Source: an uncultured beta proteobacterium (lineage in GTDB: Bacteria; Pseudomonadota; Gammaproteobacteria; Burkholderiales; SG8-41). Taken from it: DNA of 64,000 nucleotides. Under the pieces are notes generated by a model that saw only the letters and a list, made by a program, of their open reading frames with translations, was not told the origin of the DNA and ran no database searches. Of this stretch, positions 1 through 64,000 are shown one piece after another. Location of the stretch: the NCBI GenBank assembly GCA_963802355.1, contig CAWDIV010000021.1:41847-105846 (forward strand), given 5' to 3'. The translations under genes and the position numbers were made by a program. How positions within the stretch are numbered: position 1 is the stretch's first letter; every line of letters begins with the position of its first letter.

Positions 1-6
1 AGACGA

Positions 7-34
7 GTGATGGGTGACGGGTGACGAGTGATGG
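7..34 (+). repeat. Tandem GTGAYGR heptamer array (4 units; may continue upstream of the window)
   Basis: gtgatgg gtgacgg gtgacga gtgatgg read directly. Confidence 0.8.
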
Positions 35-373
35 TACCCAGGTTTTCAAGGCTTTTGAATTTGGGACCCGTGAGAGACGCCGAGCAGCGCAGACAGGGCC
101 GGTATGAGGCGGGAATTCGAAGAATGTGCCTGCGCACATTCGAGCCGGCGAATGCCCGACGCGATGCAGCGCGGAGGGCCGGCAAGGACTGTCGAACCAG
201 AGTGTCCGTATTCGAGTGACTCGGGGACCGTCCACAACACCGTACTGAGAAAGGCACGGTAAGTGAGTTCCGCAGCCGCCGGTCGTGGCGAGCAGCGGAG
301 GGGAGTGAAGTCTGAGGCCGGCTTCAGTCGGCCTCTCTTCACCGTCGAACCCGGGGCGCCCTTTTCTTTGGTC

Positions 374-641
374 GGAGCCTATCTCAGCGGCAGGCACGCG
401 TGCGACGGAGGCAATGTGGGATGCAGTTCGCGGAGGAGAGTCCGAAGCAATATGTCGATATTGCGAGGGCTCCCGACAAAGAAATGCGCCCAGATTGCCC
501 CGTCCCTCCGGGTTGCGGCCAGGACGTGCGCCTGCTTCGTTGCCCGGCTTGACCATATCGACATATGGCCTGCGCCGCGCGCCTCGCATCCATCCCGTCC
601 TGGCCACAACGCATCACGCGCCTGCCGCTGAGATAGGCTCC
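374..641. repeat. 268-nt structured repeat element, copy 1 (candidate ncRNA or hairpin-type mobile element)
   Basis: 22-bp perfect closing helix (374-395 with 620-641). Internal hairpins at 447-464, 499-512 and 553-568; 517-526 pairs with 596-605. Second copy at 25331-25598 in reverse orientation. Confidence 0.75.
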
Positions 642-846
642 ATTTCCTTTTGGGCGAGCAAAAGAAAGTCACCGGGACCGGAGCCGCCCTCCGGCCATGC
701 GCGACGCAGTCGCATAACTCTTACGTCGACTACCTCGGCGGGCTTTCGCGCGCCACCCGCGAAGCAGTCGCATTTCTCTTCCCCTCATGGGGAAGGGTTA
801 GGGTGGAGTCAGGGCCCCTGAGAGATGCCGAGCAGCATTAACTGCG

Positions 847-895
847 GTGATGAGTGACGGGTGCCCCGTGACCGGTGACTGCCGACTCGTGACTG
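847..895 (+). repeat. Tandem GTGAYGR-like heptamer array (7 units)
   Basis: gtgatga gtgacgg gtgcccc gtgaccg gtgactg ccgactc gtgactg; lies just 3' of the aldolase stop (908) on the opposite strand. Confidence 0.75.
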
Positions 896-907
896 GCGGC
901 CGTGCCG

Positions 908-1714
908 CTACGGCTTCTGCTCTCCCAGCGCTTTGCGCAGCTCAGTGGTTACCCGCGTTGCCTCGGCCGCGAGGAAAGCCATGTCGCTGTTGGTAGTGAG
1001 GAAGCGCACTCCCTTGCGGATGTATTCCATCTGGCGCGGGAGGTTCCGGTCGCCGCCCACGCCGGGTATCTTGCCATTGGCGACAGCAGCCTTGATCACG
1101 CGATCAAGGGCCGCCAGGGCCTCGGGATCGCCGAAGGCGCCGGGTTTGCCCATCGCAGTAAGCAGATCATTGGAGCCGACGTGGAGCACATCCACGCCGT
1201 CCACCTTCGCAATCTCCTCGACATTCTTCACGCCTTCGGGCGTCTCGATCATGCACACCACCAGGGTGCTGTCGTCGAGGGCGGACACCGCCTGCGCGAT
1301 CGGCACCGGCCGGTAGTCGAAGACCGTGTAGCTGCCCGACGCCGAGCGCTTGCCGACCGGGGGAAACTTCGCCCTGGCGACGGCGCGCCGTGCTTCGGCC
1401 GCGGTATTGACGTCCGGGAACACTATGCCCATCACGCCGTTGTCGAGCAGCACCTGTACGTCCTGGTCGTCCACGCTGCGCACACGGGCAAGCGGCGTGA
1501 TGCCGATGCCGAGCGCCACCTGCGCGATGTGCGCGGTAGTTTCCAGATCGTAGATCGCGTGCTGGCCGTCGATGAAGATGAAATCGTGACCGGTGGTCTT
1601 CGCGATACGGGCGATGTCGCCCGAGCGCCCCAGGCGCGCGATCATACCGAGCACTACCTTGCCCGCCTTCATCATCTCCTTCGCCAGATTTGGGGCGGAA
1701 ATCGCGTCAGCCAT
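908..1714 (-). CDS. HpcH/HpaI-family 2-keto-3-deoxy-acid aldolase
   Basis: 268-aa ORF with ATG start; typical HpcH/HpaI layout (DFIFIDGQH ... CMIETPEGV ... VLHVGSNDL). Confidence 0.85.
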   Translation of the reverse strand: MADAISAPNLAKEMMKAGKVVLGMIARLGRSGDIARIAKTTGHDFIFIDGQHAIYDLETTAHIAQVALGIGITPLARVRSVDDQDVQVLLDNGVMGIVFPDVNTAAEARRAVARAKFPPVGKRSASGSYTVFDYRPVPIAQAVSALDDSTLVVCMIETPEGVKNVEEIAKVDGVDVLHVGSNDLLTAMGKPGAFGDPEALAALDRVIKAAVANGKIPGVGGDRNLPRQMEYIRKGVRFLTTNSDMAFLAAEATRVTTELRKALGEQKP

Positions 1715-1770
1715 TGTATCATCTCCACAATGTGGTTACCGGGCATGAGGCATCATCCGGCAGGATACGA

Positions 1771-1923
1771 GTGTCGTGTGCCCAGTGTCGAGTCCCGGGA
1801 TTCGAGTGACGGGTGTCGGGTGTCGAGGGAAAACCGTGTCGCTTTGTTATTCCTCCACTCGACACTCACTCCTCGACACTCCCGGCTACCCTCGACCCTC
1901 GATACTCGACACTCTACACTCGG
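1771..1923. repeat. Imperfect long palindrome built from GTGTCGA/GTGACGG heptamers and their complements (CTCGACAC)
   Basis: Left arm 1771-1826 (8 heptamers), loop about 1827-1853, right arm 1854-1923; sits in the divergent region between the aldolase and MFS genes. Confidence 0.7.
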
Positions 1924-1926
1924 CAA

Positions 1927-3060
1927 GTGGCGATCCATCTCTCGCTGGCGCTGACCTTTCTCCTCTTCACCGGCTTGAACGTGGCCCGCATCGTGCTCAC
2001 GCTCTACGCGCTCGAGCTGGGTGCGCCGGCATCCGTGGTGGGCATGCTGGGCGGGCTGTTCTATCTGTTCGCCCTGTTGCTGTCGTGGCCGATCGGCGCC
2101 CTCGCCGACCGCGCCGGCGCGCGCCGCCTGCTGCTCTTCGCCGCCGCGTGCGGCGCGGGCGCCCTGGCGCTTCCGTACTTCGTTCGCACGCTGACGGCGT
2201 TCTACGTCGCCGCGTCGTTGAGCGGTCTCGCGTTGGCGTTCTTCCACGTCACGCTGCAAAACACCATCGGCCTCCTCTCCAAACCTGCCGACCGGCCGCG
2301 CAATTTCAGCAACTTCAGCCTGATCGGGGCCGTCACCAACTTCGTCGGTCCGCTAGTTGCCGGGGTCTCGATCGACCACGCAGGGCATGCGCTGGCGTGT
2401 CTTTATGGCGCATCGCTGTCACTGATAGCGCTGGTGCTCGTCCTGATCTGGGGCCGGTTGCTCCCGCCCGGCAACCCGCACGCGACGCATGGCATGGACG
2501 TCGGGCTCAGCACGCTCACCGACCGGACAGTGCTGCGCATGCTCGCCACGAGCGGGCTGGTGCAGCTCGGCACCGATCTCTTCCAGTTCTACATCCCGAT
2601 CTACGGGCATTCGATCGGCCTGTCGGCCTCGGCAATCGGTGCCGTCCTGGCGAGCTTCGCCATCGCGTCGTTCGCCGTGCGCCTGTTCCTCGCGCGCCTG
2701 ATCAAGCGGGTACCGGGCGAAACCCTCCTCGCCGGGTCGTTTTACCTCGGCATGGTCGGATTCGCGCTGGTGCCGTTCTGCAAGGATCCGCTGACGCTCT
2801 CCGCAATTTCGTTTTTCTTCGGTCTCGGCATGGGCATCAGCATGCCGCTCACGGTGATACTCATGTACGAGCGCATCGTCGAAGGGCGCGCGGGCCAGAC
2901 GCTCGGCCTGCGGTTGACGGCCAACAACCTCGTACGCGTGGTGGGACCGATCGTTTTCGGTGCGGTGGGCTCGGCGCTGGGACTGCCTGCCGTGTTCTGG
3001 ATCAATGCGGCGATGATGGCCGGGGGCGGGCTGCTTTCGCGCTCCCGCGAGAAGAAGTGA
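1927..3060 (+). CDS. MFS transporter
   Basis: About 12 predicted TM segments and a DRAGARR-type loop after TM2. The ORF track starts at 1813, but 1813-1926 is the heptamer palindrome, so the GTG at 1927 is preferred. Confidence 0.75.
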   Translation: MAIHLSLALTFLLFTGLNVARIVLTLYALELGAPASVVGMLGGLFYLFALLLSWPIGALADRAGARRLLLFAAACGAGALALPYFVRTLTAFYVAASLSGLALAFFHVTLQNTIGLLSKPADRPRNFSNFSLIGAVTNFVGPLVAGVSIDHAGHALACLYGASLSLIALVLVLIWGRLLPPGNPHATHGMDVGLSTLTDRTVLRMLATSGLVQLGTDLFQFYIPIYGHSIGLSASAIGAVLASFAIASFAVRLFLARLIKRVPGETLLAGSFYLGMVGFALVPFCKDPLTLSAISFFFGLGMGISMPLTVILMYERIVEGRAGQTLGLRLTANNLVRVVGPIVFGAVGSALGLPAVFWINAAMMAGGGLLSRSREKK

Positions 3061-3840
3061 CTAGTTTTTATAGGACGGATCCATCTTGTCGAGCATGCGC
3101 AGGTGCGCCTTCCACTCTGGTTGCCTCGCCTTGTACGGCAGCGCCTTGAACTGAGCGGCCGTTTTCTCCGCTACGGCGGGAGCCGGAATCCGGAGCTTTG
3201 CGCCGCCCGCCATCGCGTTCACCTGCGTCTGGCATGCGCGCTCCAGGTAATACATGTAGTCGAAGGTCTCGTAGATGGATGAGCCGCACACCAGCAGCCC
3301 GTGATTGCGCAGGATCATCGCCTTGTGGCTGCCGAGATCGCGCGTGAGCCTGGCCTGCTCGTCGAGATCGAGCGCCAGCCCCTCGTAATCGTGATAGGCG
3401 AGAATGTTCGTGAATCGCATCGCGTGCTGGGACAGGGGCAGCAGCCCCTGTTCCTGGGCCGACACAGCGATGCCGGCAGCCGTATGCGTATGCATGACGC
3501 ACGCGACGTCGGGCCGCGCGCGGTGCACGGCGCTGTGTATCACGTAACCGGCCCGGTTGAAACCGTAGCCGGTCGGGTCCTCGACGATCTCTCCGTCGAG
3601 CGTGACCTTGACCAGCGTGGATGCGCTGATCTCGTCCCATAGCTGGCCGAACGCGTTGATGAGGAAATGATGCTCGGGGCCGGGCACGCGCGCCGAGATA
3701 TGCGTATAGATCAGATCGGTCATGCGAAAGTGGGCGGCGAGGCGGTAACACGCGGCGAGATTCACGCGCATTTCCCACTCCTCCGCGCTCACGCGCTCAC
3801 GCAGTGGTGACTTTGCCAGCTTGCGAACTTTGGTATCCAT
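3061..3840 (-). CDS. Class II aldolase/adducin-domain protein
   Basis: 259 aa from MDTKVRKL; His-rich metal site (VMHTHT) and the LRNHG motif. The longer 344-aa ORF overlaps the next gene and is rejected. Confidence 0.85.
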   Translation of the reverse strand: MDTKVRKLAKSPLRERVSAEEWEMRVNLAACYRLAAHFRMTDLIYTHISARVPGPEHHFLINAFGQLWDEISASTLVKVTLDGEIVEDPTGYGFNRAGYVIHSAVHRARPDVACVMHTHTAAGIAVSAQEQGLLPLSQHAMRFTNILAYHDYEGLALDLDEQARLTRDLGSHKAMILRNHGLLVCGSSIYETFDYMYYLERACQTQVNAMAGGAKLRIPAPAVAEKTAAQFKALPYKARQPEWKAHLRMLDKMDPSYKN

Positions 3841-3872
3841 GTCTGTGTGTTCCTCTAAGAGGCAGTGTCGAA

Positions 3873-4841
3873 TCATTCGGCCCGCACGCCCGAGGCACTG
3901 ATCACCTTTGCCCATTTCGGGATTTCGTCCTTGATCCGCGCGGCGAATTGCTCCGGAGTGCTGTAGAACGTGTCGACGCCCTGGCTCGCGAGCTTCTCGA
4001 CGACGTCGGGCTGTCGCAGCGCCTTCCCGAATTCGCCATTGAAACGCTGGACGATGGCCGCCGGTGTCTTGCCCGGCGCGATCACGCCGTACCACAGCGA
4101 GGATTCATAGCCCGGCACCCCCGCTTCCCCTATGGTGGGCACGTCGGACAGCGCTGGCGAACGCTTGGCCGAAGTGATGCCGTAGATGCGCAGCTTTCCC
4201 GCGCGGACGTGAGGCAGCGTGTTGAGCATGGACGAAAACATCAAAGGGACATGACCGCCGAGGAGGTCGGTGACGGCCTGGGCTGTACCCTTATAGGCGA
4301 TGTGCACGAGCTCGGTCCGCGTCATCATCGTAAAGAGGATCCCGGCCAGATGCCCGACCGAGCCCTGGCCCGAACTGGAATAGCTGAAAGAGCCGGGTTT
4401 GGCCTTGGCGAGCGCGATCAGCTCCTTGACCGTGTTCGCCGGCACGGACGGGTGTGAGACCAGCATCTGCGGCGACAGGGCGATGAGGGCGACCGGCGCG
4501 AAATCCCGCTCCGTATCGTAAGGCAGCTTGCGATAGAAGCTCGGGTTGGTGACGAAGCTGGTGGGCAGCAGGATGATGGTGTGCCCGTCAGGCGCAGATT
4601 TGGCGGTTATCTCGGTGCCGACTATCGTGTTGGCGCCCGGCCGATTGTCCACGATGACACGATGTCCGAGACCGTCGCCCACCTTGTCGGCGAGTATGCG
4701 TGCCAGCGTGTCGTTGCCCCCGCCCGGCGGATACGGCGAGATGAACCGTATGGGGCGACTGGAAAGCTGCTGAGCGTGGGCCGACATGGCTGCCGCGGCG
4801 CAGCAGAACAGCATCAGAGATGCGGCAGCCGCCTTGTTCAC
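3873..4841 (-). CDS. Bug/TctC-family tripartite tricarboxylate transporter substrate-binding protein
   Basis: Signal peptide, then RPIRFISPYPPGGGNDTLARI and the C-terminal EIPKWAKVI motif; GTG start 5 nt after AAGGAGG. Confidence 0.88.
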   Translation of the reverse strand: MNKAAAASLMLFCCAAAAMSAHAQQLSSRPIRFISPYPPGGGNDTLARILADKVGDGLGHRVIVDNRPGANTIVGTEITAKSAPDGHTIILLPTSFVTNPSFYRKLPYDTERDFAPVALIALSPQMLVSHPSVPANTVKELIALAKAKPGSFSYSSSGQGSVGHLAGILFTMMTRTELVHIAYKGTAQAVTDLLGGHVPLMFSSMLNTLPHVRAGKLRIYGITSAKRSPALSDVPTIGEAGVPGYESSLWYGVIAPGKTPAAIVQRFNGEFGKALRQPDVVEKLASQGVDTFYSTPEQFAARIKDEIPKWAKVISASGVRAE

Positions 4842-4957
4842 CAAGTCCTCCTTAGGTCTGCATCTGGACAAGCCTGAAACTTACCCCACTTGTCGCGCCG
4901 GTTCAAACGAGTCTCAACATATAATCCTGTCTGATTTGACCGGTCCGAAGCGAAACA

Positions 4958-5923
4958 ATGAATGTCGCGGTACGCCTCCTTGCGGTGATGTTGTGCGCGA
5001 CAGCACTGAATGCAGGCGCGGCCGAGAGCTATCCCTCGCGCCCGGTGCGCATGATCATCCCCAGCGGCGCGGGCGGCATCACCGACATCCTCGGACGCTT
5101 CCTGGCGCAAAAGCTGAGCGACAGCGTCGGCCAGCAGGTCGTCATCGACAACCGTCCCGGCGCCAGCGGCATCGTCGGCTCGCACATCGTCGCCAAGTCC
5201 GCGCCGGACGGCTACACGCTGCTGATGGTGTTTCCTTCGCACCCGGTCAACCAGAGCCTGTTTCGCGACATTCCCTACGACACGGTCACGGCGTTCGCGC
5301 CCATCACCATGGTAAGCGAGGTGTGGCCGGTGCTCATCGTGAGCACCCAGTTTCCTGCGAAATCCGTCGCTGAACTGATTGCCATCGCGAAAGAGAAGCC
5401 GGGACAGTTGAACCATGGCGGCGTCGGCCCTACTAGCATGGGATCGCTCGGGGCGGAATTGTTCCGCTCGATGGCGGGCATCCGGATCACCCACATCACC
5501 TACAAGGGAGCGCCGCAGGCGCTGACGGCCCTGCTCTCCGGCGAGATTCACTTCTACCTGATCGGCTCCGCCGGCACGGTCGTTCCCCACGCGAAGGCCG
5601 GCCGGATCAGGGCCCTCGGCGTCGGCGGGAAGCGGCGCGTCGCCGTGCTGCCCGACGTGCCGCCGATCTCGGACACGCTGCCGGGCTACGAGGCGCGCGG
5701 CTGGAACGGCATCCTGGCGCCGGCGGGCACGCCCAAGCCCGTGGTCGACCGCCTGCACCGGGAAATCGTGAAAGTCGTGCGCTCGCCGGAATTCGGCCAG
5801 CTGATGACCGGCGAAGGCGCCGCCCCGGTGGGCAACACGCCGGCAGAATTCGACGCGATCATCCGCGCCGACATCAAGAAATGGGCGGTGATCATCAAGG
5901 AAGCGGGGATCAAGGGCGAGTGA
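4958..5923 (+). CDS. Bug/TctC-family substrate-binding protein
   Basis: 321 aa; signal peptide, RPVRMIIPSGAGGITDILGR, C-terminal DIKKWAVIIKEAGI. Confidence 0.9.
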   Translation: MNVAVRLLAVMLCATALNAGAAESYPSRPVRMIIPSGAGGITDILGRFLAQKLSDSVGQQVVIDNRPGASGIVGSHIVAKSAPDGYTLLMVFPSHPVNQSLFRDIPYDTVTAFAPITMVSEVWPVLIVSTQFPAKSVAELIAIAKEKPGQLNHGGVGPTSMGSLGAELFRSMAGIRITHITYKGAPQALTALLSGEIHFYLIGSAGTVVPHAKAGRIRALGVGGKRRVAVLPDVPPISDTLPGYEARGWNGILAPAGTPKPVVDRLHREIVKVVRSPEFGQLMTGEGAAPVGNTPAEFDAIIRADIKKWAVIIKEAGIKGE

Positions 5924-5942
5924 TGGGCGACGAAGGGTCGAA

Positions 5943-7287
5943 TTACCGCTTCGCCAGCAAATCCAGCACCGGCCGGATGCTGGACAGGGTCTCGATCTCC
6001 TGCAGCATCTTCGCCGTTTCCTTCGCCACTTTCTCTCCGATTACTTCCGACGCATTGCGGATGTACTTCTCGACGACTGTACGCCGGCGGAACCCGCCGC
6101 TTGGCATCGCCGAGCGGTATTTCGATGGGCTGCTCGATCGTCTTCCCCTTCGCCTCGATCACCAACACTCCTAGCGGCCCCTTCTCGCTCGACGCCGGAT
6201 CTTCCAGGGTCTTGAACTTCCCGAGGTGGCGCGTCACCTCCGGCCGGTTGAACGCCTCGTTCGAGAAAGTCTTCTTGACCACTTCTCCGTCGAGGATCGC
6301 GCACGCCACGGGGTACTCGTACCCGAACTTGCCGGAGAATTCCCCCGTGGGCCGAACCCGGAAATAGGGCTGCAGGTGCGGTACGCGTATGTCTACTGAC
6401 GTGAGGTCCGCGAGTTTCAGGCCGGTCTGCTCGCGAAACCGCAGTGCGGCGTCGATGGCGCCCTGGGCGATGTACCCGCAGGGGTATTTTTTCAATCGCC
6501 AGGTATCCGCGATGTGCCAATGTCCGAGACCCGCCGTCGCCTTGCCGACATCCACACCCTCCATGCGGTTCGCCGCGACGACAGCCTGAATGTAGCCTAG
6601 CGGCGCATCGAGAGCGTCGGGGTTCGCCTCGAATCCGTTGGCGGCCAGTTCCGCCGCCATCACGCCGGCCTGAGAAGCAATGCCGCCATGCAGCGGCTTG
6701 GTGTGGGTCCCGAAATTGCCGGTGATCCCGCCCGCTTGCGAGGCCGCGATGCCCCACGCATGGCGCTGCTGCGACGCGCCGAGACCCAGCAGCCTGCCGG
6801 ACACGGTGGCGGAGGTAAGAGGCCCGAACATGGCCGTGCTGTGCAAGCCGTGGAACTGGTCGGCGCGGCGGGGGACGATGCGCGATAGCGCTTCGCCGAC
6901 CTCGTAGCCCGCGATGTATGCCTCGAGGAGGTCACGGCCGCTCCGGTTTTGCGTTTCGCCGGTAGCCAGCATCGCCGGCACCAGCACCACGCTCGGATGC
7001 CCGAAGCTGGAGCAGTCGTCGAAGTCCAGCGTGTGCCCCAGGGTCCCGTTGACCAGCGCTGCCAGCCACGTGGATGTTTTTCTGGGATTACCCAGCACCG
7101 TCGCCTCGTTGGCGGTGCACCGGTTGACCATGTCCTGCACCTTGACCCCCGGGTCCTCGCCCACGCCGGCCAGGGCGACGCCGACCTGGTCGAGAATGGC
7201 CAGTTTCGCAACTTCGATATCCCGCTGGGGAACCTTGTCCAGCATTACGCTCTTCACGTATTCCGCTAAAGTCTGTCCGAATTCCAC
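5943..7287 (-). pseudogene. MmgE/PrpD-family dehydratase, reading frame broken once near 6093
   Basis: The N-terminal 400 aa are typical MmgE/PrpD. The family-typical C-terminus (TVVEKYIRNASEVIGEKVAKETAKMLQEIETLSSIRPVLDLLAKR, stop at 5943-5945) lies in the +1 frame. The open frame instead runs antisense into the neighbouring Bug gene. Confidence 0.8.
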
Positions 7288-7617
7288 GCCTCATCTCCCT
7301 TTCCCGGTGCCTTCCGTTGCTGTTAGGTTAGTGTTGGGTACTTGTTTATCGCAAGCTCTGAGGAAAAAAGCGGCCAGAACGCCTGACGCACCCCATAAGA
7401 CTTAGACCTTCGGATAGCGCCGCTGCCCAATCCGCAGCTGGGATTTTACTAGGGCATCGCGAAGGTTAAAGTAAAAGCCTCGACCTCCGGACGTGAGGGC
7501 GCCGCGAATTCGGCACACAGAACTTGCGGAGAATGAGTCTACCGCAGCGCGCAGCGGCGCGGCGTCGCGTACGCCGTGGGGGGTAGAATTACAAGCGCCT
7601 GAATTTGGAAGTTCCCG

Positions 7618-7645
7618 CTCACTGCTCACCGCTTACTGCTCACAG
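7618..7645 (-). repeat. Heptamer array (ctcactg ctcaccg cttactg ctcacag = GTGAGCR units on the minus strand)
   Basis: Four tandem 7-mers ending 10 nt before the hydrolase start codon. Confidence 0.7.
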
Positions 7646-7655
7646 AGAAAGAATC

Positions 7656-8447
7656 ATGCCGCATCTCGAGCTACCCGGCTTCAAGCTGTTCTACAAGATC
7701 GACGATCACTCCGATCCATGGACACGTCCGGAAATAGTCGTCTTCGTGCACGGTTTCACCGAGAACACCGAGGCGTGGCGCGCGTGGGTTCCGCACTTCT
7801 CCCGCCGCTACCGCATGATTCGCTACGATCAGCGGGGATTCGGGCGATCGGGAGCGGTAGCCAAGGATTTTCCGCTCACTACTGAGGTCATCGTCGGCGA
7901 CATCGTTGCCGTCATCGAGCAGCTCGCGGTGGGAGAACCCGTGCACGTCGTGGGCGGGAAGAGCGGCGGCATCCCCGTCATGATGCTCGCGGTGTCTCAC
8001 CCCGAGCTTGTAAAAACGATCACGGTATCCTGCTCTCCCGTCACGCCGCCACAAGCCGCCGGCTGGCTCGAGGAAATGGAACGCGACGGCATGCGCAGCT
8101 GGGCGAAACGGACCCAGCGCGACCGCATGGGAAGCAGGATGCCCGAGGCCGGCATCGATTGGTGGTCGGACATGATGGGCGCAACCGCCGTGTCGACCGC
8201 GTACGCTTACCTGCGTTGGGTCGGCGCGATCGATATCCGTGAAGACATCAAGCGCATCAAGTGCCCGACGCTCGTCATTGGCACCGATACGCCGCGCCGC
8301 GGCAAAGCCGAGTTCGAATCCTGGCAGAAAACGATACCCGGCTCGGAGCTCGCCATCATCCCGGTCGACGGCTATCACGCCGCCGGCACGGCACCGGACG
8401 AAACCGCAACGGTAACGCTGGACTTCATTGCGCGGCATGCGCCGTGA
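7656..8447 (+). CDS. Alpha/beta-fold hydrolase
   Basis: 263 aa from MPHLELPG; HGF oxyanion motif, and a GGKSGG motif at the expected nucleophile-elbow position; purine-rich tract (gagaaag) upstream. Confidence 0.8.
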   Translation: MPHLELPGFKLFYKIDDHSDPWTRPEIVVFVHGFTENTEAWRAWVPHFSRRYRMIRYDQRGFGRSGAVAKDFPLTTEVIVGDIVAVIEQLAVGEPVHVVGGKSGGIPVMMLAVSHPELVKTITVSCSPVTPPQAAGWLEEMERDGMRSWAKRTQRDRMGSRMPEAGIDWWSDMMGATAVSTAYAYLRWVGAIDIREDIKRIKCPTLVIGTDTPRRGKAEFESWQKTIPGSELAIIPVDGYHAAGTAPDETATVTLDFIARHAP

Positions 8448-8474
8448 TGGCTTCGTGGCATACTGAACGCCCAA

Positions 8475-8501
8475 CTATCGAGCTTTACGTAACTTCGTTA
8501 C
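8475..8501 (+). repeat. 27-nt conserved intergenic motif, copy 1 (ctatcgagctttacgtaacttcgttac)
   Basis: Matches 59964-59990 at 26 of 27 positions; contains the palindrome GTAAC-TTC-GTTAC. Confidence 0.7.
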
Positions 8502-8631
8502 ATCGCTCGACCCCTCACCCCCAACTCTTCTCCCGAGGGGCGAGGGAAGCGTCGAGCGAGTCCGGATTTGTCATCCGGTTTCGAATGATCAGTAAGAAGC
8601 ATGGATGATGGTCTGCCCGAGGAGGGAACAC

Positions 8632-9594
8632 ATGAGATCCATAGTTCGCAGTGGCCCGATCGCATGCGCAATCTGGTTGGCGGTGGCCGCGCCGGCGTAC
8701 GCGCAGTACCCTGCAAAGCCGATACGGCTCATCGTGCCGTTCGCGGCCGGCAGCACAAACGACATCGTGGCGCGCTTCATTGCGCCGCCGCTCTCAGAGG
8801 CGCTCGGGCGGCAGGTCGTGATCGACAATCGGGCCGGCGCCGCGGGCAACATCGGCACCGAGCTTGCCGCCAACTCGCCACCCGACGGCTATACCCTGGT
8901 GATCGGCGGCATCGCCAACGCCGTCAGCATGAGCCTGTTCAGCAAGCCCGGCTATGACTTCGCCCGGGACTTCGCGCCGGTGTCGTGGCTGGTGTCCGGC
9001 TCGTTCATGATGACGGTGCACCCGTCGGTGCCCGCGAAATCAGTGAAGGAACTGATCGCGTTTGCAAGAGCGCGTCCGGGACAGATCAACGTCGCGACCT
9101 CGGGCGCCGGCATCTTCCTGATATCCGAGCTCTTTCAAAGCATGGCCAAGATCAAGTTCTCGAACGTGACCTACCGCAGCACCCCCTACGCCCTGACCGC
9201 GCTGGTGAGCGGCGAGACCTCGGTCGGCTTTCCATCAAGCAGCGCAGCCTCCCCGCACGTCAAGTCCGGAAGGTTACGCGGGCTTGGCGTCACGACCGCC
9301 AAGCGCTCGCCTGTTGCGCCCGACATTCCGCCGATCGCCGAGGTCGGCGTGCCGGGGTACGAAGCGAGCGGATGGTACGGCCTGATGGTGCCGGCGAAGA
9401 CGCCGCCCGAGATCATCGCGCGCCTGCACTCCGAATCGATCAAGGCGTTGAACCGGCCGGACGTGAAGGAGCGGTTCGCCGCCACCGACCTGGAACCGGT
9501 CGGCGCCGGGCCCGAGCAGTTCGCGGCGCACATTCGCAGCGAGATCGACAAATGGGCCAAGGTCGTGAAGGCGACCGGCATGAAGGTGGAGTGA
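8632..9594 (+). CDS. Bug/TctC-family substrate-binding protein
   Basis: MRSIVRSGP... signal peptide, KPIRLIVPFAAGSTNDIVAR, C-terminal EIDKWAKVVKATG; GGAGG upstream of the ATG at 8632. Confidence 0.9.
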   Translation: MRSIVRSGPIACAIWLAVAAPAYAQYPAKPIRLIVPFAAGSTNDIVARFIAPPLSEALGRQVVIDNRAGAAGNIGTELAANSPPDGYTLVIGGIANAVSMSLFSKPGYDFARDFAPVSWLVSGSFMMTVHPSVPAKSVKELIAFARARPGQINVATSGAGIFLISELFQSMAKIKFSNVTYRSTPYALTALVSGETSVGFPSSSAASPHVKSGRLRGLGVTTAKRSPVAPDIPPIAEVGVPGYEASGWYGLMVPAKTPPEIIARLHSESIKALNRPDVKERFAATDLEPVGAGPEQFAAHIRSEIDKWAKVVKATGMKVE

Positions 9595-9667
9595 GGTGTC
9601 AGGAACTTAGAGTTTAGGGTTCCTGACACCTTAACCTCGCACCTTAGAGTTTAGGGTTCCTGACACC
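9595..9667 (+). repeat. REP-like hairpin GGTGTCAGGAAC-N12-GTTCCTGACACC, followed by a 37-nt tandem duplication of its 3' half
   Basis: Starts 1 nt after the Bug stop codon; the same hairpin occurs at 19941-19977. Confidence 0.8.
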
Positions 9668-9718
9668 TTAACCTCGGCCTTCCCGTTCCCCCCGCACCAT
9701 GACCCTTCTCCGACAACG

Positions 9719-11453
9719 ATGAAGAAGAAATCTACGCAGAAGCACATCCCGCTCGGCGATCCCCTTTCCCGCTATTCTCCGAAGCGCGGAGAGCCGAAAC
9801 GGAGCTATCCCGATCTGCACGACCACATATGCCGGCTCGCGCGCGAAGGATTGCTCGTCGTGGTGGACGAACCGATCAACAAGGACACCGAGATGCATCC
9901 GCTGGTGCGATGGCAGTTTCGCGGCGGCATCGAGGAGAAGAACCGCAAGGCGTTTCTGTTTACGCAACCGACCGACGGGACCGGGCGCCGATTCGATTCC
10001 GCGGTGCTGGTCGCGGGACTCGCTGCAAGCCGCGATGTCTACCGCGTCGGCATGGACATGCCGCTCGCCAAGATCGGCCCGGCGTGGATCAGGGCGCTTT
10101 CCAAACCGGTCGAGCCGAAGCTCGTTACCACCGCTGCCTGTCACGAGATCGTGATCCGCGGCAAGGACCTCGACGCTCCCGGCAAAGGCCTCGACGGACT
10201 CCCGGTGCCCATCTCGACGCCGGGCTGGGACAACGGGCCCTACCTGACGGCCGGCCACTACATCACCCGGGATCCCGAGACGGGCATCCAGAACGCAGGC
10301 AACTACCGCGGGCAGATCAAGGCGCGGCGCCGTCTCGGCATGAATCCATCGCTGGAAATCCGGCCCGGTATCTACGTGCACTGGCAGAAGTACAAGGCGA
10401 TGGGAAAGCCCATGCCCTGTGCCGTCGTGGTGGGCGCGCCCCCTGCCGTATCCTATTGCGCGGTGCAGAAGATGCCCGAGCACCTGGACGAGGTCTGGGT
10501 GGCGGGCGCCTTGGCAGGCTCTCCCATGAACGTGGTCAAGGCCAAGACGGTGGACCTGCTCGTGCCGGCCGAAGCCGAGTTCGTCATTGAGGGCCACGTC
10601 AGCACGGAAGAGCTCGAGCCCGAAGCGCCGTTCGGTGAATCGCACGGCTACGTCAACCTGCAGGAGTACAACGCTTTCATGGAGGTGACGGCGATCACCC
10701 GGCGCCGCCAAGCGGTGCTGACTTCATTCATCAGCCAGGTCACGCCGAGCGAATCGAGCACCATCCGCCGGGTGGCTATGGAGCCGGTGTTTCTGAACTA
10801 CCTCCAGACGACGCTCGGCATCCGCGGCGTCATGCGGGTTTCGATGCACGAGCCCTTGACCAGCGTGATCGCCCTGATCGCCATCCAGTTCAGGCGCGAT
10901 ACGCCCAAGACCGAGATCTGGCGGGCGCTCTACGGCGCGGCGAGCCTGCACCGCTATGCCGGCAAGTGGATCGTCGCGATCAACGAGGACATCGACCCGG
11001 AAATGAGCGACGCGCTGTTCTGGGCGATGTGCTATCGGACCCAGCCCCAGTACCGACGTGAAGGTGCTCGACCGCAAGGATCCCGGCCATGGCCCCAGAG
11101 GACCGCGCGATGGCGGGGAATCCGCCGCGGTGCTGATCGACGCCACGTTGAAGGGCGTCTACGCGCCGATCGCGCTGCCCAAGCGGGAGTTCATGGAGAA
11201 CGCGAGGCGCATCTGGGAGCGTCTCGGGCTCGGTGCGCTCAAGCCCGAGCCACCGTGGCACGGTTACGATCTGGGTTACTGGCCGGCCGAGCTTGCAGAA
11301 GAAGCGGCGGCGGCGACGAAGAGCGACTACTTCAAGACCGGGGCGAAGGCCGCGAAGTTACGGCGCCGCGACGTCGAGATGAATACGCCGATCACAAAAC
11401 AAGGCAAGAGTGCACGTGGAGCGCGGGGACCGCGATTTGAACAAGATGACTAA
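9719..11453 (+). pseudogene. UbiD-family (prenyl-FMN-dependent) decarboxylase, frame broken once near 11053
   Basis: UbiD-like for 443 aa up to WAMCYRTQPQ. The expected continuation (DVKVLDRKDPGHGP...IDATLKG...) is in the +1 frame (ORF 11058-11453). Confidence 0.8.
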
Positions 11454-11744
11454 AAACAGGCGGACAATCGAAGAACTCGCAGAGCTTGGATGTTGTTCAT
11501 TGGAGCACGCATAGGCGAGACACCGCGCTTCAGAAGCACAGCGCGCTCTACCAAGCTGGGAAGGCGTGCCAGATAAATCGTCCCCCCGAGGCCGGCAACG
11601 GCTAAGTCAGATCTAACGCGGTATGTCCGCTTACGGTAGAGTCGAGATGTGGCGCGGTGACAGTAGGTTCGGTTTGTCTGTTGCCGCCTCTTTCGTCTGG
11701 CGGTGCCCGAGTAACTTCCCCGTAGCTCCGTTTCCACATCCCGC

Positions 11745-12366
11745 TCATCGAACCGGACATGCAGATCTCCCGCATCCGGCTCTCGGACAAGACGTCACGC
11801 CTTCTTGCGCGTGCAGCGCCCTCTGCAGCTTCTGAACACTCGTCGGAGTTGATAGGGTTGCCCCAATCTCCAGGTCCGTCACCACGTCTTGCGCCTGTCC
11901 TGAACTGAGGTCCCTTCCCTCCACCGGCATTACCCGGCTTCAGCGGGACTACGAACCTCTCCGCCACCCCACGGCGCCCGGCCTGTCCCTCGCGGGCCTC
12001 CGGTTGATCATCGCTGATCACGCCTTGGGGCTTCCCGTGTTGCGGGCGCTTTCCTTGTGTACCTGCTGTCGCCACTACCCCGGCGCAGCGGCTGGGAGCA
12101 CTGCCGTGCTCAAATCTCCCGGCCATGTCAGCCTTCCCCGATAGGGTCGTCGGGTCGGCCTGCGCATCGTCCTTTTCGAGGCTTGCTCGGCCTTCACTCG
12201 CGTTACGGCCTGCACACTCGCGCTGTCACCGTATTTCGTGACACGCTATCCGAAGGCTTCAGCCATTTCGTTTCCTCCATAGCTGCTCCGGTTGCTTCCG
12301 GCTGGAGCCGTGGCCGGGTGGGCCTTGCACCCACTGGAAAAGCGCCGCCTTTGCACGGCGCACACC
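11745..12366 (-). mobile_element. Group II intron remnant (5' RNA domains plus the broken N-terminus of the intron-encoded reverse transcriptase)
   Basis: The minus strand starts GTGTGCGCC about 20 nt after the upstream stop codon. Translations give [15 protein letters not shown] and, in another frame, [12 protein letters not shown]; both resemble N-terminal leaders of bacterial group II intron RT/maturases. No RT domain follows. Confidence 0.5.
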
Positions 12367-12388
12367 CGGAGCTGCCATTCGCGCCCAT

Positions 12389-13387
12389 TTAGTCGATCAC
12401 CCGATCGGCGCGAAACCGGACTGACTGCGGAACCGTGATCCCGAGCGCTTTCGCGGTCTTCATGTTGATCACCAGCTCGAACTTGGTCGGCTGCTCCACC
12501 GGCAGGTCCCCCGGTTTTGCGCCCTTGAGGATCTTGTCCACGAAAGTAGCGGCGCGCCGGTACAAGTCGGCACGGTCCGGCCCATATGCCGCAAGACCGC
12601 CAGCGTCCGCGAATTCCGACCACTGAAATATCGACGGCAGGTGGTTCCTTGCCGCAAGGCCCGCGATCCGTTCCAGATTCGTGGCAATTACTGGTTCTGC
12701 TGTGACGAAAATGGCGCCGGCACGCGCCCGGATTGCGTCTTGGAACGCTTTCTCGAAATCGTTGGGACTCCGTACTTCCAGCGAATGAAGCTGGATTCCC
12801 AACTGCCGTGCCGGGAGTTGAAGTTCTTGCCAACTCGGTGCCGAGCCTCCTCCTTGTGAATTCCAGAGCACCGCCACACGGGAGAGCTTGGGAACAATCT
12901 CCTTGAGCAGCTCCAGCCGTTTTCCGGTCGTCTCGTGGGTCATCTGGGACAACCCCGTGATGTTGCCGCCGGGCCGCGACAGGCTCTCAACCAGCCCGGC
13001 CGCAATAGGGTCGCCCGCTGCCGCTATAACGATGGGGATTGTCGTCGTGGCCTTTTTGGCGGCCGCGGCAGCGGGAGCACTGGAAACGACGATGACGTCA
13101 ACCTTGAGACGGACGAGGTCGGCCGCGAGGCCAGGCAGGCGATCGCTGCTGCCCTCCGCGTAACGGTACTCGATGCTAACGTTCTTCCCCTCTATCCATC
13201 CGAGGTCGCGGAGACCGGACCGGAACGCCTGGAGCCAGAGCGCGGCAATGGAAGGAGAAGATGGCGAGAGCAGTCCTATCCGGGCGGCTCTTGCTGGAGC
13301 TTGAGCGCGTGCCGCGCCTACCCACGCGAGCGCGCCTGCTCCGAGCGCGACGAGTAATTTCCGACGTGTTGTCATCATGCGATCCAA
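12389..13387 (-). CDS. Orphan ABC-type periplasmic substrate-binding protein (ABC_sub_bind-like)
   Basis: 332 aa; Tat/Sec-like leader, RIGLLS...LGWIEGKNV...VDVIV...GGNITG... and the C-terminal PTKFELVINLKTAKALGI-type motif. Confidence 0.85.
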   Translation of the reverse strand: MDRMMTTRRKLLVALGAGALAWVGAARAQAPARAARIGLLSPSSPSIAALWLQAFRSGLRDLGWIEGKNVSIEYRYAEGSSDRLPGLAADLVRLKVDVIVVSSAPAAAAAKKATTTIPIVIAAAGDPIAAGLVESLSRPGGNITGLSQMTHETTGKRLELLKEIVPKLSRVAVLWNSQGGGSAPSWQELQLPARQLGIQLHSLEVRSPNDFEKAFQDAIRARAGAIFVTAEPVIATNLERIAGLAARNHLPSIFQWSEFADAGGLAAYGPDRADLYRRAATFVDKILKGAKPGDLPVEQPTKFELVINMKTAKALGITVPQSVRFRADRVID

Positions 13388-13619
13388 CCGCGTTACCTGC
13401 CCCCATGACTCCTATGACAAGGCGATTCTAACCGTGTCCCAGGGGGCAGAAGTGAGTAGCACTACATTTCGGGGTTGTAAAAAATTCGCATCGGGACCCT
13501 GCTGAAGCAGGGTTGCGGTCGAGCGCTTGGCGAGTGGCCGCTTTTGGCCGAGCCCGTGTGGAAACGCACTTGGTAGATTGGTTTGTCGTGGTTGATCGGG
13601 GCGCAAACAGCGTCTGTTG

Positions 13620-15196
13620 TGAGGTTGCGACGTAACCGGCGCGGTGGTAGAGCGCCCGAGGCGTCTCAATATGCGCCCTCAGGCACCTGCGAGCCGCAAC
13701 GCCCTCATCAATTTGGCCATTCCGAGCAGCCCGATCACGCGCTTCATGTTGTAGGCGAGCACGTGCAGGCTCATCTCGGTGCTGACGTGTTGAAGTCCCC
13801 GGGTCAGGAAGTGCGTTGAGCCCATCCACTGTTTCAGCGTCCCGAACACGTGCTCGATCGTGCGTCGTCGCAGCGTCATTGCTTCGGGTCTGCGGTCGAG
13901 CCGGCGCTGCATAGTTTCCAGCACCGCCTCATGCTCCCAGCGTGTGATGCGTCGATAGCTACTGGTCGTGCATTGCGTCTTGAGCGGGCAGTGCGGGCAA
14001 GCCGATGACCAGTATTTGTGGAGGGTCAGGCCGTGCTCGACCGTTGTGAAACGATGAATGGCACGTTCGCCCGCCGGACATTGGTACTGGTCATCCCTGG
14101 CGACGTAGATGAAGTCCGCCTTGCTGAAACGACCCTCTGCCTTGGCATTGGAGGTCATCGGCTTGGGCACCAGCGGCGCGATGCCGGCCTCAATCGACGC
14201 TTTGATCTCGGGGCCGCTGAAGTAGCCACGGTCGGCCACGGCCTGCAGCCGTGCTTTGCCCATCGCTGATTTCGCTGCCATCCCCATCTTGGTGAGCTGC
14301 GCCCGGTCGCTGCCGACGTTGCTCACCTCGTGCGCCACGATCAGGTGATGCCGGGCATCCACGACTGCCTGAACGTTGTATCCGACAACCCCGGTGCCCT
14401 TGGCCTGGGAGACCATGGAGCGCGCGTCCGGGTCGGTGAGTGAGATCTGTCCGTCGGGCTGCCGCTTCAACTCCTCGCGAATCGTGTCCATGCGCCTCAT
14501 CTGCTCGCGTAAGGTGCTGATCTTCTCGCGCAGCCGCTCGGTCTTGGCTTCGACCTCGGGCGGCTGAGTGCGATCGGCGGTCTCCATCGCCTCCAGGTAG
14601 CGCCGGATGCTTTCGTCAATCTGCTGCTGACGCTTGTCGACTTTGCCTGGGGTGAAGTTGCGGTCTCGGCTGTTGACCGCCTTGAACTTGCTGCTGTCGA
14701 TGGCCACGATGGCCTGCGTGAACAGCTTCAGGTCCCGGCACAACTGCACGAATCGCCGGCACACGTTGCAGATACCAGCGCCGTTGTCGTGGCGGAAGTC
14801 CGCAATCGTTTTGAAGTCGGGTGCCAGTCGACCAGTCAGCCACATCAGTTCAACGTTGCGCTGCGCCTCGCGCTCAAGCCTGCGGCTGGATGCAATGCGG
14901 TTCAAATAACCATAGATGTAGATCTTGAGCAGCACCCTCGGGTGGTACGCCGGCCGCCCCGTCAGCGCTGGGTCGGCGCCAGCAAAGCCCAGCGCCTTCA
15001 GGTCGAGTTCTTCAACAAAGGCATCAACTGCGCGAACCGGGTTGTCCGTGGCGATATAGTCATCGAGACACTCCGGTAGCAGGGTAATCTGCGTTCGGTC
15101 TTCACCTTCGATGAATCGCTTCATATGCCCACCCTGTCTCCATCCCCTTGATGAGCAATGAACGCCTCAGACCTCGTCCCGGTGCACTCAACCTGA
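13620..15196 (-). mobile_element. IS1182-family insertion sequence (boundaries approximate)
   Basis: Single 481-aa transposase; candidate imperfect terminal inverted repeats tgaggttgcgacgtaaccgg (13620-13639) and ccggtgcactcaacctga (15179-15196). Confidence 0.6.
13679..15124 (-). CDS. IS1182-family DDE transposase
   Basis: MKRFIEGEDRTQ...LLPECLDDYI N-terminus, central coiled coil, Cys-cluster (QCPAG...CPHCPLKTQCT) and C-terminal FGTLKQWMG motif. Confidence 0.9.
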   Translation of the reverse strand: MKRFIEGEDRTQITLLPECLDDYIATDNPVRAVDAFVEELDLKALGFAGADPALTGRPAYHPRVLLKIYIYGYLNRIASSRRLEREAQRNVELMWLTGRLAPDFKTIADFRHDNGAGICNVCRRFVQLCRDLKLFTQAIVAIDSSKFKAVNSRDRNFTPGKVDKRQQQIDESIRRYLEAMETADRTQPPEVEAKTERLREKISTLREQMRRMDTIREELKRQPDGQISLTDPDARSMVSQAKGTGVVGYNVQAVVDARHHLIVAHEVSNVGSDRAQLTKMGMAAKSAMGKARLQAVADRGYFSGPEIKASIEAGIAPLVPKPMTSNAKAEGRFSKADFIYVARDDQYQCPAGERAIHRFTTVEHGLTLHKYWSSACPHCPLKTQCTTSSYRRITRWEHEAVLETMQRRLDRRPEAMTLRRRTIEHVFGTLKQWMGSTHFLTRGLQHVSTEMSLHVLAYNMKRVIGLLGMAKLMRALRLAGA

Positions 15197-15388
15197 GATG
15201 TTTTCACACAGCCTCGGCCGGTTCGCGACGAGGCAGAAACCGACCCAAACCCGCCGGTCGCTTATCGGAAAGCGGACGTTCAAACGCGGAGCTAACCGGC
15301 GCTGCGCCGCTTCATTTGCAACGTCCAGCGACTGAAAGGAGCGAGGTTGAACGCCATGTTAGGCGGCATATCTTGCAAACAGGACTGG

Positions 15389-15877
15389 CTATTTGCGGCG
15401 GCAGGGCTTTCCCTCATATTGATGCCGTTGCAACACATATTTCTGGCCGTTCCAGCGCTCAACCGGAAAGCAGAATCCCGGTCCACCGATCTCAATGTCC
15501 GGCCAGCCGCCAACTCCCTTGGTGGTCAGAAAACTGAGGATGCCGGTGCCGTTAGTGATGAGCTTCCAACTGCCGTCAGCCTGTTTGCTGACAAGGCTGT
15601 AGCCGACGCCGGTATTTCCATGGCAAAAAGTGCTGCCTTCGGTGATGACTGCCTCTGGTCGGCCGTCACCATTGACGTCGCGCACTTCCTCGACTGCCCC
15701 GGGCGTGTAGGAGGGCGTGGGGTCGTTACAGGCGCGCCATTGCTTGCCCTTGAGCGCGTAGCCGGCCGCCTTGAACGCGGCGGTCTCGTCAGCAAGTGAA
15801 AGCTTCGCTGACGCGCCGAGCACGGACGCGCAAAACAGCATCATCGGTGCGCTTGCAACCAAGATGTCCAGTCTCAT
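15389..15877 (-). CDS. Secreted hypothetical protein
   Basis: 162 aa from MRLDILVASAPMMLFCASVLGASA (signal peptide); no family recognised. Confidence 0.55.
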   Translation of the reverse strand: MRLDILVASAPMMLFCASVLGASAKLSLADETAAFKAAGYALKGKQWRACNDPTPSYTPGAVEEVRDVNGDGRPEAVITEGSTFCHGNTGVGYSLVSKQADGSWKLITNGTGILSFLTTKGVGGWPDIEIGGPGFCFPVERWNGQKYVLQRHQYEGKPCRRK

Positions 15878-16085
15878 CTGATACCTTCCCTTGGTGTATT
15901 GGCAATACCTGCTCGATTCATTGTGCGCGCTCTCATGTCGTCTGTCCGCATATGTAATGCTGATACGGAGCCATGACATTGGATTGCTATTGTAGCCTTG
16001 GTGCGACCGGCTGCTTTTGGCCGTTTGGCGTCTCTTGTTCGCCGTTGATCGCAACGAAGCATGAGATTGGGATGGATGAAACAAC

Positions 16086-16146
16086 TCACCCGCATCTCGT
16101 CACCCGTATCTCGTCACCCGTAATCGTCACCTGTATCTCGTCACAG
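16086..16146 (-). repeat. Tandem 13-14-nt repeat (GTGACGAGATRCGG, two heptamers per unit), 4.5 units
   Basis: tcacccgcatctcg tcacccgtatctcg tcacccgtaatcg tcacctgtatctcg tcac; begins 8 nt after the stop of the minus-strand monooxygenase gene. Confidence 0.8.
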
Positions 16147-16153
16147 CGGCGCG

Positions 16154-17361
16154 TCAAGTAATAAGCGCCGCCTTCCGCACGCTTTCGATCAGCGAGGTGC
16201 GCAGCAGGAACCGGCGGTGGCGGGCGGGGTCGGCGGCGGTCCGGCGTAATTCCTCGAAGTTGGCAGCGCGCACAGCAGGATCCTTCTCCTCGAGCCGTTT
16301 CTTGTTGTTGACCGTCTGGCTCTGGACGAACTCGATGTTGAGCGGCCGGCGCCGGCGGTCGTAGAGATCGAGCTCGTCGTCCCCGGCGCCATTGCAGAAC
16401 CGGGCAAGGCGCTCCGCCAGCTCTACACCGTCGTGTATGCCGCAGTTCAAGCCCAGCCCGCCGATCGGATTGTTGACGTGCGCGGCATCGCCCGCGAGCA
16501 GCACGCGTCCCTTGCGGAACGTCGCGGCGACGCGCTGGTGCACCTTGTACAGATTGCGGTGCACGACTTCGTACGGCGTCGGCTTCGGAAAGAAGCGCTG
16601 GAGCCGCTCCTGCACGCCGGCGTCGCTCAGCGCTCCGTCGTCGGTCTCGTCGCTGCGCGTGGGAAAGACCACGCGCCATTGGCCCCTGCCGTCGTCGCCC
16701 GCGACCTTGAAGAGATTCGCCCATTCGTCGGGATCGGACAGATAGTTGCGGTAGCAGTAGCCGCGCTCCCCCTCGAAATCGAACGGCGTGGTCAGCACGA
16801 TGAAGCGCTCGGGCCAGGTATAGCCCTCGAACTCGATGCCGAGGCGCTTTCGCACCGTGCTGCGCCCGCCGTCCGCGCCGACCAGGAATGCGCCCTCGGA
16901 ACGCCGTGCGCCCTCCTTCGTTTCGACAGTGACGGCAACGCCGTCGTCGCGCGCGTCCACGCCGCGACGCGCGCGGAAAAATGCACTTCCGCTCCCGGAA
17001 ACGCCCGCAGGCGCTCCACGCGCAAGCCGCGCGAGCTTGTGCTGCTCGAACTGCACGGCGAATGGGAAAGCGCGTGTCCTCGCCTCAGGATCTCGTGATC
17101 GAACTCCGCGATCAGCTTGCCGCTTTGCCGGTCCCGGAACTGGAACTTGCGGGCGGTCAGCCCGCGCGGATCACCTCGTCGGTCAAGCCCGAGATCGGCC
17201 AGCAGCTCCAGCGTCGCCGAGTGGGTGGTCGCGGCGCGCGGCGCCGGGTTGGCTTCCGGCTCGGCCTCGAAAACCGTGACCGGGAATCCGCGCTGCGCGA
17301 GCGCAAGCGCGGTCACCATTCCGACCGGCCCGCCCCCGGCGATCAGCACTCGTTCGCTCAA
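16154..17361 (-). pseudogene. FAD-dependent aromatic-ring monooxygenase, at least two and probably four frame changes within 16957-17085
   Basis: The GGGPVG FAD fingerprint and FDHEIL are in one frame. DTRFP, FPFAVQFEQHKLARL, ERLRAFPGAEVHFSARV and GVDARDDGVAVTVE... alternate between frames. The C-terminal 270 aa (GDAAHVNNPIGGLGLN) are intact. Confidence 0.75.
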
Positions 17362-17402
17362 AGCATTGGAAAAGCTCGAGCGCAAGAACGCAGAGGTCAC
17401 AG

Positions 17403-18427
17403 CTACAGAAGCCAGAACGAATCGCCAGAATGCCTTGATTCTTCGTGTTCTCTGCGCGCTCGTGGCAGGCTGTTTCTTCCTTCGCGGTATCGCGTCCTTG
17501 CGCACGTCCACAGATGCTGGAACTGCGTGGCGACCACTTGCTCGTACGCAACCTCTCCGGAGAGGAGCCCCATGTTGCGGGAAAAATCGTTCAGCGCATC
17601 GACGCTGCGCTTCGAGATCGCGGGATCGTAGAACGGCGCATCGCGCCCGATGAGCTCGGCAATGAGGCCCGCCTCGGTCGCGGGAAACAGTTTCCTGCCC
17701 ACTTCCGTGGCCCGCTCCGGCTCCCCCTTGAGTGCCTGCTGCGCGCGCGACAACGCGCGCACCGCGGCCGCGACGACGTCCGGCTGCTCGTCGATCTTCC
17801 GCTGCGTGGTCACCAGGGCGGGAAACGTGTAGTCGCGCGCTGCAGCCGGCCCGTCGCCGCGCCGCGCATCGAGCACCAGCGTGCCGATACCGTCGCGCAC
17901 CGCGATTTCCGCGCCCATGCCGTTCGCCCAGAAGCCGTCGAGCTTGCCTTCCGCGAGCGCCTTGGCGGCCGCCACGCCGAACGAGACGCCGGCGCCCGCG
18001 GTGCCCGGGACGGGACCGATCTGCACATCGCGCTCAGGGTCGATTCCCGCCTCGACGAGCATGCGCTTCAGCCCGTCCACCGGGCCGGGCGCCGCGCCGA
18101 TGCGCAGCCCCTTCACCGCGCGCCAGGTCGCCGCGTTCGCGCTCGAGGTCCCTGCGCAGGACCAGGAACCAGTACATGTGCTGCGCGAGCGCGGCGAGGA
18201 GCTTGCATCCCTCCCAGTTCCTGAACGCGTAGAGCGGCGCATGCGCGGCGCCCGGCCACGAAGTCGAGCCGGCCGTCGCGCAACTCCTCGTACGTCCGGG
18301 TGACGGGAAACAGCAGCTCGATCGTCGCATCGAGCCCCTCCTTCTTGAAGAAGCCCAGCTCGACCGCGGCGATCGCCGGGAAATACGATGGCGAGACGAG
18401 GTCGGGAATCGCGACGCGCAGCGTCAT
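17403..18427 (-). pseudogene. NMT1/THI5-like (NitT/TauT-type) substrate-binding protein, two frame changes (about 18250 and about 18120)
   Basis: MTLRVAIPDLVSPSYFPAIAAVELGFFKKEGLD...DFVAG (frame a), AHAPLYAFRNWEGCKLLAALAQHMYWFLVLRRDL (frame b), KGLRIGAAPGPVDGLKRML... (frame c). Confidence 0.7.
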
Positions 18428-18443
18428 GCACTAAACCTTTATC

Positions 18444-18577
18444 AGCCACAGAAACACACGGAAAACACGGATAGGACAGTGGAAGAGATTACGTCACCGT
18501 CTCTGCTTGCGTCTTGCGCTAGCGTCTTGAAGGTGTTTCCCTATTGATCTGTGTTCATCTGTGTGATATCCGTGGCT
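18444..18577. mobile_element. MITE-like hairpin element, CACAGATAAA-arm family, copy a
   Basis: Arms AGCCACAGAAACACACGGAAAACACGGATAGG and CTATTGATCTGTGTTCATCTGTGTGATATCCGTGGCT around a unique core. Confidence 0.7.
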
Positions 18578-18595
18578 TGAATCGCATTCCGAGTC

Positions 18596-18976
18596 TTACT
18601 TCTCGTCGTAATAGTGCACTTCGACCAGCAGGCAGCCGCTCTCGGACTTGAACGGCCCGTGCGGAGTGCCCGGCGGGCGGCAGGCGTACGTATTGGGGCC
18701 GAATTTCTCCCCCCCGTTGCCCTGCTTGTCGTTGCCGACGATGAGGTCGCCGGACACGAGGTAGACCTCTTCCCAGTAATCGTGCACGAACGGCTCCGTC
18801 GTGTACACGCCGGGCGCGAAGCGCAGGTGGCGCGTGCGGTGGCCGTGCTTGTTCTTCTCGTCGAGGGCCCCGGCGAGTATCTGCTGCTGTATCCCGGACG
18901 GATAACCCGCCGGCGTCTCCCAGCCCTTGCCGGGATCGGGACGGAAAAACTCCTTATGTTCCTTGTGGATGGGCAT
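18596..18976 (-). CDS. Cupin-domain protein
   Basis: 126 aa from MPIHKEHKEFF; beta-barrel-like composition with YWEEVYLVSGDL and GTPHGPF motifs. Confidence 0.7.
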   Translation of the reverse strand: MPIHKEHKEFFRPDPGKGWETPAGYPSGIQQQILAGALDEKNKHGHRTRHLRFAPGVYTTEPFVHDYWEEVYLVSGDLIVGNDKQGNGGEKFGPNTYACRPPGTPHGPFKSESGCLLVEVHYYDEK

Positions 18977-19110
18977 GTGGCTGCTCCCCCTCAGGTCAGC
19001 GCGCGCCGCTGCGCGCATTGCACGATGAATCGTAACACGCTGCAAATACCAGACCCGCCGTTCGTGGTCTAAAATAGCCCTCCCCCAATCGAGAACTTAT
19101 GGAGGCTTCC

Positions 19111-19764
19111 ATGGCATTACGCATAGGCGATGAAGCGCCGAACTTTACGGCCGAAACAACGGAAGGGACGATCAATTTCCACGACTGGATCGGGAACGGA
19201 TGGGCCATCCTGTTTTCGCATCCCAAGGACTTTACGCCGGTGTGCACCACCGAACTGGGCACCATGGCGCGCATCAAGGAAGAGTTCGACAAGCGCAACA
19301 CCAAGGTCATCGGCCTGTCCGCCGACCCGGTGGACGACCACAAGAAGTGGGCGAAGGACATCGAGGAAACGCAGGGCGCTGCCGTGAACTATCCGATGAT
19401 AGGCGATCCGGAGCTCAAGGTGGCGAAGCTCTACGACATGCTCCCCGCGGAAGCGACGCCCGGCAAGCGCACAGCCGCAGAGAACGCCACCGTGCGCACG
19501 GTGTTCCTGATCGGCCCGGACAAGAAAATCAAGCTCATGCTGTTCTACCCGATGACCACCGGCCGCAATTTCGAAGAGGTGGTGCGTGTGCTCGATTCGC
19601 TACAGCTCACGGCGAAGCACAAGGTCGCGACTCCCGCGAACTGGAAGCAGGGGCAGGACGTGATCATCGCCGGCTCGGTCAACGACGAAGACGCCAAGAA
19701 GCAGTATCCAGCGGGCTGGAAGGCGCCCAAGCCGTACTTGCGCATCGTGCCTCAGCCGAAATAA
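19111..19764 (+). CDS. 1-Cys peroxiredoxin (Prx6-like)
   Basis: MALRIGDEAPNFTAETTEG...FSHPKDFTPVCTTELG catalytic motif; GGAGG 6 nt upstream of the ATG at 19111. Confidence 0.9.
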   Translation: MALRIGDEAPNFTAETTEGTINFHDWIGNGWAILFSHPKDFTPVCTTELGTMARIKEEFDKRNTKVIGLSADPVDDHKKWAKDIEETQGAAVNYPMIGDPELKVAKLYDMLPAEATPGKRTAAENATVRTVFLIGPDKKIKLMLFYPMTTGRNFEEVVRVLDSLQLTAKHKVATPANWKQGQDVIIAGSVNDEDAKKQYPAGWKAPKPYLRIVPQPK

Positions 19765-19940
19765 GTCAGTAATCAGCTGGCCGTAGCTAGTTGGCAGTAG
19801 TGACAAGGAGCCTACCGAATACTGGAACTGATTTCATAAATGGTTGATGTTCATTCGACCCCGCGCAAGGCTGAGGAGAAACACATTCTTTGCAAGCTAG
19901 TCGGTGCCGGGCCCGATTTCTTGCGATCCGCTATCGTTAG

Positions 19941-19977
19941 GGTGTCAGGAACCCTAAACTCTAAGGTTCCTGACACC
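19941..19977 (-). repeat. REP-like hairpin GGTGTCAGGAAC-N12-GGTTCCTGACACC (same family as 9595-9630)
   Basis: Loop is the reverse complement of the 9607-9618 loop, so the orientation relative to the upstream gene is the same; about 25 nt after the restored methyltransferase stop. Confidence 0.8.
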
Positions 19978-20002
19978 CTGGTTACTCCATACTGCCAACT
20001 TT

Positions 20003-20588
20003 CTACTGTCGCTCGGGTATCGTCCAGAGATAAATCGGCCGCTCGCGACCGTTGCTGGTGATCCGAACGGTCTGCTGCGGCTTCCAGTCCCCCATGTCGT
20101 GCCAGTGCGAGACGACGCGGGTGCCGGGCCTGCAACTCGCGCAGGAGCTTGGGGCGCGCCTTGAGGTTCAACTCAGGCGACAGGAACAACATAACCACGG
20201 TCGCGTCGCGGATGTCGGTCGCCAGCAGGTCCTGGTTCAGGAACCGGACGCGGTCGGCCACGCCCGCCATTCGCGCGTTCTCCCGGCTTTCAGCGATGCG
20301 CTGAGGATCGATGTCCACGCAGACGCCGCGCGCGTTGTTGAACTGGCGCACCGCGCTGATGACGATGCGCCCATCCCCGCATCCGAGGTCGTACACCACG
20401 TCGCCAGGCGTCACGTTCGCCAGCCGCAACATGGCCTGCACGACATCCGTCTCCGACGGCTCGTATCGCACGTCCGGCGCCCGCAATGCCGGCGGCGCAA
20501 CGGCAGGCTCCTGCGCGCAACCGGGCCCGGCAAGGAAGCTCGCGGCCAGGATGCCATGCACAAGCACGCGTTTCATTTTGCGGAGCAT
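20003..20588 (-). pseudogene. Secreted class I SAM-dependent methyltransferase, frame broken once near 20127
   Basis: The VYDLGCGDGRIV SAM motif is intact. After LRELQ the family-like tail PGTRVVSHWHDMGDWKPQQTVRITSNGRERPIYLWTIP, with its stop at 20003-20005, is in the +1 frame. Confidence 0.7.
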
Positions 20589-20677
20589 ACCGCGAGCCTC
20601 GATCGTATGGAATGAGGGAGTAGGTTGATGAACGAGCGCGGCGTCGCTACGCCGGCGCCCATCGTTACGTGCAGCGC

Positions 20678-21035
20678 TAGTGTGCTGTCCCGTAAAAACC
20701 TTGCGTAAGTCGAAAGCCATCGCTGTACCGGAGATGTCGCAGTCTTCGCGCCATTCTTTGAAAGTATCGCGAAATCGGTGCCAGACGCGAAGCAAACCGC
20801 AGCCAGGTTGGACACCTGGCGAGGATTTGCGACAAAGTGTCCCGCGTAGGGCGGAGCAGGTTCCAAGCGTTGTGTGCTTGGATGCGACCCCGGAGCGGGA
20901 CGAACGCGCCCGATGCGCGGGACTGTACGCGCCTGTACGGTCGCATCCCCGGAAGCCCGGGGCCCCTGCTCCACGTTCCGGCGCGTCGCCGATTGTCTCG
21001 GGACTTTTACAGGTTATTTACGGGACAGCACACTA
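20678..21035. mobile_element. 358-bp non-coding element bounded by perfect 19-bp (24/25) terminal inverted repeats TAGTGTGCTGTCCCGTAAA
   Basis: Left TIR 20678-20696, right TIR 21017-21035, TA at both outer ends, no ORF inside; the right TIR contains the histidine kinase stop codon. Confidence 0.7.
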
Positions 21036-22856
21036 ATTTGCCGTATCGAAGACTTCGCGCGGCAAATGCACGATAGCCGATACCCGGCCGCCGGAGCGCT
21101 CGAAGTCCAAGCTCGCCTTCTCGTGCGGCAGCAGAGCGCGAACCAGACTCAGGCCGCCGCCATTGTCGGCGGCAGCGCGCAGGTTGGGGATGCGGGCGTC
21201 CGGCTCCACCTGGTTTTCGATTTCCACGATCACGCCCTGGCCTTCCCGGAGCGCCCGGATCTCCAGCGGCCCGCCCGTGCCGTGCTTGTGGGCGTTTAAG
21301 AGGAGCTCGTTCAGCGCCAGCGCCAGCGGCACGGACTCCGCTTCCCGCAGCCGCAGGTTCCCCAGACGGTCCTCGCCGTAGTCCACTTTCACTTTCCTCC
21401 CGAAGAGCGACTGGGTGTTTTCGCCGAGGCTCTTGATGAGGCTGCGCAGGCTGATGCCGCCGTTTCCGACCGCCTCCAGGCCGTGCATGGTGGCAACCGT
21501 ATAGAGCTGGGCTTCGAGCTTGGCGTTGATGTCCCTCATTTCCGGATGCTCGGCGGTGTGCTGGCGGAGCAACGCGACGACCCCGGCGAGATTGCTCTTG
21601 ATCCGGTGATGGATCTCGCGCACGAGCGTGTCGCGCTGCGCGACGATGCGCTGGATACGCCTCGCCTCGTCCCGCTTGTGCTGCGTGATGTCCTGGAACA
21701 CCGCCACGACGCCATATATCGCATTCTCGTGATCTACGAGGGGTCGCGCCGACATGGCGATGGTGCGTCCTTCGGCCCGCGCGCTGCTTTGCACGAAAAT
21801 CTCGGTGCGCTCGGTCACTTCGCCGTGCGCCGCTTTCACCAGCGGCAAGTCATTTGCGGCGAGGCGCTGGAGCGTGCCGACCCGGTGCAGGCCGTAGATC
21901 TCCGGCCAGCGATCCACCGGCGCATCGCCGGGATCATCGCCGAGGATTTTTTGCGCGGCAGGATTGAATTGAAGCACGCGTCCGGTAAGATCCGTGACCA
22001 CTACGCCGTCGTCCATGCTGTCCAGTATCGATTGCAGGAGCGTCGCCTGCTTTTCCATCGCCTGTTTCGTCTTCCGGGACGCTGCCTGATGATCGAGGGA
22101 CAGTGCCTCCGCCCGCTCGCGCTGCGCGTTTTGCTGCTCGAGCATCCCGCTCAGTTCCGCGAGCTTCCGGCTGCGCTCGTGCACCATGCCCTTCATCGCT
22201 TCGAGCGTATGCCGGCGGGTTTCGTCCTCGCGCTTGCGCTGCACGAACGGCGCGGCCTGCTCGAGAATCTTCTGCGCTTGCTGCACGAGGACAGCACTGT
22301 CGCTATCGCGTTCTTTCCTCCATAGCGACAAGACCGCGGTAACCTGGTCGGCCACGACCAGGGGGACCGCCAGCCCCGTTTGCAGCCCGCAGCGCTCAAG
22401 GGCAGCGGTATATTCGTTGGGCTTCAGATCTTCGAGCCTGACCCACTGCGGTGCTCCGCTGCGCAGCGCCTGCAACATGATGTCCAGCGCAGGATTCCTC
22501 GCAACGCCCGCAACCGCTTCGCGCAACCGGATGGCATCCGAGTCCGCGCCGTACCAAGACGGTGTGCGCAGGAGAGCCCGCCGGTTCTCGGAAGTCGCCC
22601 AGGCCTCCCCGTAGACCCAGCCCGTCGCATGGCATAGCCGCTGCAGCAACAGCGCGAGCGACTCCATGTAGGTCTCCGCCTGGTCGACCGCGAGCGCGAT
22701 CAACTGGACGGCATAGACGGCGTCGTTGCCGGAGCTGACGAGGGCGTCGACTTCGCCGCTGCGCAAAGCCCGCAGGATCTCCTGCGCTTCCGCGAGCCGC
22801 GCGGCTAGGCGCCGGTTCTCCTCGGTCAGTTTCTGCAGCTTCGAGTCAGCGGCCAT
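21033..22856 (-). CDS. Sensor histidine kinase (coiled coil, GAF-like, PAS, HisKA_2-type H-box EIHHRIKSNL, HATPase)
   Basis: 607-aa ORF 22 nt downstream of kaiB on the same strand. Confidence 0.85.
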   Translation of the reverse strand: MAADSKLQKLTEENRRLAARLAEAQEILRALRSGEVDALVSSGNDAVYAVQLIALAVDQAETYMESLALLLQRLCHATGWVYGEAWATSENRRALLRTPSWYGADSDAIRLREAVAGVARNPALDIMLQALRSGAPQWVRLEDLKPNEYTAALERCGLQTGLAVPLVVADQVTAVLSLWRKERDSDSAVLVQQAQKILEQAAPFVQRKREDETRRHTLEAMKGMVHERSRKLAELSGMLEQQNAQRERAEALSLDHQAASRKTKQAMEKQATLLQSILDSMDDGVVVTDLTGRVLQFNPAAQKILGDDPGDAPVDRWPEIYGLHRVGTLQRLAANDLPLVKAAHGEVTERTEIFVQSSARAEGRTIAMSARPLVDHENAIYGVVAVFQDITQHKRDEARRIQRIVAQRDTLVREIHHRIKSNLAGVVALLRQHTAEHPEMRDINAKLEAQLYTVATMHGLEAVGNGGISLRSLIKSLGENTQSLFGRKVKVDYGEDRLGNLRLREAESVPLALALNELLLNAHKHGTGGPLEIRALREGQGVIVEIENQVEPDARIPNLRAAADNGGGLSLVRALLPHEKASLDFERSGGRVSAIVHLPREVFDTAN

Positions 22857-22877
22857 TTATGCCTGTGCCTATGAAAG

Positions 22878-23207
22878 CTACGTTTTGCGCATATCGAGCC
22901 CGACGAGTACGCGCTCGACATTCGAAAGGTCGCCGATAATCTTTCTCGCAGGAACGGGGATCTTGCGTATGAGCGTGGGTATCGCAAGTATCTGGTCGTC
23001 ACGCGCGAGGCGTGGGTTTTTTACCAGGTCGATGACCTCTATGTGGTAGCGACCACCGAGGTGCTCCTCGCAAATCTGCTCCAGATTGCGGATCGCCGCC
23101 AGGGATCGCGAAGTCTGACCCGCGATGTAAAGGCGCAGTTTCCACGGCCGGCCGCCGTTGGGCTCGCCTCTTGAGGCGCTACGTTTCTTCGACTTCAAGC
23201 GCGGCAT
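22878..23207 (-). CDS. kaiB: KaiB circadian-clock-family protein
   Basis: 109 aa; [25 protein letters not shown]...[27 protein letters not shown], a thioredoxin-like KaiB signature. Confidence 0.9.
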
Positions 23208-23221
23208 GTTGATTCCCCTCC

Positions 23222-24949
23222 CTATCGGCCTTGTCTGGAGATTCTCGCGCCATTGGCACGGCGGCTGGTTGCCAAAGCAACCCGGTCGCCGGCCGCGTTC
23301 TTCTTGCGGGACTCCGCATGCTTCAACGACAAGCCAGCTTCCCGTTCTTCTTGGTCTAGTAGGAGCGCGTGGATCTGCTTTTCCACCGCGCCCTGGGGGC
23401 GCTTCAGGGTCGTCAGCAGCCGGCGTTCGTCCTGATTGCGCGTGTTGGCGCCCTCGCGGTCGCGCGCCTCCTGCTGGACCCTCGCCGTTCCCGTCAGCAA
23501 TCCCGCCGCGCCGAGGTAGGGCGCGATCAGCTTGATCCCCCGGGAGGAGATGATGAATTCCCGGACCTGGTTGGAATGCGCCATGCCCCGCGACTTGAGC
23601 ACGTGGAGGCCGCGGTTACGCTCGCCGTTGCTCTCGATGTCGCGTACCAGCAGCCAGGTATCCATGAGCGAGGAGACATTCACGACGGTGCCTTCCTGCG
23701 CCGCACCGCCGCTCGTGAGGCTGGTGAACATACACGTGATCCTGGCTTGCTTGAGAAAATCCACCAGTCTCATGAGCATCGCCTTGATCTCGAGCTCGTT
23801 GCCGATCATTTCCAGATTGGTGACAGGGTCGATGATGACGGCGTCGGGCCGGTGCTGGTTGACGAGCTGGTGCATCATCGCGAGGTGCATCTCGAGGCCC
23901 TGCTCGGTCGGCCGGGATGCATGGAAGATCAGCCGCTTCTGATCCACCCATTTGCCGAGATTGAGACCGATCGAGGCCATGTTCCGCACGATCTGGCTCG
24001 ATCCCTCTTCGAAAGCGAAATAGAGGCAGCGCTTGCCAGAGCGGCAGATCGAGTCTGCAAAATACGCCGCGAGGCTGCTCTTGCCGGTACCCGCCGTGCC
24101 GCTCACCAGGACAGTGCTGCCTTTGTAGAATCCCTTGCCTTCGAGCATCTGGTCGAGCTCGGGAATTCCCGTCGACTGCCGTTCTTTCGAAACCGGGTGC
24201 TCGAGCTTGATCGAAGACAACGGCAGGACGGAAAACCCCCCTTCGCCGATCAGGAACGGATACTCGCTGCTGCCGTGCGCCGAACCGCGGTACTTCACCA
24301 CGCGCAGCCGCCGAACGGCATTCTGCTGGACGACGCGATTGTCCAGCAGGACCACGCAATCGGATACGTATTCCTCCAGCCCGTGGCGGGTCAACGTGCC
24401 CTCGCCCCGCTCGGCGGTTACGATCGTGGTCACGCCTCGTTCCTTCAACCACCGGAACAACCGCCGCAACTCGGAGCGCAGGATGAACTGGTTGGGCAGC
24501 GCGGAGAACATGATTTCGAGCGTATCGATGACCACGCGCTTTGCCCCGATACTGTCGATCGCGAGCCCGAGGCGCAAGAACAACCCCTCGAGGTCGTACT
24601 CGCCGCTTTCTTCCACCTCGCTGCGGTCGATCCTGATGTAATCCACAACCAGCTTCCGGTTCCGCACCAGGGTATTCAGGTCGAATCCGAGCGAAGCCAC
24701 ATTGCGCGCGAGCTCGTGGGGCGTTTCCTCGAATGCAATCAGCACGCCGGGTTCGTCGAACTCGACCGCGCCGCGCACCAGGAATTCGACGCCGAACAGC
24801 GTTTTTCCGCTGCCCGCCAAACCACAGACCAGCGTGGTCCGCCCCTTGGGCAGCCCCCCAAACGTGATCTCGTCAAAGCCCTCGATGCCGGTGGGCGCTT
24901 TGGCCAACACGCTTACGCCGCGGTTTGCAGCAGACCTCCGTGTTGCCAT
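23222..24949 (-). CDS. kaiC: KaiC double-RecA-domain ATPase/autokinase with a long C-terminal extension
   Basis: Two Walker A motifs ([16 protein letters not shown]), two catalytic EE pairs (IAFEETP, FAFEEGS), a VSSLMDTW phospho-site region and an extension of roughly 90-100 aa rich in charged residues. Start taken at [11 protein letters not shown]. Confidence 0.9.
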
Positions 24950-25330
24950 GGCACCTTTCTGGAAACGCCTTGTTATCCACGGGACGCTTGCAACGCGGCT
25001 GCCGCGTGAGTACGTTGCCTTGGCTCGCCGGCAGCGTGACGGCCTATGACGGCCCCATCCGATAGTAGCGAATGGCGAGAAGGAAGTATGTCGTTGCAGC
25101 ACTACGCGATGTAGTAGTTCGACAGGCTACTGTGCAGGAGCTGTGGATGAAAGCAGCCGCCTGACTGCGTGGCGAACCTCCGGAGAGAAAAGAAGTCCCG
25201 GATGCAAAACCAAAAAATACTCGGGGCGGAAATCCGCACTTGGAGCGCCTCCGTGTGGATAATGTGCTATCCCGCGAAGAGGATTCATCGTGCGACGGGG
25301 GGCACGGGGGGAACGGGAAGGCTCCGATGA

Positions 25331-25598
25331 AGAACCTATCTCAATAGTAGGCGCGTGATGCGTTGTGGCCAGGACGGACCGGATGCAAGGCGCCCGACGC
25401 AGGCCGTATGTCGATATGGTCAAGGAGGGCAACGATGCAGCCGATCGTCCTGGCCGCAACCCGTAGGGACGGGGCGATCTGGGCGCATTTCTTTGTCGGG
25501 AGCCCTCACAATATCGACATATTGCTTCGGACTCTCCTCCTCGAACTGCATCCCACCTCGCCTCCGTCGCACACGTGCCTACTATTGAGATAGGTTCT
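25331..25598. repeat. 268-nt structured repeat element, copy 2 (reverse orientation relative to copy 1)
   Basis: Closing helix AGAACCTATCTCAATAGTAGGC / GCCTACTATTGAGATAGGTTCT; collinear with the reverse complement of 374-641. Confidence 0.75.
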
Positions 25599-25629
25599 AG
25601 CCGGAAGGGGCCCGTTCCCCGCCGGTTAC

Positions 25630-26936
25630 TTACGGAACGTAGACCCATAAATCCAGCAGCACCGTGCAACCCGGCACCGGAAGAAACGGCACCTCGACCG
25701 CCGAGAATGGCAGATACCGCCCCGGCAAGTGCCGCTGCCACACCCGATATGCGGCGTAGAACTCGCCCAAGTCGGTGTGAAACTGCTGGATACGCACCGT
25801 GTTCTCGAGCGATGTGCCCGCGGCGCGACAGATCTTTTCCGCGTTGGTCAGGAGATAGTCCATCTGCGCCTGGATGGTCGAGCCGAAGAAAGGCTGTGCC
25901 GGATCGGGCCGGGCCGCTGCGATGAGGCCGTTCGGGTCTATGGCGAGCATTCCGGAAATGAGCAAAAGATCGCCGGCACGCACCGCCTGGCTGTGATCCG
26001 CCCATGCAGGCATGACTCCGGCCTTCACGACTTGCGCCCGGGTCTTGCCGGCGCTGCGCAGCGCGATCGTGTTGATTTCCACGCGCGCACTCTCGATCGC
26101 CAGTCCCGGGGTAGACATCGGGATCAAGCTCGTCGCCGGGAGATGCTTCGGAAAGTGCTTGCGCCACGCCTCGTTGAACGGCGCGAAGTCGGCGGTGTCG
26201 CGCAGGTACACCTGGCATTTCACGATGTCGGCGAGCGAGGATCCCGCAGCCTTCAACGCCGGTTCGATCTTGTGCTCGACGATGAAGTCCGTTTCGAGCT
26301 TGACGGGGGTTCCCTTCCAGAGGTGCCCGGCAGGCAGGCGTGCTTGGGGGGCGAGCCCGTCTCCGACGGAAAGCGCGTCCGCAATCCGTCCGGCGATGAA
26401 CACGAAGTCTCCCGCCGTGAGCGCCAGGCTGTAGCCGGAGCTGGCGTGGATCTGATGTCCCTTTGCGCTGACGTGCCGCACCTCCATTGCCTTCGCCGGC
26501 ACTACGGCGACCATCTGCACTTCGATCTCCTGGCCGGCAAGCAGGAAGCGTTGCTGCAGGATGGAGGTGCTGGGCGGAATGTGGCCTCCGAGCGCTGCGC
26601 GGCGCGCGGCATGATATGGCTCCACTGCGCGGTAGTCCGTGTAGGACCTGGTCCACCCGCGCGATGCTGCGAACATCGCTGCCGCCCGCCTTCAGGACGT
26701 TTCGGAGATTGAGCGAAGATCCGGTCGGACTCGCGGCGGTGCTTGGCGCTGTCCCAGGACGGAAGGCCGGGACGCAGCACGTCGGACGACATGCCGCTCA
26801 CGTGGTCGGCCGTTCCTTTGTGGCCGGTTGCAAAAATCCAACGCCCCGCCTTGACGCCGGGCGCGTAGCGGATTTCGCCTTTCGGCAGCGTAACGGGCAG
26901 CAGCGGCTTGACCGCCGGGCGGGAAGACTTAGCCAC
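25630..26936 (-). pseudogene. Triple RidA/YjgF/L-PSP-domain protein, two frame changes (about 26710 and about 26645)
   Basis: Domain 1 is split over three frames (…SDRIFA / NLRNVLKAGGSDVRSIARVDQ / YTDYRAVEPYHAARRAAL…). Domains 2 and 3 are intact in ORF 25630-26676. The proposed GTG start at 26936 lies inside a MITE arm. Confidence 0.65.
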
Positions 26937-27093
26937 GGAAACACACGGAAGCACACGGAAAGGACAGAAAACGAAATGCCCAGACAACGAACAAAATCAT
27001 TTCAGTACGCTCTTGCCCAGCCCGGATTCGTCCATCGCTGTCTTGGCTCTTGCTTTTCGATTTATCCGTGTTTATCTGTGTGTATCTGTGGCT
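26931..27093. mobile_element. MITE-like hairpin element, CACAGATAAA-arm family, copy b
   Basis: AGCCACGGAAACACACGGAAGCACACGGAAAGG ... GATTTATCCGTGTTTATCTGTGTGTATCTGTGGCT. Confidence 0.7.
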
Positions 27094-27141
27094 GATTCGC
27101 TTTTTATCCTAAATTCCGTGTGATTCCGTGGCCAAGCTTTC

Positions 27142-28107
27142 TCAATTCTGCGACGTCACACCCGCCGCCTTGACGAGCGGCGCCCAGCGCGCTACGTCTT
27201 CGCGGAGAAACTTCGCGAACGCCTCCGGCGTGCTGGAGCGCGCCTCGCAACCTGCGTTGAGGATGCGCTCCTGCACCTCGGGCAAACTCAACACGCGCAC
27301 GATTTCCGCATTCACCTTGCCGACGATGGCCGCAGGCACCCGGGCGGGAAAAACGGCGCCAGCATAGCCCGGTGCGTCGAACGCCCAGCCCGCTTCCGCA
27401 AATGTCTGCACGTCCGGGATGACACGGTTGCGCGCCTTTCCGGCTATAGCCAGGGCCTTCACCCGGCCCGCGCGGATGTGCGGCAATGCGCCGGGCAGGT
27501 TCGCGAAGATCGAGTCCACGCGGCCGGCCATGACGTCGAGCAGTCCCGGTGCGCTTCCGCTGTACGGCACGTGCACTGCGTCGAAGCCGGCCATCTTCTT
27601 GAACACCTCCATCGCGAGGTGCTGCGCGCCGCCCGCGCCCGAAGAAGCGTACGTCGGCGGCGGCGACTTCTTCTTTGCGTAGGCGACGAACTCCTTCAGG
27701 TTATCCGCCGGTATTTTCGGGTGGACCAAGACCAGGCTCGGATACTCGGCGATCATGGCTACGGGCGCGAAATCCCCCAGGCCGAATGCGAGCCTGGCAT
27801 GCTGCGTGAGCTGCAGAGAGAAGGGCTGGCTGATGAATCCGAGCGTGTAGCCATCTGGGGGGCTTTTCGCGACCAGCTCATTGGCGATGATCCCGTTCGC
27901 CCCGGGCCGGTTGTCGTAAACAATGGGCTGGCCCAGGTTCTCGGAGAGTCTCTGGCCGACCGTGCGGGCAAGGATGTCGGATACCCCGGCCGCGGGAAAA
28001 TCGATGATCCAGCGTATGGGTTTGGTGGGATATCCGTCGGTCGCAGCAGCCTGGACGGTTTGCTGCAATGCAGCAACCAGCAACACGCTCCAAATGCACT
28101 TCCGCAC
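27142..28107 (-). CDS. Bug/TctC-family substrate-binding protein
   Basis: KPIRWIIDFPAAGVSDILAR and C-terminal DVARWAPLVKAAGV; GTG at 28107 preceded by GGGGGAG (maximum ORF reaches 28143). Confidence 0.88.
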   Translation of the reverse strand: MRKCIWSVLLVAALQQTVQAAATDGYPTKPIRWIIDFPAAGVSDILARTVGQRLSENLGQPIVYDNRPGANGIIANELVAKSPPDGYTLGFISQPFSLQLTQHARLAFGLGDFAPVAMIAEYPSLVLVHPKIPADNLKEFVAYAKKKSPPPTYASSGAGGAQHLAMEVFKKMAGFDAVHVPYSGSAPGLLDVMAGRVDSIFANLPGALPHIRAGRVKALAIAGKARNRVIPDVQTFAEAGWAFDAPGYAGAVFPARVPAAIVGKVNAEIVRVLSLPEVQERILNAGCEARSSTPEAFAKFLREDVARWAPLVKAAGVTSQN

Positions 28108-28357
28108 CTTGATTTCTCCCCCGGACAACCCGTAATGCGGCACCGTTTGAAGCCGGGATTATACGTGACTCGTACGCAACATACTGTTGGCTATGACATT
28201 TATTACAAGCGGATGAAGAGAAATCGCTTGCGCTCGCCCCCCCGTCAGGTGCTATCTTATGTCCCACTCAGCATAATGGAGGCTGTGATGGTAGTGTGTT
28301 TTATTTCCGCTTCCGGATGCGCAGCTCCGCCCGATGGAGAACCTGAACGGTGAGGCT

Positions 28358-28738
28358 ATGCGCATTCCACTGACCCTTCTTATGCTGGAAGACCGTCTGC
28401 CGGATGCCGAACTCATCCTTCGTGAATTGCACAGAGCCGGGTACGAACCGCGATCGACGCGGGTAACCACCGAGGCGGAATTCACGGCAGCCCTCGCGAG
28501 CAATCCTGACCTTATCCTCTCGGATTCATCGCTGCCTCTTTTCAGCATGTCTCGAGCGTTGGCCCTGTTGCAAGAGCGTGGCCTGGAGATTCCGCTCATC
28601 GTCGTGACCGGCGCACCAGGATACGAGAGGGCGGACGAATGCCTCAAGCTCGGAGCAGCCGGCTATGTTTTGAAAGACGATCTAACCAACTTGCCGAAAG
28701 CCGTAAAGCAGGCACTCGAGAAAAAGCCGAGTAGCTAG
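28358..28738 (+). CDS. Stand-alone response-regulator receiver domain protein
   Basis: LLMLEDRLPDAE ... DLILSDSSLP ... IPLIVVTG ... GAAGYVLKD, a REC-domain pattern with no output domain. Confidence 0.8.
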   Translation: MRIPLTLLMLEDRLPDAELILRELHRAGYEPRSTRVTTEAEFTAALASNPDLILSDSSLPLFSMSRALALLQERGLEIPLIVVTGAPGYERADECLKLGAAGYVLKDDLTNLPKAVKQALEKKPSS

Positions 28739-28757
28739 AAGTGGCCTCAAAAACAAA

Positions 28758-28852
28758 AGCCACAGATAAACACAGATGAACACAGATAAAGCAATTCGTA
28801 CAAGGCCTTCGCCCTGAGCAACATCCGTGTTTATCTGTGTGTATCTGTGGCT
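28758..28852. mobile_element. MITE-like hairpin element, CACAGATAAA-arm family, copy c (shortest)
   Basis: AGCCACAGATAAACACAGATGAACACAGATAAAGC ... GCAACATCCGTGTTTATCTGTGTGTATCTGTGGCT; lies between convergent genes. Confidence 0.75.
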
Positions 28853-28899
28853 AAGTCGTGCTTTTTCGTTTTTTAGATAGGTTCCAATCGGCCGTTTCG

Positions 28900-30066
28900 T
28901 CACTTCTGCTCGATATGCAAGAAGCGCCGGTCGAGGTCCGTTATGCCGCGCGCGCCCAGCAACGCCATCACACGGTCGATTTCCTCGCGGAATATGGCGA
29001 TCGCACGGGCTGCCCCCGCCTCGCCACCTGCGGCGACACCATACAAGGGGGCACGGCCGATGAGCACGGCACTGGCTCCTAGGGCTAGCGCCTTTACCAC
29101 GTCTGCGCCGCGCCTGAAGCCGCTGTCCACCATGACGGTGAGCCGTTTGCCCGCCGCAGCCAGGATTTCCGGCAGCATATCGATCGGCGCCATGGAGCTG
29201 TCCAGATTGCGGCCGCCATGGTTCGAAACGATTACCGCGTCGGCGCCGCTGTCAGCGGCCAGGACGGCGTCTTGCGGATGCAGTATCCCCTTGACCATCA
29301 GTACCCCCGGCCACAGCCTGCGCAGCACCCGCACGTCGTTCCAATTCAGGCTGTCGTTCTTCAGGATGGATTTCTTGAGCGTGCGCGCCATCAAGCCGTC
29401 CATGATCTCGGGCGGGTAGTTCTCAAAGCGCGGCATGCCGTTCGTCAGCAACTGGCGCAGGAAAACCTGCGCGAGCCAGCGCGGGCGGCTCAGCACGTCG
29501 GTGACGTTGCGGGCGTTGAAATGGATCGGGATCTCGAACCCGTTGCGGCGGTTGTACTCCCGGTTGCCGGGTACGGCGCCGTCCACCGTTACCATGAGCG
29601 CCTCGCACCCAATCGCCTTCGCGCGTTCCACGATCTTGTGTGAGAGCGCGCGCTCCGACCACATGTAGAGTTGAAACCACAGCCGCCCGCCGGCCCGCTC
29701 GGCGATCGCCTCCATCGAGGTCATCGAATTGGTCGCGACGGTAAACGGGATCCCCGCGGCGGCGGCGGCCCGCGCCACGCCGATCTCGCCGTCGTGCGCG
29801 AGCAGGCCCGCCGTCCCCGTAGGTCCGACGACGATCGGCATCGGTTGCTTGCGTCCGAACAGCGTGATCTCCTGACTGCGCCCGGATACGTTCACCAGAG
29901 TGCGCGGCTTCAGCCCGATGCGCGCGAGCGCGCTGCGATTGTTATGGAGCGCTACTTCGTCCTCAGTGCCGCGATCCACGAATTCGAACACACCCTTCGG
30001 CAACCTTCGCCGCGCCATTTCCCGCAGGTCGGCGATGTTGTACGCACCCAGCGTTTTATCCGTCAT
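28900..30066 (-). CDS. FMN-dependent alpha-hydroxy-acid dehydrogenase/oxidase (L-lactate/glycolate/mandelate dehydrogenase family)
   Basis: 388 aa; VSNHGGRNLD and the GRAPLYG C-terminal motifs typical of the family. Confidence 0.88.
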   Translation of the reverse strand: MTDKTLGAYNIADLREMARRRLPKGVFEFVDRGTEDEVALHNNRSALARIGLKPRTLVNVSGRSQEITLFGRKQPMPIVVGPTGTAGLLAHDGEIGVARAAAAAGIPFTVATNSMTSMEAIAERAGGRLWFQLYMWSERALSHKIVERAKAIGCEALMVTVDGAVPGNREYNRRNGFEIPIHFNARNVTDVLSRPRWLAQVFLRQLLTNGMPRFENYPPEIMDGLMARTLKKSILKNDSLNWNDVRVLRRLWPGVLMVKGILHPQDAVLAADSGADAVIVSNHGGRNLDSSMAPIDMLPEILAAAGKRLTVMVDSGFRRGADVVKALALGASAVLIGRAPLYGVAAGGEAGAARAIAIFREEIDRVMALLGARGITDLDRRFLHIEQK

Positions 30067-30322
30067 ATGGCCCCCCTACCGGCAATGATGTCAGAGTTGG
30101 CGCATGCCGATCAAACATAGCGGTGCGAGGACGCGCCCGTAAATCATCTAAGTTGTCCCGCCGATCGTCTTACCCGCGCGTAGTGCGGTCGCTACACTGT
30201 CTTTCGAGACACCTACAAGAAAATCACAGTTCGCGTGATGGTGCGTCCGATCGTAAACGCCTACTCTAAGCGCCGTGATTCAAGGTGTTGATTCATTTTT
30301 TCAAACATACCGAGGAGCCCTC

Positions 30323-30544
30323 ATGAGCCAGGACATGCCGGATTTTTCGAATGTGCAAGGCGGCTCGAGTTCGACTGCGACGAAGATCTACGTAGTGGTT
30401 TCCGGCGACAGTCTCTCGAAGATCGCCAAGCGCGAGTATGGCAACGCCAGCGAGTGGAAGCGAATCTACGAAGCTAACCGGGACATCCTCAAAGATCCGG
30501 ACAAAATCTATCCCGGCCAGAAGCTAAAGATCCCGCCGCTTTAG
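30323..30544 (+). CDS. Small LysM-domain protein
   Basis: YVVVSGDSLSKIAKREYGNASEWKRIYEANRDILKDPDKIYPGQKLKIP is a canonical LysM; start at MSQDMPDF after GGAG. Confidence 0.8.
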   Translation: MSQDMPDFSNVQGGSSSTATKIYVVVSGDSLSKIAKREYGNASEWKRIYEANRDILKDPDKIYPGQKLKIPPL

Positions 30545-30569
30545 CGCGAGGACCTCTCCAACTCAAACG

Positions 30570-31061
30570 ATGGATAGAATGCCAATGCAAAACAAATACG
30601 TACTCGGTATGCTCGCCGCGCTGGTCCTGGCGCTCAATGCCTGCGGCAAGAAGGAAGAGGCTCCGAAACCCGCACCGGTCCCGCCGCCGACATCGGCACC
30701 CGCGCCAGTTCCGCCATCTCCAACGGCAGGTGTCACGGTTGCTACGATCACTTTGGGCAACGCAATCGGTACCGACAGGAAGGTTACACAAACTTCCGAC
30801 ACCTTTGGCAGGAAAGATACGATCTACGCTTCTGTCGCTACGACCGGCGCCGGTACCGCGACGCTAAAAGCGAAGTGGACGTACCGAAAGAACGATCAGC
30901 AAGCCTTAGTGATGGAAGATACGCAGACGATCCAGCCGACGGGTCCTGCCACCAGCGAATTCCACGTCAGCAAGCCGGATGGATGGCCGGTAGGCGACTA
31001 CCAAGTGGAGATACTGATGGACGACAAGCCGGCCGGCACCAAGACCTTTTCCGTAAAGTAA
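30570..31061 (+). CDS. Lipoprotein, function unknown
   Basis: Lipobox LALNAC followed by a Pro/Ala-rich linker. Confidence 0.7.
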   Translation: MDRMPMQNKYVLGMLAALVLALNACGKKEEAPKPAPVPPPTSAPAPVPPSPTAGVTVATITLGNAIGTDRKVTQTSDTFGRKDTIYASVATTGAGTATLKAKWTYRKNDQQALVMEDTQTIQPTGPATSEFHVSKPDGWPVGDYQVEILMDDKPAGTKTFSVK

Positions 31062-31088
31062 TCTTTGTTTAAACCAAAGGAGAATCAC

Positions 31089-31457
31089 ATGGAAACCACC
31101 GCACACGACACACCTTCGACTTCTGGATTTTCGAGCAATACCGAAGCCACTTTAGGCAAGGCATCCTCGAGCGCCCACGCCGCTGTCGATTCGATTGCCG
31201 GGGCAGCAGACGAGGCGGCACGCAAGGCGAGACCCGCGATCGACCGGGCCGCGGCCATCGCTCATCAGGCCGTGGACAAGGCCGCCGGCGCTGCCGGACC
31301 GGCAGCCGACTGGGTGACCGCGCAAGGCGAAAGTCTAACCGCGACACAGAAAAAACTGATTGCGGATACGTGCAGTTACGTTTCGGCTAACCCTCTGAAG
31401 TCTCTTGGGTTTGCCGTGCTTGCGGGATTTCTGTTGAGCCGCATCATCCTGAAATAA
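31089..31457 (+). CDS. ElaB/YqjD/DUF883-family membrane-anchored stress protein
   Basis: Ala-rich helical N-region and the C-terminal tail NPLKSLGFAVLAGFLLSRIIL; AAGGAG upstream. Confidence 0.8.
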   Translation: METTAHDTPSTSGFSSNTEATLGKASSSAHAAVDSIAGAADEAARKARPAIDRAAAIAHQAVDKAAGAAGPAADWVTAQGESLTATQKKLIADTCSYVSANPLKSLGFAVLAGFLLSRIILK

Positions 31458-31534
31458 TGTTGTTCGCGATTCGCAACGCGTGGCACCTCCATTGTCTCTC
31501 TAGCGCGGTGCCTCCGGGGGGCGGTGGGGCGGCC

Positions 31535-31957
31535 ATGCATGACGCCCAGGCGGAAAGTGGTGAAGGCCGCGCAGAGGCGCGCGTGCCGACGCCCGGCGTG
31601 CTCGACGAGTTGTCGCACCTGCTTGCGTCGGCACGCGCCGTGCTTTCGAATTTCCTCGAACTGATGTCGTTGGAGGCCCGTCGCGCCGGCCTGGCGCTTA
31701 TGTGGATGGTTGCATGGGGGTTCATCGCGGCTATTTGCCTTGCAGCGGCATGGCTGGGTTTGATGGCCGCGCTTGCGATGTGGGCTGTTTCACTCGGTGT
31801 GCCCCCGATAGTCGCGGTGATCGCGGTCGCAGTGATGAATTGCGTTGCCGGCGCCGTTCTGATTTACCTGTGCATCGGCATGAGCCGCCACCTGCTTTTC
31901 TCCGCAACCCAACGGCAGGTAGCGGGTAAATCCCCCGTCAAGCCACCCGTGCCATGA
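31535..31957 (+). CDS. YqjE-like (phage-holin-family/DUF1469) membrane protein
   Basis: LELMSLEARRAGLALMWM followed by two TM helices; start uncertain (31457-31535). Confidence 0.65.
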   Translation: MHDAQAESGEGRAEARVPTPGVLDELSHLLASARAVLSNFLELMSLEARRAGLALMWMVAWGFIAAICLAAAWLGLMAALAMWAVSLGVPPIVAVIAVAVMNCVAGAVLIYLCIGMSRHLLFSATQRQVAGKSPVKPPVP

Positions 31958-32319
31958 CGCGAGCGCCCACTCTGGATGCGATCTATGCGGCTGAACTCAG
32001 GGTTGCGCAATCCAAGCAAGCCACCCTGGACAGCTTGCGAAGCGTGCGAGTTGCGTTCCGTGCGACCCTCGCACGGCCATCTACGTTGGCCCTGGTTGTG
32101 GGGGCGGGAGGCCTATTAGGCATGTGGCTCGCACGCCGGCCGCAAGCTACAGCCAGATCCGATGCCGGGGGCGGTGCGACGAGTGCCTCCACTATAGGTC
32201 TCGTGCTCGCATTTATCGGTCGTTACATGATGCGGCGTTTACCTTTTATTCTTCGGGAAGTCTGGGCGGCGCAGCCGAAACGCGCGACTCGAGTCTGCCC
32301 CGATATGTCGAAATTGTAG
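31954..32319 (+). CDS. YqjK-like protein
   Basis: 121 aa overlapping the previous stop by 4 nt; single TM (LALVVGAGGLLGMWL); position after the YqjD/YqjE homologues. Confidence 0.6.
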   Translation: MTRAPTLDAIYAAELRVAQSKQATLDSLRSVRVAFRATLARPSTLALVVGAGGLLGMWLARRPQATARSDAGGGATSASTIGLVLAFIGRYMMRRLPFILREVWAAQPKRATRVCPDMSKL

Positions 32320-32413
32320 GCATACGCTGTTCCGCGACCGGTGGGCGCCATTGAGAACGCAGGCCAGTTCAGGCTTGACGCAGGTTGCTAGTGCAACAAA
32401 CCGCTTGCGGCCA

Positions 32414-34069
32414 ATGCCTCAGCATTCAACGTCAAGGTCATCACCAACGCCTGAATCACGCATGCCTCTAGCAAGCCCACTCCAGAGCATCTTCGAGGAG
32501 GGCCGCAATTGCCGGCGCGTTGCTGATGCGGATAGGGTCGCGTTCGTCGTCGACGGCGACGATTATTTCAAGATGTTCATGGCCGCCGCCGAGCGCGCGC
32601 GGCAATCGATCATCGTCGTCGCATGGGACTTCAACAGCAATTGCCGCCTCGACACAGAATGTGACAACAAGGATCCGCGCGCGAAGCTCGGGGAATATCT
32701 AAACTATCTGGCGCGCCGGCGGCGCGGCCTGCACATTCACGTCCTGGACTGGGACTTCCCGATGATCTACGCCAAGGATCGGGAGGCGCCCGTGAAGGTG
32801 CGGCTGGGATGGGGTTGGAAACCGCATCGCCGCGTGCATCTCGAGTTCGACAACACGCATCCGCCTGGAGGGTCGCATCATCAGAAAATCGTCGTCATCG
32901 ACGATGCGATCGCGTTCTGTGGCGGGCTCGACCTTACCTGCCAGCGCTGGGACACCTCCGCCCATACGCCATGCGATCCCCACCGGGTCGTGGCCGACCA
33001 GCCTTATCCGCCGTTCCACGATCTGATGATCGCGGTCGACGGCGAAGCGGCGCGAGAGCTCAGCCGCATCGCGCGCGAGCGCTGGCGGGCGTCGACCGGA
33101 AAGGAGATACCTCCTGTCCACTCTGGGGAGGATCCGTGGCCGCCCGATCTCGAGCCGTCACTTACCAAGCTGCCGGTGGCCATCGCCGTCACCGCTCCGG
33201 AATCGGAGCCACATAAGGGAACGCGCGAAGTCGAAGCGCTCTACCTCGACATGATCGCGCGCGCAAAGCGCTATATCTATATCGAGAACCAGTACTTTAC
33301 GGCGCACACGATCGGCGAGGCCCTTGCGGCGCGCCTCCGGGAACGGGGAGGTCCCGAGATCGTGGTAGTCACCCGGCTGCTGAGTCACGGCTGGCTGGAG
33401 GAGTACACGATGGGCGTGCTGAGAAGCAAGATGGTCGAGCGCCTCCGCGAGGCGGACGCCGACCGGCGCTTCAACGTCTACTACCCCGAGATGCCCGGCC
33501 TGCCGGAGGGCACGTGCATCGATGTGCACTCGAAGATGATGGCTGTGGACGATGAATGGTTGCGCATCGGCTCCGCGAACATCAATAACCGCTCCATGGG
33601 CGTCGATACCGAATGCGATCTCGCAATCGAAGCCGGCGGGCGCGCCGAAATCGCCAGCGCCATCCGCAAGTTTCGCGACCGGCTCCTTTCCGAGCACCTC
33701 GGCGTCACGCAAGAGGAGATAGAGCGGGAGACGGCAGCGCAAGACTCGATCGCCGGCGCAATCGAGACGCTCCGGCGACCGGGGCGGACGTTGAAGCGCC
33801 TGGAAGTCGAACATTACTCCGACGTCACGCTCAGCGTTGCCGAGATGACCGACCCGGAGCAAGCGGTCGGGCTGGACAAGCTGAAGGCGCTGTTCTCGTT
33901 CGGCGCCGAATTTCATTCCGTACCGCGACCGATTCGCAAAGTGCTGCCCTTCGCCCTGCTGGCTGGATCGCTTGTCCTGCTGTGGCGCTTCACCCCCCTA
34001 CGCGACGGACTGCGCATCGGCCGGCCGGAATCCTTGGCAGCACGGCTGTGGAAAAAACTGCGCGGTTAG
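32414..34069 (+). CDS. Phospholipase D / cardiolipin-synthase-like protein with two HKD motifs and a C-terminal TM helix
   Basis: HHQKIVVIDD and HSKMMAVDDEWLRIGSANINNRS; start uncertain (32351, 32414 or 32462). Confidence 0.85.
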   Translation: MPQHSTSRSSPTPESRMPLASPLQSIFEEGRNCRRVADADRVAFVVDGDDYFKMFMAAAERARQSIIVVAWDFNSNCRLDTECDNKDPRAKLGEYLNYLARRRRGLHIHVLDWDFPMIYAKDREAPVKVRLGWGWKPHRRVHLEFDNTHPPGGSHHQKIVVIDDAIAFCGGLDLTCQRWDTSAHTPCDPHRVVADQPYPPFHDLMIAVDGEAARELSRIARERWRASTGKEIPPVHSGEDPWPPDLEPSLTKLPVAIAVTAPESEPHKGTREVEALYLDMIARAKRYIYIENQYFTAHTIGEALAARLRERGGPEIVVVTRLLSHGWLEEYTMGVLRSKMVERLREADADRRFNVYYPEMPGLPEGTCIDVHSKMMAVDDEWLRIGSANINNRSMGVDTECDLAIEAGGRAEIASAIRKFRDRLLSEHLGVTQEEIERETAAQDSIAGAIETLRRPGRTLKRLEVEHYSDVTLSVAEMTDPEQAVGLDKLKALFSFGAEFHSVPRPIRKVLPFALLAGSLVLLWRFTPLRDGLRIGRPESLAARLWKKLRG

Positions 34070-34134
34070 AACTTCAACGACGCGCAGCATGCGGCTCTAG
34101 GCCCAGGCATAGGGCGGGTAGCGGGTATACTTGA

Positions 34135-35634
34135 ATGATGAGACACCGCATCGATCCAGAGGGCGAGCGGCTTCCGGTCAAGCTCGACACCACTTCCAAC
34201 GGCGAATTCGCGCCCGTCGCACTCTCTCCGGCCAACCTCGCCGCCAACCGCCTCGCGCATGAGACGGCGACCCGCAACGCGAAGCGCCTGGGCGTCGGCC
34301 GCCGCGATTTCCTCCTGAGCGCGTGCGGCGCGGCGAGCACGCTGCTCGCATTCAACGCGGCCAACGCGGCAGCAGGCAAGCGCGGCGGCTGGTTCGACAT
34401 TGAAGCCGAAGCGGCCGTCGATTCGCAACTCGCCGCCGCGAGGCTGGGCCGCAAGGGATTCATCTTCGACGTGCAAGGCCACTTCGTCGACCCCACCGGC
34501 GCGTGGGTCAAGACGGCGTCGCCGAACGCGTTCAAGTGGTCGCCCAAGGCGGGCTGCGGGCTCTCCAACCAGCCGGGCGAGCGCAGTTATTTGAACTGCC
34601 TCGGGCCCGACGAATTCGTGAAGGATGTATTCCTCGACAGCGACACCGACCTGATGGTGCTCTCCTTCGTGCCCTCCACGCGCGAAGCCGAGCCTCTCAC
34701 CATACAGACGGCCGACGCCGTGCGCCGGATCGTGGACCGCATGGAGGGCACGCACCGCCTGCTGCTCCATGGCCGCGTCAACCCGAACCAGGCCGGAGAT
34801 CTGGAAGGGATGGACGAGCTGAAGGAGCGCTGGGGCGTTTCTGCCTGGAAGACCTATACCCAGTTCGGTCCCGGCGGCAAAGGCTACTTCCTGTCAGATG
34901 ACGTAGGGACGCGCTTCATCGAGAAGGCGCGGGCGCTCGGCGTCAAGGTGATCTGCGTGCACAAGGGCCTGCCGTTCGGCAAACAGTCCTACGAGCACAG
35001 CCAGTGCAGCGACGTCGGTGTCGTCGCGAAGCGCTTCCCCGACGTCGCCTTTCTCATTTACCACTCGGGATTCGTCACCGGCCATCCCGAGCGCCCATTC
35101 GAGGAAGCGGCCGCTCGCAGCCGGGCCGGCCGCGGGGCGGACGACGGTATCGATACCCTGATCCGGTCGCTCGTCGAAAACGAGGTCAAGCCGGGGAGCA
35201 ATGTCTACGCGGAGCTGGGCAGCACGTGGCGCTTCCTCATGCGTGATCCCGACAGCGCCGCGCACGCCTTGGGCAAGCTTCTCAGGTATTGCGGCGAGGA
35301 CAATGTGCTCTGGGGCACCGACTCGATTTGGTACGGCTCGCCCCAGGACCAGATTCAGGCGTTTCGCACGTTCCAGATCTCACCCGAGCTGCGCGCGAGG
35401 CACGGTTATCCGGAAATCACCCCGGCGCTGCGGGCCAAGATCTTCGGGTTGAACGCCACGAAGGTGTACCCGGTGAGCGCTGAGCTGATGCGCAAGCTGG
35501 CGTACGACGACCGCATTGCCCGCGAGCGTCTCGAGTACCGCGAGCATCCCGAGCCACATTACCTCACCTACGGGCCCAGGACGCGGCGGGAATTCCTCAA
35601 CTTACTGCGCTGGAACGGCGGGCCGGGCGCCTAG
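34135..35634 (+). CDS. Tat-exported amidohydrolase-family (TIM-barrel metal hydrolase) protein
   Basis: 499 aa; GRRDFLLSACGAASTLLAF twin-arginine leader; VHKGLP, LIYHSG and WGTDS motifs. Confidence 0.8.
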   Translation: MMRHRIDPEGERLPVKLDTTSNGEFAPVALSPANLAANRLAHETATRNAKRLGVGRRDFLLSACGAASTLLAFNAANAAAGKRGGWFDIEAEAAVDSQLAAARLGRKGFIFDVQGHFVDPTGAWVKTASPNAFKWSPKAGCGLSNQPGERSYLNCLGPDEFVKDVFLDSDTDLMVLSFVPSTREAEPLTIQTADAVRRIVDRMEGTHRLLLHGRVNPNQAGDLEGMDELKERWGVSAWKTYTQFGPGGKGYFLSDDVGTRFIEKARALGVKVICVHKGLPFGKQSYEHSQCSDVGVVAKRFPDVAFLIYHSGFVTGHPERPFEEAAARSRAGRGADDGIDTLIRSLVENEVKPGSNVYAELGSTWRFLMRDPDSAAHALGKLLRYCGEDNVLWGTDSIWYGSPQDQIQAFRTFQISPELRARHGYPEITPALRAKIFGLNATKVYPVSAELMRKLAYDDRIARERLEYREHPEPHYLTYGPRTRREFLNLLRWNGGPGA

Positions 35635-35652
35635 GGCGTTCCCCGCCGCTAC

Positions 35653-36489
35653 TCAGTGCGCAAAAAACGCCAGCGCGCGCGCCTCGATGCTCTGCCGCGG
35701 CGGCGCACCCGGCGGCGAGCCGGGATCCTCGAACGACGTGTGCGGCGTGAAGCGCGCACGCCCGTCCTTTGCCGAATCGAATACCTTGAACACCAGCGCT
35801 TCATCGCGCCGCATCTGCGGAAAGTAAACCCAGCGGTGCGCCGGGTTGTAGCGCAGGCGGTAGGTCTGGCCGACGCGGTTGGGATAGCGGCGCTCGGCAA
35901 CCATCAAGTCCTCGGGAGCGACGCTCGCCGCATCGGCGAGCGCCAGCGGATTGGCCTGTATCGGCTGGTTGATGGCGCGCCACACCTGGATGATTGCGAA
36001 GCGGTGCTCGAGCAGCGCCTCCGCCTCATCCGGCAGAAGATCCCGCACGCGTTGCGGCCCTGACCATTCGGTGTAGTCGTTGTGCGCCGACAACACCGGC
36101 TCGCGGATCAGCCGCGCTTCCCGCTCCGACTCGTCTCCCGAGCGCAGCGTATGGTCGAATAACACTACCCGCTCGGCGCCTGAAGCCGACTTGATCAACC
36201 GCTCTACTTCCGGGTAGTACACCGACTCCAGTTGCTGCCGATCGAAGAAATCCTTGACCGCCGTCTTGTGCTCGACGAAAACGAACCCGTTACGGTCGAG
36301 CGAGAACCCGTCTGCAACCGAGCGCCCGTTGCGGATGATCATCGGACGCGAGTCCACGGTGCCGTTCTTGCGGCGGCGTATATTGTTCGGGCCGAAAGTC
36401 TCGTTCACGAGCTTCTCGCCCGTATCGACCGTATAGGGAATCTCGGCGGTTACAGTTTCGCGAACGGCGGGACTCTGGACTGATTGCAT
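35653..36489 (-). CDS. CmcJ/NvfI-family oxidoreductase-like protein
   Basis: 278 aa; resembles the family by eye (…HNDYT…QVWRAIN…DLMVAERRY…). Confidence 0.6.
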   Translation of the reverse strand: MQSVQSPAVRETVTAEIPYTVDTGEKLVNETFGPNNIRRRKNGTVDSRPMIIRNGRSVADGFSLDRNGFVFVEHKTAVKDFFDRQQLESVYYPEVERLIKSASGAERVVLFDHTLRSGDESEREARLIREPVLSAHNDYTEWSGPQRVRDLLPDEAEALLEHRFAIIQVWRAINQPIQANPLALADAASVAPEDLMVAERRYPNRVGQTYRLRYNPAHRWVYFPQMRRDEALVFKVFDSAKDGRARFTPHTSFEDPGSPPGAPPRQSIEARALAFFAH

Positions 36490-36557
36490 GATGGGCGCTC
36501 CTTTAGCTTATCTTACCCCGCTTGTCTAACTCCTGCGAAACGCGAGAAACTTGAGAC

Positions 36558-36929
36558 ATGGTCAAGCACACAGGAGGTTGTCATTGCGGGCGGGTGCGAT
36601 TTGAGGCGATCGCACCGGCGAGCATCACCGTGTCCGAATGCAATTGCTCGATGTGCAGCAAGGCAGGCTACCTGCATCTTATCGTCCCGGCTGACCGCTT
36701 CAATCTCGTGAGCGGCCGCGACGTCCTCACCACTTACACCTTCAATACGCGGACCGCGAAGCACCTGTTCTGCTCGGTGTGCGGCGTCAAGTCGTTCTAC
36801 GTGCCGCGCTCCCATCCCGACGGCTTCAGCGTGAACGCGCGCTGCCTCGACCCCGGCACCGTCGAGAGCATGACCGTCCAGCCGTTCAACGGCAGGGAAT
36901 GGGAAAAGGCAGTTGCAGAAAGACAATGA
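36558..36929 (+). CDS. GFA (glutathione-dependent formaldehyde-activating)/CENP-V-family zinc protein
   Basis: GGCHCGRVRFE ... CNCSMC ... FCSVCG cysteine pattern. Confidence 0.88.
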   Translation: MVKHTGGCHCGRVRFEAIAPASITVSECNCSMCSKAGYLHLIVPADRFNLVSGRDVLTTYTFNTRTAKHLFCSVCGVKSFYVPRSHPDGFSVNARCLDPGTVESMTVQPFNGREWEKAVAERQ

Positions 36930-36973
36930 TTCATGTCAACAGGCTGGCCGCCTCATGAGCTACGGCCAGAATC

Positions 36974-37234
36974 TCAGTCGAGAAAATAGCGATCGCGCAA
37001 GGTTGCTTCCCCCTTGTCCGTGATCTTCACCCCATTGGCTTGAAGGCTGGCAAGTTTGAGCGCCAGCAATTCGTTGTAACCCTTCTGAAAGCCCTGCGGC
37101 GCCTCGGGGCCGCCATGATCGGCGCGATGCAAAAATCCCAGGAGCGCCAATCCCTCTGGGGACAAACTCGGAATCACGGATCCTCGGCAAGAGAGGGCTT
37201 GAATGATCCTGGCATTGTTGCCGATCAGTTGCAC
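36974..37234 (-). CDS. Hypothetical protein (86 aa)
   Basis: ORF only, in a locally less GC-rich stretch. Confidence 0.35.
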   Translation of the reverse strand: MQLIGNNARIIQALSCRGSVIPSLSPEGLALLGFLHRADHGGPEAPQGFQKGYNELLALKLASLQANGVKITDKGEATLRDRYFLD

Positions 37235-37455
37235 TGCGTCTGTGCGTTAGCACGCATTGCGCAATGCGATAAGTGGCATCCAGATGTCAAGGCGACGGTG
37301 CGCCCCTCCCTATACCCAGGCAAGTGCCCCGCGGCCGCGCGTCCATATCGCGCTACGCGGTCCGGGTCAGCAGCAGCGCGGCGAGCTGAATCCCGAGAAA
37401 TTAGGTTCCATTAGCGGACCTAATTTCGATTCCCTCAAATCAATATCCGACTATT

Positions 37456-37674
37456 ATGGGCGCACCGATTCCCTTCCTGGTGCGCCGAGCGCGTAAGGAG
37501 AATCTCTGTCGGCACTGGTCGGACATGTCTTCGTGCGACATCATGTGCGCGACCTGCGGCCATCCCTGCGCGCTTCACGAGTCCTATGCCCCCGGCCCGT
37601 GCTTTGAGGAGGGCTGCACCTGCGTGGCGTTTCTGGAGCCGCGAGCGGCAATACGACCAACGAGGACGGGATAA
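37456..37674 (+). CDS. Small Cys-rich hypothetical protein
   Basis: CDIMCATCGHPC...PCFEEGCTC, a zinc-ribbon-like spacing; ORF only. Confidence 0.35.
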   Translation: MGAPIPFLVRRARKENLCRHWSDMSSCDIMCATCGHPCALHESYAPGPCFEEGCTCVAFLEPRAAIRPTRTG

Positions 37675-37700
37675 AAGCGGAAAGTTGACCGCTAGTTAAT

Positions 37701-37916
37701 TTGAAACAAATCGAGATGACGGCAATGATCGTCTATTCTTGGTGCGTCACGGATCGGCACGCTGGTTCCGAAGCTGCCCGGCGCATACCGAAGTGGAAGA
37801 TGACTGAAGAAGAAGCTGCGAGCTGGGCCGCTAGAGCGGGGGTAGAAGTCGAGAAAATTGAAGGCTCGGAGGAAATGCTGCGAGCCCCAAGCACACCCGA
37901 CAAAAAGGCCAGCTAG
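37701..37916 (+). CDS. Small hypothetical protein
   Basis: ORF only, directly downstream of the Cys-rich ORF. Confidence 0.35.
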   Translation: MKQIEMTAMIVYSWCVTDRHAGSEAARRIPKWKMTEEEAASWAARAGVEVEKIEGSEEMLRAPSTPDKKAS

Positions 37917-37979
37917 ATTTCACTCGACACTCATTCCTGGAGATTTCTTCCCCCAGTCGCCCTCGTCCCTCGCGCTCGG

Positions 37980-39851
37980 CTACGCCGCCAGCGGCATGGC
38001 GCCTTGAGCTGGACCGGACGGCTGCACGGCGGCAGCCAGGCATGCATCGACCACCTCGCCACTGACCGTCTCGTGCTCGAGCAACTCGGCCGTCAGCCGT
38101 TCCAGCGCCGCGCGGTTCGCGAGCAGCAGCGTGGCGCATTCACGCTCGAGCGCCTTCGCGATTTCCCGCGCCTCGGCAATCACTTCGGGATACTCGGCAA
38201 GCCGGCGTTCCCGGTCCGGGAGACCGGCATAGCTGAAGGGCCCGATATTCCTGCTGAATCCGAATTCCGTCACCATGCGGTAGGCCATGTTCGAGACGTG
38301 CTCGAGGTCGTTCGCCGCGCCCGTCGAAATCGAATCGAGGACCAGCGCCTCCGCTCCGCGCCCGCCGAGCAGCATGGTCATGCGCGCTCTCACCTGAGCC
38401 TCGCTCTGCAGCGTAACGTCGTGATTTTCCGTGACAAGCGTGACGCCCAGCGCTCTGCCGCGCTTGAGGATGCTTACTTTCTCGACGATGCCGACATTCA
38501 GCAGCTTGGCGATCAGGGCGTGACCCGCCTCGTGCACTGCGATGCGCTGGCGTTCCGATATATTCATTGCCGAGTGGCCGGCGGAAGTTGCGCCGCCCAT
38601 GAGTTGCTGCTCGAGCACGCGGTGGAAATGATCCTGCTTGACCGCGGTCGCGCCTTCCTTCGCGGCGAACAGCGCTGCCGCATTCACCGCATTGGCGATC
38701 GCCGCGGGCGAGAGCCCGGTGGCAAGCCGCGCGAGCTGCCGGAAGTCCGCATTCCCTTCGGTCCGAAGCTGCCCCGCATACAAGGCGAATAGCGCCTCCC
38801 GCTCGTCGACGTTCGGTAGCGCGAGATTGCACATCCGGTCGAAACGGCCGGGCCGGACCATCGCCGAATCGAGGTTCTTCACGTTGTTGGTGGCGCCCAT
38901 GACGACGATACCCGAGGTCGGAGAGAAGCCGTCCAGCTCCACGAGCAGCGTATTGATGATGCGGTTGTTCTCCGTTTCCGCGGCCGAGCTGCTGCCGGAG
39001 CGCTTGCCGAGGCCGTCGATCTCGTCGATGAAGATGACGCACGGCGCCTGCTTGCGCGCCAGCGCGAAGAGCTTCTTCACGCGCCGCACCCCCACGCCGA
39101 GGAACATGTCGCTGAAGTCCCCGCCGGCGAGCGCGATGAACGGCACGCCCGCTTCTCCGGCCACCGCTCGCGCGAGCAGCGTCTTGCCGGACCCGGAGTG
39201 GCCTTCGAGCACGATGCCCTTCGGCGGCTTCGCTCCCAGCTCGGAAAATTTCCGGGGATTCTTGAGGTAGGCGACGATGTCCTGCAGCGCATCCTTCGCT
39301 TCCTCGACGCCGATCACGTCCACGAATCGCGTATCGGGTTTCCGCGCAGTCTTGAAGAAACCGCTGCGGACGGGATTCATGAGGAAGAGCATGTAGAGAA
39401 TCAGGATCGGACCGAGCAGCGAGATCCAGACGGGATCCTTGAGGTTCCGGTACACCCTGGTGAGGGGCGGCGCGGGGGGCTGCACATCGGTCAGCGCGAA
39501 CACCGTCGGCGCCGGGGTCGCGAGCTTGTCCTTCAGCAGCTCGGAGACGAGCGCGCGCTGGGTGTCTATCCGCACGTAGTAGCGGCCGCCATCTTTCAGG
39601 CTCACCAGCGCATATTCGGTGGAAAGTCCGATAGTCCGGGCAGCGCCCGTGCTCGCGTCCTGGCCGAGAGCGGTGATGTCGCGCTCGATCGCGAAGAAGC
39701 GGGCTGATTCATTTTCCATCGCCGTCACCTGTGGGTCCTTGCCCCGTTCCGGTGCATAGACCGTGAACCAGATGAGCGCCACCGATGCGGCGAGTGCGAG
39801 TATGGCGGCGCCAAGTTTCAGCGGCTTCGGCTTCAACAACAACCTATACAT
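37980..39851 (-). CDS. FtsH-like membrane AAA+ / M41 zinc metalloprotease paralogue
   Basis: Two TM helices around a domain of roughly 100 aa, Walker A GHSGSGKT, Walker B IFIDEID, second region of homology, HEAGHAL zinc site. Confidence 0.85.
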   Translation of the reverse strand: MYRLLLKPKPLKLGAAILALAASVALIWFTVYAPERGKDPQVTAMENESARFFAIERDITALGQDASTGAARTIGLSTEYALVSLKDGGRYYVRIDTQRALVSELLKDKLATPAPTVFALTDVQPPAPPLTRVYRNLKDPVWISLLGPILILYMLFLMNPVRSGFFKTARKPDTRFVDVIGVEEAKDALQDIVAYLKNPRKFSELGAKPPKGIVLEGHSGSGKTLLARAVAGEAGVPFIALAGGDFSDMFLGVGVRRVKKLFALARKQAPCVIFIDEIDGLGKRSGSSSAAETENNRIINTLLVELDGFSPTSGIVVMGATNNVKNLDSAMVRPGRFDRMCNLALPNVDEREALFALYAGQLRTEGNADFRQLARLATGLSPAAIANAVNAAALFAAKEGATAVKQDHFHRVLEQQLMGGATSAGHSAMNISERQRIAVHEAGHALIAKLLNVGIVEKVSILKRGRALGVTLVTENHDVTLQSEAQVRARMTMLLGGRGAEALVLDSISTGAANDLEHVSNMAYRMVTEFGFSRNIGPFSYAGLPDRERRLAEYPEVIAEAREIAKALERECATLLLANRAALERLTAELLEHETVSGEVVDACLAAAVQPSGPAQGAMPLAA

Positions 39852-40339
39852 GGTCCCCCCCAGCTATGCAGTGCTGCAATCATTGCGAGATTACGCGGTG
39901 CCTGGCCCCTCGCGCCTGCCAGATGATAAGCGGCGGGAACGCCGCCGCAAATCAGGTACTTCCCCTAGGGCCAGGTGCTAAAAACCCTAGGGCGGAGGAG
40001 GTAGTCGTTACGGGGTTCTGCGGAGGGCGCCTGCCTCTCGCGAGGCGGGCGTGTTACCGGAATTCATCCCGCGGGCCTGCCGAAACGTCACCTCCCATGT
40101 TCGGCAGGAGAATGCGAGCAAATATTATGCCCGACCAGCGTCTGCCTGTCGACGGAAACCCCGCTGAAATATGTAACGAAATTAACGGCATGCGTAGCGA
40201 TGTCGCGGGTCCGGGGAGATAGCCGGGGCCGTTGCGGCCGGGAGCTGTACAAATTGTCGATAGCGAGTGACAGCTTGCGTCGATTTCGCGGCAGGCATAA
40301 CGTTACTCGCAAAATACCCACCACTAGCAGGGAGGAGCC

Positions 40340-41659
40340 ATGACCAGCAATCGCTCGAAGCCAGAATGGCTGAAAGCGCCCGTAGTCGCCGCAAACGGGC
40401 TTCTGGACCGCCGTGCGTTTCTGAAAAAGGGCGCCGCAGCCGCGGCGGGGGGGATGGCGGGATACACGCTGGTCGACTCCGCCGCCGCGCAGGCGCTCAA
40501 AGACGATCCGTGGACTCAGCTGCCCGGCGTCAGCGTCCCCTCTTATGGCACCCGCTCCCGATTCGAGGAAAAAGTCACGCGCACGCTGAGCAACCCCAAG
40601 GGTGAGCCGCGCACCCAACACGCGCGCACCCCGCACCATCTCGTCAACGGGACGTTCACGCCGAACCCCCTGCATTTCGTGATTTCGCACTCCGGTGACC
40701 CGGACATAGACCCGGATCAGCACCGTCTGGTGATCCACGGCCTGGTGAAGCAGCCGCTGGTCTATACCCTCGATGCGCTCCACCGCTACCCCATGGTCTC
40801 GCGCATGACCTTCGTCGAATGCGGCGGTAACAGCGCGCCCCTGTTCGCCAAGGATCCGATCCAGGCCACCGTGCAGGCGCTCCACGGCCTCGTCTCCTGC
40901 GCCGAATACACGGGGGTGCCGCTCTCCACCTTGCTCGACGAAACCGGCATCGATCCGAAAGCGAAATGGATTGTCGCCGAAGGCGCGGATTCGCTCGCCT
41001 TAAGCCGCAGCACGCCGCTGACCAAGGCCTTGGACGACGCCATGATCGCGCTCTACCAGAACGGCGAGCGGCTGATGCCCGGAAACGGCTACCCGATGCG
41101 CCTGCTGCTGCCCGGCTGGGAAGGCAACATGAACGTGAAGTGGGTGCGGCGCATCCAGCTCACCGAGCAGCCGGCGATGACCTACTATGAATCCAGGACC
41201 TATACGCCGATCCTGCCGGACGGCAAGGCCTACCGCTTCTACTTCCTGCAGGAGGTGAAGTCGTTCATCACTCACCCGTCGTTCGGACTGAAAATGGGCG
41301 GACCGGGTTTTTACGAGATTTCCGGCATCGCCTATTCCGGTACCGGGCGAATTTCGAAAGTCATGGTATCGGCCGATGGCGGCAAGACCTGGGCGCAGGC
41401 GGCGCTCCAGGAGCCCGTGCTCTCCAAGGCCTTCACGCGATTTCGCGTGCCATGGCGTTGGGACGGCGGCCCTGCCGTATTGCAAAGCCGTGCGTGGGAC
41501 GAGGGCGGCAACGTGCAGCCGACCCGCGCGCAGATCGTGTCTCATCGTGGCCAGAGCGAGAGAACACCGCCCCCGACGGCCTTTATCAGCCAGCACTACA
41601 ACGGCCCCACGAGCTGGGCGATCGAGCGTAACGGCGAGGTGAAGCATGTTTTCGCGTAA
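40340..41659 (+). CDS. sorA: Molybdopterin sulfite dehydrogenase catalytic subunit (SorA/SoxC-like), Tat-exported
   Basis: DRRAFLKKGAAAAAGG Tat leader; sulfite-oxidase-family core (FVECGGNS, LLLPGWEGNMNVKWVRRI); GGAGG upstream. Confidence 0.8.
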   Translation: MTSNRSKPEWLKAPVVAANGLLDRRAFLKKGAAAAAGGMAGYTLVDSAAAQALKDDPWTQLPGVSVPSYGTRSRFEEKVTRTLSNPKGEPRTQHARTPHHLVNGTFTPNPLHFVISHSGDPDIDPDQHRLVIHGLVKQPLVYTLDALHRYPMVSRMTFVECGGNSAPLFAKDPIQATVQALHGLVSCAEYTGVPLSTLLDETGIDPKAKWIVAEGADSLALSRSTPLTKALDDAMIALYQNGERLMPGNGYPMRLLLPGWEGNMNVKWVRRIQLTEQPAMTYYESRTYTPILPDGKAYRFYFLQEVKSFITHPSFGLKMGGPGFYEISGIAYSGTGRISKVMVSADGGKTWAQAALQEPVLSKAFTRFRVPWRWDGGPAVLQSRAWDEGGNVQPTRAQIVSHRGQSERTPPPTAFISQHYNGPTSWAIERNGEVKHVFA

Positions 41660-42173
41660 GCCTCTGATCCTTTCCGCCATGCTCGCGCTCGCGTCGAGCG
41701 CTTACGCCCAGCAGTCGCCGAATCTCGGCAAACCGGTCAGCGCGGCCGACCTCGCGGCCTGGGACCTCCACATTCTGCCGGATGGCACCGGGCTCCCGCC
41801 CGGCAGCGGCACCCCCGCCCAGGGCGCAAAGATCTACGCGGAAAAATGCGTCGCGTGCCACGGCGAAAACGGCAAAGGCGGGCACAGTGCGGCGCTCGTC
41901 GGCGGTACGCCGATCAGGAACATGGATTCGGTGCGGCACATTGCCAATTTCTGGCCCTACGCCACGACCATTTTCGACTTCACCCGGCGGGCGATGCCCT
42001 GGCAGCAACCGAGGACGCTCACCAACGACGAAGTCTACGCGCTGACCGCCTACATCCTCGCGCTGAACAAGTTGATCGGCGAGAACGACATGATGGACGC
42101 GAAGACGCTGCCCAAAGTGCAGATGCCGAACCGGGACGGGTTCATCATCCGGTTTCCCGAGAGAACGCCGTAA
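41646..42173 (+). CDS. sorB: Mono-haem cytochrome c subunit (SorB/SoxD-like)
   Basis: Signal peptide, CVACHG haem motif, 14-nt overlap with the sorA-like gene. Confidence 0.8.
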   Translation: MFSRKPLILSAMLALASSAYAQQSPNLGKPVSAADLAAWDLHILPDGTGLPPGSGTPAQGAKIYAEKCVACHGENGKGGHSAALVGGTPIRNMDSVRHIANFWPYATTIFDFTRRAMPWQQPRTLTNDEVYALTAYILALNKLIGENDMMDAKTLPKVQMPNRDGFIIRFPERTP

Positions 42174-42281
42174 AGCCCGCATGTTTCGCAGGCACTGAGA
42201 CCGCCGGTTTCTTGACGCGGCACGGCTTCGATTAACGCCGGAGCACGCGGGCTGATTTTTGGGCTAATCAATCACCCATTA

Positions 42282-42361
42282 CAGCCTGTCGGTTTCGGCG
42301 CTGCCAAGAGCGACTACCTACGCATTCGTACCGATCGCTCATCAGGCGAGTCCGACAGGCT
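42282..42361 (-). repeat. 80-bp hairpin repeat (CAGCCTGTCGG ... CCGACAGGCT), copy 1
   Basis: Collinear with 62760-62840, including the core CAAGMGCGACTA...ACCGATCGYTCAT; overlaps the dioxygenase stop codon by 2 nt. Confidence 0.75.
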
Positions 42362-43064
42362 ACTGCATTCCGATATCGAATGTCGCAGCCATGCCCTGCC
42401 CTTGCTCCTGGACCGCGAGCAGCAGTTGCGACCCGCCCCGCCGGTACAGGCCGTCGCCGCCATTTTTGAGCGTGCGTGGCCCCCGGCTCGCATACGGGGC
42501 GTTCGCGAGCACCCGGTCGGTCAGCGCGTCATCGAAATAGAGCTGGGAGGTGAATTCCTCCCGCCGCGCGGCTGAGCGGCCGGCGCGTATCGTGAAATGC
42601 AGGTGCACCGTTCTGCCGGGATACCATCCGGGATAGATCGTGGTGAACCGCGCCGTGCCTGTAGCGTCCGTCACCTGATAGCCGCGCAGGAATTTCTGCG
42701 CGGTCGTGTCGGCGCCCGGATCCCTGACGCCCGAATAGACGCCAAGGGCGTCGCACTGCCACAGCTCGACGTGCGCGTTCGGCAGTGGTGCACACCCGCC
42801 TCCGTCCACTCGTGAAACCCGGAACGTCAATTGCAGCGGCAAGCCCGGCTTGACGGCGCCGGTCGCCGGGTCCGACCGGATATCGGAGCGATTCAGGCCC
42901 GTGTCCACGAAGAACGGCCCCTCCATCTGCTGCGGCCGCACGATGCATGAGGGCTTGTCCTGCGCCGCGGCGGAAAAGCTGCGACCGAGCATCGCCGCGC
43001 CCATCAACGCCAGCAACTCGCGACGAGTAAGCAACCGTCCGATAGGGGTGTCGTCGTCTTCCAT
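42360..43064 (-). CDS. Tat-exported intradiol ring-cleavage dioxygenase-family protein
   Basis: LLTRRELLALMGAA leader; LWQCDALGVYS, GWYPGRTVHLHF motifs. Confidence 0.8.
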   Translation of the reverse strand: MEDDDTPIGRLLTRRELLALMGAAMLGRSFSAAAQDKPSCIVRPQQMEGPFFVDTGLNRSDIRSDPATGAVKPGLPLQLTFRVSRVDGGGCAPLPNAHVELWQCDALGVYSGVRDPGADTTAQKFLRGYQVTDATGTARFTTIYPGWYPGRTVHLHFTIRAGRSAARREEFTSQLYFDDALTDRVLANAPYASRGPRTLKNGGDGLYRRGGSQLLLAVQEQGQGMAATFDIGMQ

Positions 43065-43192
43065 GGCGTGAGTATGGACCTGGCCTCCGCGGGCTGCTAC
43101 CGGGAACGCAGCCGGGGACAATAAAAAGGGCAAGGTCGCCCCTGACCTTTTGACCTATCGAGCGCTATTCGTTCTGGTTTTTACTCCCACGC

Positions 43193-43522
43193 TTACCGAG
43201 TGCCGGTGCGAGCACGCTCCGCCTGCAGCTTTTCCGCACGGTTGCGCAATTCGGCCCGTTCTTCCTTGGTCAGTTCAGTGGGTTTCGACGCGGCGGTCTG
43301 CATGGCTGCCGCCTTCCCTGGCGTGGCCGATTGAGTGCTCCGCTCTACTCTCGGCGCCGGATGAGTCGCACGCTCTGCCTTCATCTTTTCCGCCCTGTTC
43401 CGCATTTCCGCACGCTCTTCCTTGGTCAGTTCCTCCTTCTTCTTCGCGGCGTCCTGGGCAAAGCCCGCGGCTGAACCGAGAGCAAAGGCTGAGGCGACGA
43501 CAACTGCTGCTAACTTGTGCAT
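43193..43522 (-). CDS. Secreted helical repeat protein (two copies of ELTKEERAE[ML]RNRAEK[ML].AERA)
   Basis: Signal peptide MHKLAAVVVASAFALGSAAGFAQ; internal duplication visible at the DNA and protein level. Confidence 0.6.
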   Translation of the reverse strand: MHKLAAVVVASAFALGSAAGFAQDAAKKKEELTKEERAEMRNRAEKMKAERATHPAPRVERSTQSATPGKAAAMQTAASKPTELTKEERAELRNRAEKLQAERARTGTR

Positions 43523-43688
43523 GGTGACTCCTCGAAATGGTTGAATAACTAAGATGGCTACTGAGAGCCATGGTTCCATAACGCGGACGTTGACCTGGGG
43601 GTTTACTTGCCGCCGATGCTCCGGCGCCAATTCTTAGTCATGCCGCCCCGAAAAACCGCACAGCCGTCTTACCACTGAAACATGCGGG

Positions 43689-46600
43689 CTAGAACTCCGT
43701 GCTGGCGAGTAACGCCGTGTTGCCGCCAACCGCGGCGGTATTGATCGTCAGCGTGCGCTCGACAACGAAGCGCTGAAGGTAGTTGGGGCCGCCTGCTTTC
43801 GGCCCGGTGCCGGACAGGCGCTCGCCGCCAAACGGCTGCACTCCCACAACGGCGCCGATCATATTGCGGTTGACGTACGTGTTGCCGACGCCCACGCGCT
43901 CCGTCACCTGGTCGACCAGCCGGTCGAGGCGGCTCTGGATCCCCAAGGTCAAACCATACCCGGTGCCATTGATGGCATCCACGACGTCAGCCAGTTTTCC
44001 GGCCTCGAACCGCATGACGTGCAGGACCTGGGCCGAACACTTCCCGGGACGGGATATCCTCTATGCCGATTTCGACCGCCACGGGCGCGACGTAATGCCC
44101 ATGCTCGAGCCCGTGCGGGAGCGGGGCTTCGGCGATGAGCCGGCCTTTGCGCTTGAGATTGCCTATGTACTGGAGGAGATGTTCCTTCGCCTCGCTGTCG
44201 ATTACCGGGCCCACGTCGGTTCCGGCCAAGGCAGGGTCGCCGAGGTTGAGCTCGTGCATCGCCCCTTGCAGCAACTTCACGACGCGCGGCGCGATATCCT
44301 GCTGCAAAAAGAGCAATCGCAAAGACGAACAGCGCTGCCCGGCGCTCTGAAACGCGGACGTGAGGACATCGGCTACCACCTGTTCCGGCAGCGCCGAGGA
44401 GTCGACGATCATCGCGTTCTGCCCGCCGGTTTCCGCGATGAACGGAATGATCGGTCCTGGCCGCGCGGCCAGGGCAGCATTGATAGCCCTCGCGGTCTCC
44501 ACCGATCCCGTAAAAACCACTCCGGCGATGCGCGCATCGGACACCAACCGCGCACCGGTCGTTTCTCCCGGCCCGGGCACGAGCCTGAGGACGTTGCCCG
44601 GGACGCCGGCCTCGTGCAGGATGGCAACCGCAGCGGATGCGGCGAGCGGCGTTTGTTCCGCGGGCTTCGCCACGACAGCGTTGCCCGCCACCAGGGCGGC
44701 GGAGACCTGGCCCGTGAAGATGGCAAGCGGGAAGTTCCACGGGCTGATGCAGGCGAACACGCCCCGGCCGTGGTAGGTGAGCGCGTTTGCTTCCCCCGTG
44801 GGTCCGGGCAGACGGACGGTCGCGAGATCCCGCCGCGCGCGCACCGCATAGTAGCGGCAGAAATCTACGGCCTCCCGCACTTCCGCCACGGCGTCGGGCT
44901 GAGTTTTCCCTGCCTCGCGCGCGCACAGGACCACGAGATCGCGAAAGCGCTTTTCCATGAGGTCGGCGGCGCGCTCCAGGCAAACTGCGCGATCATCCAC
45001 GGCCTGCAGACGCCACGAGTCAGCGCTCCCGTAGGCCGCGAAAAGCGCCTCTTCCAGCAAGTCTTCCGCTTCGGAAACCGAGCCGACGATGCGGCGCGTG
45101 TCACAGGGCTCCACCACGACGCGCAGGTGGTCAGGCGCTTGCGTAGTATCCGGATGAGGGGTTGCTTGTCGCGCGCGGGCGACTGCCGCAGCGATTTCTT
45201 CCTGCACGATCTCATCTGCAAGATCGAGTGTCGTCGAATTGTTTCGGTCCAAGAACAGCCGCGGTGGCGGCGGCACGTTCGGGTTTCGGACATAAGGCGT
45301 GGCGACCATGGCGATCGGGTCGGCCACCAGCGACTCCAGGGGAACCGACGGATCGCTGATCCGATGCACGAACGAGCTGTTGGCGCCGTTTTCCAGTATG
45401 CGGCGGACCAGATACGGCATGAGCTCGCGATAACGCCCGACAGGCGCGTAGACGCGGCAGCGTACCCCGAGGGGTTGTTCTTCCATCACGTCCTGGTAGA
45501 GCGCGTCGCCCATGCCGTAGAGCTTCTGGAATTCGAAGCCCGACGTGTCGCCCGCCAGCTCCAGTATCGCGGCGAACGTCGCGATGTTGTGCGTCGCAAA
45601 CTGCGGATAGATTCCGGATCGCGCGGCCAGCAGGCGCCGCGCGCAGGCCAGGTAAGAGACATCCGTCGCCGCCTTGCGGGTGAATACAGGGTAATCGGAC
45701 ACGCCATTCTGCTGAGCGACCTTGATCTCGGTATCCCAGTAAGCACCCTTCACGAGACGCACGCCGATCCGGCAGCCGTGGAAGGACGCGAGCACCCTCA
45801 GCCAGTCGATGACATGAAGCGCGCGCTTTTGATACGCCTGAACGGCAAGGCCGAGCCCGGTCCATCCCTGCAGGTCCGCGGCCTTTGCGAGTTCCTCGAA
45901 CAGGCGCAGAGACAGCATCAGGCGGTCGGATTCTTCGGCATCGATGGTGAGTGAAAGATTGCGGGAGCTGGCGCTGCGAGCGAGCTCGTGCAACCGCGGA
46001 AGAAGCTCCTGCAGTACCTGCGCGGCCTTCTGCGGCTCGTACCGTGGATGTAGAGCGGAGAGCTTGATCGAGATTCCCGGGTTCTGGTAGGGGTCGCCCG
46101 CGCGCGCGACGTTGCCCAGCTCGCGTATCGCGTCAGCGTAGGCGTTGAAATAATCATCCGCGTCGGATCGAGTCCGCGCCGCCTCGCCCAGCATATCGAA
46201 AGAATGGGTGTAGCCGGCGCCGCGGGCCGCCTCCACGTTAGCGAGCGCCTCGCTTATGGTCTCGCCCACGACGAACTGGCGCGCCATGATTTGCATCGCC
46301 TGTCTGACGGCGGCGCGGACCACAGGCTCGCCCGCGCGCGCAATCAGGTTCTTGATCAGAGAAAGCGGATCGTCCGTAAGCTCATCGCGCCACGATACGA
46401 GCTTGCCGGTGAGCAGCAGTCCCCACGTCGGCGCATTGAGGAGCAGCGGCCCTTCCCCCGGCCTCTCCTCATTCCACCCAAGCCTCCCGAGCTTGTCGCG
46501 GATCAACTCGTCCGCCGTGCGCTTGTCGGGCACGCGCAGCAGCGTTTCAGCCAGGCACATCAGCACGACGCCCTCATGACTGGCCAATCCATAGCGGCCG

Positions 46601-46887
46601 AGAAAAGACTCGGCGGAAAGCGACGTCCGATGCTTCTCGCGCACGCGAGCGGCCAGCTCGAGAGCGCGCCGGCTTGCCCGCGCTTGTTGCTCGGGGAGGA
46701 GCGCGGCGGCTTCAGCGAGAATCGCGACCAGCGGTCCTTCATCTACCCGGTAAGCGCGATGAATCGCTTCCCTGGCCCGATCCAGTACGGATGCAGGCGC
46801 TGGTGAGGATGATTCTGTGGCGAAATGATGCGAATTTCCCTGCATCACAGGCTCGTTCATGGGTGTCAACGAACTTCCCCGAAGCAT
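43689..46887 (-). pseudogene. putA: Bifunctional proline dehydrogenase / P5C dehydrogenase PutA, frame broken once near 44028
   Basis: The 966-aa ORF ends ...EVFGPGPARHAVRGRKTG. The expected EVFGP-VLHVMRFEAGKLADVVDAINGTGYGLT... continues in the +1 frame (ORF 43689-44015). Confidence 0.85.
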
Positions 46888-46970
46888 GCGTTACTTTGAC
46901 TACAATTGCGTCACTATTATCCCTGGTGAGCCGCGGGCTGTAAGCTGAGAGCTACGATCTGTAGGTGGAC

Positions 46971-46998
46971 CTCATCCCTCATCCCTCATCCCTAACAC
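46971..46998 (-). repeat. CTCATCC heptamer array (GGATGAG on the minus strand), 3 to 4 units
   Basis: ctcatcc x3 then ctaacac, between the putA start and the EEP gene. Confidence 0.7.
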
Positions 46999-47011
46999 CT
47001 CAGAGGCCTGG

Positions 47012-47416
47012 ATGCGATTTCGAGCGGCCACGCTCAATCTGGAGCAGGATCACAAGCGCTGGGATGCCCGCCGCGAGCTCGTCCTCGAGCAGTTGGCTGC
47101 GCTCCGGCCGGACGTTATGGCGTTGAACGAGGTATGCGTTCCGCTGCAAACGGCGCGGCCATCAGCCGCCCTGATGGCGACACGTTTCCGGCCGACGCAG
47201 ACCGCGCCCACGGCGTTCACCCCACTCTCCGACAGCAATGGCGAGGTTTCCCATTCCGGCCGCGCCCGCATGGACCGCTGCATAGACTTCGTCTGGGTAT
47301 CCAGCGCCGTGCGTGCCTGCGAAAGCGGCGTATGCTTCAATCAGCCGAGCGCCGGCGACGCATCGCTCTGGCCCTCCGATCACGCGGGTGTGTGGGCGGA
47401 CCTGGAAGTCGGGTGA
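47012..47416 (+). pseudogene. Endonuclease/exonuclease/phosphatase (EEP) family remnant with an internal deletion
   Basis: The N-terminal ATLNLEQD...PDVMALNEV and C-terminal RIDFVWVS...SDHAGVWADLE motifs are present, but the ORF is only 134 aa. Confidence 0.6.
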
Positions 47417-47440
47417 CGGGTGACGAGTGACGAGTGACGC
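47413..47440 (+). repeat. GTGACGR heptamer array (4 units) filling the gap between two genes
   Basis: gtgacgg gtgacga gtgacga gtgacgc; the EEP stop codon TGA (47414-47416) is inside unit 1. Confidence 0.85.
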
Positions 47441-47441
47441 A

Positions 47442-48098
47442 ATGCGTTTCCTGGGCCACGCATTGTTCTCTGCCAGCCTGGCGCTGGGAGCGCCCGTCCT
47501 GGCGGCGGAGACAGCACGCGTGGTCGAAACACACTCCATTTCGGGGGAACGGCTTTCCGGAACACAAGGCGCTACGCACGATCTGGCTCTGCACCTGTTC
47601 ACTTTCCAAGGCACGCGCTGGCTGCCCGGCGACATAGCGATGGCAGTGTGGGAGGCGATGCGCCCGCTCGATCAGTGCGGCATTGCGTTCTCGGGAGCCG
47701 AGCTGCGACTGCTCGACGCGCCGGACCGGTTCCGTTTCTATTCCACGCCGGTGTCCAGAGAACTACTGCGCGGGATGACGGTTGCCAAGCCCGCGATTTT
47801 CTTCGTCGAGGACACGCGCAATCAGCCGGCGTACGACGCGGAGGCGGTCGGCCAGGGAAATTCCGCGACGCGCCGCGAGCTCGTGAATACTGTCTGGATC
47901 GCATACGGCGCGCGGGACCTGCCGCTCGCTCTCGCCCACGAGCTCGTGCACTTGTTGTCCGACAGCGGCGACCATAGCGACGAACCCGGCAACCTCATGC
48001 AGCCAGAATCATCGCCGGAGAATACCCGGCTGTCCGACACGCAGTGCCAGCGCTTGCGCGCGCGCGGCGAAGCGAACGGGCTGCTGAAACGTCGCTGA
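47442..48098 (+). CDS. Secreted hypothetical protein with an HExxH-like motif (possible zinc metallopeptidase)
   Basis: Signal peptide MRFLGHALFSASLALGAPVLAA; LALAHELVHLLSDSGDH. Confidence 0.5.
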   Translation: MRFLGHALFSASLALGAPVLAAETARVVETHSISGERLSGTQGATHDLALHLFTFQGTRWLPGDIAMAVWEAMRPLDQCGIAFSGAELRLLDAPDRFRFYSTPVSRELLRGMTVAKPAIFFVEDTRNQPAYDAEAVGQGNSATRRELVNTVWIAYGARDLPLALAHELVHLLSDSGDHSDEPGNLMQPESSPENTRLSDTQCQRLRARGEANGLLKRR

Positions 48099-48100
48099 GC

Positions 48101-48754
48101 ATGCAACTGAATCCACAGGATCTGAAGAGAATCACCGAGCTCACGCTGGAACATTACGAGCGGAATGCCGGCGACTTCTGGGAAGGCACGCGCGATCACG
48201 ACGTGAGCCAGAACATCGCGGCGCTCCTGCAATACATCGAGGGTGAACCGCCGTACACGATACTCGATCTGGGCTGCGGGCCGGGACGCGACTTGAAGAC
48301 ATTTGCCGAGCTCGGCCACCGCGCGAGAGGACTGGAAGGGTCTGCCCGATTCGCCGCCATGGCGCGCGACTACAGCGGCTGCGAGGTGTGGGAGCAGGAT
48401 TTTCTAGAGCTCGATCTGCCCGCCGGCGATTTCGACGGTGTTTTCGCCAACGCGGCGCTGTTTCACGTGCCCAGCCAGGAATTGGGCCGGGTATTGCGGG
48501 CGTTGAACGCGACCCTGAAGCCCCGCGGCGTTCTGTTCGCCTCGAATCCGCGCGGCCGCAACGAGGAGGGCTGGAACGGCGGGCGCTACGGCGCGTATCA
48601 CGATCTTGAAGCCTGGCGCCGCTATCTGTCAGCCGCGGGGTTCGTGGAGCTCACCCACTATTACCGCCCGGCCGGCCTCCCGCGCGAACGGCAGCCCTGG
48701 CTGGCGACTGTCTGGCGCAAGGAGACGGGCGTGACAAGTAAGAAGGGATCGTGA
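48101..48754 (+). CDS. Class I SAM-dependent methyltransferase
   Basis: ILDLGCGPGRDL motif I, FDGVFANAALFHV, LKPRGVLF. Confidence 0.8.
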   Translation: MQLNPQDLKRITELTLEHYERNAGDFWEGTRDHDVSQNIAALLQYIEGEPPYTILDLGCGPGRDLKTFAELGHRARGLEGSARFAAMARDYSGCEVWEQDFLELDLPAGDFDGVFANAALFHVPSQELGRVLRALNATLKPRGVLFASNPRGRNEEGWNGGRYGAYHDLEAWRRYLSAAGFVELTHYYRPAGLPRERQPWLATVWRKETGVTSKKGS

Positions 48755-48779
48755 TAGCTGGCGTGGGCGTCGTCCCTCG

Positions 48780-50824
<2,045 letters not shown>

Positions 50825-51061
50825 CTGGTCCTCTACGTGACCCAGATTTGACACTTCCGCAAGCCACACGAAGACAGTATGCATCCCTCGCGGAGCCTCA
50901 TCAAGCGTGTGCGCGGCACTCGCGGCTGGAACGCCGGTATGAATCGCGTCCGCGATTGCCGCTGTGACCCCCGGCCATGCGACAGATTGACGGTGGACAA
51001 CCGGTTCGTCCTCATGTACGGTGAACGCCCCCTCAACGCGATAGACAGAGGAGTCCACAAC

Positions 51062-51790
51062 ATGCGCAAGGACATCAAAATCCGCTCGAGCAACGGCGGC
51101 GAGTTCGATTGCTACCTGGTAACGCCCGACGGCGACGGCAAGGTTCCGGCCATCGTGCTCGCGTCCGCGGTACATGGGGTGGACAAGGACATGCGCGCGA
51201 TCGCCGACGAGTTCGCCTCGCACGGCTACATCGCCGCGGCGCCCGATCTGTTCTGGCGCACCGTGCCGGGGCCGCTCGGCCGCGACGACGACCGGACGAA
51301 GTCGCGCTCGCAGCCCCGCCTGCAGGTGATAAAAACCGGCGAAACCGACATGGCGGATGCCCTGGCCGAGGTGCGCAAGCTGCCGCAATTCAACGGCCGC
51401 GCCGCAACGATGGGATTCTGCTTCGGCGGTCCCTACGCGATCCTGGGCCCGCAGCGCCTGGGCTACGACGCCGGCATCTCCTGTCACGGCACGCAGATGC
51501 TGGACTACATCAAGGAGCTCGACGGCGTTACCCAGCCCGTCTGCATCATCTGGGGCGATCAGGATCACGCGGCGCCGCCTCCGGTGCAGGAGGCCTATCG
51601 CGCCGTGCCGTCGCGCATGAAGAACGTCGAAGTGCACATCTTCCCGGGCGTCCAGCATGGCTACATGATGCCGGGCAATCCGAAGGCATTCGATCAAAAA
51701 ACGCGTGATTTCTCCATGTCGCGTGCGCTGGCGATCTTGAGCGGGTTGCGCGGCGAGAGTGCGCGGGAAACGCTGCGCAAGGCGTCGTGA
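51062..51790 (+). CDS. Dienelactone hydrolase-family protein
   Basis: 242 aa from MRKDIKI; GFCFGG nucleophile motif, HGYMMPG; GGAG upstream. Confidence 0.8.
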   Translation: MRKDIKIRSSNGGEFDCYLVTPDGDGKVPAIVLASAVHGVDKDMRAIADEFASHGYIAAAPDLFWRTVPGPLGRDDDRTKSRSQPRLQVIKTGETDMADALAEVRKLPQFNGRAATMGFCFGGPYAILGPQRLGYDAGISCHGTQMLDYIKELDGVTQPVCIIWGDQDHAAPPPVQEAYRAVPSRMKNVEVHIFPGVQHGYMMPGNPKAFDQKTRDFSMSRALAILSGLRGESARETLRKAS

Positions 51791-51882
51791 ATGCCGTATT
51801 CCGAATCATCACGGGAATGTTTCGTGGCCGCAGGTTGTTTATCCCCGTATCCACCTAACCTGCGATAGAAAGGAGTTGGACC

Positions 51883-52239
51883 ATGGGACGAAACATGATT
51901 CTCTGGATTGCCGCCATCGGAGCCACCGCCAGCTTGCTTCCGGGGCCCGGATTCGCGCAGCCGAACACGCGGGTGGAGCTGCTGGGAACGTCGATGTCGG
52001 CCAATGATCACGCCGACAGAGTGGTGAGGATCGACCCCAACACCCGTTGGGCGAATGCGCGGGAGAACGAAACCGTGAAATTCCTGGTGCGCACCAGCTC
52101 CGGGTCGGAGCAAGCGTTCGCCTGGCGGTTCACGACTCCTTTTTTCGCGGTGGACCTGAGGAGAATCGCGCCGCCCGGCTTGATTGACCGTACGCTCTTC
52201 GTCTACCTCGCAACCGATCCACAGGGGCAGAACGACTGA
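51883..52239 (+). CDS. CzcE-like periplasmic metal-binding protein
   Basis: Signal peptide; DRVVRIDPNTRWANARENETVKF...FAWRF...VDLRRIAPPG matches the CzcE-family pattern as remembered. Confidence 0.55.
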   Translation: MGRNMILWIAAIGATASLLPGPGFAQPNTRVELLGTSMSANDHADRVVRIDPNTRWANARENETVKFLVRTSSGSEQAFAWRFTTPFFAVDLRRIAPPGLIDRTLFVYLATDPQGQND

Positions 52240-52858
52240 TTACTTGAAAACCTGCTGCATGTAGACGATGAGATCGGCGCGCTCGCGCGCGTCGGGCATG
52301 CCGGCGTAAGGCATGCGCGCATGGGCAGCGCTTCCATCTTGATGTTGTTGCGGACCGTGAGCGTGTCCTGCTGCGTGTTCTGCATGAGATCGTGGCGGTG
52401 CACGTAGCGCAACTCGTCGCGCACCCCTGGCAGCGAATAGTCGTTCGCGGTGTTGCGCATTCCGCCACGCTCGAGCGCGACGACCTTCGGTCCGGCTTCG
52501 GTCAATTCTTTCGACAGTATGCCGCCCGTCCAGCCCAGGCCGACGACGACGACATCGACTTCCTTCAGTTTGGTCGCCATGTGATTTCTCCCGGTCAGCA
52601 CATGTCGGCGATACTGATGACGTCGGCCGTGTATTTCTTGTCACGGAACTTCTCGACGTTCTGATAGTGCACGGCGATGATCCCGGGGAATCCGTCGCGC
52701 ACCCCTGGCAGCGAATAATCGTTCGCGGTGTTGCGCATTCCGCCGCGCTCGAGCGCGACGACCTTCAGTCCGGCTTCGGTCAATTCTTTCGACAGTATGC
52801 CGCCCGTCCAGCCCAGGCCGACGACAACGACATCGACTTCCTTCAGTTTGGTCGCCAT
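52240..52858 (-). pseudogene. Remnants of the gluconate 2-dehydrogenase flavoprotein and cytochrome c subunit genes (two 5' fragments, one chimeric ORF, one 3' tail)
   Basis: MATKLKEVDVVVVGLGWTGGILSKELTEAG occurs twice (starts 52858 and 52580). The first copy is fused to a subunit-3 tail. The second stops after about 90 aa and abuts the cytochrome c C-terminus MPYAGMPDARERADLIVYMQQVFK. Confidence 0.7.
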
Positions 52859-52970
52859 GTGATTTCTCCCGGTCAGCTCATGTCAGCGATGCTGACGATA
52901 TCGGCGATATATTTCTTGTCGCGATACTTCTCGACGTTCTGATAGTGCACCGCGATGATCCCGGGGAAAC
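52415..52970 (-). repeat. Diverged tandem duplication, 2 x 278 bp
   Basis: Unit 52415-52692 against unit 52693-52970 (constant offset of 278 nt). Each unit carries the subunit-3 3' end, the spacer and the flavoprotein 5' end. Confidence 0.75.
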
Positions 52971-53592
52971 CGATCATCTTCCAGCCCGCCTTGTTCCGGT
53001 TGCCGCCATGGATCGGGTCCGCGAACATGCCCTGCATGACGTTCTGGTAGAGCATGGCGAAGAAGACGCGCGCCGGCGGACCGCCCTCGAACGCGACCTT
53101 GCCCGTCTGCCAGGCCAGTAGAAATTCCTCGCGCTGAGCCTCGGTGATCTTGTCGAACGGTTTGCCGTAGGTCTTGACGCAATAGGCGTTGGCCGCCGGA
53201 ATGCCAACGCGATACAGCTCGGCAGGCGTCAGCGGCAACTGATAGCCTTGGTTCGGGTGGCCCTGCTTCCAGGGCCCCTGCATGTAGAGCCGCGCGCCCT
53301 TGCCCCAACCGCCGGCCAGCGCGCGATCGATGTAGATGTTGATCCCGATGTCCGTGCCCTTCGGGGACAGCGCGTCAGCCGGCACCATGTGGTCGACGAG
53401 GGCCTCGACGAAAGCCTGCTCTTCCAGGTTGAGATATGCATAGGCCGCGCTCGCGGGCGCGGGAGCACCTTGCTGAGCCGGCGCTGCGCCCTGCTGAGCC
53501 GGTGCGGATTGCGGCAGTGAGACTGCGGCGGCAGCGCTGCCCGCCACTGCGCTCTTCAGGAATTTGCGGCGATCGAACGCGTCGTTTTTCAT
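52873..53592 (-). CDS. Gluconate 2-dehydrogenase subunit 3-family protein (Tat leader)
   Basis: 239 aa; DRRKFLKSAVAGSAAAA leader and family-like core (FVEALVDHMVPAD...). Confidence 0.8.
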   Translation of the reverse strand: MKNDAFDRRKFLKSAVAGSAAAAVSLPQSAPAQQGAAPAQQGAPAPASAAYAYLNLEEQAFVEALVDHMVPADALSPKGTDIGINIYIDRALAGGWGKGARLYMQGPWKQGHPNQGYQLPLTPAELYRVGIPAANAYCVKTYGKPFDKITEAQREEFLLAWQTGKVAFEGGPPARVFFAMLYQNVMQGMFADPIHGGNRNKAGWKMIGFPGIIAVHYQNVEKYRDKKYIADIVSIADMS

Positions 53593-53777
53593 GACTCCCC
53601 CTTTTCCTAGTGAACGGAAAGAAGCGGGTCATCATGGAGCGGCGACCCCATTCCTGCGCGCGTACCAACAGCGGTCAGTATAGGCCTCCCGGATGCCTGT
53701 TGCAAGCAAGAGGATGTACACTACCCCGTAACGCTCCGCGCTCGAGGGCGTTGCTCCGTATCGAGAGGAAGCGCTCC

Positions 53778-54698
53778 ATGACGCTCAAGAAAACCCGGAT
53801 CGAGGTCAACAATGCCGTATTCTCCTTGCCGTACCACGTGGCACGAGAGGAAGGCTACTTCGCGGCGGAAGGATACGACGTGGAGCTCGTTCCCGCCGGC
53901 TCGGGCCGCGACCGTGACAAGGAGGTCCCGGAGCGGCCGATCGAAGACCATCGCACGGTGCGGTCCTATGGCTGGCACGAAGGGATCGAAAAAGGCGAGT
54001 TCTGCATGTACCGCGCTTGCGAGTGGGGCCAGATCCGCCGCACCCAGGACAGTTCCGCGAAGGTCAAGGTCGTCAGCAAGCGCGCCGCCATCGCCACGCA
54101 GGCCATCGTCGTGCGTCCCGAATCGGCCTGCAACGTGCCGCAGGATCTGCGTGGCAAGACCGTCGCCGTCAACTTCCACGCGGGCTCACACTACATCACC
54201 CTATCCATGCTCGGCGGCTCGATGAACAGCAAGGAGGAAGTGAGGCCCGTGCACGTCGGCGGACCCAGACAGCGGTTGCGTTTCCTCGAAGAAGGAAAGG
54301 TCGAGGCCGCCGCGCTGATGGAGCCGTGGATCACGGTCGCCGCGAAAAAAGGGCTCAAGATCATCTGCGAGGCCTTTTACGAAGGCGCCGAAGTCGCTAC
54401 CCCCGACGTCGATCCCGAGATGTACGCCGCGGTGAACCGCTCCATCATCAAAGCCGTCCGGAAAATCAACGAGGACATCCGGCCCTATCTGAAGTACCTG
54501 ATCCGGGAAGTGCCGGCGGACGTCATGCAGCTCACCGCAGATGATTTCTATCTTCCCCGGTTCCGTTACGTCGCCCCGCGCCCGTACACGCGCGAGGAAT
54601 ACGAGCATCTGCACGACTGGATGACAGGCTGGGACCTGCTCAACCCTGAAAGCAATTACGAGACTATCGTAAGCACCAAGATTGGCGCCGCGGGATAA
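53778..54698 (+). CDS. NMT1/THI5-like substrate-binding-fold protein (no signal peptide)
   Basis: 306 aa from MTLKKTRIEV; FSLPYHVAREEGYF, KTVAVNFHAGSHY. Confidence 0.65.
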   Translation: MTLKKTRIEVNNAVFSLPYHVAREEGYFAAEGYDVELVPAGSGRDRDKEVPERPIEDHRTVRSYGWHEGIEKGEFCMYRACEWGQIRRTQDSSAKVKVVSKRAAIATQAIVVRPESACNVPQDLRGKTVAVNFHAGSHYITLSMLGGSMNSKEEVRPVHVGGPRQRLRFLEEGKVEAAALMEPWITVAAKKGLKIICEAFYEGAEVATPDVDPEMYAAVNRSIIKAVRKINEDIRPYLKYLIREVPADVMQLTADDFYLPRFRYVAPRPYTREEYEHLHDWMTGWDLLNPESNYETIVSTKIGAAG

Positions 54699-54980
54699 CA
54701 AGAATTCCGCGTCGGGAGCTTCCCGTTACGCTTGACCGGAAAATAGGCGGGACTTATTGCTTACTTGGTCATCACGAAAGAGAACGGAGAAGCACGCCCT
54801 TCGTGATCTTTAGGTGCCGAGTTCAGTCGGTGTTATCGACTAATTGGTGGCGAAATCCCCGCGACTGCCTAGATTCACCGGATGTGTTTCTCGGTCCCCG
54901 TTCGCTCGGTCGAATTTCGTAAGCTATATCCCGTCTGAAAGCAGACCCTTCTCCGAAGACGCAGTTCTTGTTCCTGAGTT

Positions 54981-55673
54981 CTATCCCGTCTCGTTGCTTT
55001 CGCTTTCCACTAGAGCCCAGACGCGGCGAAAAGGGCCGCGGTTCTCGATAAGTTCCGTTCCAGCTTCGGCCGCAATACGATCATCCAGCCACACCGGTTT
55101 GCCGAGCGTCGCGCTGATGCACGCGCGCCGCGCGTTCTCCTCGAACAGGAACGCGCCCGCCACCGCCTCTTCGATACTGGCGCCGGTAATCGCCGCGCCG
55201 TGCGCCCGCATTTGGACTGCACGATGCGGTCCGAGCGCCTTGGCGAGCGCCTGGCCGCGCTGCCGGTCGCTGACCAGCCGCGGGTCGGGAAACACCGGTA
55301 TGCCGTCGTGAAAAAGCGTGCCCATCAGGTGGATGGGTTTGAGCGCATGCTCGCTGGTAGTGAAGGCGGTGGAATAAAGCCCGTGGTAGTGGATGACGCT
55401 GCCGACGTCGGGCCGGGCCCGGAGAATGTCCAGATGGATGGGATATTCGCCGGGCGCCTCTCCTTTGCCGTCGAGCTTCCTGCCATCGAAATCCATCACG
55501 ATGAAATCATCCGCGGTCGCCGTGGGGCCCAGGGAATGGCGAGTCAGCAGCAACCGGTCGGATCCAGGGAGCCGAAAGCTCAGGTGGCCGAAGCCCTCGA
55601 TGTAGCCCCGTTTGTAAAGGAAGCGCCACGCCTTGAGCGCTTTGGTCATCAATGCGTTGTCGGTGGCGGTCAT
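54981..55673 (-). CDS. Class II aldolase/adducin-domain protein
   Basis: 230 aa from MTATDNAL; GHLSFR, VIHYHG, MRAHGAAITG motifs. Confidence 0.85.
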   Translation of the reverse strand: MTATDNALMTKALKAWRFLYKRGYIEGFGHLSFRLPGSDRLLLTRHSLGPTATADDFIVMDFDGRKLDGKGEAPGEYPIHLDILRARPDVGSVIHYHGLYSTAFTTSEHALKPIHLMGTLFHDGIPVFPDPRLVSDRQRGQALAKALGPHRAVQMRAHGAAITGASIEEAVAGAFLFEENARRACISATLGKPVWLDDRIAAEAGTELIENRGPFRRVWALVESESNETG

Positions 55674-55681
55674 CAAGATCC

Positions 55682-56932
55682 TCAGACGGTCCGTCGCGGA
55701 TGCGGCCGTCTCTCGACGCGGCCCTCGACCGTAACGTACTCCAGATATTCCTCGGCGGGGCGGCCGTTCACGCGGTCCCACAGCCAGTCGGCGATCAGAT
55801 TCATGAATTTGGGCCCCAGCACTGTGGCGGTCGAGCTCCCCGAGAGGGCGTGGCGCTCGCCCTGGTAGATGACAATGGGCGCCGGACCGCCGCACTCCGC
55901 GGCAAGCCCGAGCGTGTGCCGGATCGGCGAGAGCTCGTCCTTTTCCCCGATCACGTTGAGCCACGGCATCTTTATTTTTCCGGCGAGCGGGCGCAGGTCC
56001 ATCTTCGCCGCCATGCGGTCGAACTCGGCCTCGTCGTGCAGGTTGGTCATCCACATGAAGCGATGCTTGAACGACGGGCTCGCTTCCTCGAATATCGTGT
56101 AGCAGCCGGGCTCGTGGCAGCACAGAACGGTCGCGACACCTATGAGCCGCGGTTGCGTCGCCGCCACCTGCGTCATCCAGTACGAGCCGAAGCTCTGGCC
56201 GAAGCCGACCATGCGCTCCGGGTCGACCTCGGGCCGGCCGGCGAGAAATTTCACCAGGATATCCCCCGCCTCGATCCAGTTGTCCTCGGTCACGTACGCG
56301 CCGAGCAGCGGCGATTCGCCCCGGCCCGGACCATCGACCGCCAGGATCGCGAACCCGCGCTCCAGCAGGCGCTCGCCATACTGCGCGACGACGAGCTCTT
56401 TGCGCGTGTCCATACCGCCCACGGCGAGCACTGTCGGTACCCTGCCGCCGCTGTAGCCGCGGGGCAGGTGGAAATAGGCGGGAAACTTCCCGCGGCCGAA
56501 CGCCAGCTCGATCCGTTCGACCTGGTGCGGCGCATTTTTCATCCACGCCGCGTAGTTCTCGTTCATGCGATCGTAGATCCGGCGCAGCCAGGCGTCGTCT
56601 TCCGTCACCGCCCACGCCGACGCCGTGAGCAATATGGCCGCTGCGAAGTGTTCCTCTCTCGCAGTAACGAGGTGCCCGCGCGCGTGGGCCTCCTGCGCTA
56701 TGCGCTCGTGCCGTTCGGCAGCCGCCTCAAAAACCGGCGCAATGTCTTCGTACTTGCGGATGCGCGCCTTCAGCAGGTTGACTTCCCCCGCCGCTTCCGC
56801 GCCGATCGGCCTGATGGTCTGGAAAGATCGCGGCTGGTCCCAGTCGATGCTTTCGGCGCGTATCGTCGCGTCCAGCAGCCAGCGCTGCTCGTGCCAGCGC
56901 CGCGGTCCCCGCCCGCCTTTGTGCTCGCTCAT
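55682..56932 (-). CDS. Alpha/beta hydrolase (dienelactone/pseudooxynicotine-hydrolase-like)
   Basis: 416 aa from MSEHKGG; GQSFGSYW nucleophile elbow; 8 nt upstream of the aldolase start, so probably one operon. Confidence 0.75.
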   Translation of the reverse strand: MSEHKGGRGPRRWHEQRWLLDATIRAESIDWDQPRSFQTIRPIGAEAAGEVNLLKARIRKYEDIAPVFEAAAERHERIAQEAHARGHLVTAREEHFAAAILLTASAWAVTEDDAWLRRIYDRMNENYAAWMKNAPHQVERIELAFGRGKFPAYFHLPRGYSGGRVPTVLAVGGMDTRKELVVAQYGERLLERGFAILAVDGPGRGESPLLGAYVTEDNWIEAGDILVKFLAGRPEVDPERMVGFGQSFGSYWMTQVAATQPRLIGVATVLCCHEPGCYTIFEEASPSFKHRFMWMTNLHDEAEFDRMAAKMDLRPLAGKIKMPWLNVIGEKDELSPIRHTLGLAAECGGPAPIVIYQGERHALSGSSTATVLGPKFMNLIADWLWDRVNGRPAEEYLEYVTVEGRVERRPHPRRTV

Positions 56933-57089
56933 GGCTGACAGCTCACAGCTGCGATGACGATCTTCCTCATGACGGCGGCCTATCCTGTTTACGGCGAGGT
57001 TTACGCGATGACGGACGGGAGTACGGCAGTAGAATAACACCGCTTGCTGCTTCTCTTACGGATTCGAAATACGACTGTCTGGAGGACTC

Positions 57090-57245
57090 AGCCACAGATA
57101 CACACAGATAAATACGGATAGAAGCGCCGCAACATCGAACACTTCCTGGACGCTGAAGCGCTCCCATCCGCGATGCGCTGTGTTCTCCGGAATGATGAGT
57201 TGCCTGCTTGGACATATCTGTGTTTATCTGTGTTTATCTGTGGCT
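57090..57245. mobile_element. MITE-like hairpin element, CACAGATAAA-arm family, copy d
   Basis: AGCCACAGATACACACAGATAAATACGGATAG ... GGACATATCTGTGTTTATCTGTGTTTATCTGTGGCT, in a divergent promoter region. Confidence 0.75.
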
Positions 57246-57291
57246 CAAATCGGTTTTTGAGAGGGCTTCCACCAACCCACGAGAAAATACG

Positions 57292-58293
57292 ATGAACGGC
57301 AGATCGGCCATTCAAGTCTTGTTACTGCTGTCCGTTATCGGGTCGTCGTGCACGGCGGAGAGTTTCGCGGCCCAGGGCAAACCGTCCGCCGGCAGCGCAT
57401 ACCCCGACAAGCCGATACGCTTCATCATCCCCTACCCCGCGGGCGGCGCTACGGATGTCTTGAGCCGCATACTGGGAGAGCGGCTGGCGGCCCAGGTGGG
57501 CCAGCCTGTCGTAGCGGACAACCGTGGCGGGGCGGCAGGCAGGATCGGCCTCGACCTGCTGGCGAAATCGCCGCCCGACGGCTACACGATCTCCCTGCCC
57601 TCGTCGGGGGTGGCGATCAGCGCGACCCTGATCCGGAACATGCCGTACGATCCGCTGCGGGACTTCGCGCCGGTCACGCTCGTGGCCGACATACCCAACC
57701 TCGTCATCACACCGGCGACGTTACCCGTCACCACGCTCAAGGATTTCATCGCGCTGCTCAAGTCCAAGCCCGGCGCGTACAACTACGGTTCGGGCGGCGT
57801 GGGCGCGACCAACCACATTACTGCCGAGCTGTTCCAGCTCGTCGCGGGCGTGCGGATGTCGCACGTGCCCTACAAGAGCTCGGCAGCGGGACTGACCGAC
57901 GTGATCTCTGGCCAGGTTCAGATGATGCTGATCGGGCCCCCCGCAGCCGCGCCGCACGTGCAGGCGGGACGTTTGCGCGCCTTGGCGGTGGCTTACCACA
58001 AGCGTTTCTCCGGCATGCCCGAAGTGCCGACGACGGCGGAAGCGGGACTCCCCGGAGTGGATGCTCCCACTTGGTACGGCATCGTCGTGCCCGCCGGTAC
58101 GCCCAAGACAATCGTTGACCGGCTCAACCGAGAATTCGTAGCGATGCTGAACACGACGGAGTTGAAAAAACACATGCTCCTGCTGGGCGCGGAACCGCGG
58201 CCTCAAACGCCCGAGGAATTCTCGCAGTTCATGCGCCGGGAAGTGGACAAGTGGGCGAAGGTCATCAAGGCGGCCGGGGTGAAGCCCGAATGA
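57292..58293 (+). CDS. Bug/TctC-family substrate-binding protein
   Basis: MNGRSAIQVLLLLSVIG signal peptide; KPIRFIIPYPAGGATDVLSR; C-terminal EVDKWAKVIKAAGV. Confidence 0.9.
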   Translation: MNGRSAIQVLLLLSVIGSSCTAESFAAQGKPSAGSAYPDKPIRFIIPYPAGGATDVLSRILGERLAAQVGQPVVADNRGGAAGRIGLDLLAKSPPDGYTISLPSSGVAISATLIRNMPYDPLRDFAPVTLVADIPNLVITPATLPVTTLKDFIALLKSKPGAYNYGSGGVGATNHITAELFQLVAGVRMSHVPYKSSAAGLTDVISGQVQMMLIGPPAAAPHVQAGRLRALAVAYHKRFSGMPEVPTTAEAGLPGVDAPTWYGIVVPAGTPKTIVDRLNREFVAMLNTTELKKHMLLLGAEPRPQTPEEFSQFMRREVDKWAKVIKAAGVKPE

Positions 58294-58296
58294 GGC

Positions 58297-58362
58297 GTGA
58301 TGGGTGATGGTAATGGTGATGGGTGACGAGTAGAGTGACGAGTGACCAGTGACGGGTGACGC
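58297..58362 (+). repeat. GTGAYGR heptamer array (about 9 units with two short irregular units)
   Basis: gtgatgg gtgatgg taatgg(g)tgatgg gtgacga gtaga gtgacga gtgacca gtgacgg gtgacgc; begins 4 nt after the Bug stop codon. Confidence 0.85.
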
Positions 58363-58543
58363 GTGCGGGCGGAGCAACCCGTAGGCGCTTGTGAATCTCC
58401 ACTCGCAGGTCGGCTTTTTTAGGCCATGAACGACATAACTTGCTGATGTCGTTGAACGATGACACACGCCAGCGGAAAATGACGGCTTGCAAACCGCCAC
58501 TTTTAGCAAAACCAATCCAAGTTGGCCACAGGAAGTTAGATCC

Positions 58544-59318
58544 ATGAAAGCGATCAGCAAGACGCCGTTTATCGAAGCGGTTCGCACTTGGGATGCGAAG
58601 CAAGTCGCTGGCACACTTCACGAGCGGCCGGAGTTCGTATCGATCCTTGACGATGCGGGGAGAACGCTGCTTCACAATTGCGCCCGCCGACCCATTTCAA
58701 ATGAAAACAACAGCGCAGCGTCAATCGCGACAGCCAATGTTCTTCTCAAGGCTGGGGTGCCCATTGACGCCGTAGAAGCGATAAAAGACGATGGCGAAAT
58801 ATTTCCCGCCACTGCATTGTGGTACGCACTCGCATGGGGTCGTAACAGACCGCTCGCGTCATTTCTCTTGAAGGCTGGGGCCGATCCAAGTCATTGTATG
58901 TTCGCATTGGTCTATGCGGACGATCTCGCGTCAGCAAAGCTTGTCCGCCGCTACGGCGCAGAGGTCGATGAGGTCTTCGGCGGCGAAACTCCGCTCATAT
59001 ACGCGATGCGGCATCAACGCGCGAAATTTTCGGAGTGGCTTTTGAAGGAAGGAGCGAATCCAAACGCGCGCGATCGTCGCGGTCTAAGTGCAATGCACCA
59101 CGCAGTTAGGCGACGCCTTTCCGGAATCGACGCTGAAAGCATTGCTCAAAGCCGGAGCGGACACCGGTGTGGTCGCGGCCGATGGTACGTCAGTCGCTCA
59201 ACTTGCGACACGAGCGCAGCGGGCGCTCCTCCGAATCGATGTCGTCCCTACGAAGCAAACTGCGGCTAACAAACGGCTGGAGCCGACGCTTTCAAAGCAA
59301 CGCGCGGCTCAGCCGTGA
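58544..59318 (+). pseudogene. Ankyrin-repeat protein, frame broken once near 59117
   Basis: GRTLLHNCA..., TPLIYAMRH...LLKEGANPNARDRRGLSAMHHAV, then the next repeat (FPESTLKALLKAGADTGVVAADGTSVAQLA) is in the +1 frame; the region is locally less GC-rich. Confidence 0.65.
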
Positions 59319-59472
59319 CGTTTAGGCGTTTGCCGAAATGACGGCGTTAAGCTCACCGAGGCTTACACATACGATCAGCTGGCGCAGACCCCCCAGCTGA
59401 CTATCAAGTCCTTCGAACAGGTGTCCGTCCTGCTGTCGCGTCAGATTTTCTCGGACTTGAAGCAGTAGTCAC

Positions 59473-59943
59473 TCACGATTCGTAATGCGACCCAAAGCTC
59501 ACGCCGTCCATCTTCGCCAGCTCTTCCAGCTCGATGTATGACCGCTTGGTTTCGCGGTCCACCGTGAACTGCATGCGCTTGTGGCCCTCCAGCGTGGCGC
59601 GTATGGACAATAGCTGCAGGCCGTTCGGCCCGACCTGCCATTCATGCGAGCCGGCGATTCCCGGGGGCGCGTAGATCGCGGATCCGGGACCGACTTCGTA
59701 TTCCCTGCCGTTGTAATCCCGAACGGTGGCGCTGCCCGCCATCACGTAATAGAAGACTTCGATCGCGTGCCAATGCAGCTCTTCATGCGTGCCCGCCTTG
59801 AACGTGGCCACCGCCACGCGGATCCGTTCGCTGGGGAACTCGGGAACCCCCACCAGCGGCTGCAATACCTGCCCCTCGACCACCCCGGGCAGCTCTTTCA
59901 CCTGTGCTTTGTTGATGACGCGCAGCGTCGATGCCAGCTCCAT
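59473..59943 (-). CDS. Cupin-domain protein
   Basis: 156 aa; GTHEELHWHAIEVFYYVMAG ... GSAIYAPPG cupin motifs. Confidence 0.8.
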   Translation of the reverse strand: MELASTLRVINKAQVKELPGVVEGQVLQPLVGVPEFPSERIRVAVATFKAGTHEELHWHAIEVFYYVMAGSATVRDYNGREYEVGPGSAIYAPPGIAGSHEWQVGPNGLQLLSIRATLEGHKRMQFTVDRETKRSYIELEELAKMDGVSFGSHYES

Positions 59944-59963
59944 CTCGACTTCTCCAGTTTGAT

Positions 59964-59990
59964 CTATCGAGCTTTACGCAACTTCGTTAC
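59964..59990 (+). repeat. 27-nt conserved intergenic motif, copy 2 (ctatcgagctttacgcaacttcgttac)
   Basis: 26 of 27 identical to 8475-8501; 21 nt upstream of the cupin start on the opposite strand. Confidence 0.7.
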
Positions 59991-60244
59991 CGACTTTACA
60001 AGCCGCTTTTGGGCAAAGGATTGTGTTGCGGAGCGTGCGGCAATTCAATTTAGGGGTCAAGTATGAGCACCGCGCTCGTTCCAAAAAATTAGGGCGATGA
60101 ATTTAATAGTGGGCGTAGGCCTGAAGACCGATACTCGTTAGGACCTCTGGGGTATGTGCCACGCAGGCCGAATGCGGAAGAATCTGATCCACAGGTTGCC
60201 GGGTTTCCGAGCAGCCATGACCGCAGACAGAACCGGAGATTCAG

Positions 60245-60454
60245 ATGCTCAACAAAGCCAGCACGATTCCGCCACGCGAGATGGCGAAGTGGTACATCTA
60301 TGCCCTCGTACTCGTGGCACCGGGCTCATTTGTCGTCCTGCCGCTCTTATGGCTTGCCCGGCACTGGCATCGCGCACCGCGCGCTGACCGCCGTGCCCAC
60401 TGGGGGCCATACCGGCGCACCAGGAACCACGGAAGCGCGACGGTGACGTCGTAA
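60245..60454 (+). CDS. Small single-TM protein (paralogue of 61374-61628)
   Basis: PPREMAKWYIYALVLVAPGSFVVLPLLWLARHW aligns with SPRQIAKWCGYVALAAAPGSFLVLPLWLLHRHL. Confidence 0.5.
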   Translation: MLNKASTIPPREMAKWYIYALVLVAPGSFVVLPLLWLARHWHRAPRADRRAHWGPYRRTRNHGSATVTS

Positions 60455-60656
60455 CGTAGTATCGACCCGAAGGCTGAAAACGCGTCGGCATGGGCCTACA
60501 GAAAAACGCTTTCCCTTCCGTAGCCTGCGGGCCCTTCCCTGGCATTGTCGTGCTGCCGCGACGGGCGCGGCCATCCTTCAGACAAACGTTCTCTGCATAC
60601 CGGCGGGAAGCTGGGGCCTTTGGCCGACGGATTCTGCTCGACTAGAATAGTCGCGC

Positions 60657-61040
60657 ATGACGCCCAAGAAATCCCAACCTGGTAATGCCCGGCTGGATCG
60701 GGTCGTCGCCGAGGCGAGGCGCGCGCGCGAGCAACGCGAGGGCGATTATCGCGAGCAGGCGCTGAAGATGTATCCCTGGGTCTGCGGTCGCTGCGCACGG
60801 GAATTCACCCGCGTGAATCTGCAGCTGCTCGAAGTCCATCATCGGGACCACAATCACGACAACAACCCGCCGGACGGCAGCAACTGGGAGTTGCTCTGTA
60901 CTTACTGTCATGAGAACGAGCACCGGCGGTTTCTGGATAGCTCCGGTGCCGGCGGGCAGGTCTCCGATGGCGAGCAATCGCGCGCAAAGTACCGGCCGTT
61001 TGCGGATCTCGAAGCGCTGTTGAAGAACAAAAAGGACTAG
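60657..61040 (+). CDS. yajD: YajD-like small HNH nuclease-family protein
   Basis: 127 aa; CGRC...LEVHHRDHNHDNNPPDGSNWELLCTYCHENEH. Confidence 0.85.
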   Translation: MTPKKSQPGNARLDRVVAEARRAREQREGDYREQALKMYPWVCGRCAREFTRVNLQLLEVHHRDHNHDNNPPDGSNWELLCTYCHENEHRRFLDSSGAGGQVSDGEQSRAKYRPFADLEALLKNKKD

Positions 61041-61373
61041 GAAAACCGCTGAAAAAGCGTCAGTGTCGTTGCGGATTCACCGGCGGCCGTCGGCGCTGCC
61101 AGACAGTGCAGCGTTGGCGCTCGGTCGCGGTCGGACTGCACGGCTGACAAAGTAGATATCCGGGGTCCGCTCCCTTGATGTTTTAACCTTTTGATTTCCT
61201 TAGACTGTATTCAACGCAGGGCGGCGGTAAGACTCCCCTGCGGCAGAGGCGGCAGCTCGCCCACGCCGCTCGCACGAGCTTGCGATCGTTCTTGGCTGAT
61301 GCCATTGGGCTCTGGCATCGATCTTGCTGCTCTGTCGTTTCCAACAGCTTGTATCACCGCAAGAAAGAAACAA

Positions 61374-61628
61374 ATGGCAAAATCGCCGCGCCAGATAGCG
61401 AAATGGTGTGGATACGTAGCGCTAGCGGCGGCACCCGGTTCATTTCTCGTGTTGCCGCTGTGGCTGCTTCACCGACACTTGGCGTCACGAGCTGCATGGC
61501 GGGCACGCCCGCCGCACCCGTCGCTTTCCGAACCCAGCTCATCCTTGAAGCCGCAGCGTGAAATCCGCGAGAACGCGAATGAAGTAAAGAGCTCCGACGC
61601 AATGGTCGGCAAGGACGCTAGAGTCTGA
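61374..61628 (+). CDS. Small single-TM protein (paralogue of 60245-60454)
   Basis: MAKSPRQIAKWCGYVALAAAPGSFLVLPLWLLHRHL followed by a polar tail. Confidence 0.5.
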   Translation: MAKSPRQIAKWCGYVALAAAPGSFLVLPLWLLHRHLASRAAWRARPPHPSLSEPSSSLKPQREIRENANEVKSSDAMVGKDARV

Positions 61629-61635
61629 TGACGAA

Positions 61636-61699
61636 GTGACGGAGTGAGCAGTCATCCCTCATCCCTCGTCCCGCCCTCCCTCATCCCTCATCCCTATCC
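61636..61699. repeat. Heptamer block: GTGACGG/GTGAGCA followed by a CTCATCC-type array
   Basis: gtgacgg a gtgagca gtcatcc ctcatcc ctcgtcc cgccctc cctcatcc ctcatcc ctatcc; the stop of the minus-strand ester-cyclase gene (61694-61696) lies inside it. Confidence 0.75.
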
Positions 61700-62647
61700 G
61701 AGCAGCAGGTTCGGCGCACCGAGTTGCAGCAGCATCCCCATCTCGTCGGCGAAGGTCCAGCTTTCGTTCCACTGGCCGTCGCTGAATTTCATGAGCGAGA
61801 CGACGGGGACGCCGACGCGCTTGCCGGTCGGCGGCAGGCCGCAGAGGGTTTCCTTGTGCGTGCCGCTGGTGCTGAAACGCATCCATACCTGGTCGCCCTC
61901 CGCCATGAGGACGTCTATCCTGTCGCGCCGGTCCGGAATCGCAGTGTCCAGTCCCAGATCACGCAAGCCACGTGCCTGGCAGTAAGCGCGCATGTGCAGA
62001 AAACCGAAACGCTGCACACGGTGATCGGCGGCCTGGTCTGCCCTTGACCGCGTGGCTCCTCTGGAACGGGCCACGATGAATTTTCTGCGGTCCCGCTCCG
62101 AGGCCGTAGGCTGGGACGCCAGCCGCTGGGCGTATGCATCGGCATCATCTCCCGTAGTCGGCAACGGCGGCGCGATGATCTGCCCGTCCTTGCGCGGCGG
62201 CATTTTCGCGCCGAGTTGCTGCAGCAGCGCCGTTTCATCCATCATGAACCAGCCTTCGACCATCTGGCCGTTGACGATGCGCAGCAGCGCGACCTCATAA
62301 ACGTCGATCTTCTTTCCGGTCGGAGGAATGCCGAATAAATTTCCGGTGTGCGTGCCGGTGACGCGAAACAGCAGCCCGACCCTGCCGCCCTCGGCAATGA
62401 CTTCCTCGATGGTATCCACGCGGTCGGGAATGGCGGGACGCAGGTACATGCCGGGGTGCGGGAAATCCTGGTCCCGGGCATTGCTGGCGAGATGGAAGTT
62501 ACCGCCCCGCAACCGGTCGTAGTTGGGCGCGAGAACTTCCTTCTCCACCTGGGACATTTCTTGGGTGCCCTGCGACTTCTTGAACCGCAGCGCTACCGCT
62601 ACGTTGCGCGCCAGCGCGGCATTTCTGTTCGGGTCGGCGTGGTTCAT
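61694..62647 (-). CDS. Tandem SnoaL-like ester cyclase-domain protein
   Basis: Two copies of the pattern ...VIAEGGRVGLLFRVTGTHTGNLFGIPPTGKKIDV... / ...LMAEGDQVWMRFSTSGTHKETLCGLPPTGKRVGV... Confidence 0.75.
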   Translation of the reverse strand: MNHADPNRNAALARNVAVALRFKKSQGTQEMSQVEKEVLAPNYDRLRGGNFHLASNARDQDFPHPGMYLRPAIPDRVDTIEEVIAEGGRVGLLFRVTGTHTGNLFGIPPTGKKIDVYEVALLRIVNGQMVEGWFMMDETALLQQLGAKMPPRKDGQIIAPPLPTTGDDADAYAQRLASQPTASERDRRKFIVARSRGATRSRADQAADHRVQRFGFLHMRAYCQARGLRDLGLDTAIPDRRDRIDVLMAEGDQVWMRFSTSGTHKETLCGLPPTGKRVGVPVVSLMKFSDGQWNESWTFADEMGMLLQLGAPNLLLG

Positions 62648-62759
62648 GGTGTTCGTTCCAGCAGCTTGCCGGACTTTGCCCGGCAAGCTGCTAAATTGAC
62701 CGACAGTTGCGACCGTTGCTGTCGTCCCGAATCGGTTCTAGGCGGACAATACCCCATTT

Positions 62760-62840
62760 CAGCCTGTCGGCTCGACGATATCCAAGCGCGACTAAGATGC
62801 AGACACACCGATCGTTCATGGCATCGAATCCGACAGGCTG
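62760..62840 (-). repeat. 80-bp hairpin repeat (CAGCCTGTCGG ... CCGACAGGCTG), copy 2
   Basis: Collinear with 42282-42361; ends 3 nt before the CBS gene stop codon. Confidence 0.75.
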
Positions 62841-62843
62841 CTG

Positions 62844-63257
62844 CTAGGCAAGAATGTCGCGGCCCTGCTCCTGGCGCAGCAGCTCGTAGACGAAATCTTC
62901 CAGCTCCGGGCCGAGCGCGTCACGGGCGGAAATTATCCCGATGGGCCGACCATCTTCCACCACCGGCACGTGCCGAAAACCGCCCTCGTACATGATGTGC
63001 AGCGCGTCGGCAAACGGCTTGTCCGGATGTATGGTTTGCGGGTTACGAGTCATGACCTCTGCGAGCCGGACGGTTTGCGGGTCGCGGCCTTCCGCGACGA
63101 TACGAAAAAGCGCGTCTCGCTCGGTGAAAATACCGATGAGCTTCCCCTCTTCCACCACAGCTACCGCGCCGACGCGCTTCTCTCTCATGAGGCGCGCGGC
63201 CTCGCTCACCGTGATGGCGCCCGGAGAGGAAGCGACCTCACGCTGCTCGATGATCAT
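62844..63257 (-). CDS. CBS-pair domain protein
   Basis: 137 aa from MIIEQREV; two CBS motifs (VGAVAVVEEGKLIGIFTERD, RHVPVVEDGRPIGIISARD). Confidence 0.8.
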   Translation of the reverse strand: MIIEQREVASSPGAITVSEAARLMREKRVGAVAVVEEGKLIGIFTERDALFRIVAEGRDPQTVRLAEVMTRNPQTIHPDKPFADALHIMYEGGFRHVPVVEDGRPIGIISARDALGPELEDFVYELLRQEQGRDILA

Positions 63258-63412
63258 TCTGATGGAACGGTATGGAATGGCAGGCCTCGATCGCAAAGAA
63301 TTGACAGCATCCCCGCACTCGCCAAGCATGCTACGCCCGGAACAAACGAAAGGCAAAGCCCTTACTGCATCGGTTATGGACGGCCGATGGAGGCGCAAGC
63401 CGTTATACATAT

Positions 63413-63480
63413 AGTGAAGCAGTGAAGTAGTGAAGCGGTGAAGTGGCTTCACTTTCTTCACCTCTTCACTTCTTCACTTC
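63413..63480. repeat. Hairpin made of four AGTGAAGY octamers and four complementary CTTCACYT octamers
   Basis: agtgaagc agtgaagt agtgaagc ggtgaagt gg cttcactt tcttcacc tcttcact tcttcact tc; the stop codon of the last Bug gene (63474-63476) is inside the right arm. Confidence 0.85.
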
Positions 63481-64000
63481 AACAGCCCCAGATCGCCGAG
63501 GACCGTCTTGAGCGGCCCGGCGAGATCGTCCATGTACTTGCGCGCTTCGCGGCCGCTCATGAGTTGCCGCTCGAGCTGGTTGCCGTCCACGTATGCCCGC
63601 CAGCTCTCGTCCCGATCCAGCCCGGCGAGTACGCCTTCCCAGTAGGCGACCTGCCCTGCGTTCAGTCCCGGGGCGCCGATGAAGCCCCGGTAATTCGAGA
63701 AATCGACGTCCGCTCCGAGCTCTCGCCACGTTGGAAACTGCGCCATCTCCCCGCTGAGACGGCGCGGCGAGGTGACGCCGAGAACCCGCACCTTGCCGGC
63801 CTTGAGTTGCGTCGTCGCCGCAGTCATGCTCGTTACCGCGACATCCACGTGGCCGCCGAGCGTGGCGGTCATCACCTTACCCGCCGAATCGAACACCACC
63901 GTCCGCACCCGCTTGACGTCGACGCCGGCGGTCCTGAACACCAGCCCTGCGGCGATGTGGTTCGCACCACCCGCCACCGAGGACACCGAGATGCTCGCCG
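63474..64000 (-). CDS. Bug/TctC-family substrate-binding protein, C-terminal part (5' end beyond the window)
   Basis: Typical C-terminal half (…VRVLGVTSPRRL…FPTWRELG…GFIGAPGL…); the ORF stays open to the window edge. Confidence 0.85.
   Translation of the reverse strand, partial: ASISVSSVAGGANHIAAGLVFRTAGVDVKRVRTVVFDSAGKVMTATLGGHVDVAVTSMTAATTQLKAGKVRVLGVTSPRRLSGEMAQFPTWRELGADVDFSNYRGFIGAPGLNAGQVAYWEGVLAGLDRDESWRAYVDGNQLERQLMSGREARKYMDDLAGPLKTVLGDLGLLK

Follow-up and report, generated by a model that had tools for sequence, protein, structure and literature searches.

A TA-flanked 268-bp MITE with covarying terminal inverted repeats in uncultured Burkholderiales-like bacteria

The locus and its two copies

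The window, i.e., the whole stretch of 64,000 nucleotides analysed here, contains many genes for TctC/Bug-type receptors, which fits a Burkholderiales-like chromosome. Two copies of a non-coding element of 268 nt are embedded in it. Copy 1 occupies positions 374-641 on the forward strand (covariance model 314.7 bits), copy 2 positions 25331-25598 on the reverse strand (314.3 bits), and the two can be aligned collinearly and gap-free over 266-268 nt with 89% identity. A Ribonuc_L-PSP gene (25630-26676, reverse strand) lies upstream of copy 2, which follows its stop codon at a distance of 32 nt. The neighbours of the element are HpcH aldolase, MFS, RidA-like and KaiC-like genes; a reverse transcriptase gene, as an interpretation as retron msr/msd would call for, is not adjacent. 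When the covariance model of the family was run across the window it recovered these two copies only. A weak match at 63423-63476 (12.7 bits) is an unrelated heptamer hairpin.

Both ends of the element pair with each other in a closing helix. In copy 1 the left terminal inverted repeat (TIR, 374-403) is the 5' strand of this helix and pairs with the right TIR (611-641), which is the 3' strand; pairing is perfect in the outermost 22 bp, i.e., 374-395 with 620-641. The corresponding arms of copy 2 are located at 25577-25598 (left) and 25331-25352 (right) on the reverse strand. The 22-bp arms are GGAGCCTATCTCAGCGGCAGGC / GCCTGCCGCTGAGATAGGCTCC in copy 1 and AGAACCTATCTCAATAGTAGGC / GCCTACTATTGAGATAGGTTCT in copy 2. 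They differ at positions 1, 4, 14, 15, 16 and 18, and all six pairing partners are compensated. By our own estimate, which is not a tool output, six exact compensations at about 11% divergence have a chance probability of about 1e-9 under independence. The left TIR contains a variable, AT-rich box (386-392, arm positions 13-19, AGCGGCA in copy 1), which is matched by its reverse complement in the right TIR (623-629).

Between the arms are two internal hairpins. Hairpin A (404-504) has the apex GCAATAT-GTCG-ATATTGC at 447-464. Hairpin B (512-610) has a basal helix, 517-526 with 596-605, and the apex CCATAT-CGAC-ATATGG at 553-568. In a short helix at 499-512 the copies differ in the loop alone. 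All of these helices, as well as the coordinates, orientations and sequences of both copies, were correctly described in the original prediction.

The surroundings of the copies are themselves repetitive. A direct repeat of about 30 nt, GGGaCCCgTGAGAGAcGCCGAGCAGC..., is present at 64-95 and 812-843, about 300 nt and about 170 nt from the ends of copy 1. Copy 2 (flanks 25270-25330 and 25599-25633) and a metagenomic copy in locus L008 (flanks 471-501 and 769-833) each lie within a palindromic repeat GGGGAACGGG...CCCGTTCCCC, in opposite orientation relative to this host repeat and in otherwise unrelated loci. An in-situ inversion was considered and rejected: the two loci have no more than about 60 nt and 35 nt of palindromic flank in common and show no relationship beyond it. 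The two copies look like independent insertions into copies of another palindromic repeat, and the element apparently inserted on two occasions into the loop of this kind of palindrome.

A dispersed family with TA flanks

A 24-mer probe from hairpin A retrieved 8 copies in two MAGs, six of them in a Burkholderiales MAG (SMAG_U9493) and two in a MAG labelled Streptomycetaceae. With a 20-mer probe from the 3' junction at least 120 metagenome contigs were found, mostly from soil and sediment, for a total of at least 128 further loci. Both probes are interior to the element. Hence the invariance of these two stretches is forced, and the ends have been sampled without bias. BLAST against these loci yielded, among the matches listed, 57 distinct full-length copies and many that are cut by contig ends. 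The 57 full-length copies among the matches listed lie in unrelated flanking contexts and in both orientations. The core is 268 nt long; length variants from 253 to 549 nt are due to non-coding cassettes. Each copy has a stop-free frame of 63-90 codons, far below the length required to encode a transposase.

The mobility signature of the family is observed directly. When the element proper is taken as G...C, a TA adjoins the left end in 36 and the right end in 27 of the 57 copies among the matches listed, and both ends in 20. Position -2 prefers a pyrimidine (C in 27, T in 20 of 57). As the DNA has a GC content of about 63%, these TA flanks constitute a clear 2-bp TA target duplication. The original prediction had proposed to look for a target-site duplication; in the two window copies it is degenerate. 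The junctions of copy 1 read CG...CA, and copy 2 has TA on the left (25598-25599) and TT on the right, so that TA/TA is not intact. The TIRs are 22-30 bp long, are located at the exact ends, and pair perfectly over arm positions 2-22 in 35 of the 57 copies. One detail is a puzzle. Arm position 1 is G:C in 4 copies, compared with about 1 which we would expect from independent decay by our own estimate; under the TA model this base belongs to the duplication.

Several loci document the history of individual copies. L112 is a diverged orthologous region which lacks the element carried by L027; its flanks are just 75% identical and the exact junction is uncertain. L088 is a mini-copy of about 91 nt in which the interior is deleted and both arms are kept, and L010 and L102 are solo ends. 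Chimeric arms, the left and right of different types, are present in L082, L087, L117 and L122. Recombination between copies clearly occurs: L084 (1728-1995) and L072 (3371-3854) share one insertion site on related contigs, yet the copies are 268 and 484 nt long, respectively, and the two extra cassettes of L072 accompany a more diverged central block. Judged from these sequences, the difference points to a gene conversion from another copy and not to two separate insertions. Two other ideas were rejected. L001, which has the same HpcH gene, was considered as an empty site for copy 1, but is uninformative because its synteny with the window ends at position 855. A nested element, i.e., an inner part GGCACG...CGCGCC with its own TA inside a 38-bp outer palindrome, is not borne out either since the inner part was never found without the outer shell.

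TIRs, TA ends, a target-site duplication and long stem-loop transcripts are usual features of bacterial MITEs (PMC2229807). The element is a MITE of a new family; it is absent from Rfam, and no related IS was found. The closing helix is its TIR pair because it sits exactly at the ends of a dispersed, TA-flanked multi-copy element. This position is a matter of observation. The original prediction had denied that the ends are ordinary transposase-recognised inverted repeats. This part of it does not stand: the helix forms the ends of a dispersed TA-flanked element which inserted in either orientation, and its arm blocks are conserved in the manner of transposase-binding sites.

Fold and covariation

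Each copy folds into the closing helix and two hairpins of about 100 nt, and does so far better than shuffled sequences. The z-scores are -9.8 and -11.3 with RNA parameters, -10.2 for the opposite strand and -8.0 with DNA parameters. In an RNAalifold consensus of 42 aligned copies of about 268 nt, about 29 pairs make up the closing helix, which encloses hairpin A, a tiny central hairpin and hairpin B. The 22-bp end helix with its six compensated differences is thus not peculiar to the window copies. It generalises to the 42 aligned, independent copies, in which 98.3% of all cells are standard pairs.

The covariation in this family is real and strong. Thirty of 84 pairs have changed on both sides, compared to 16.4 +/- 1.8 in shuffles (none of 500 reaches this number) and 6-12 in slid controls. 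At the level of cells, 223 have changed on both sides compared to 65.8 in shuffles, again with 0 of 500 reaching the observed value. It is not restricted to the closing helix. In hairpin A the pair 56:111 is CG in 26 and UA in 16 of the 42 copies, and 65:102 is GC in 22 and UA in 18; in hairpin B the pair 190:202 is AU in 28 and CG in 11. The view that pairing is kept while the sequence drifts therefore holds for the closing helix and for the internal hairpins alike. Additional pairs indicated by mutual information, e.g., 161:229, reflect the existence of two subfamilies and are no real pairing.

Hairpin A ends in an apex, ATATGTCGATAT, whose reverse complement forms the apex of hairpin B. The two loops have changed in concert in L056 and L075. 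Since the apices are mutually complementary, the whole element is a degenerate palindrome which is centred on the small central hairpin.

A variable box matched between the arms

The arms are not uniformly variable. In each arm an outer stretch of 13 nt and an inner stretch of about 12 or more nt are conserved; in the left arm positions 2, 5-7, 20 and 22-30 are invariant or nearly so among the 42 copies. The layout is an outer block A-GARCCTRTYTCA, an AT-rich box of 4-5 bp (N5) and an inner block AGGCACGTGTGCGAC or its partner. In entropy, alignment columns 14-17 exceed the rest of the element (1.5-1.7 bits compared with at most 1.45 bits), and box columns are 50-88% A/T. Each of the pairs from 14:264 to 17:261 is realised as AU, UA, GC and CG, yet about 95% are paired.

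The 35 perfectly paired copies, out of 57, comprise 21 arm haplotypes and 15 box types, and two box types coexist within the 64-kb window. In copy pairs with 2-4% interior divergence, two-sided changes affect 2.27 of 21 arm positions and one-sided changes 0.47, and on a tree of the interior the box pairs require 9-15 parsimony steps (the fastest unpaired column requires 15, the next at most 9); recombination between copies may have raised both sets of counts. A safe lower bound is given by the number of distinct matched haplotypes.

Flips from A:T to T:A, for which there is no wobble intermediate, are frequent in the box and difficult to reach by stepwise selection. Such flips are easier to explain if one arm is copied from the other by template switching during replication. 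Template switching can create multibase compensatory changes in a single event (PMC8794818).

One might argue that the box determines specificity, i.e., that each transposase lineage recognises its own box and both arms match because they fit the same protein. All six copies in SMAG_U9493 are TAACT-like, one MAG having one box type, as this would predict. Yet there are at least 15 box types, which are single compensated transitions apart among otherwise near-identical copies, and two of them share the same 64-kb window. Further, an AT-rich box between conserved blocks resembles a minor-groove spacer and not a base-specific site (PMC2170065). Taken together, we consider a role in specificity very unlikely indeed.

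Cassettes and other repeats of the window

Two modules account for the longer copies (336-549 nt), which have one or both of them: one of about 70 nt is inserted in the 3' side of hairpin A, the other, of about 150 nt, in the 5' side of hairpin B. The latter is present in the copies of L079, L087, L049, L103, L127, L117, L072 and L113. It is GC-rich and has an outer helix GGAGCAG/CTGCTCC, an inner helix GCGACC/GGTCGC and hairpins between them. It is accommodated in either orientation at one site of hairpin B and is duplicated in L117. It also occurs alone (L096, 2548-2703; L051, 10946-11115) and, moreover, in a second MITE; thus it is an independent palindromic cassette and not an RNA expansion segment. 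As such it looks like a small mobile palindrome in its own right. An interpretation of the module as a REP/REPIN array was rejected because the unit GGTCGCATCC is not enriched in the window outside of the second MITE.

This second, unrelated MITE-like element is located at 20680-21033. It has 34-bp inverted repeats GTGTGCTGTCCCGTAAAAACC.../...GGTTATTTACGGGACAGCACAC, is bordered by TA at 20678-79 and 21034-35, and folds strongly (z = -7.2). Its interior carries the cassette of about 150 nt at 20839-20990, 87% identical to the cassette of L103. The search of Rfam with this element (20680-21033) gave no match.

Further repeats and mobile DNA are scattered over the window. Two matches to group II intron RNA are on the reverse strand at 11636-11784 and 12198-12336 (RF00029, 42.9 bits; RF02003, 97.4 bits). 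This intron may lack an ORF as there are just about 400 nt between its two matches. Beside it is an IS5/IS1182-like transposase ORF (13679-15124, reverse strand) with the domains DUF772, DDE_Tnp_1 and DDE_Tnp_1_6. A repeat of 30-34 nt, CTTAGAGTTTAGGGTTCCTGACACCTTAAC, occurs as a tandem pair and again inverted about 10 kb away with 97% complementarity (9606-9676, 19936-19986). These repeats bracket a UbiD-like gene, the group II intron and the transposase, and may be the ends of a larger mobile unit. A repeat family of ATCTGTGT-like octamers (e.g., ATCCGTGTTTATCTGTGTGTATCTGTGGCT) is intergenic in both orientations at 18537, 27063-27108, 28758-28877, 57085-57120 and 57215-57260; the related CACGGAAA-type repeat flanks the MITE in L009. 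Runs of a heptamer (GTGACGR or GTGAAGN) are at 1-35, 845-900, 16091-16121, 47416-47446 and 63410-63480, and the last of these is followed by its own reverse complement, which results in a long hairpin just past a gene end. Finally, a tandem duplication at 52415-52970 (278-nt unit, 94% identical) overlaps a predicted coding sequence.

Search for a parent element

The TIR ends of the family are GARCCTRTYTCA...GGCACGTGTGCGAC. Neither the window nor the 129 loci, PLSDB plasmids or viral contigs yielded an autonomous IS with these TIRs. Pairs of the TIR motif spaced 0.56-4 kb apart in all loci were spurious, the search of PLSDB plasmids in distant mode returned noise only, and a left-end scan of viral contigs gave 0 matches. 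Loci which match the right end only were considered as candidates for a parent IS; they proved to be truncated or internally deleted copies. Among 30 ORFs scanned in the 64-kb window there is no IS630-type transposase. The sole transposase among them is the IS5/IS1182-like protein encoded at 13679-15124, and its ends are unrelated.

The original prediction had named two outcomes which would speak against it. One was a known IS of which the element is an end or a deletion derivative; none emerged from the window, the loci, PLSDB or the viral contigs. The other was a set of further copies with uncompensated arms, and the opposite was found: further copies have compensated arms. To our knowledge, accepted families such as Correia and ERIC likewise lack a cognate autonomous IS.

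Alternative explanations

Could the element be a structured RNA, i.e., an RNA gene or a mobile cis-regulatory module, with selection acting on the three-way-junction fold of the transcript and the transposon-like spread being secondary? The closing helix and both internal hairpins covary as one would expect from such an RNA, a U-G pair (49:118) is kept in 41 of 42 copies, and the extra cassettes are located in internal loops. The complementary apical loops which co-change in L056 and L075 could form a kissing interaction, and some MITEs, e.g., ERIC, do affect mRNA stability (PMC2229807). Two tests concern the strand. In the closing helix, G:U (G:T) and A:C occur in a ratio of 10 to 4 on the strand as drawn; this signal is contradicted by the RNA fold, which is better for the opposite strand in 37 of 42 copies, by 5.7 kcal/mol on average. 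The orientation with respect to genes is random: 23 copies have the same and 23 the opposite orientation relative to the upstream gene, 19 and 17 relative to the downstream gene. The absence of a strand bias is directly observed. Conflicting strand tests and random orientation lend no support to a strand-specific RNA. Copy 1 and its immediate surroundings contain no promoter-like or terminator-like site. Searches of Rfam, over the whole window at the gathering threshold and locally by E-value, gave no match, the best E-values of 0.38-7 belonging to unrelated families; in this respect the original prediction, which had recognised no named RNA family, was correct. The common A:T to T:A flips in the box are hard to reconcile with stepwise selection on a transcript, and the TA-flanked insertion at unrelated sites is an event at the level of DNA. 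A structured RNA as the reason for the conserved pairing is thus improbable in our view. Likewise, the dedicated RNA gene which the original prediction envisaged is not favoured given the lack of a promoter and terminator, the equally good folding of both strands and the contradictory results of the two strand tests.

The original prediction had also envisaged that the pairing serves single-stranded DNA. The folded hairpins would be the substrate of an HUH/Y1 enzyme, as in IS200/IS605, REP/REPIN-RAYT or integron attC, or of an enzyme of a new kind, and pairing would be required for movement. This agrees with a strong fold which is equal on either strand and with DNA parameters, with the near-perfect compensation in recently diverged copies, and with a box in which the hairpin structure rather than the sequence is conserved. 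Yet the repeats extend to the very ends and TA is found on both sides; the outer and inner arm blocks are conserved in sequence as are binding sites in duplex DNA; and chimeric copies with 4-6 arm mismatches are still flanked by TA on both sides. A Y1 or HUH gene was not detected among the 30 window ORFs scanned. Mobilisation as single-stranded DNA is therefore unlikely.

Proposed mechanism and significance

The best reading, and probably the correct one, is a non-autonomous MITE of 268 bp which is moved in trans by a TA-inserting, TA-duplicating transposase as in IS630/Tc1-mariner. We infer the type of transposase from the insertion signature: TA duplication is a hallmark of IS630/Tc1-mariner transposition (PMC2170065). 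The conserved outer and inner blocks of each arm would be two protein-binding subsites, with the AT-rich box of 4-5 bp between them free to vary. A precedent is ISY100 of the IS630 family, which duplicates TA and has a 24-bp inverted repeat that is bound through two HTH motifs and an AT-hook (PMC2170065).

This alone does not account for the matched arms. A standard IS630-type transposase has no requirement for complementarity between the arms. Because it is indifferent to arm matching, we infer that the matched box needs an extra process. As the element is a quasi-palindrome, a change in one arm could be transferred to its partner during replication, through template switching or hairpin-directed repair. 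A second possibility, which may act alone or in concert with the first, is that copies whose ends are unable to pair are not propagated. Either process would allow the arms to drift in sequence and to stay complementary.

A more far-reaching version is conceivable. The ends may have to base-pair for mobility, or fold-back copying primed on the conserved inner helix may renew one arm from the other whenever the element transposes. The box would then be a barcode of each element which ties a left end to its own right end. We regard this as a long shot. If true, such a dependence on end-pairing or resynthesis would be new for an element with TIRs and a TA duplication, and it would account for a box that varies more than any other part of the element and yet is hardly ever mismatched.

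Strong covariation is usually read as proof of a functional RNA. Here it occurs in a mobile DNA palindrome without strand-specific signs. The family is a natural warning for the covariation-based discovery of RNAs in metagenomes. With its many copies and arm haplotypes it is also a possible test system in which template switching may be weighed against a hairpin requirement as the source of one-step compensation. The many copies at contig ends indicate an abundant repeat that breaks soil-metagenome assemblies. Further, the MITE marks a lineage of uncultured Burkholderiales-like bacteria.

Comparison with known systems

REPINs are, like the element, small palindromic mobile DNAs which evolve as hairpins. 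They differ in that they are built from REP units of 20-40 nt and have neither a TA duplication nor full-length TIRs. Also, a genome with REPINs should encode a RAYT, which the scanned ORFs of the window do not. In IS200/IS605 and REP elements the hairpins are subterminal, TIRs and a target duplication are absent, and insertion takes place by a fixed site of 4-5 nt, whereas the present element has terminal repeats and TA flanks.

With IS630/Tc1-mariner, as represented by ISY100, the element shares insertion at TA and its duplication. The TIR of ISY100 of about 24 bp, with its bipartite HTH and the AT-hook between, fits the layout of block, AT-rich spacer and block (PMC2170065). On the other hand, the left and right inverted repeats of IS630/Tc1-mariner are imperfect copies whose complementarity is not forced by the mechanism, and neither a transposase gene of this kind nor an IS with matching ends emerged from the sources searched.

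The closest in kind are the TA-flanked ERIC, Correia and RUP and, with respect to compensatory changes, bcr1. ERIC/IRU, Correia/NEMIS and RUP are likewise non-coding, multi-copy and intergenic with TA-ended TIRs and a target duplication; they give rise to long stem-loop transcripts, have size variants due to internal indels, and their transposase is often unknown (PMC2229807). RUP has been linked to IS630-Spn1. The element is larger than ERIC, Correia and RUP, 268 bp and up to 549 bp with cassettes, and forms a three-way junction where these form one long hairpin. Its hosts, unlike theirs, are uncultured soil Burkholderiales-like genomes. We know of no description of a variable but arm-matched box in the TIRs of ERIC, Correia or RUP. 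bcr1 of the Bacillus cereus group is another mobile, MITE-like repeat; its cruciform-like structure is maintained by compensatory changes (PMC3184786). Unlike the element, it has a length of about 155 bp, flanking direct repeats of 5 bp and known transcription, and a sequence relationship does not exist. The features which distinguish the present family are the quasi-palindrome with a three-way junction, the shared cassettes and the variable box that is matched between the arms.
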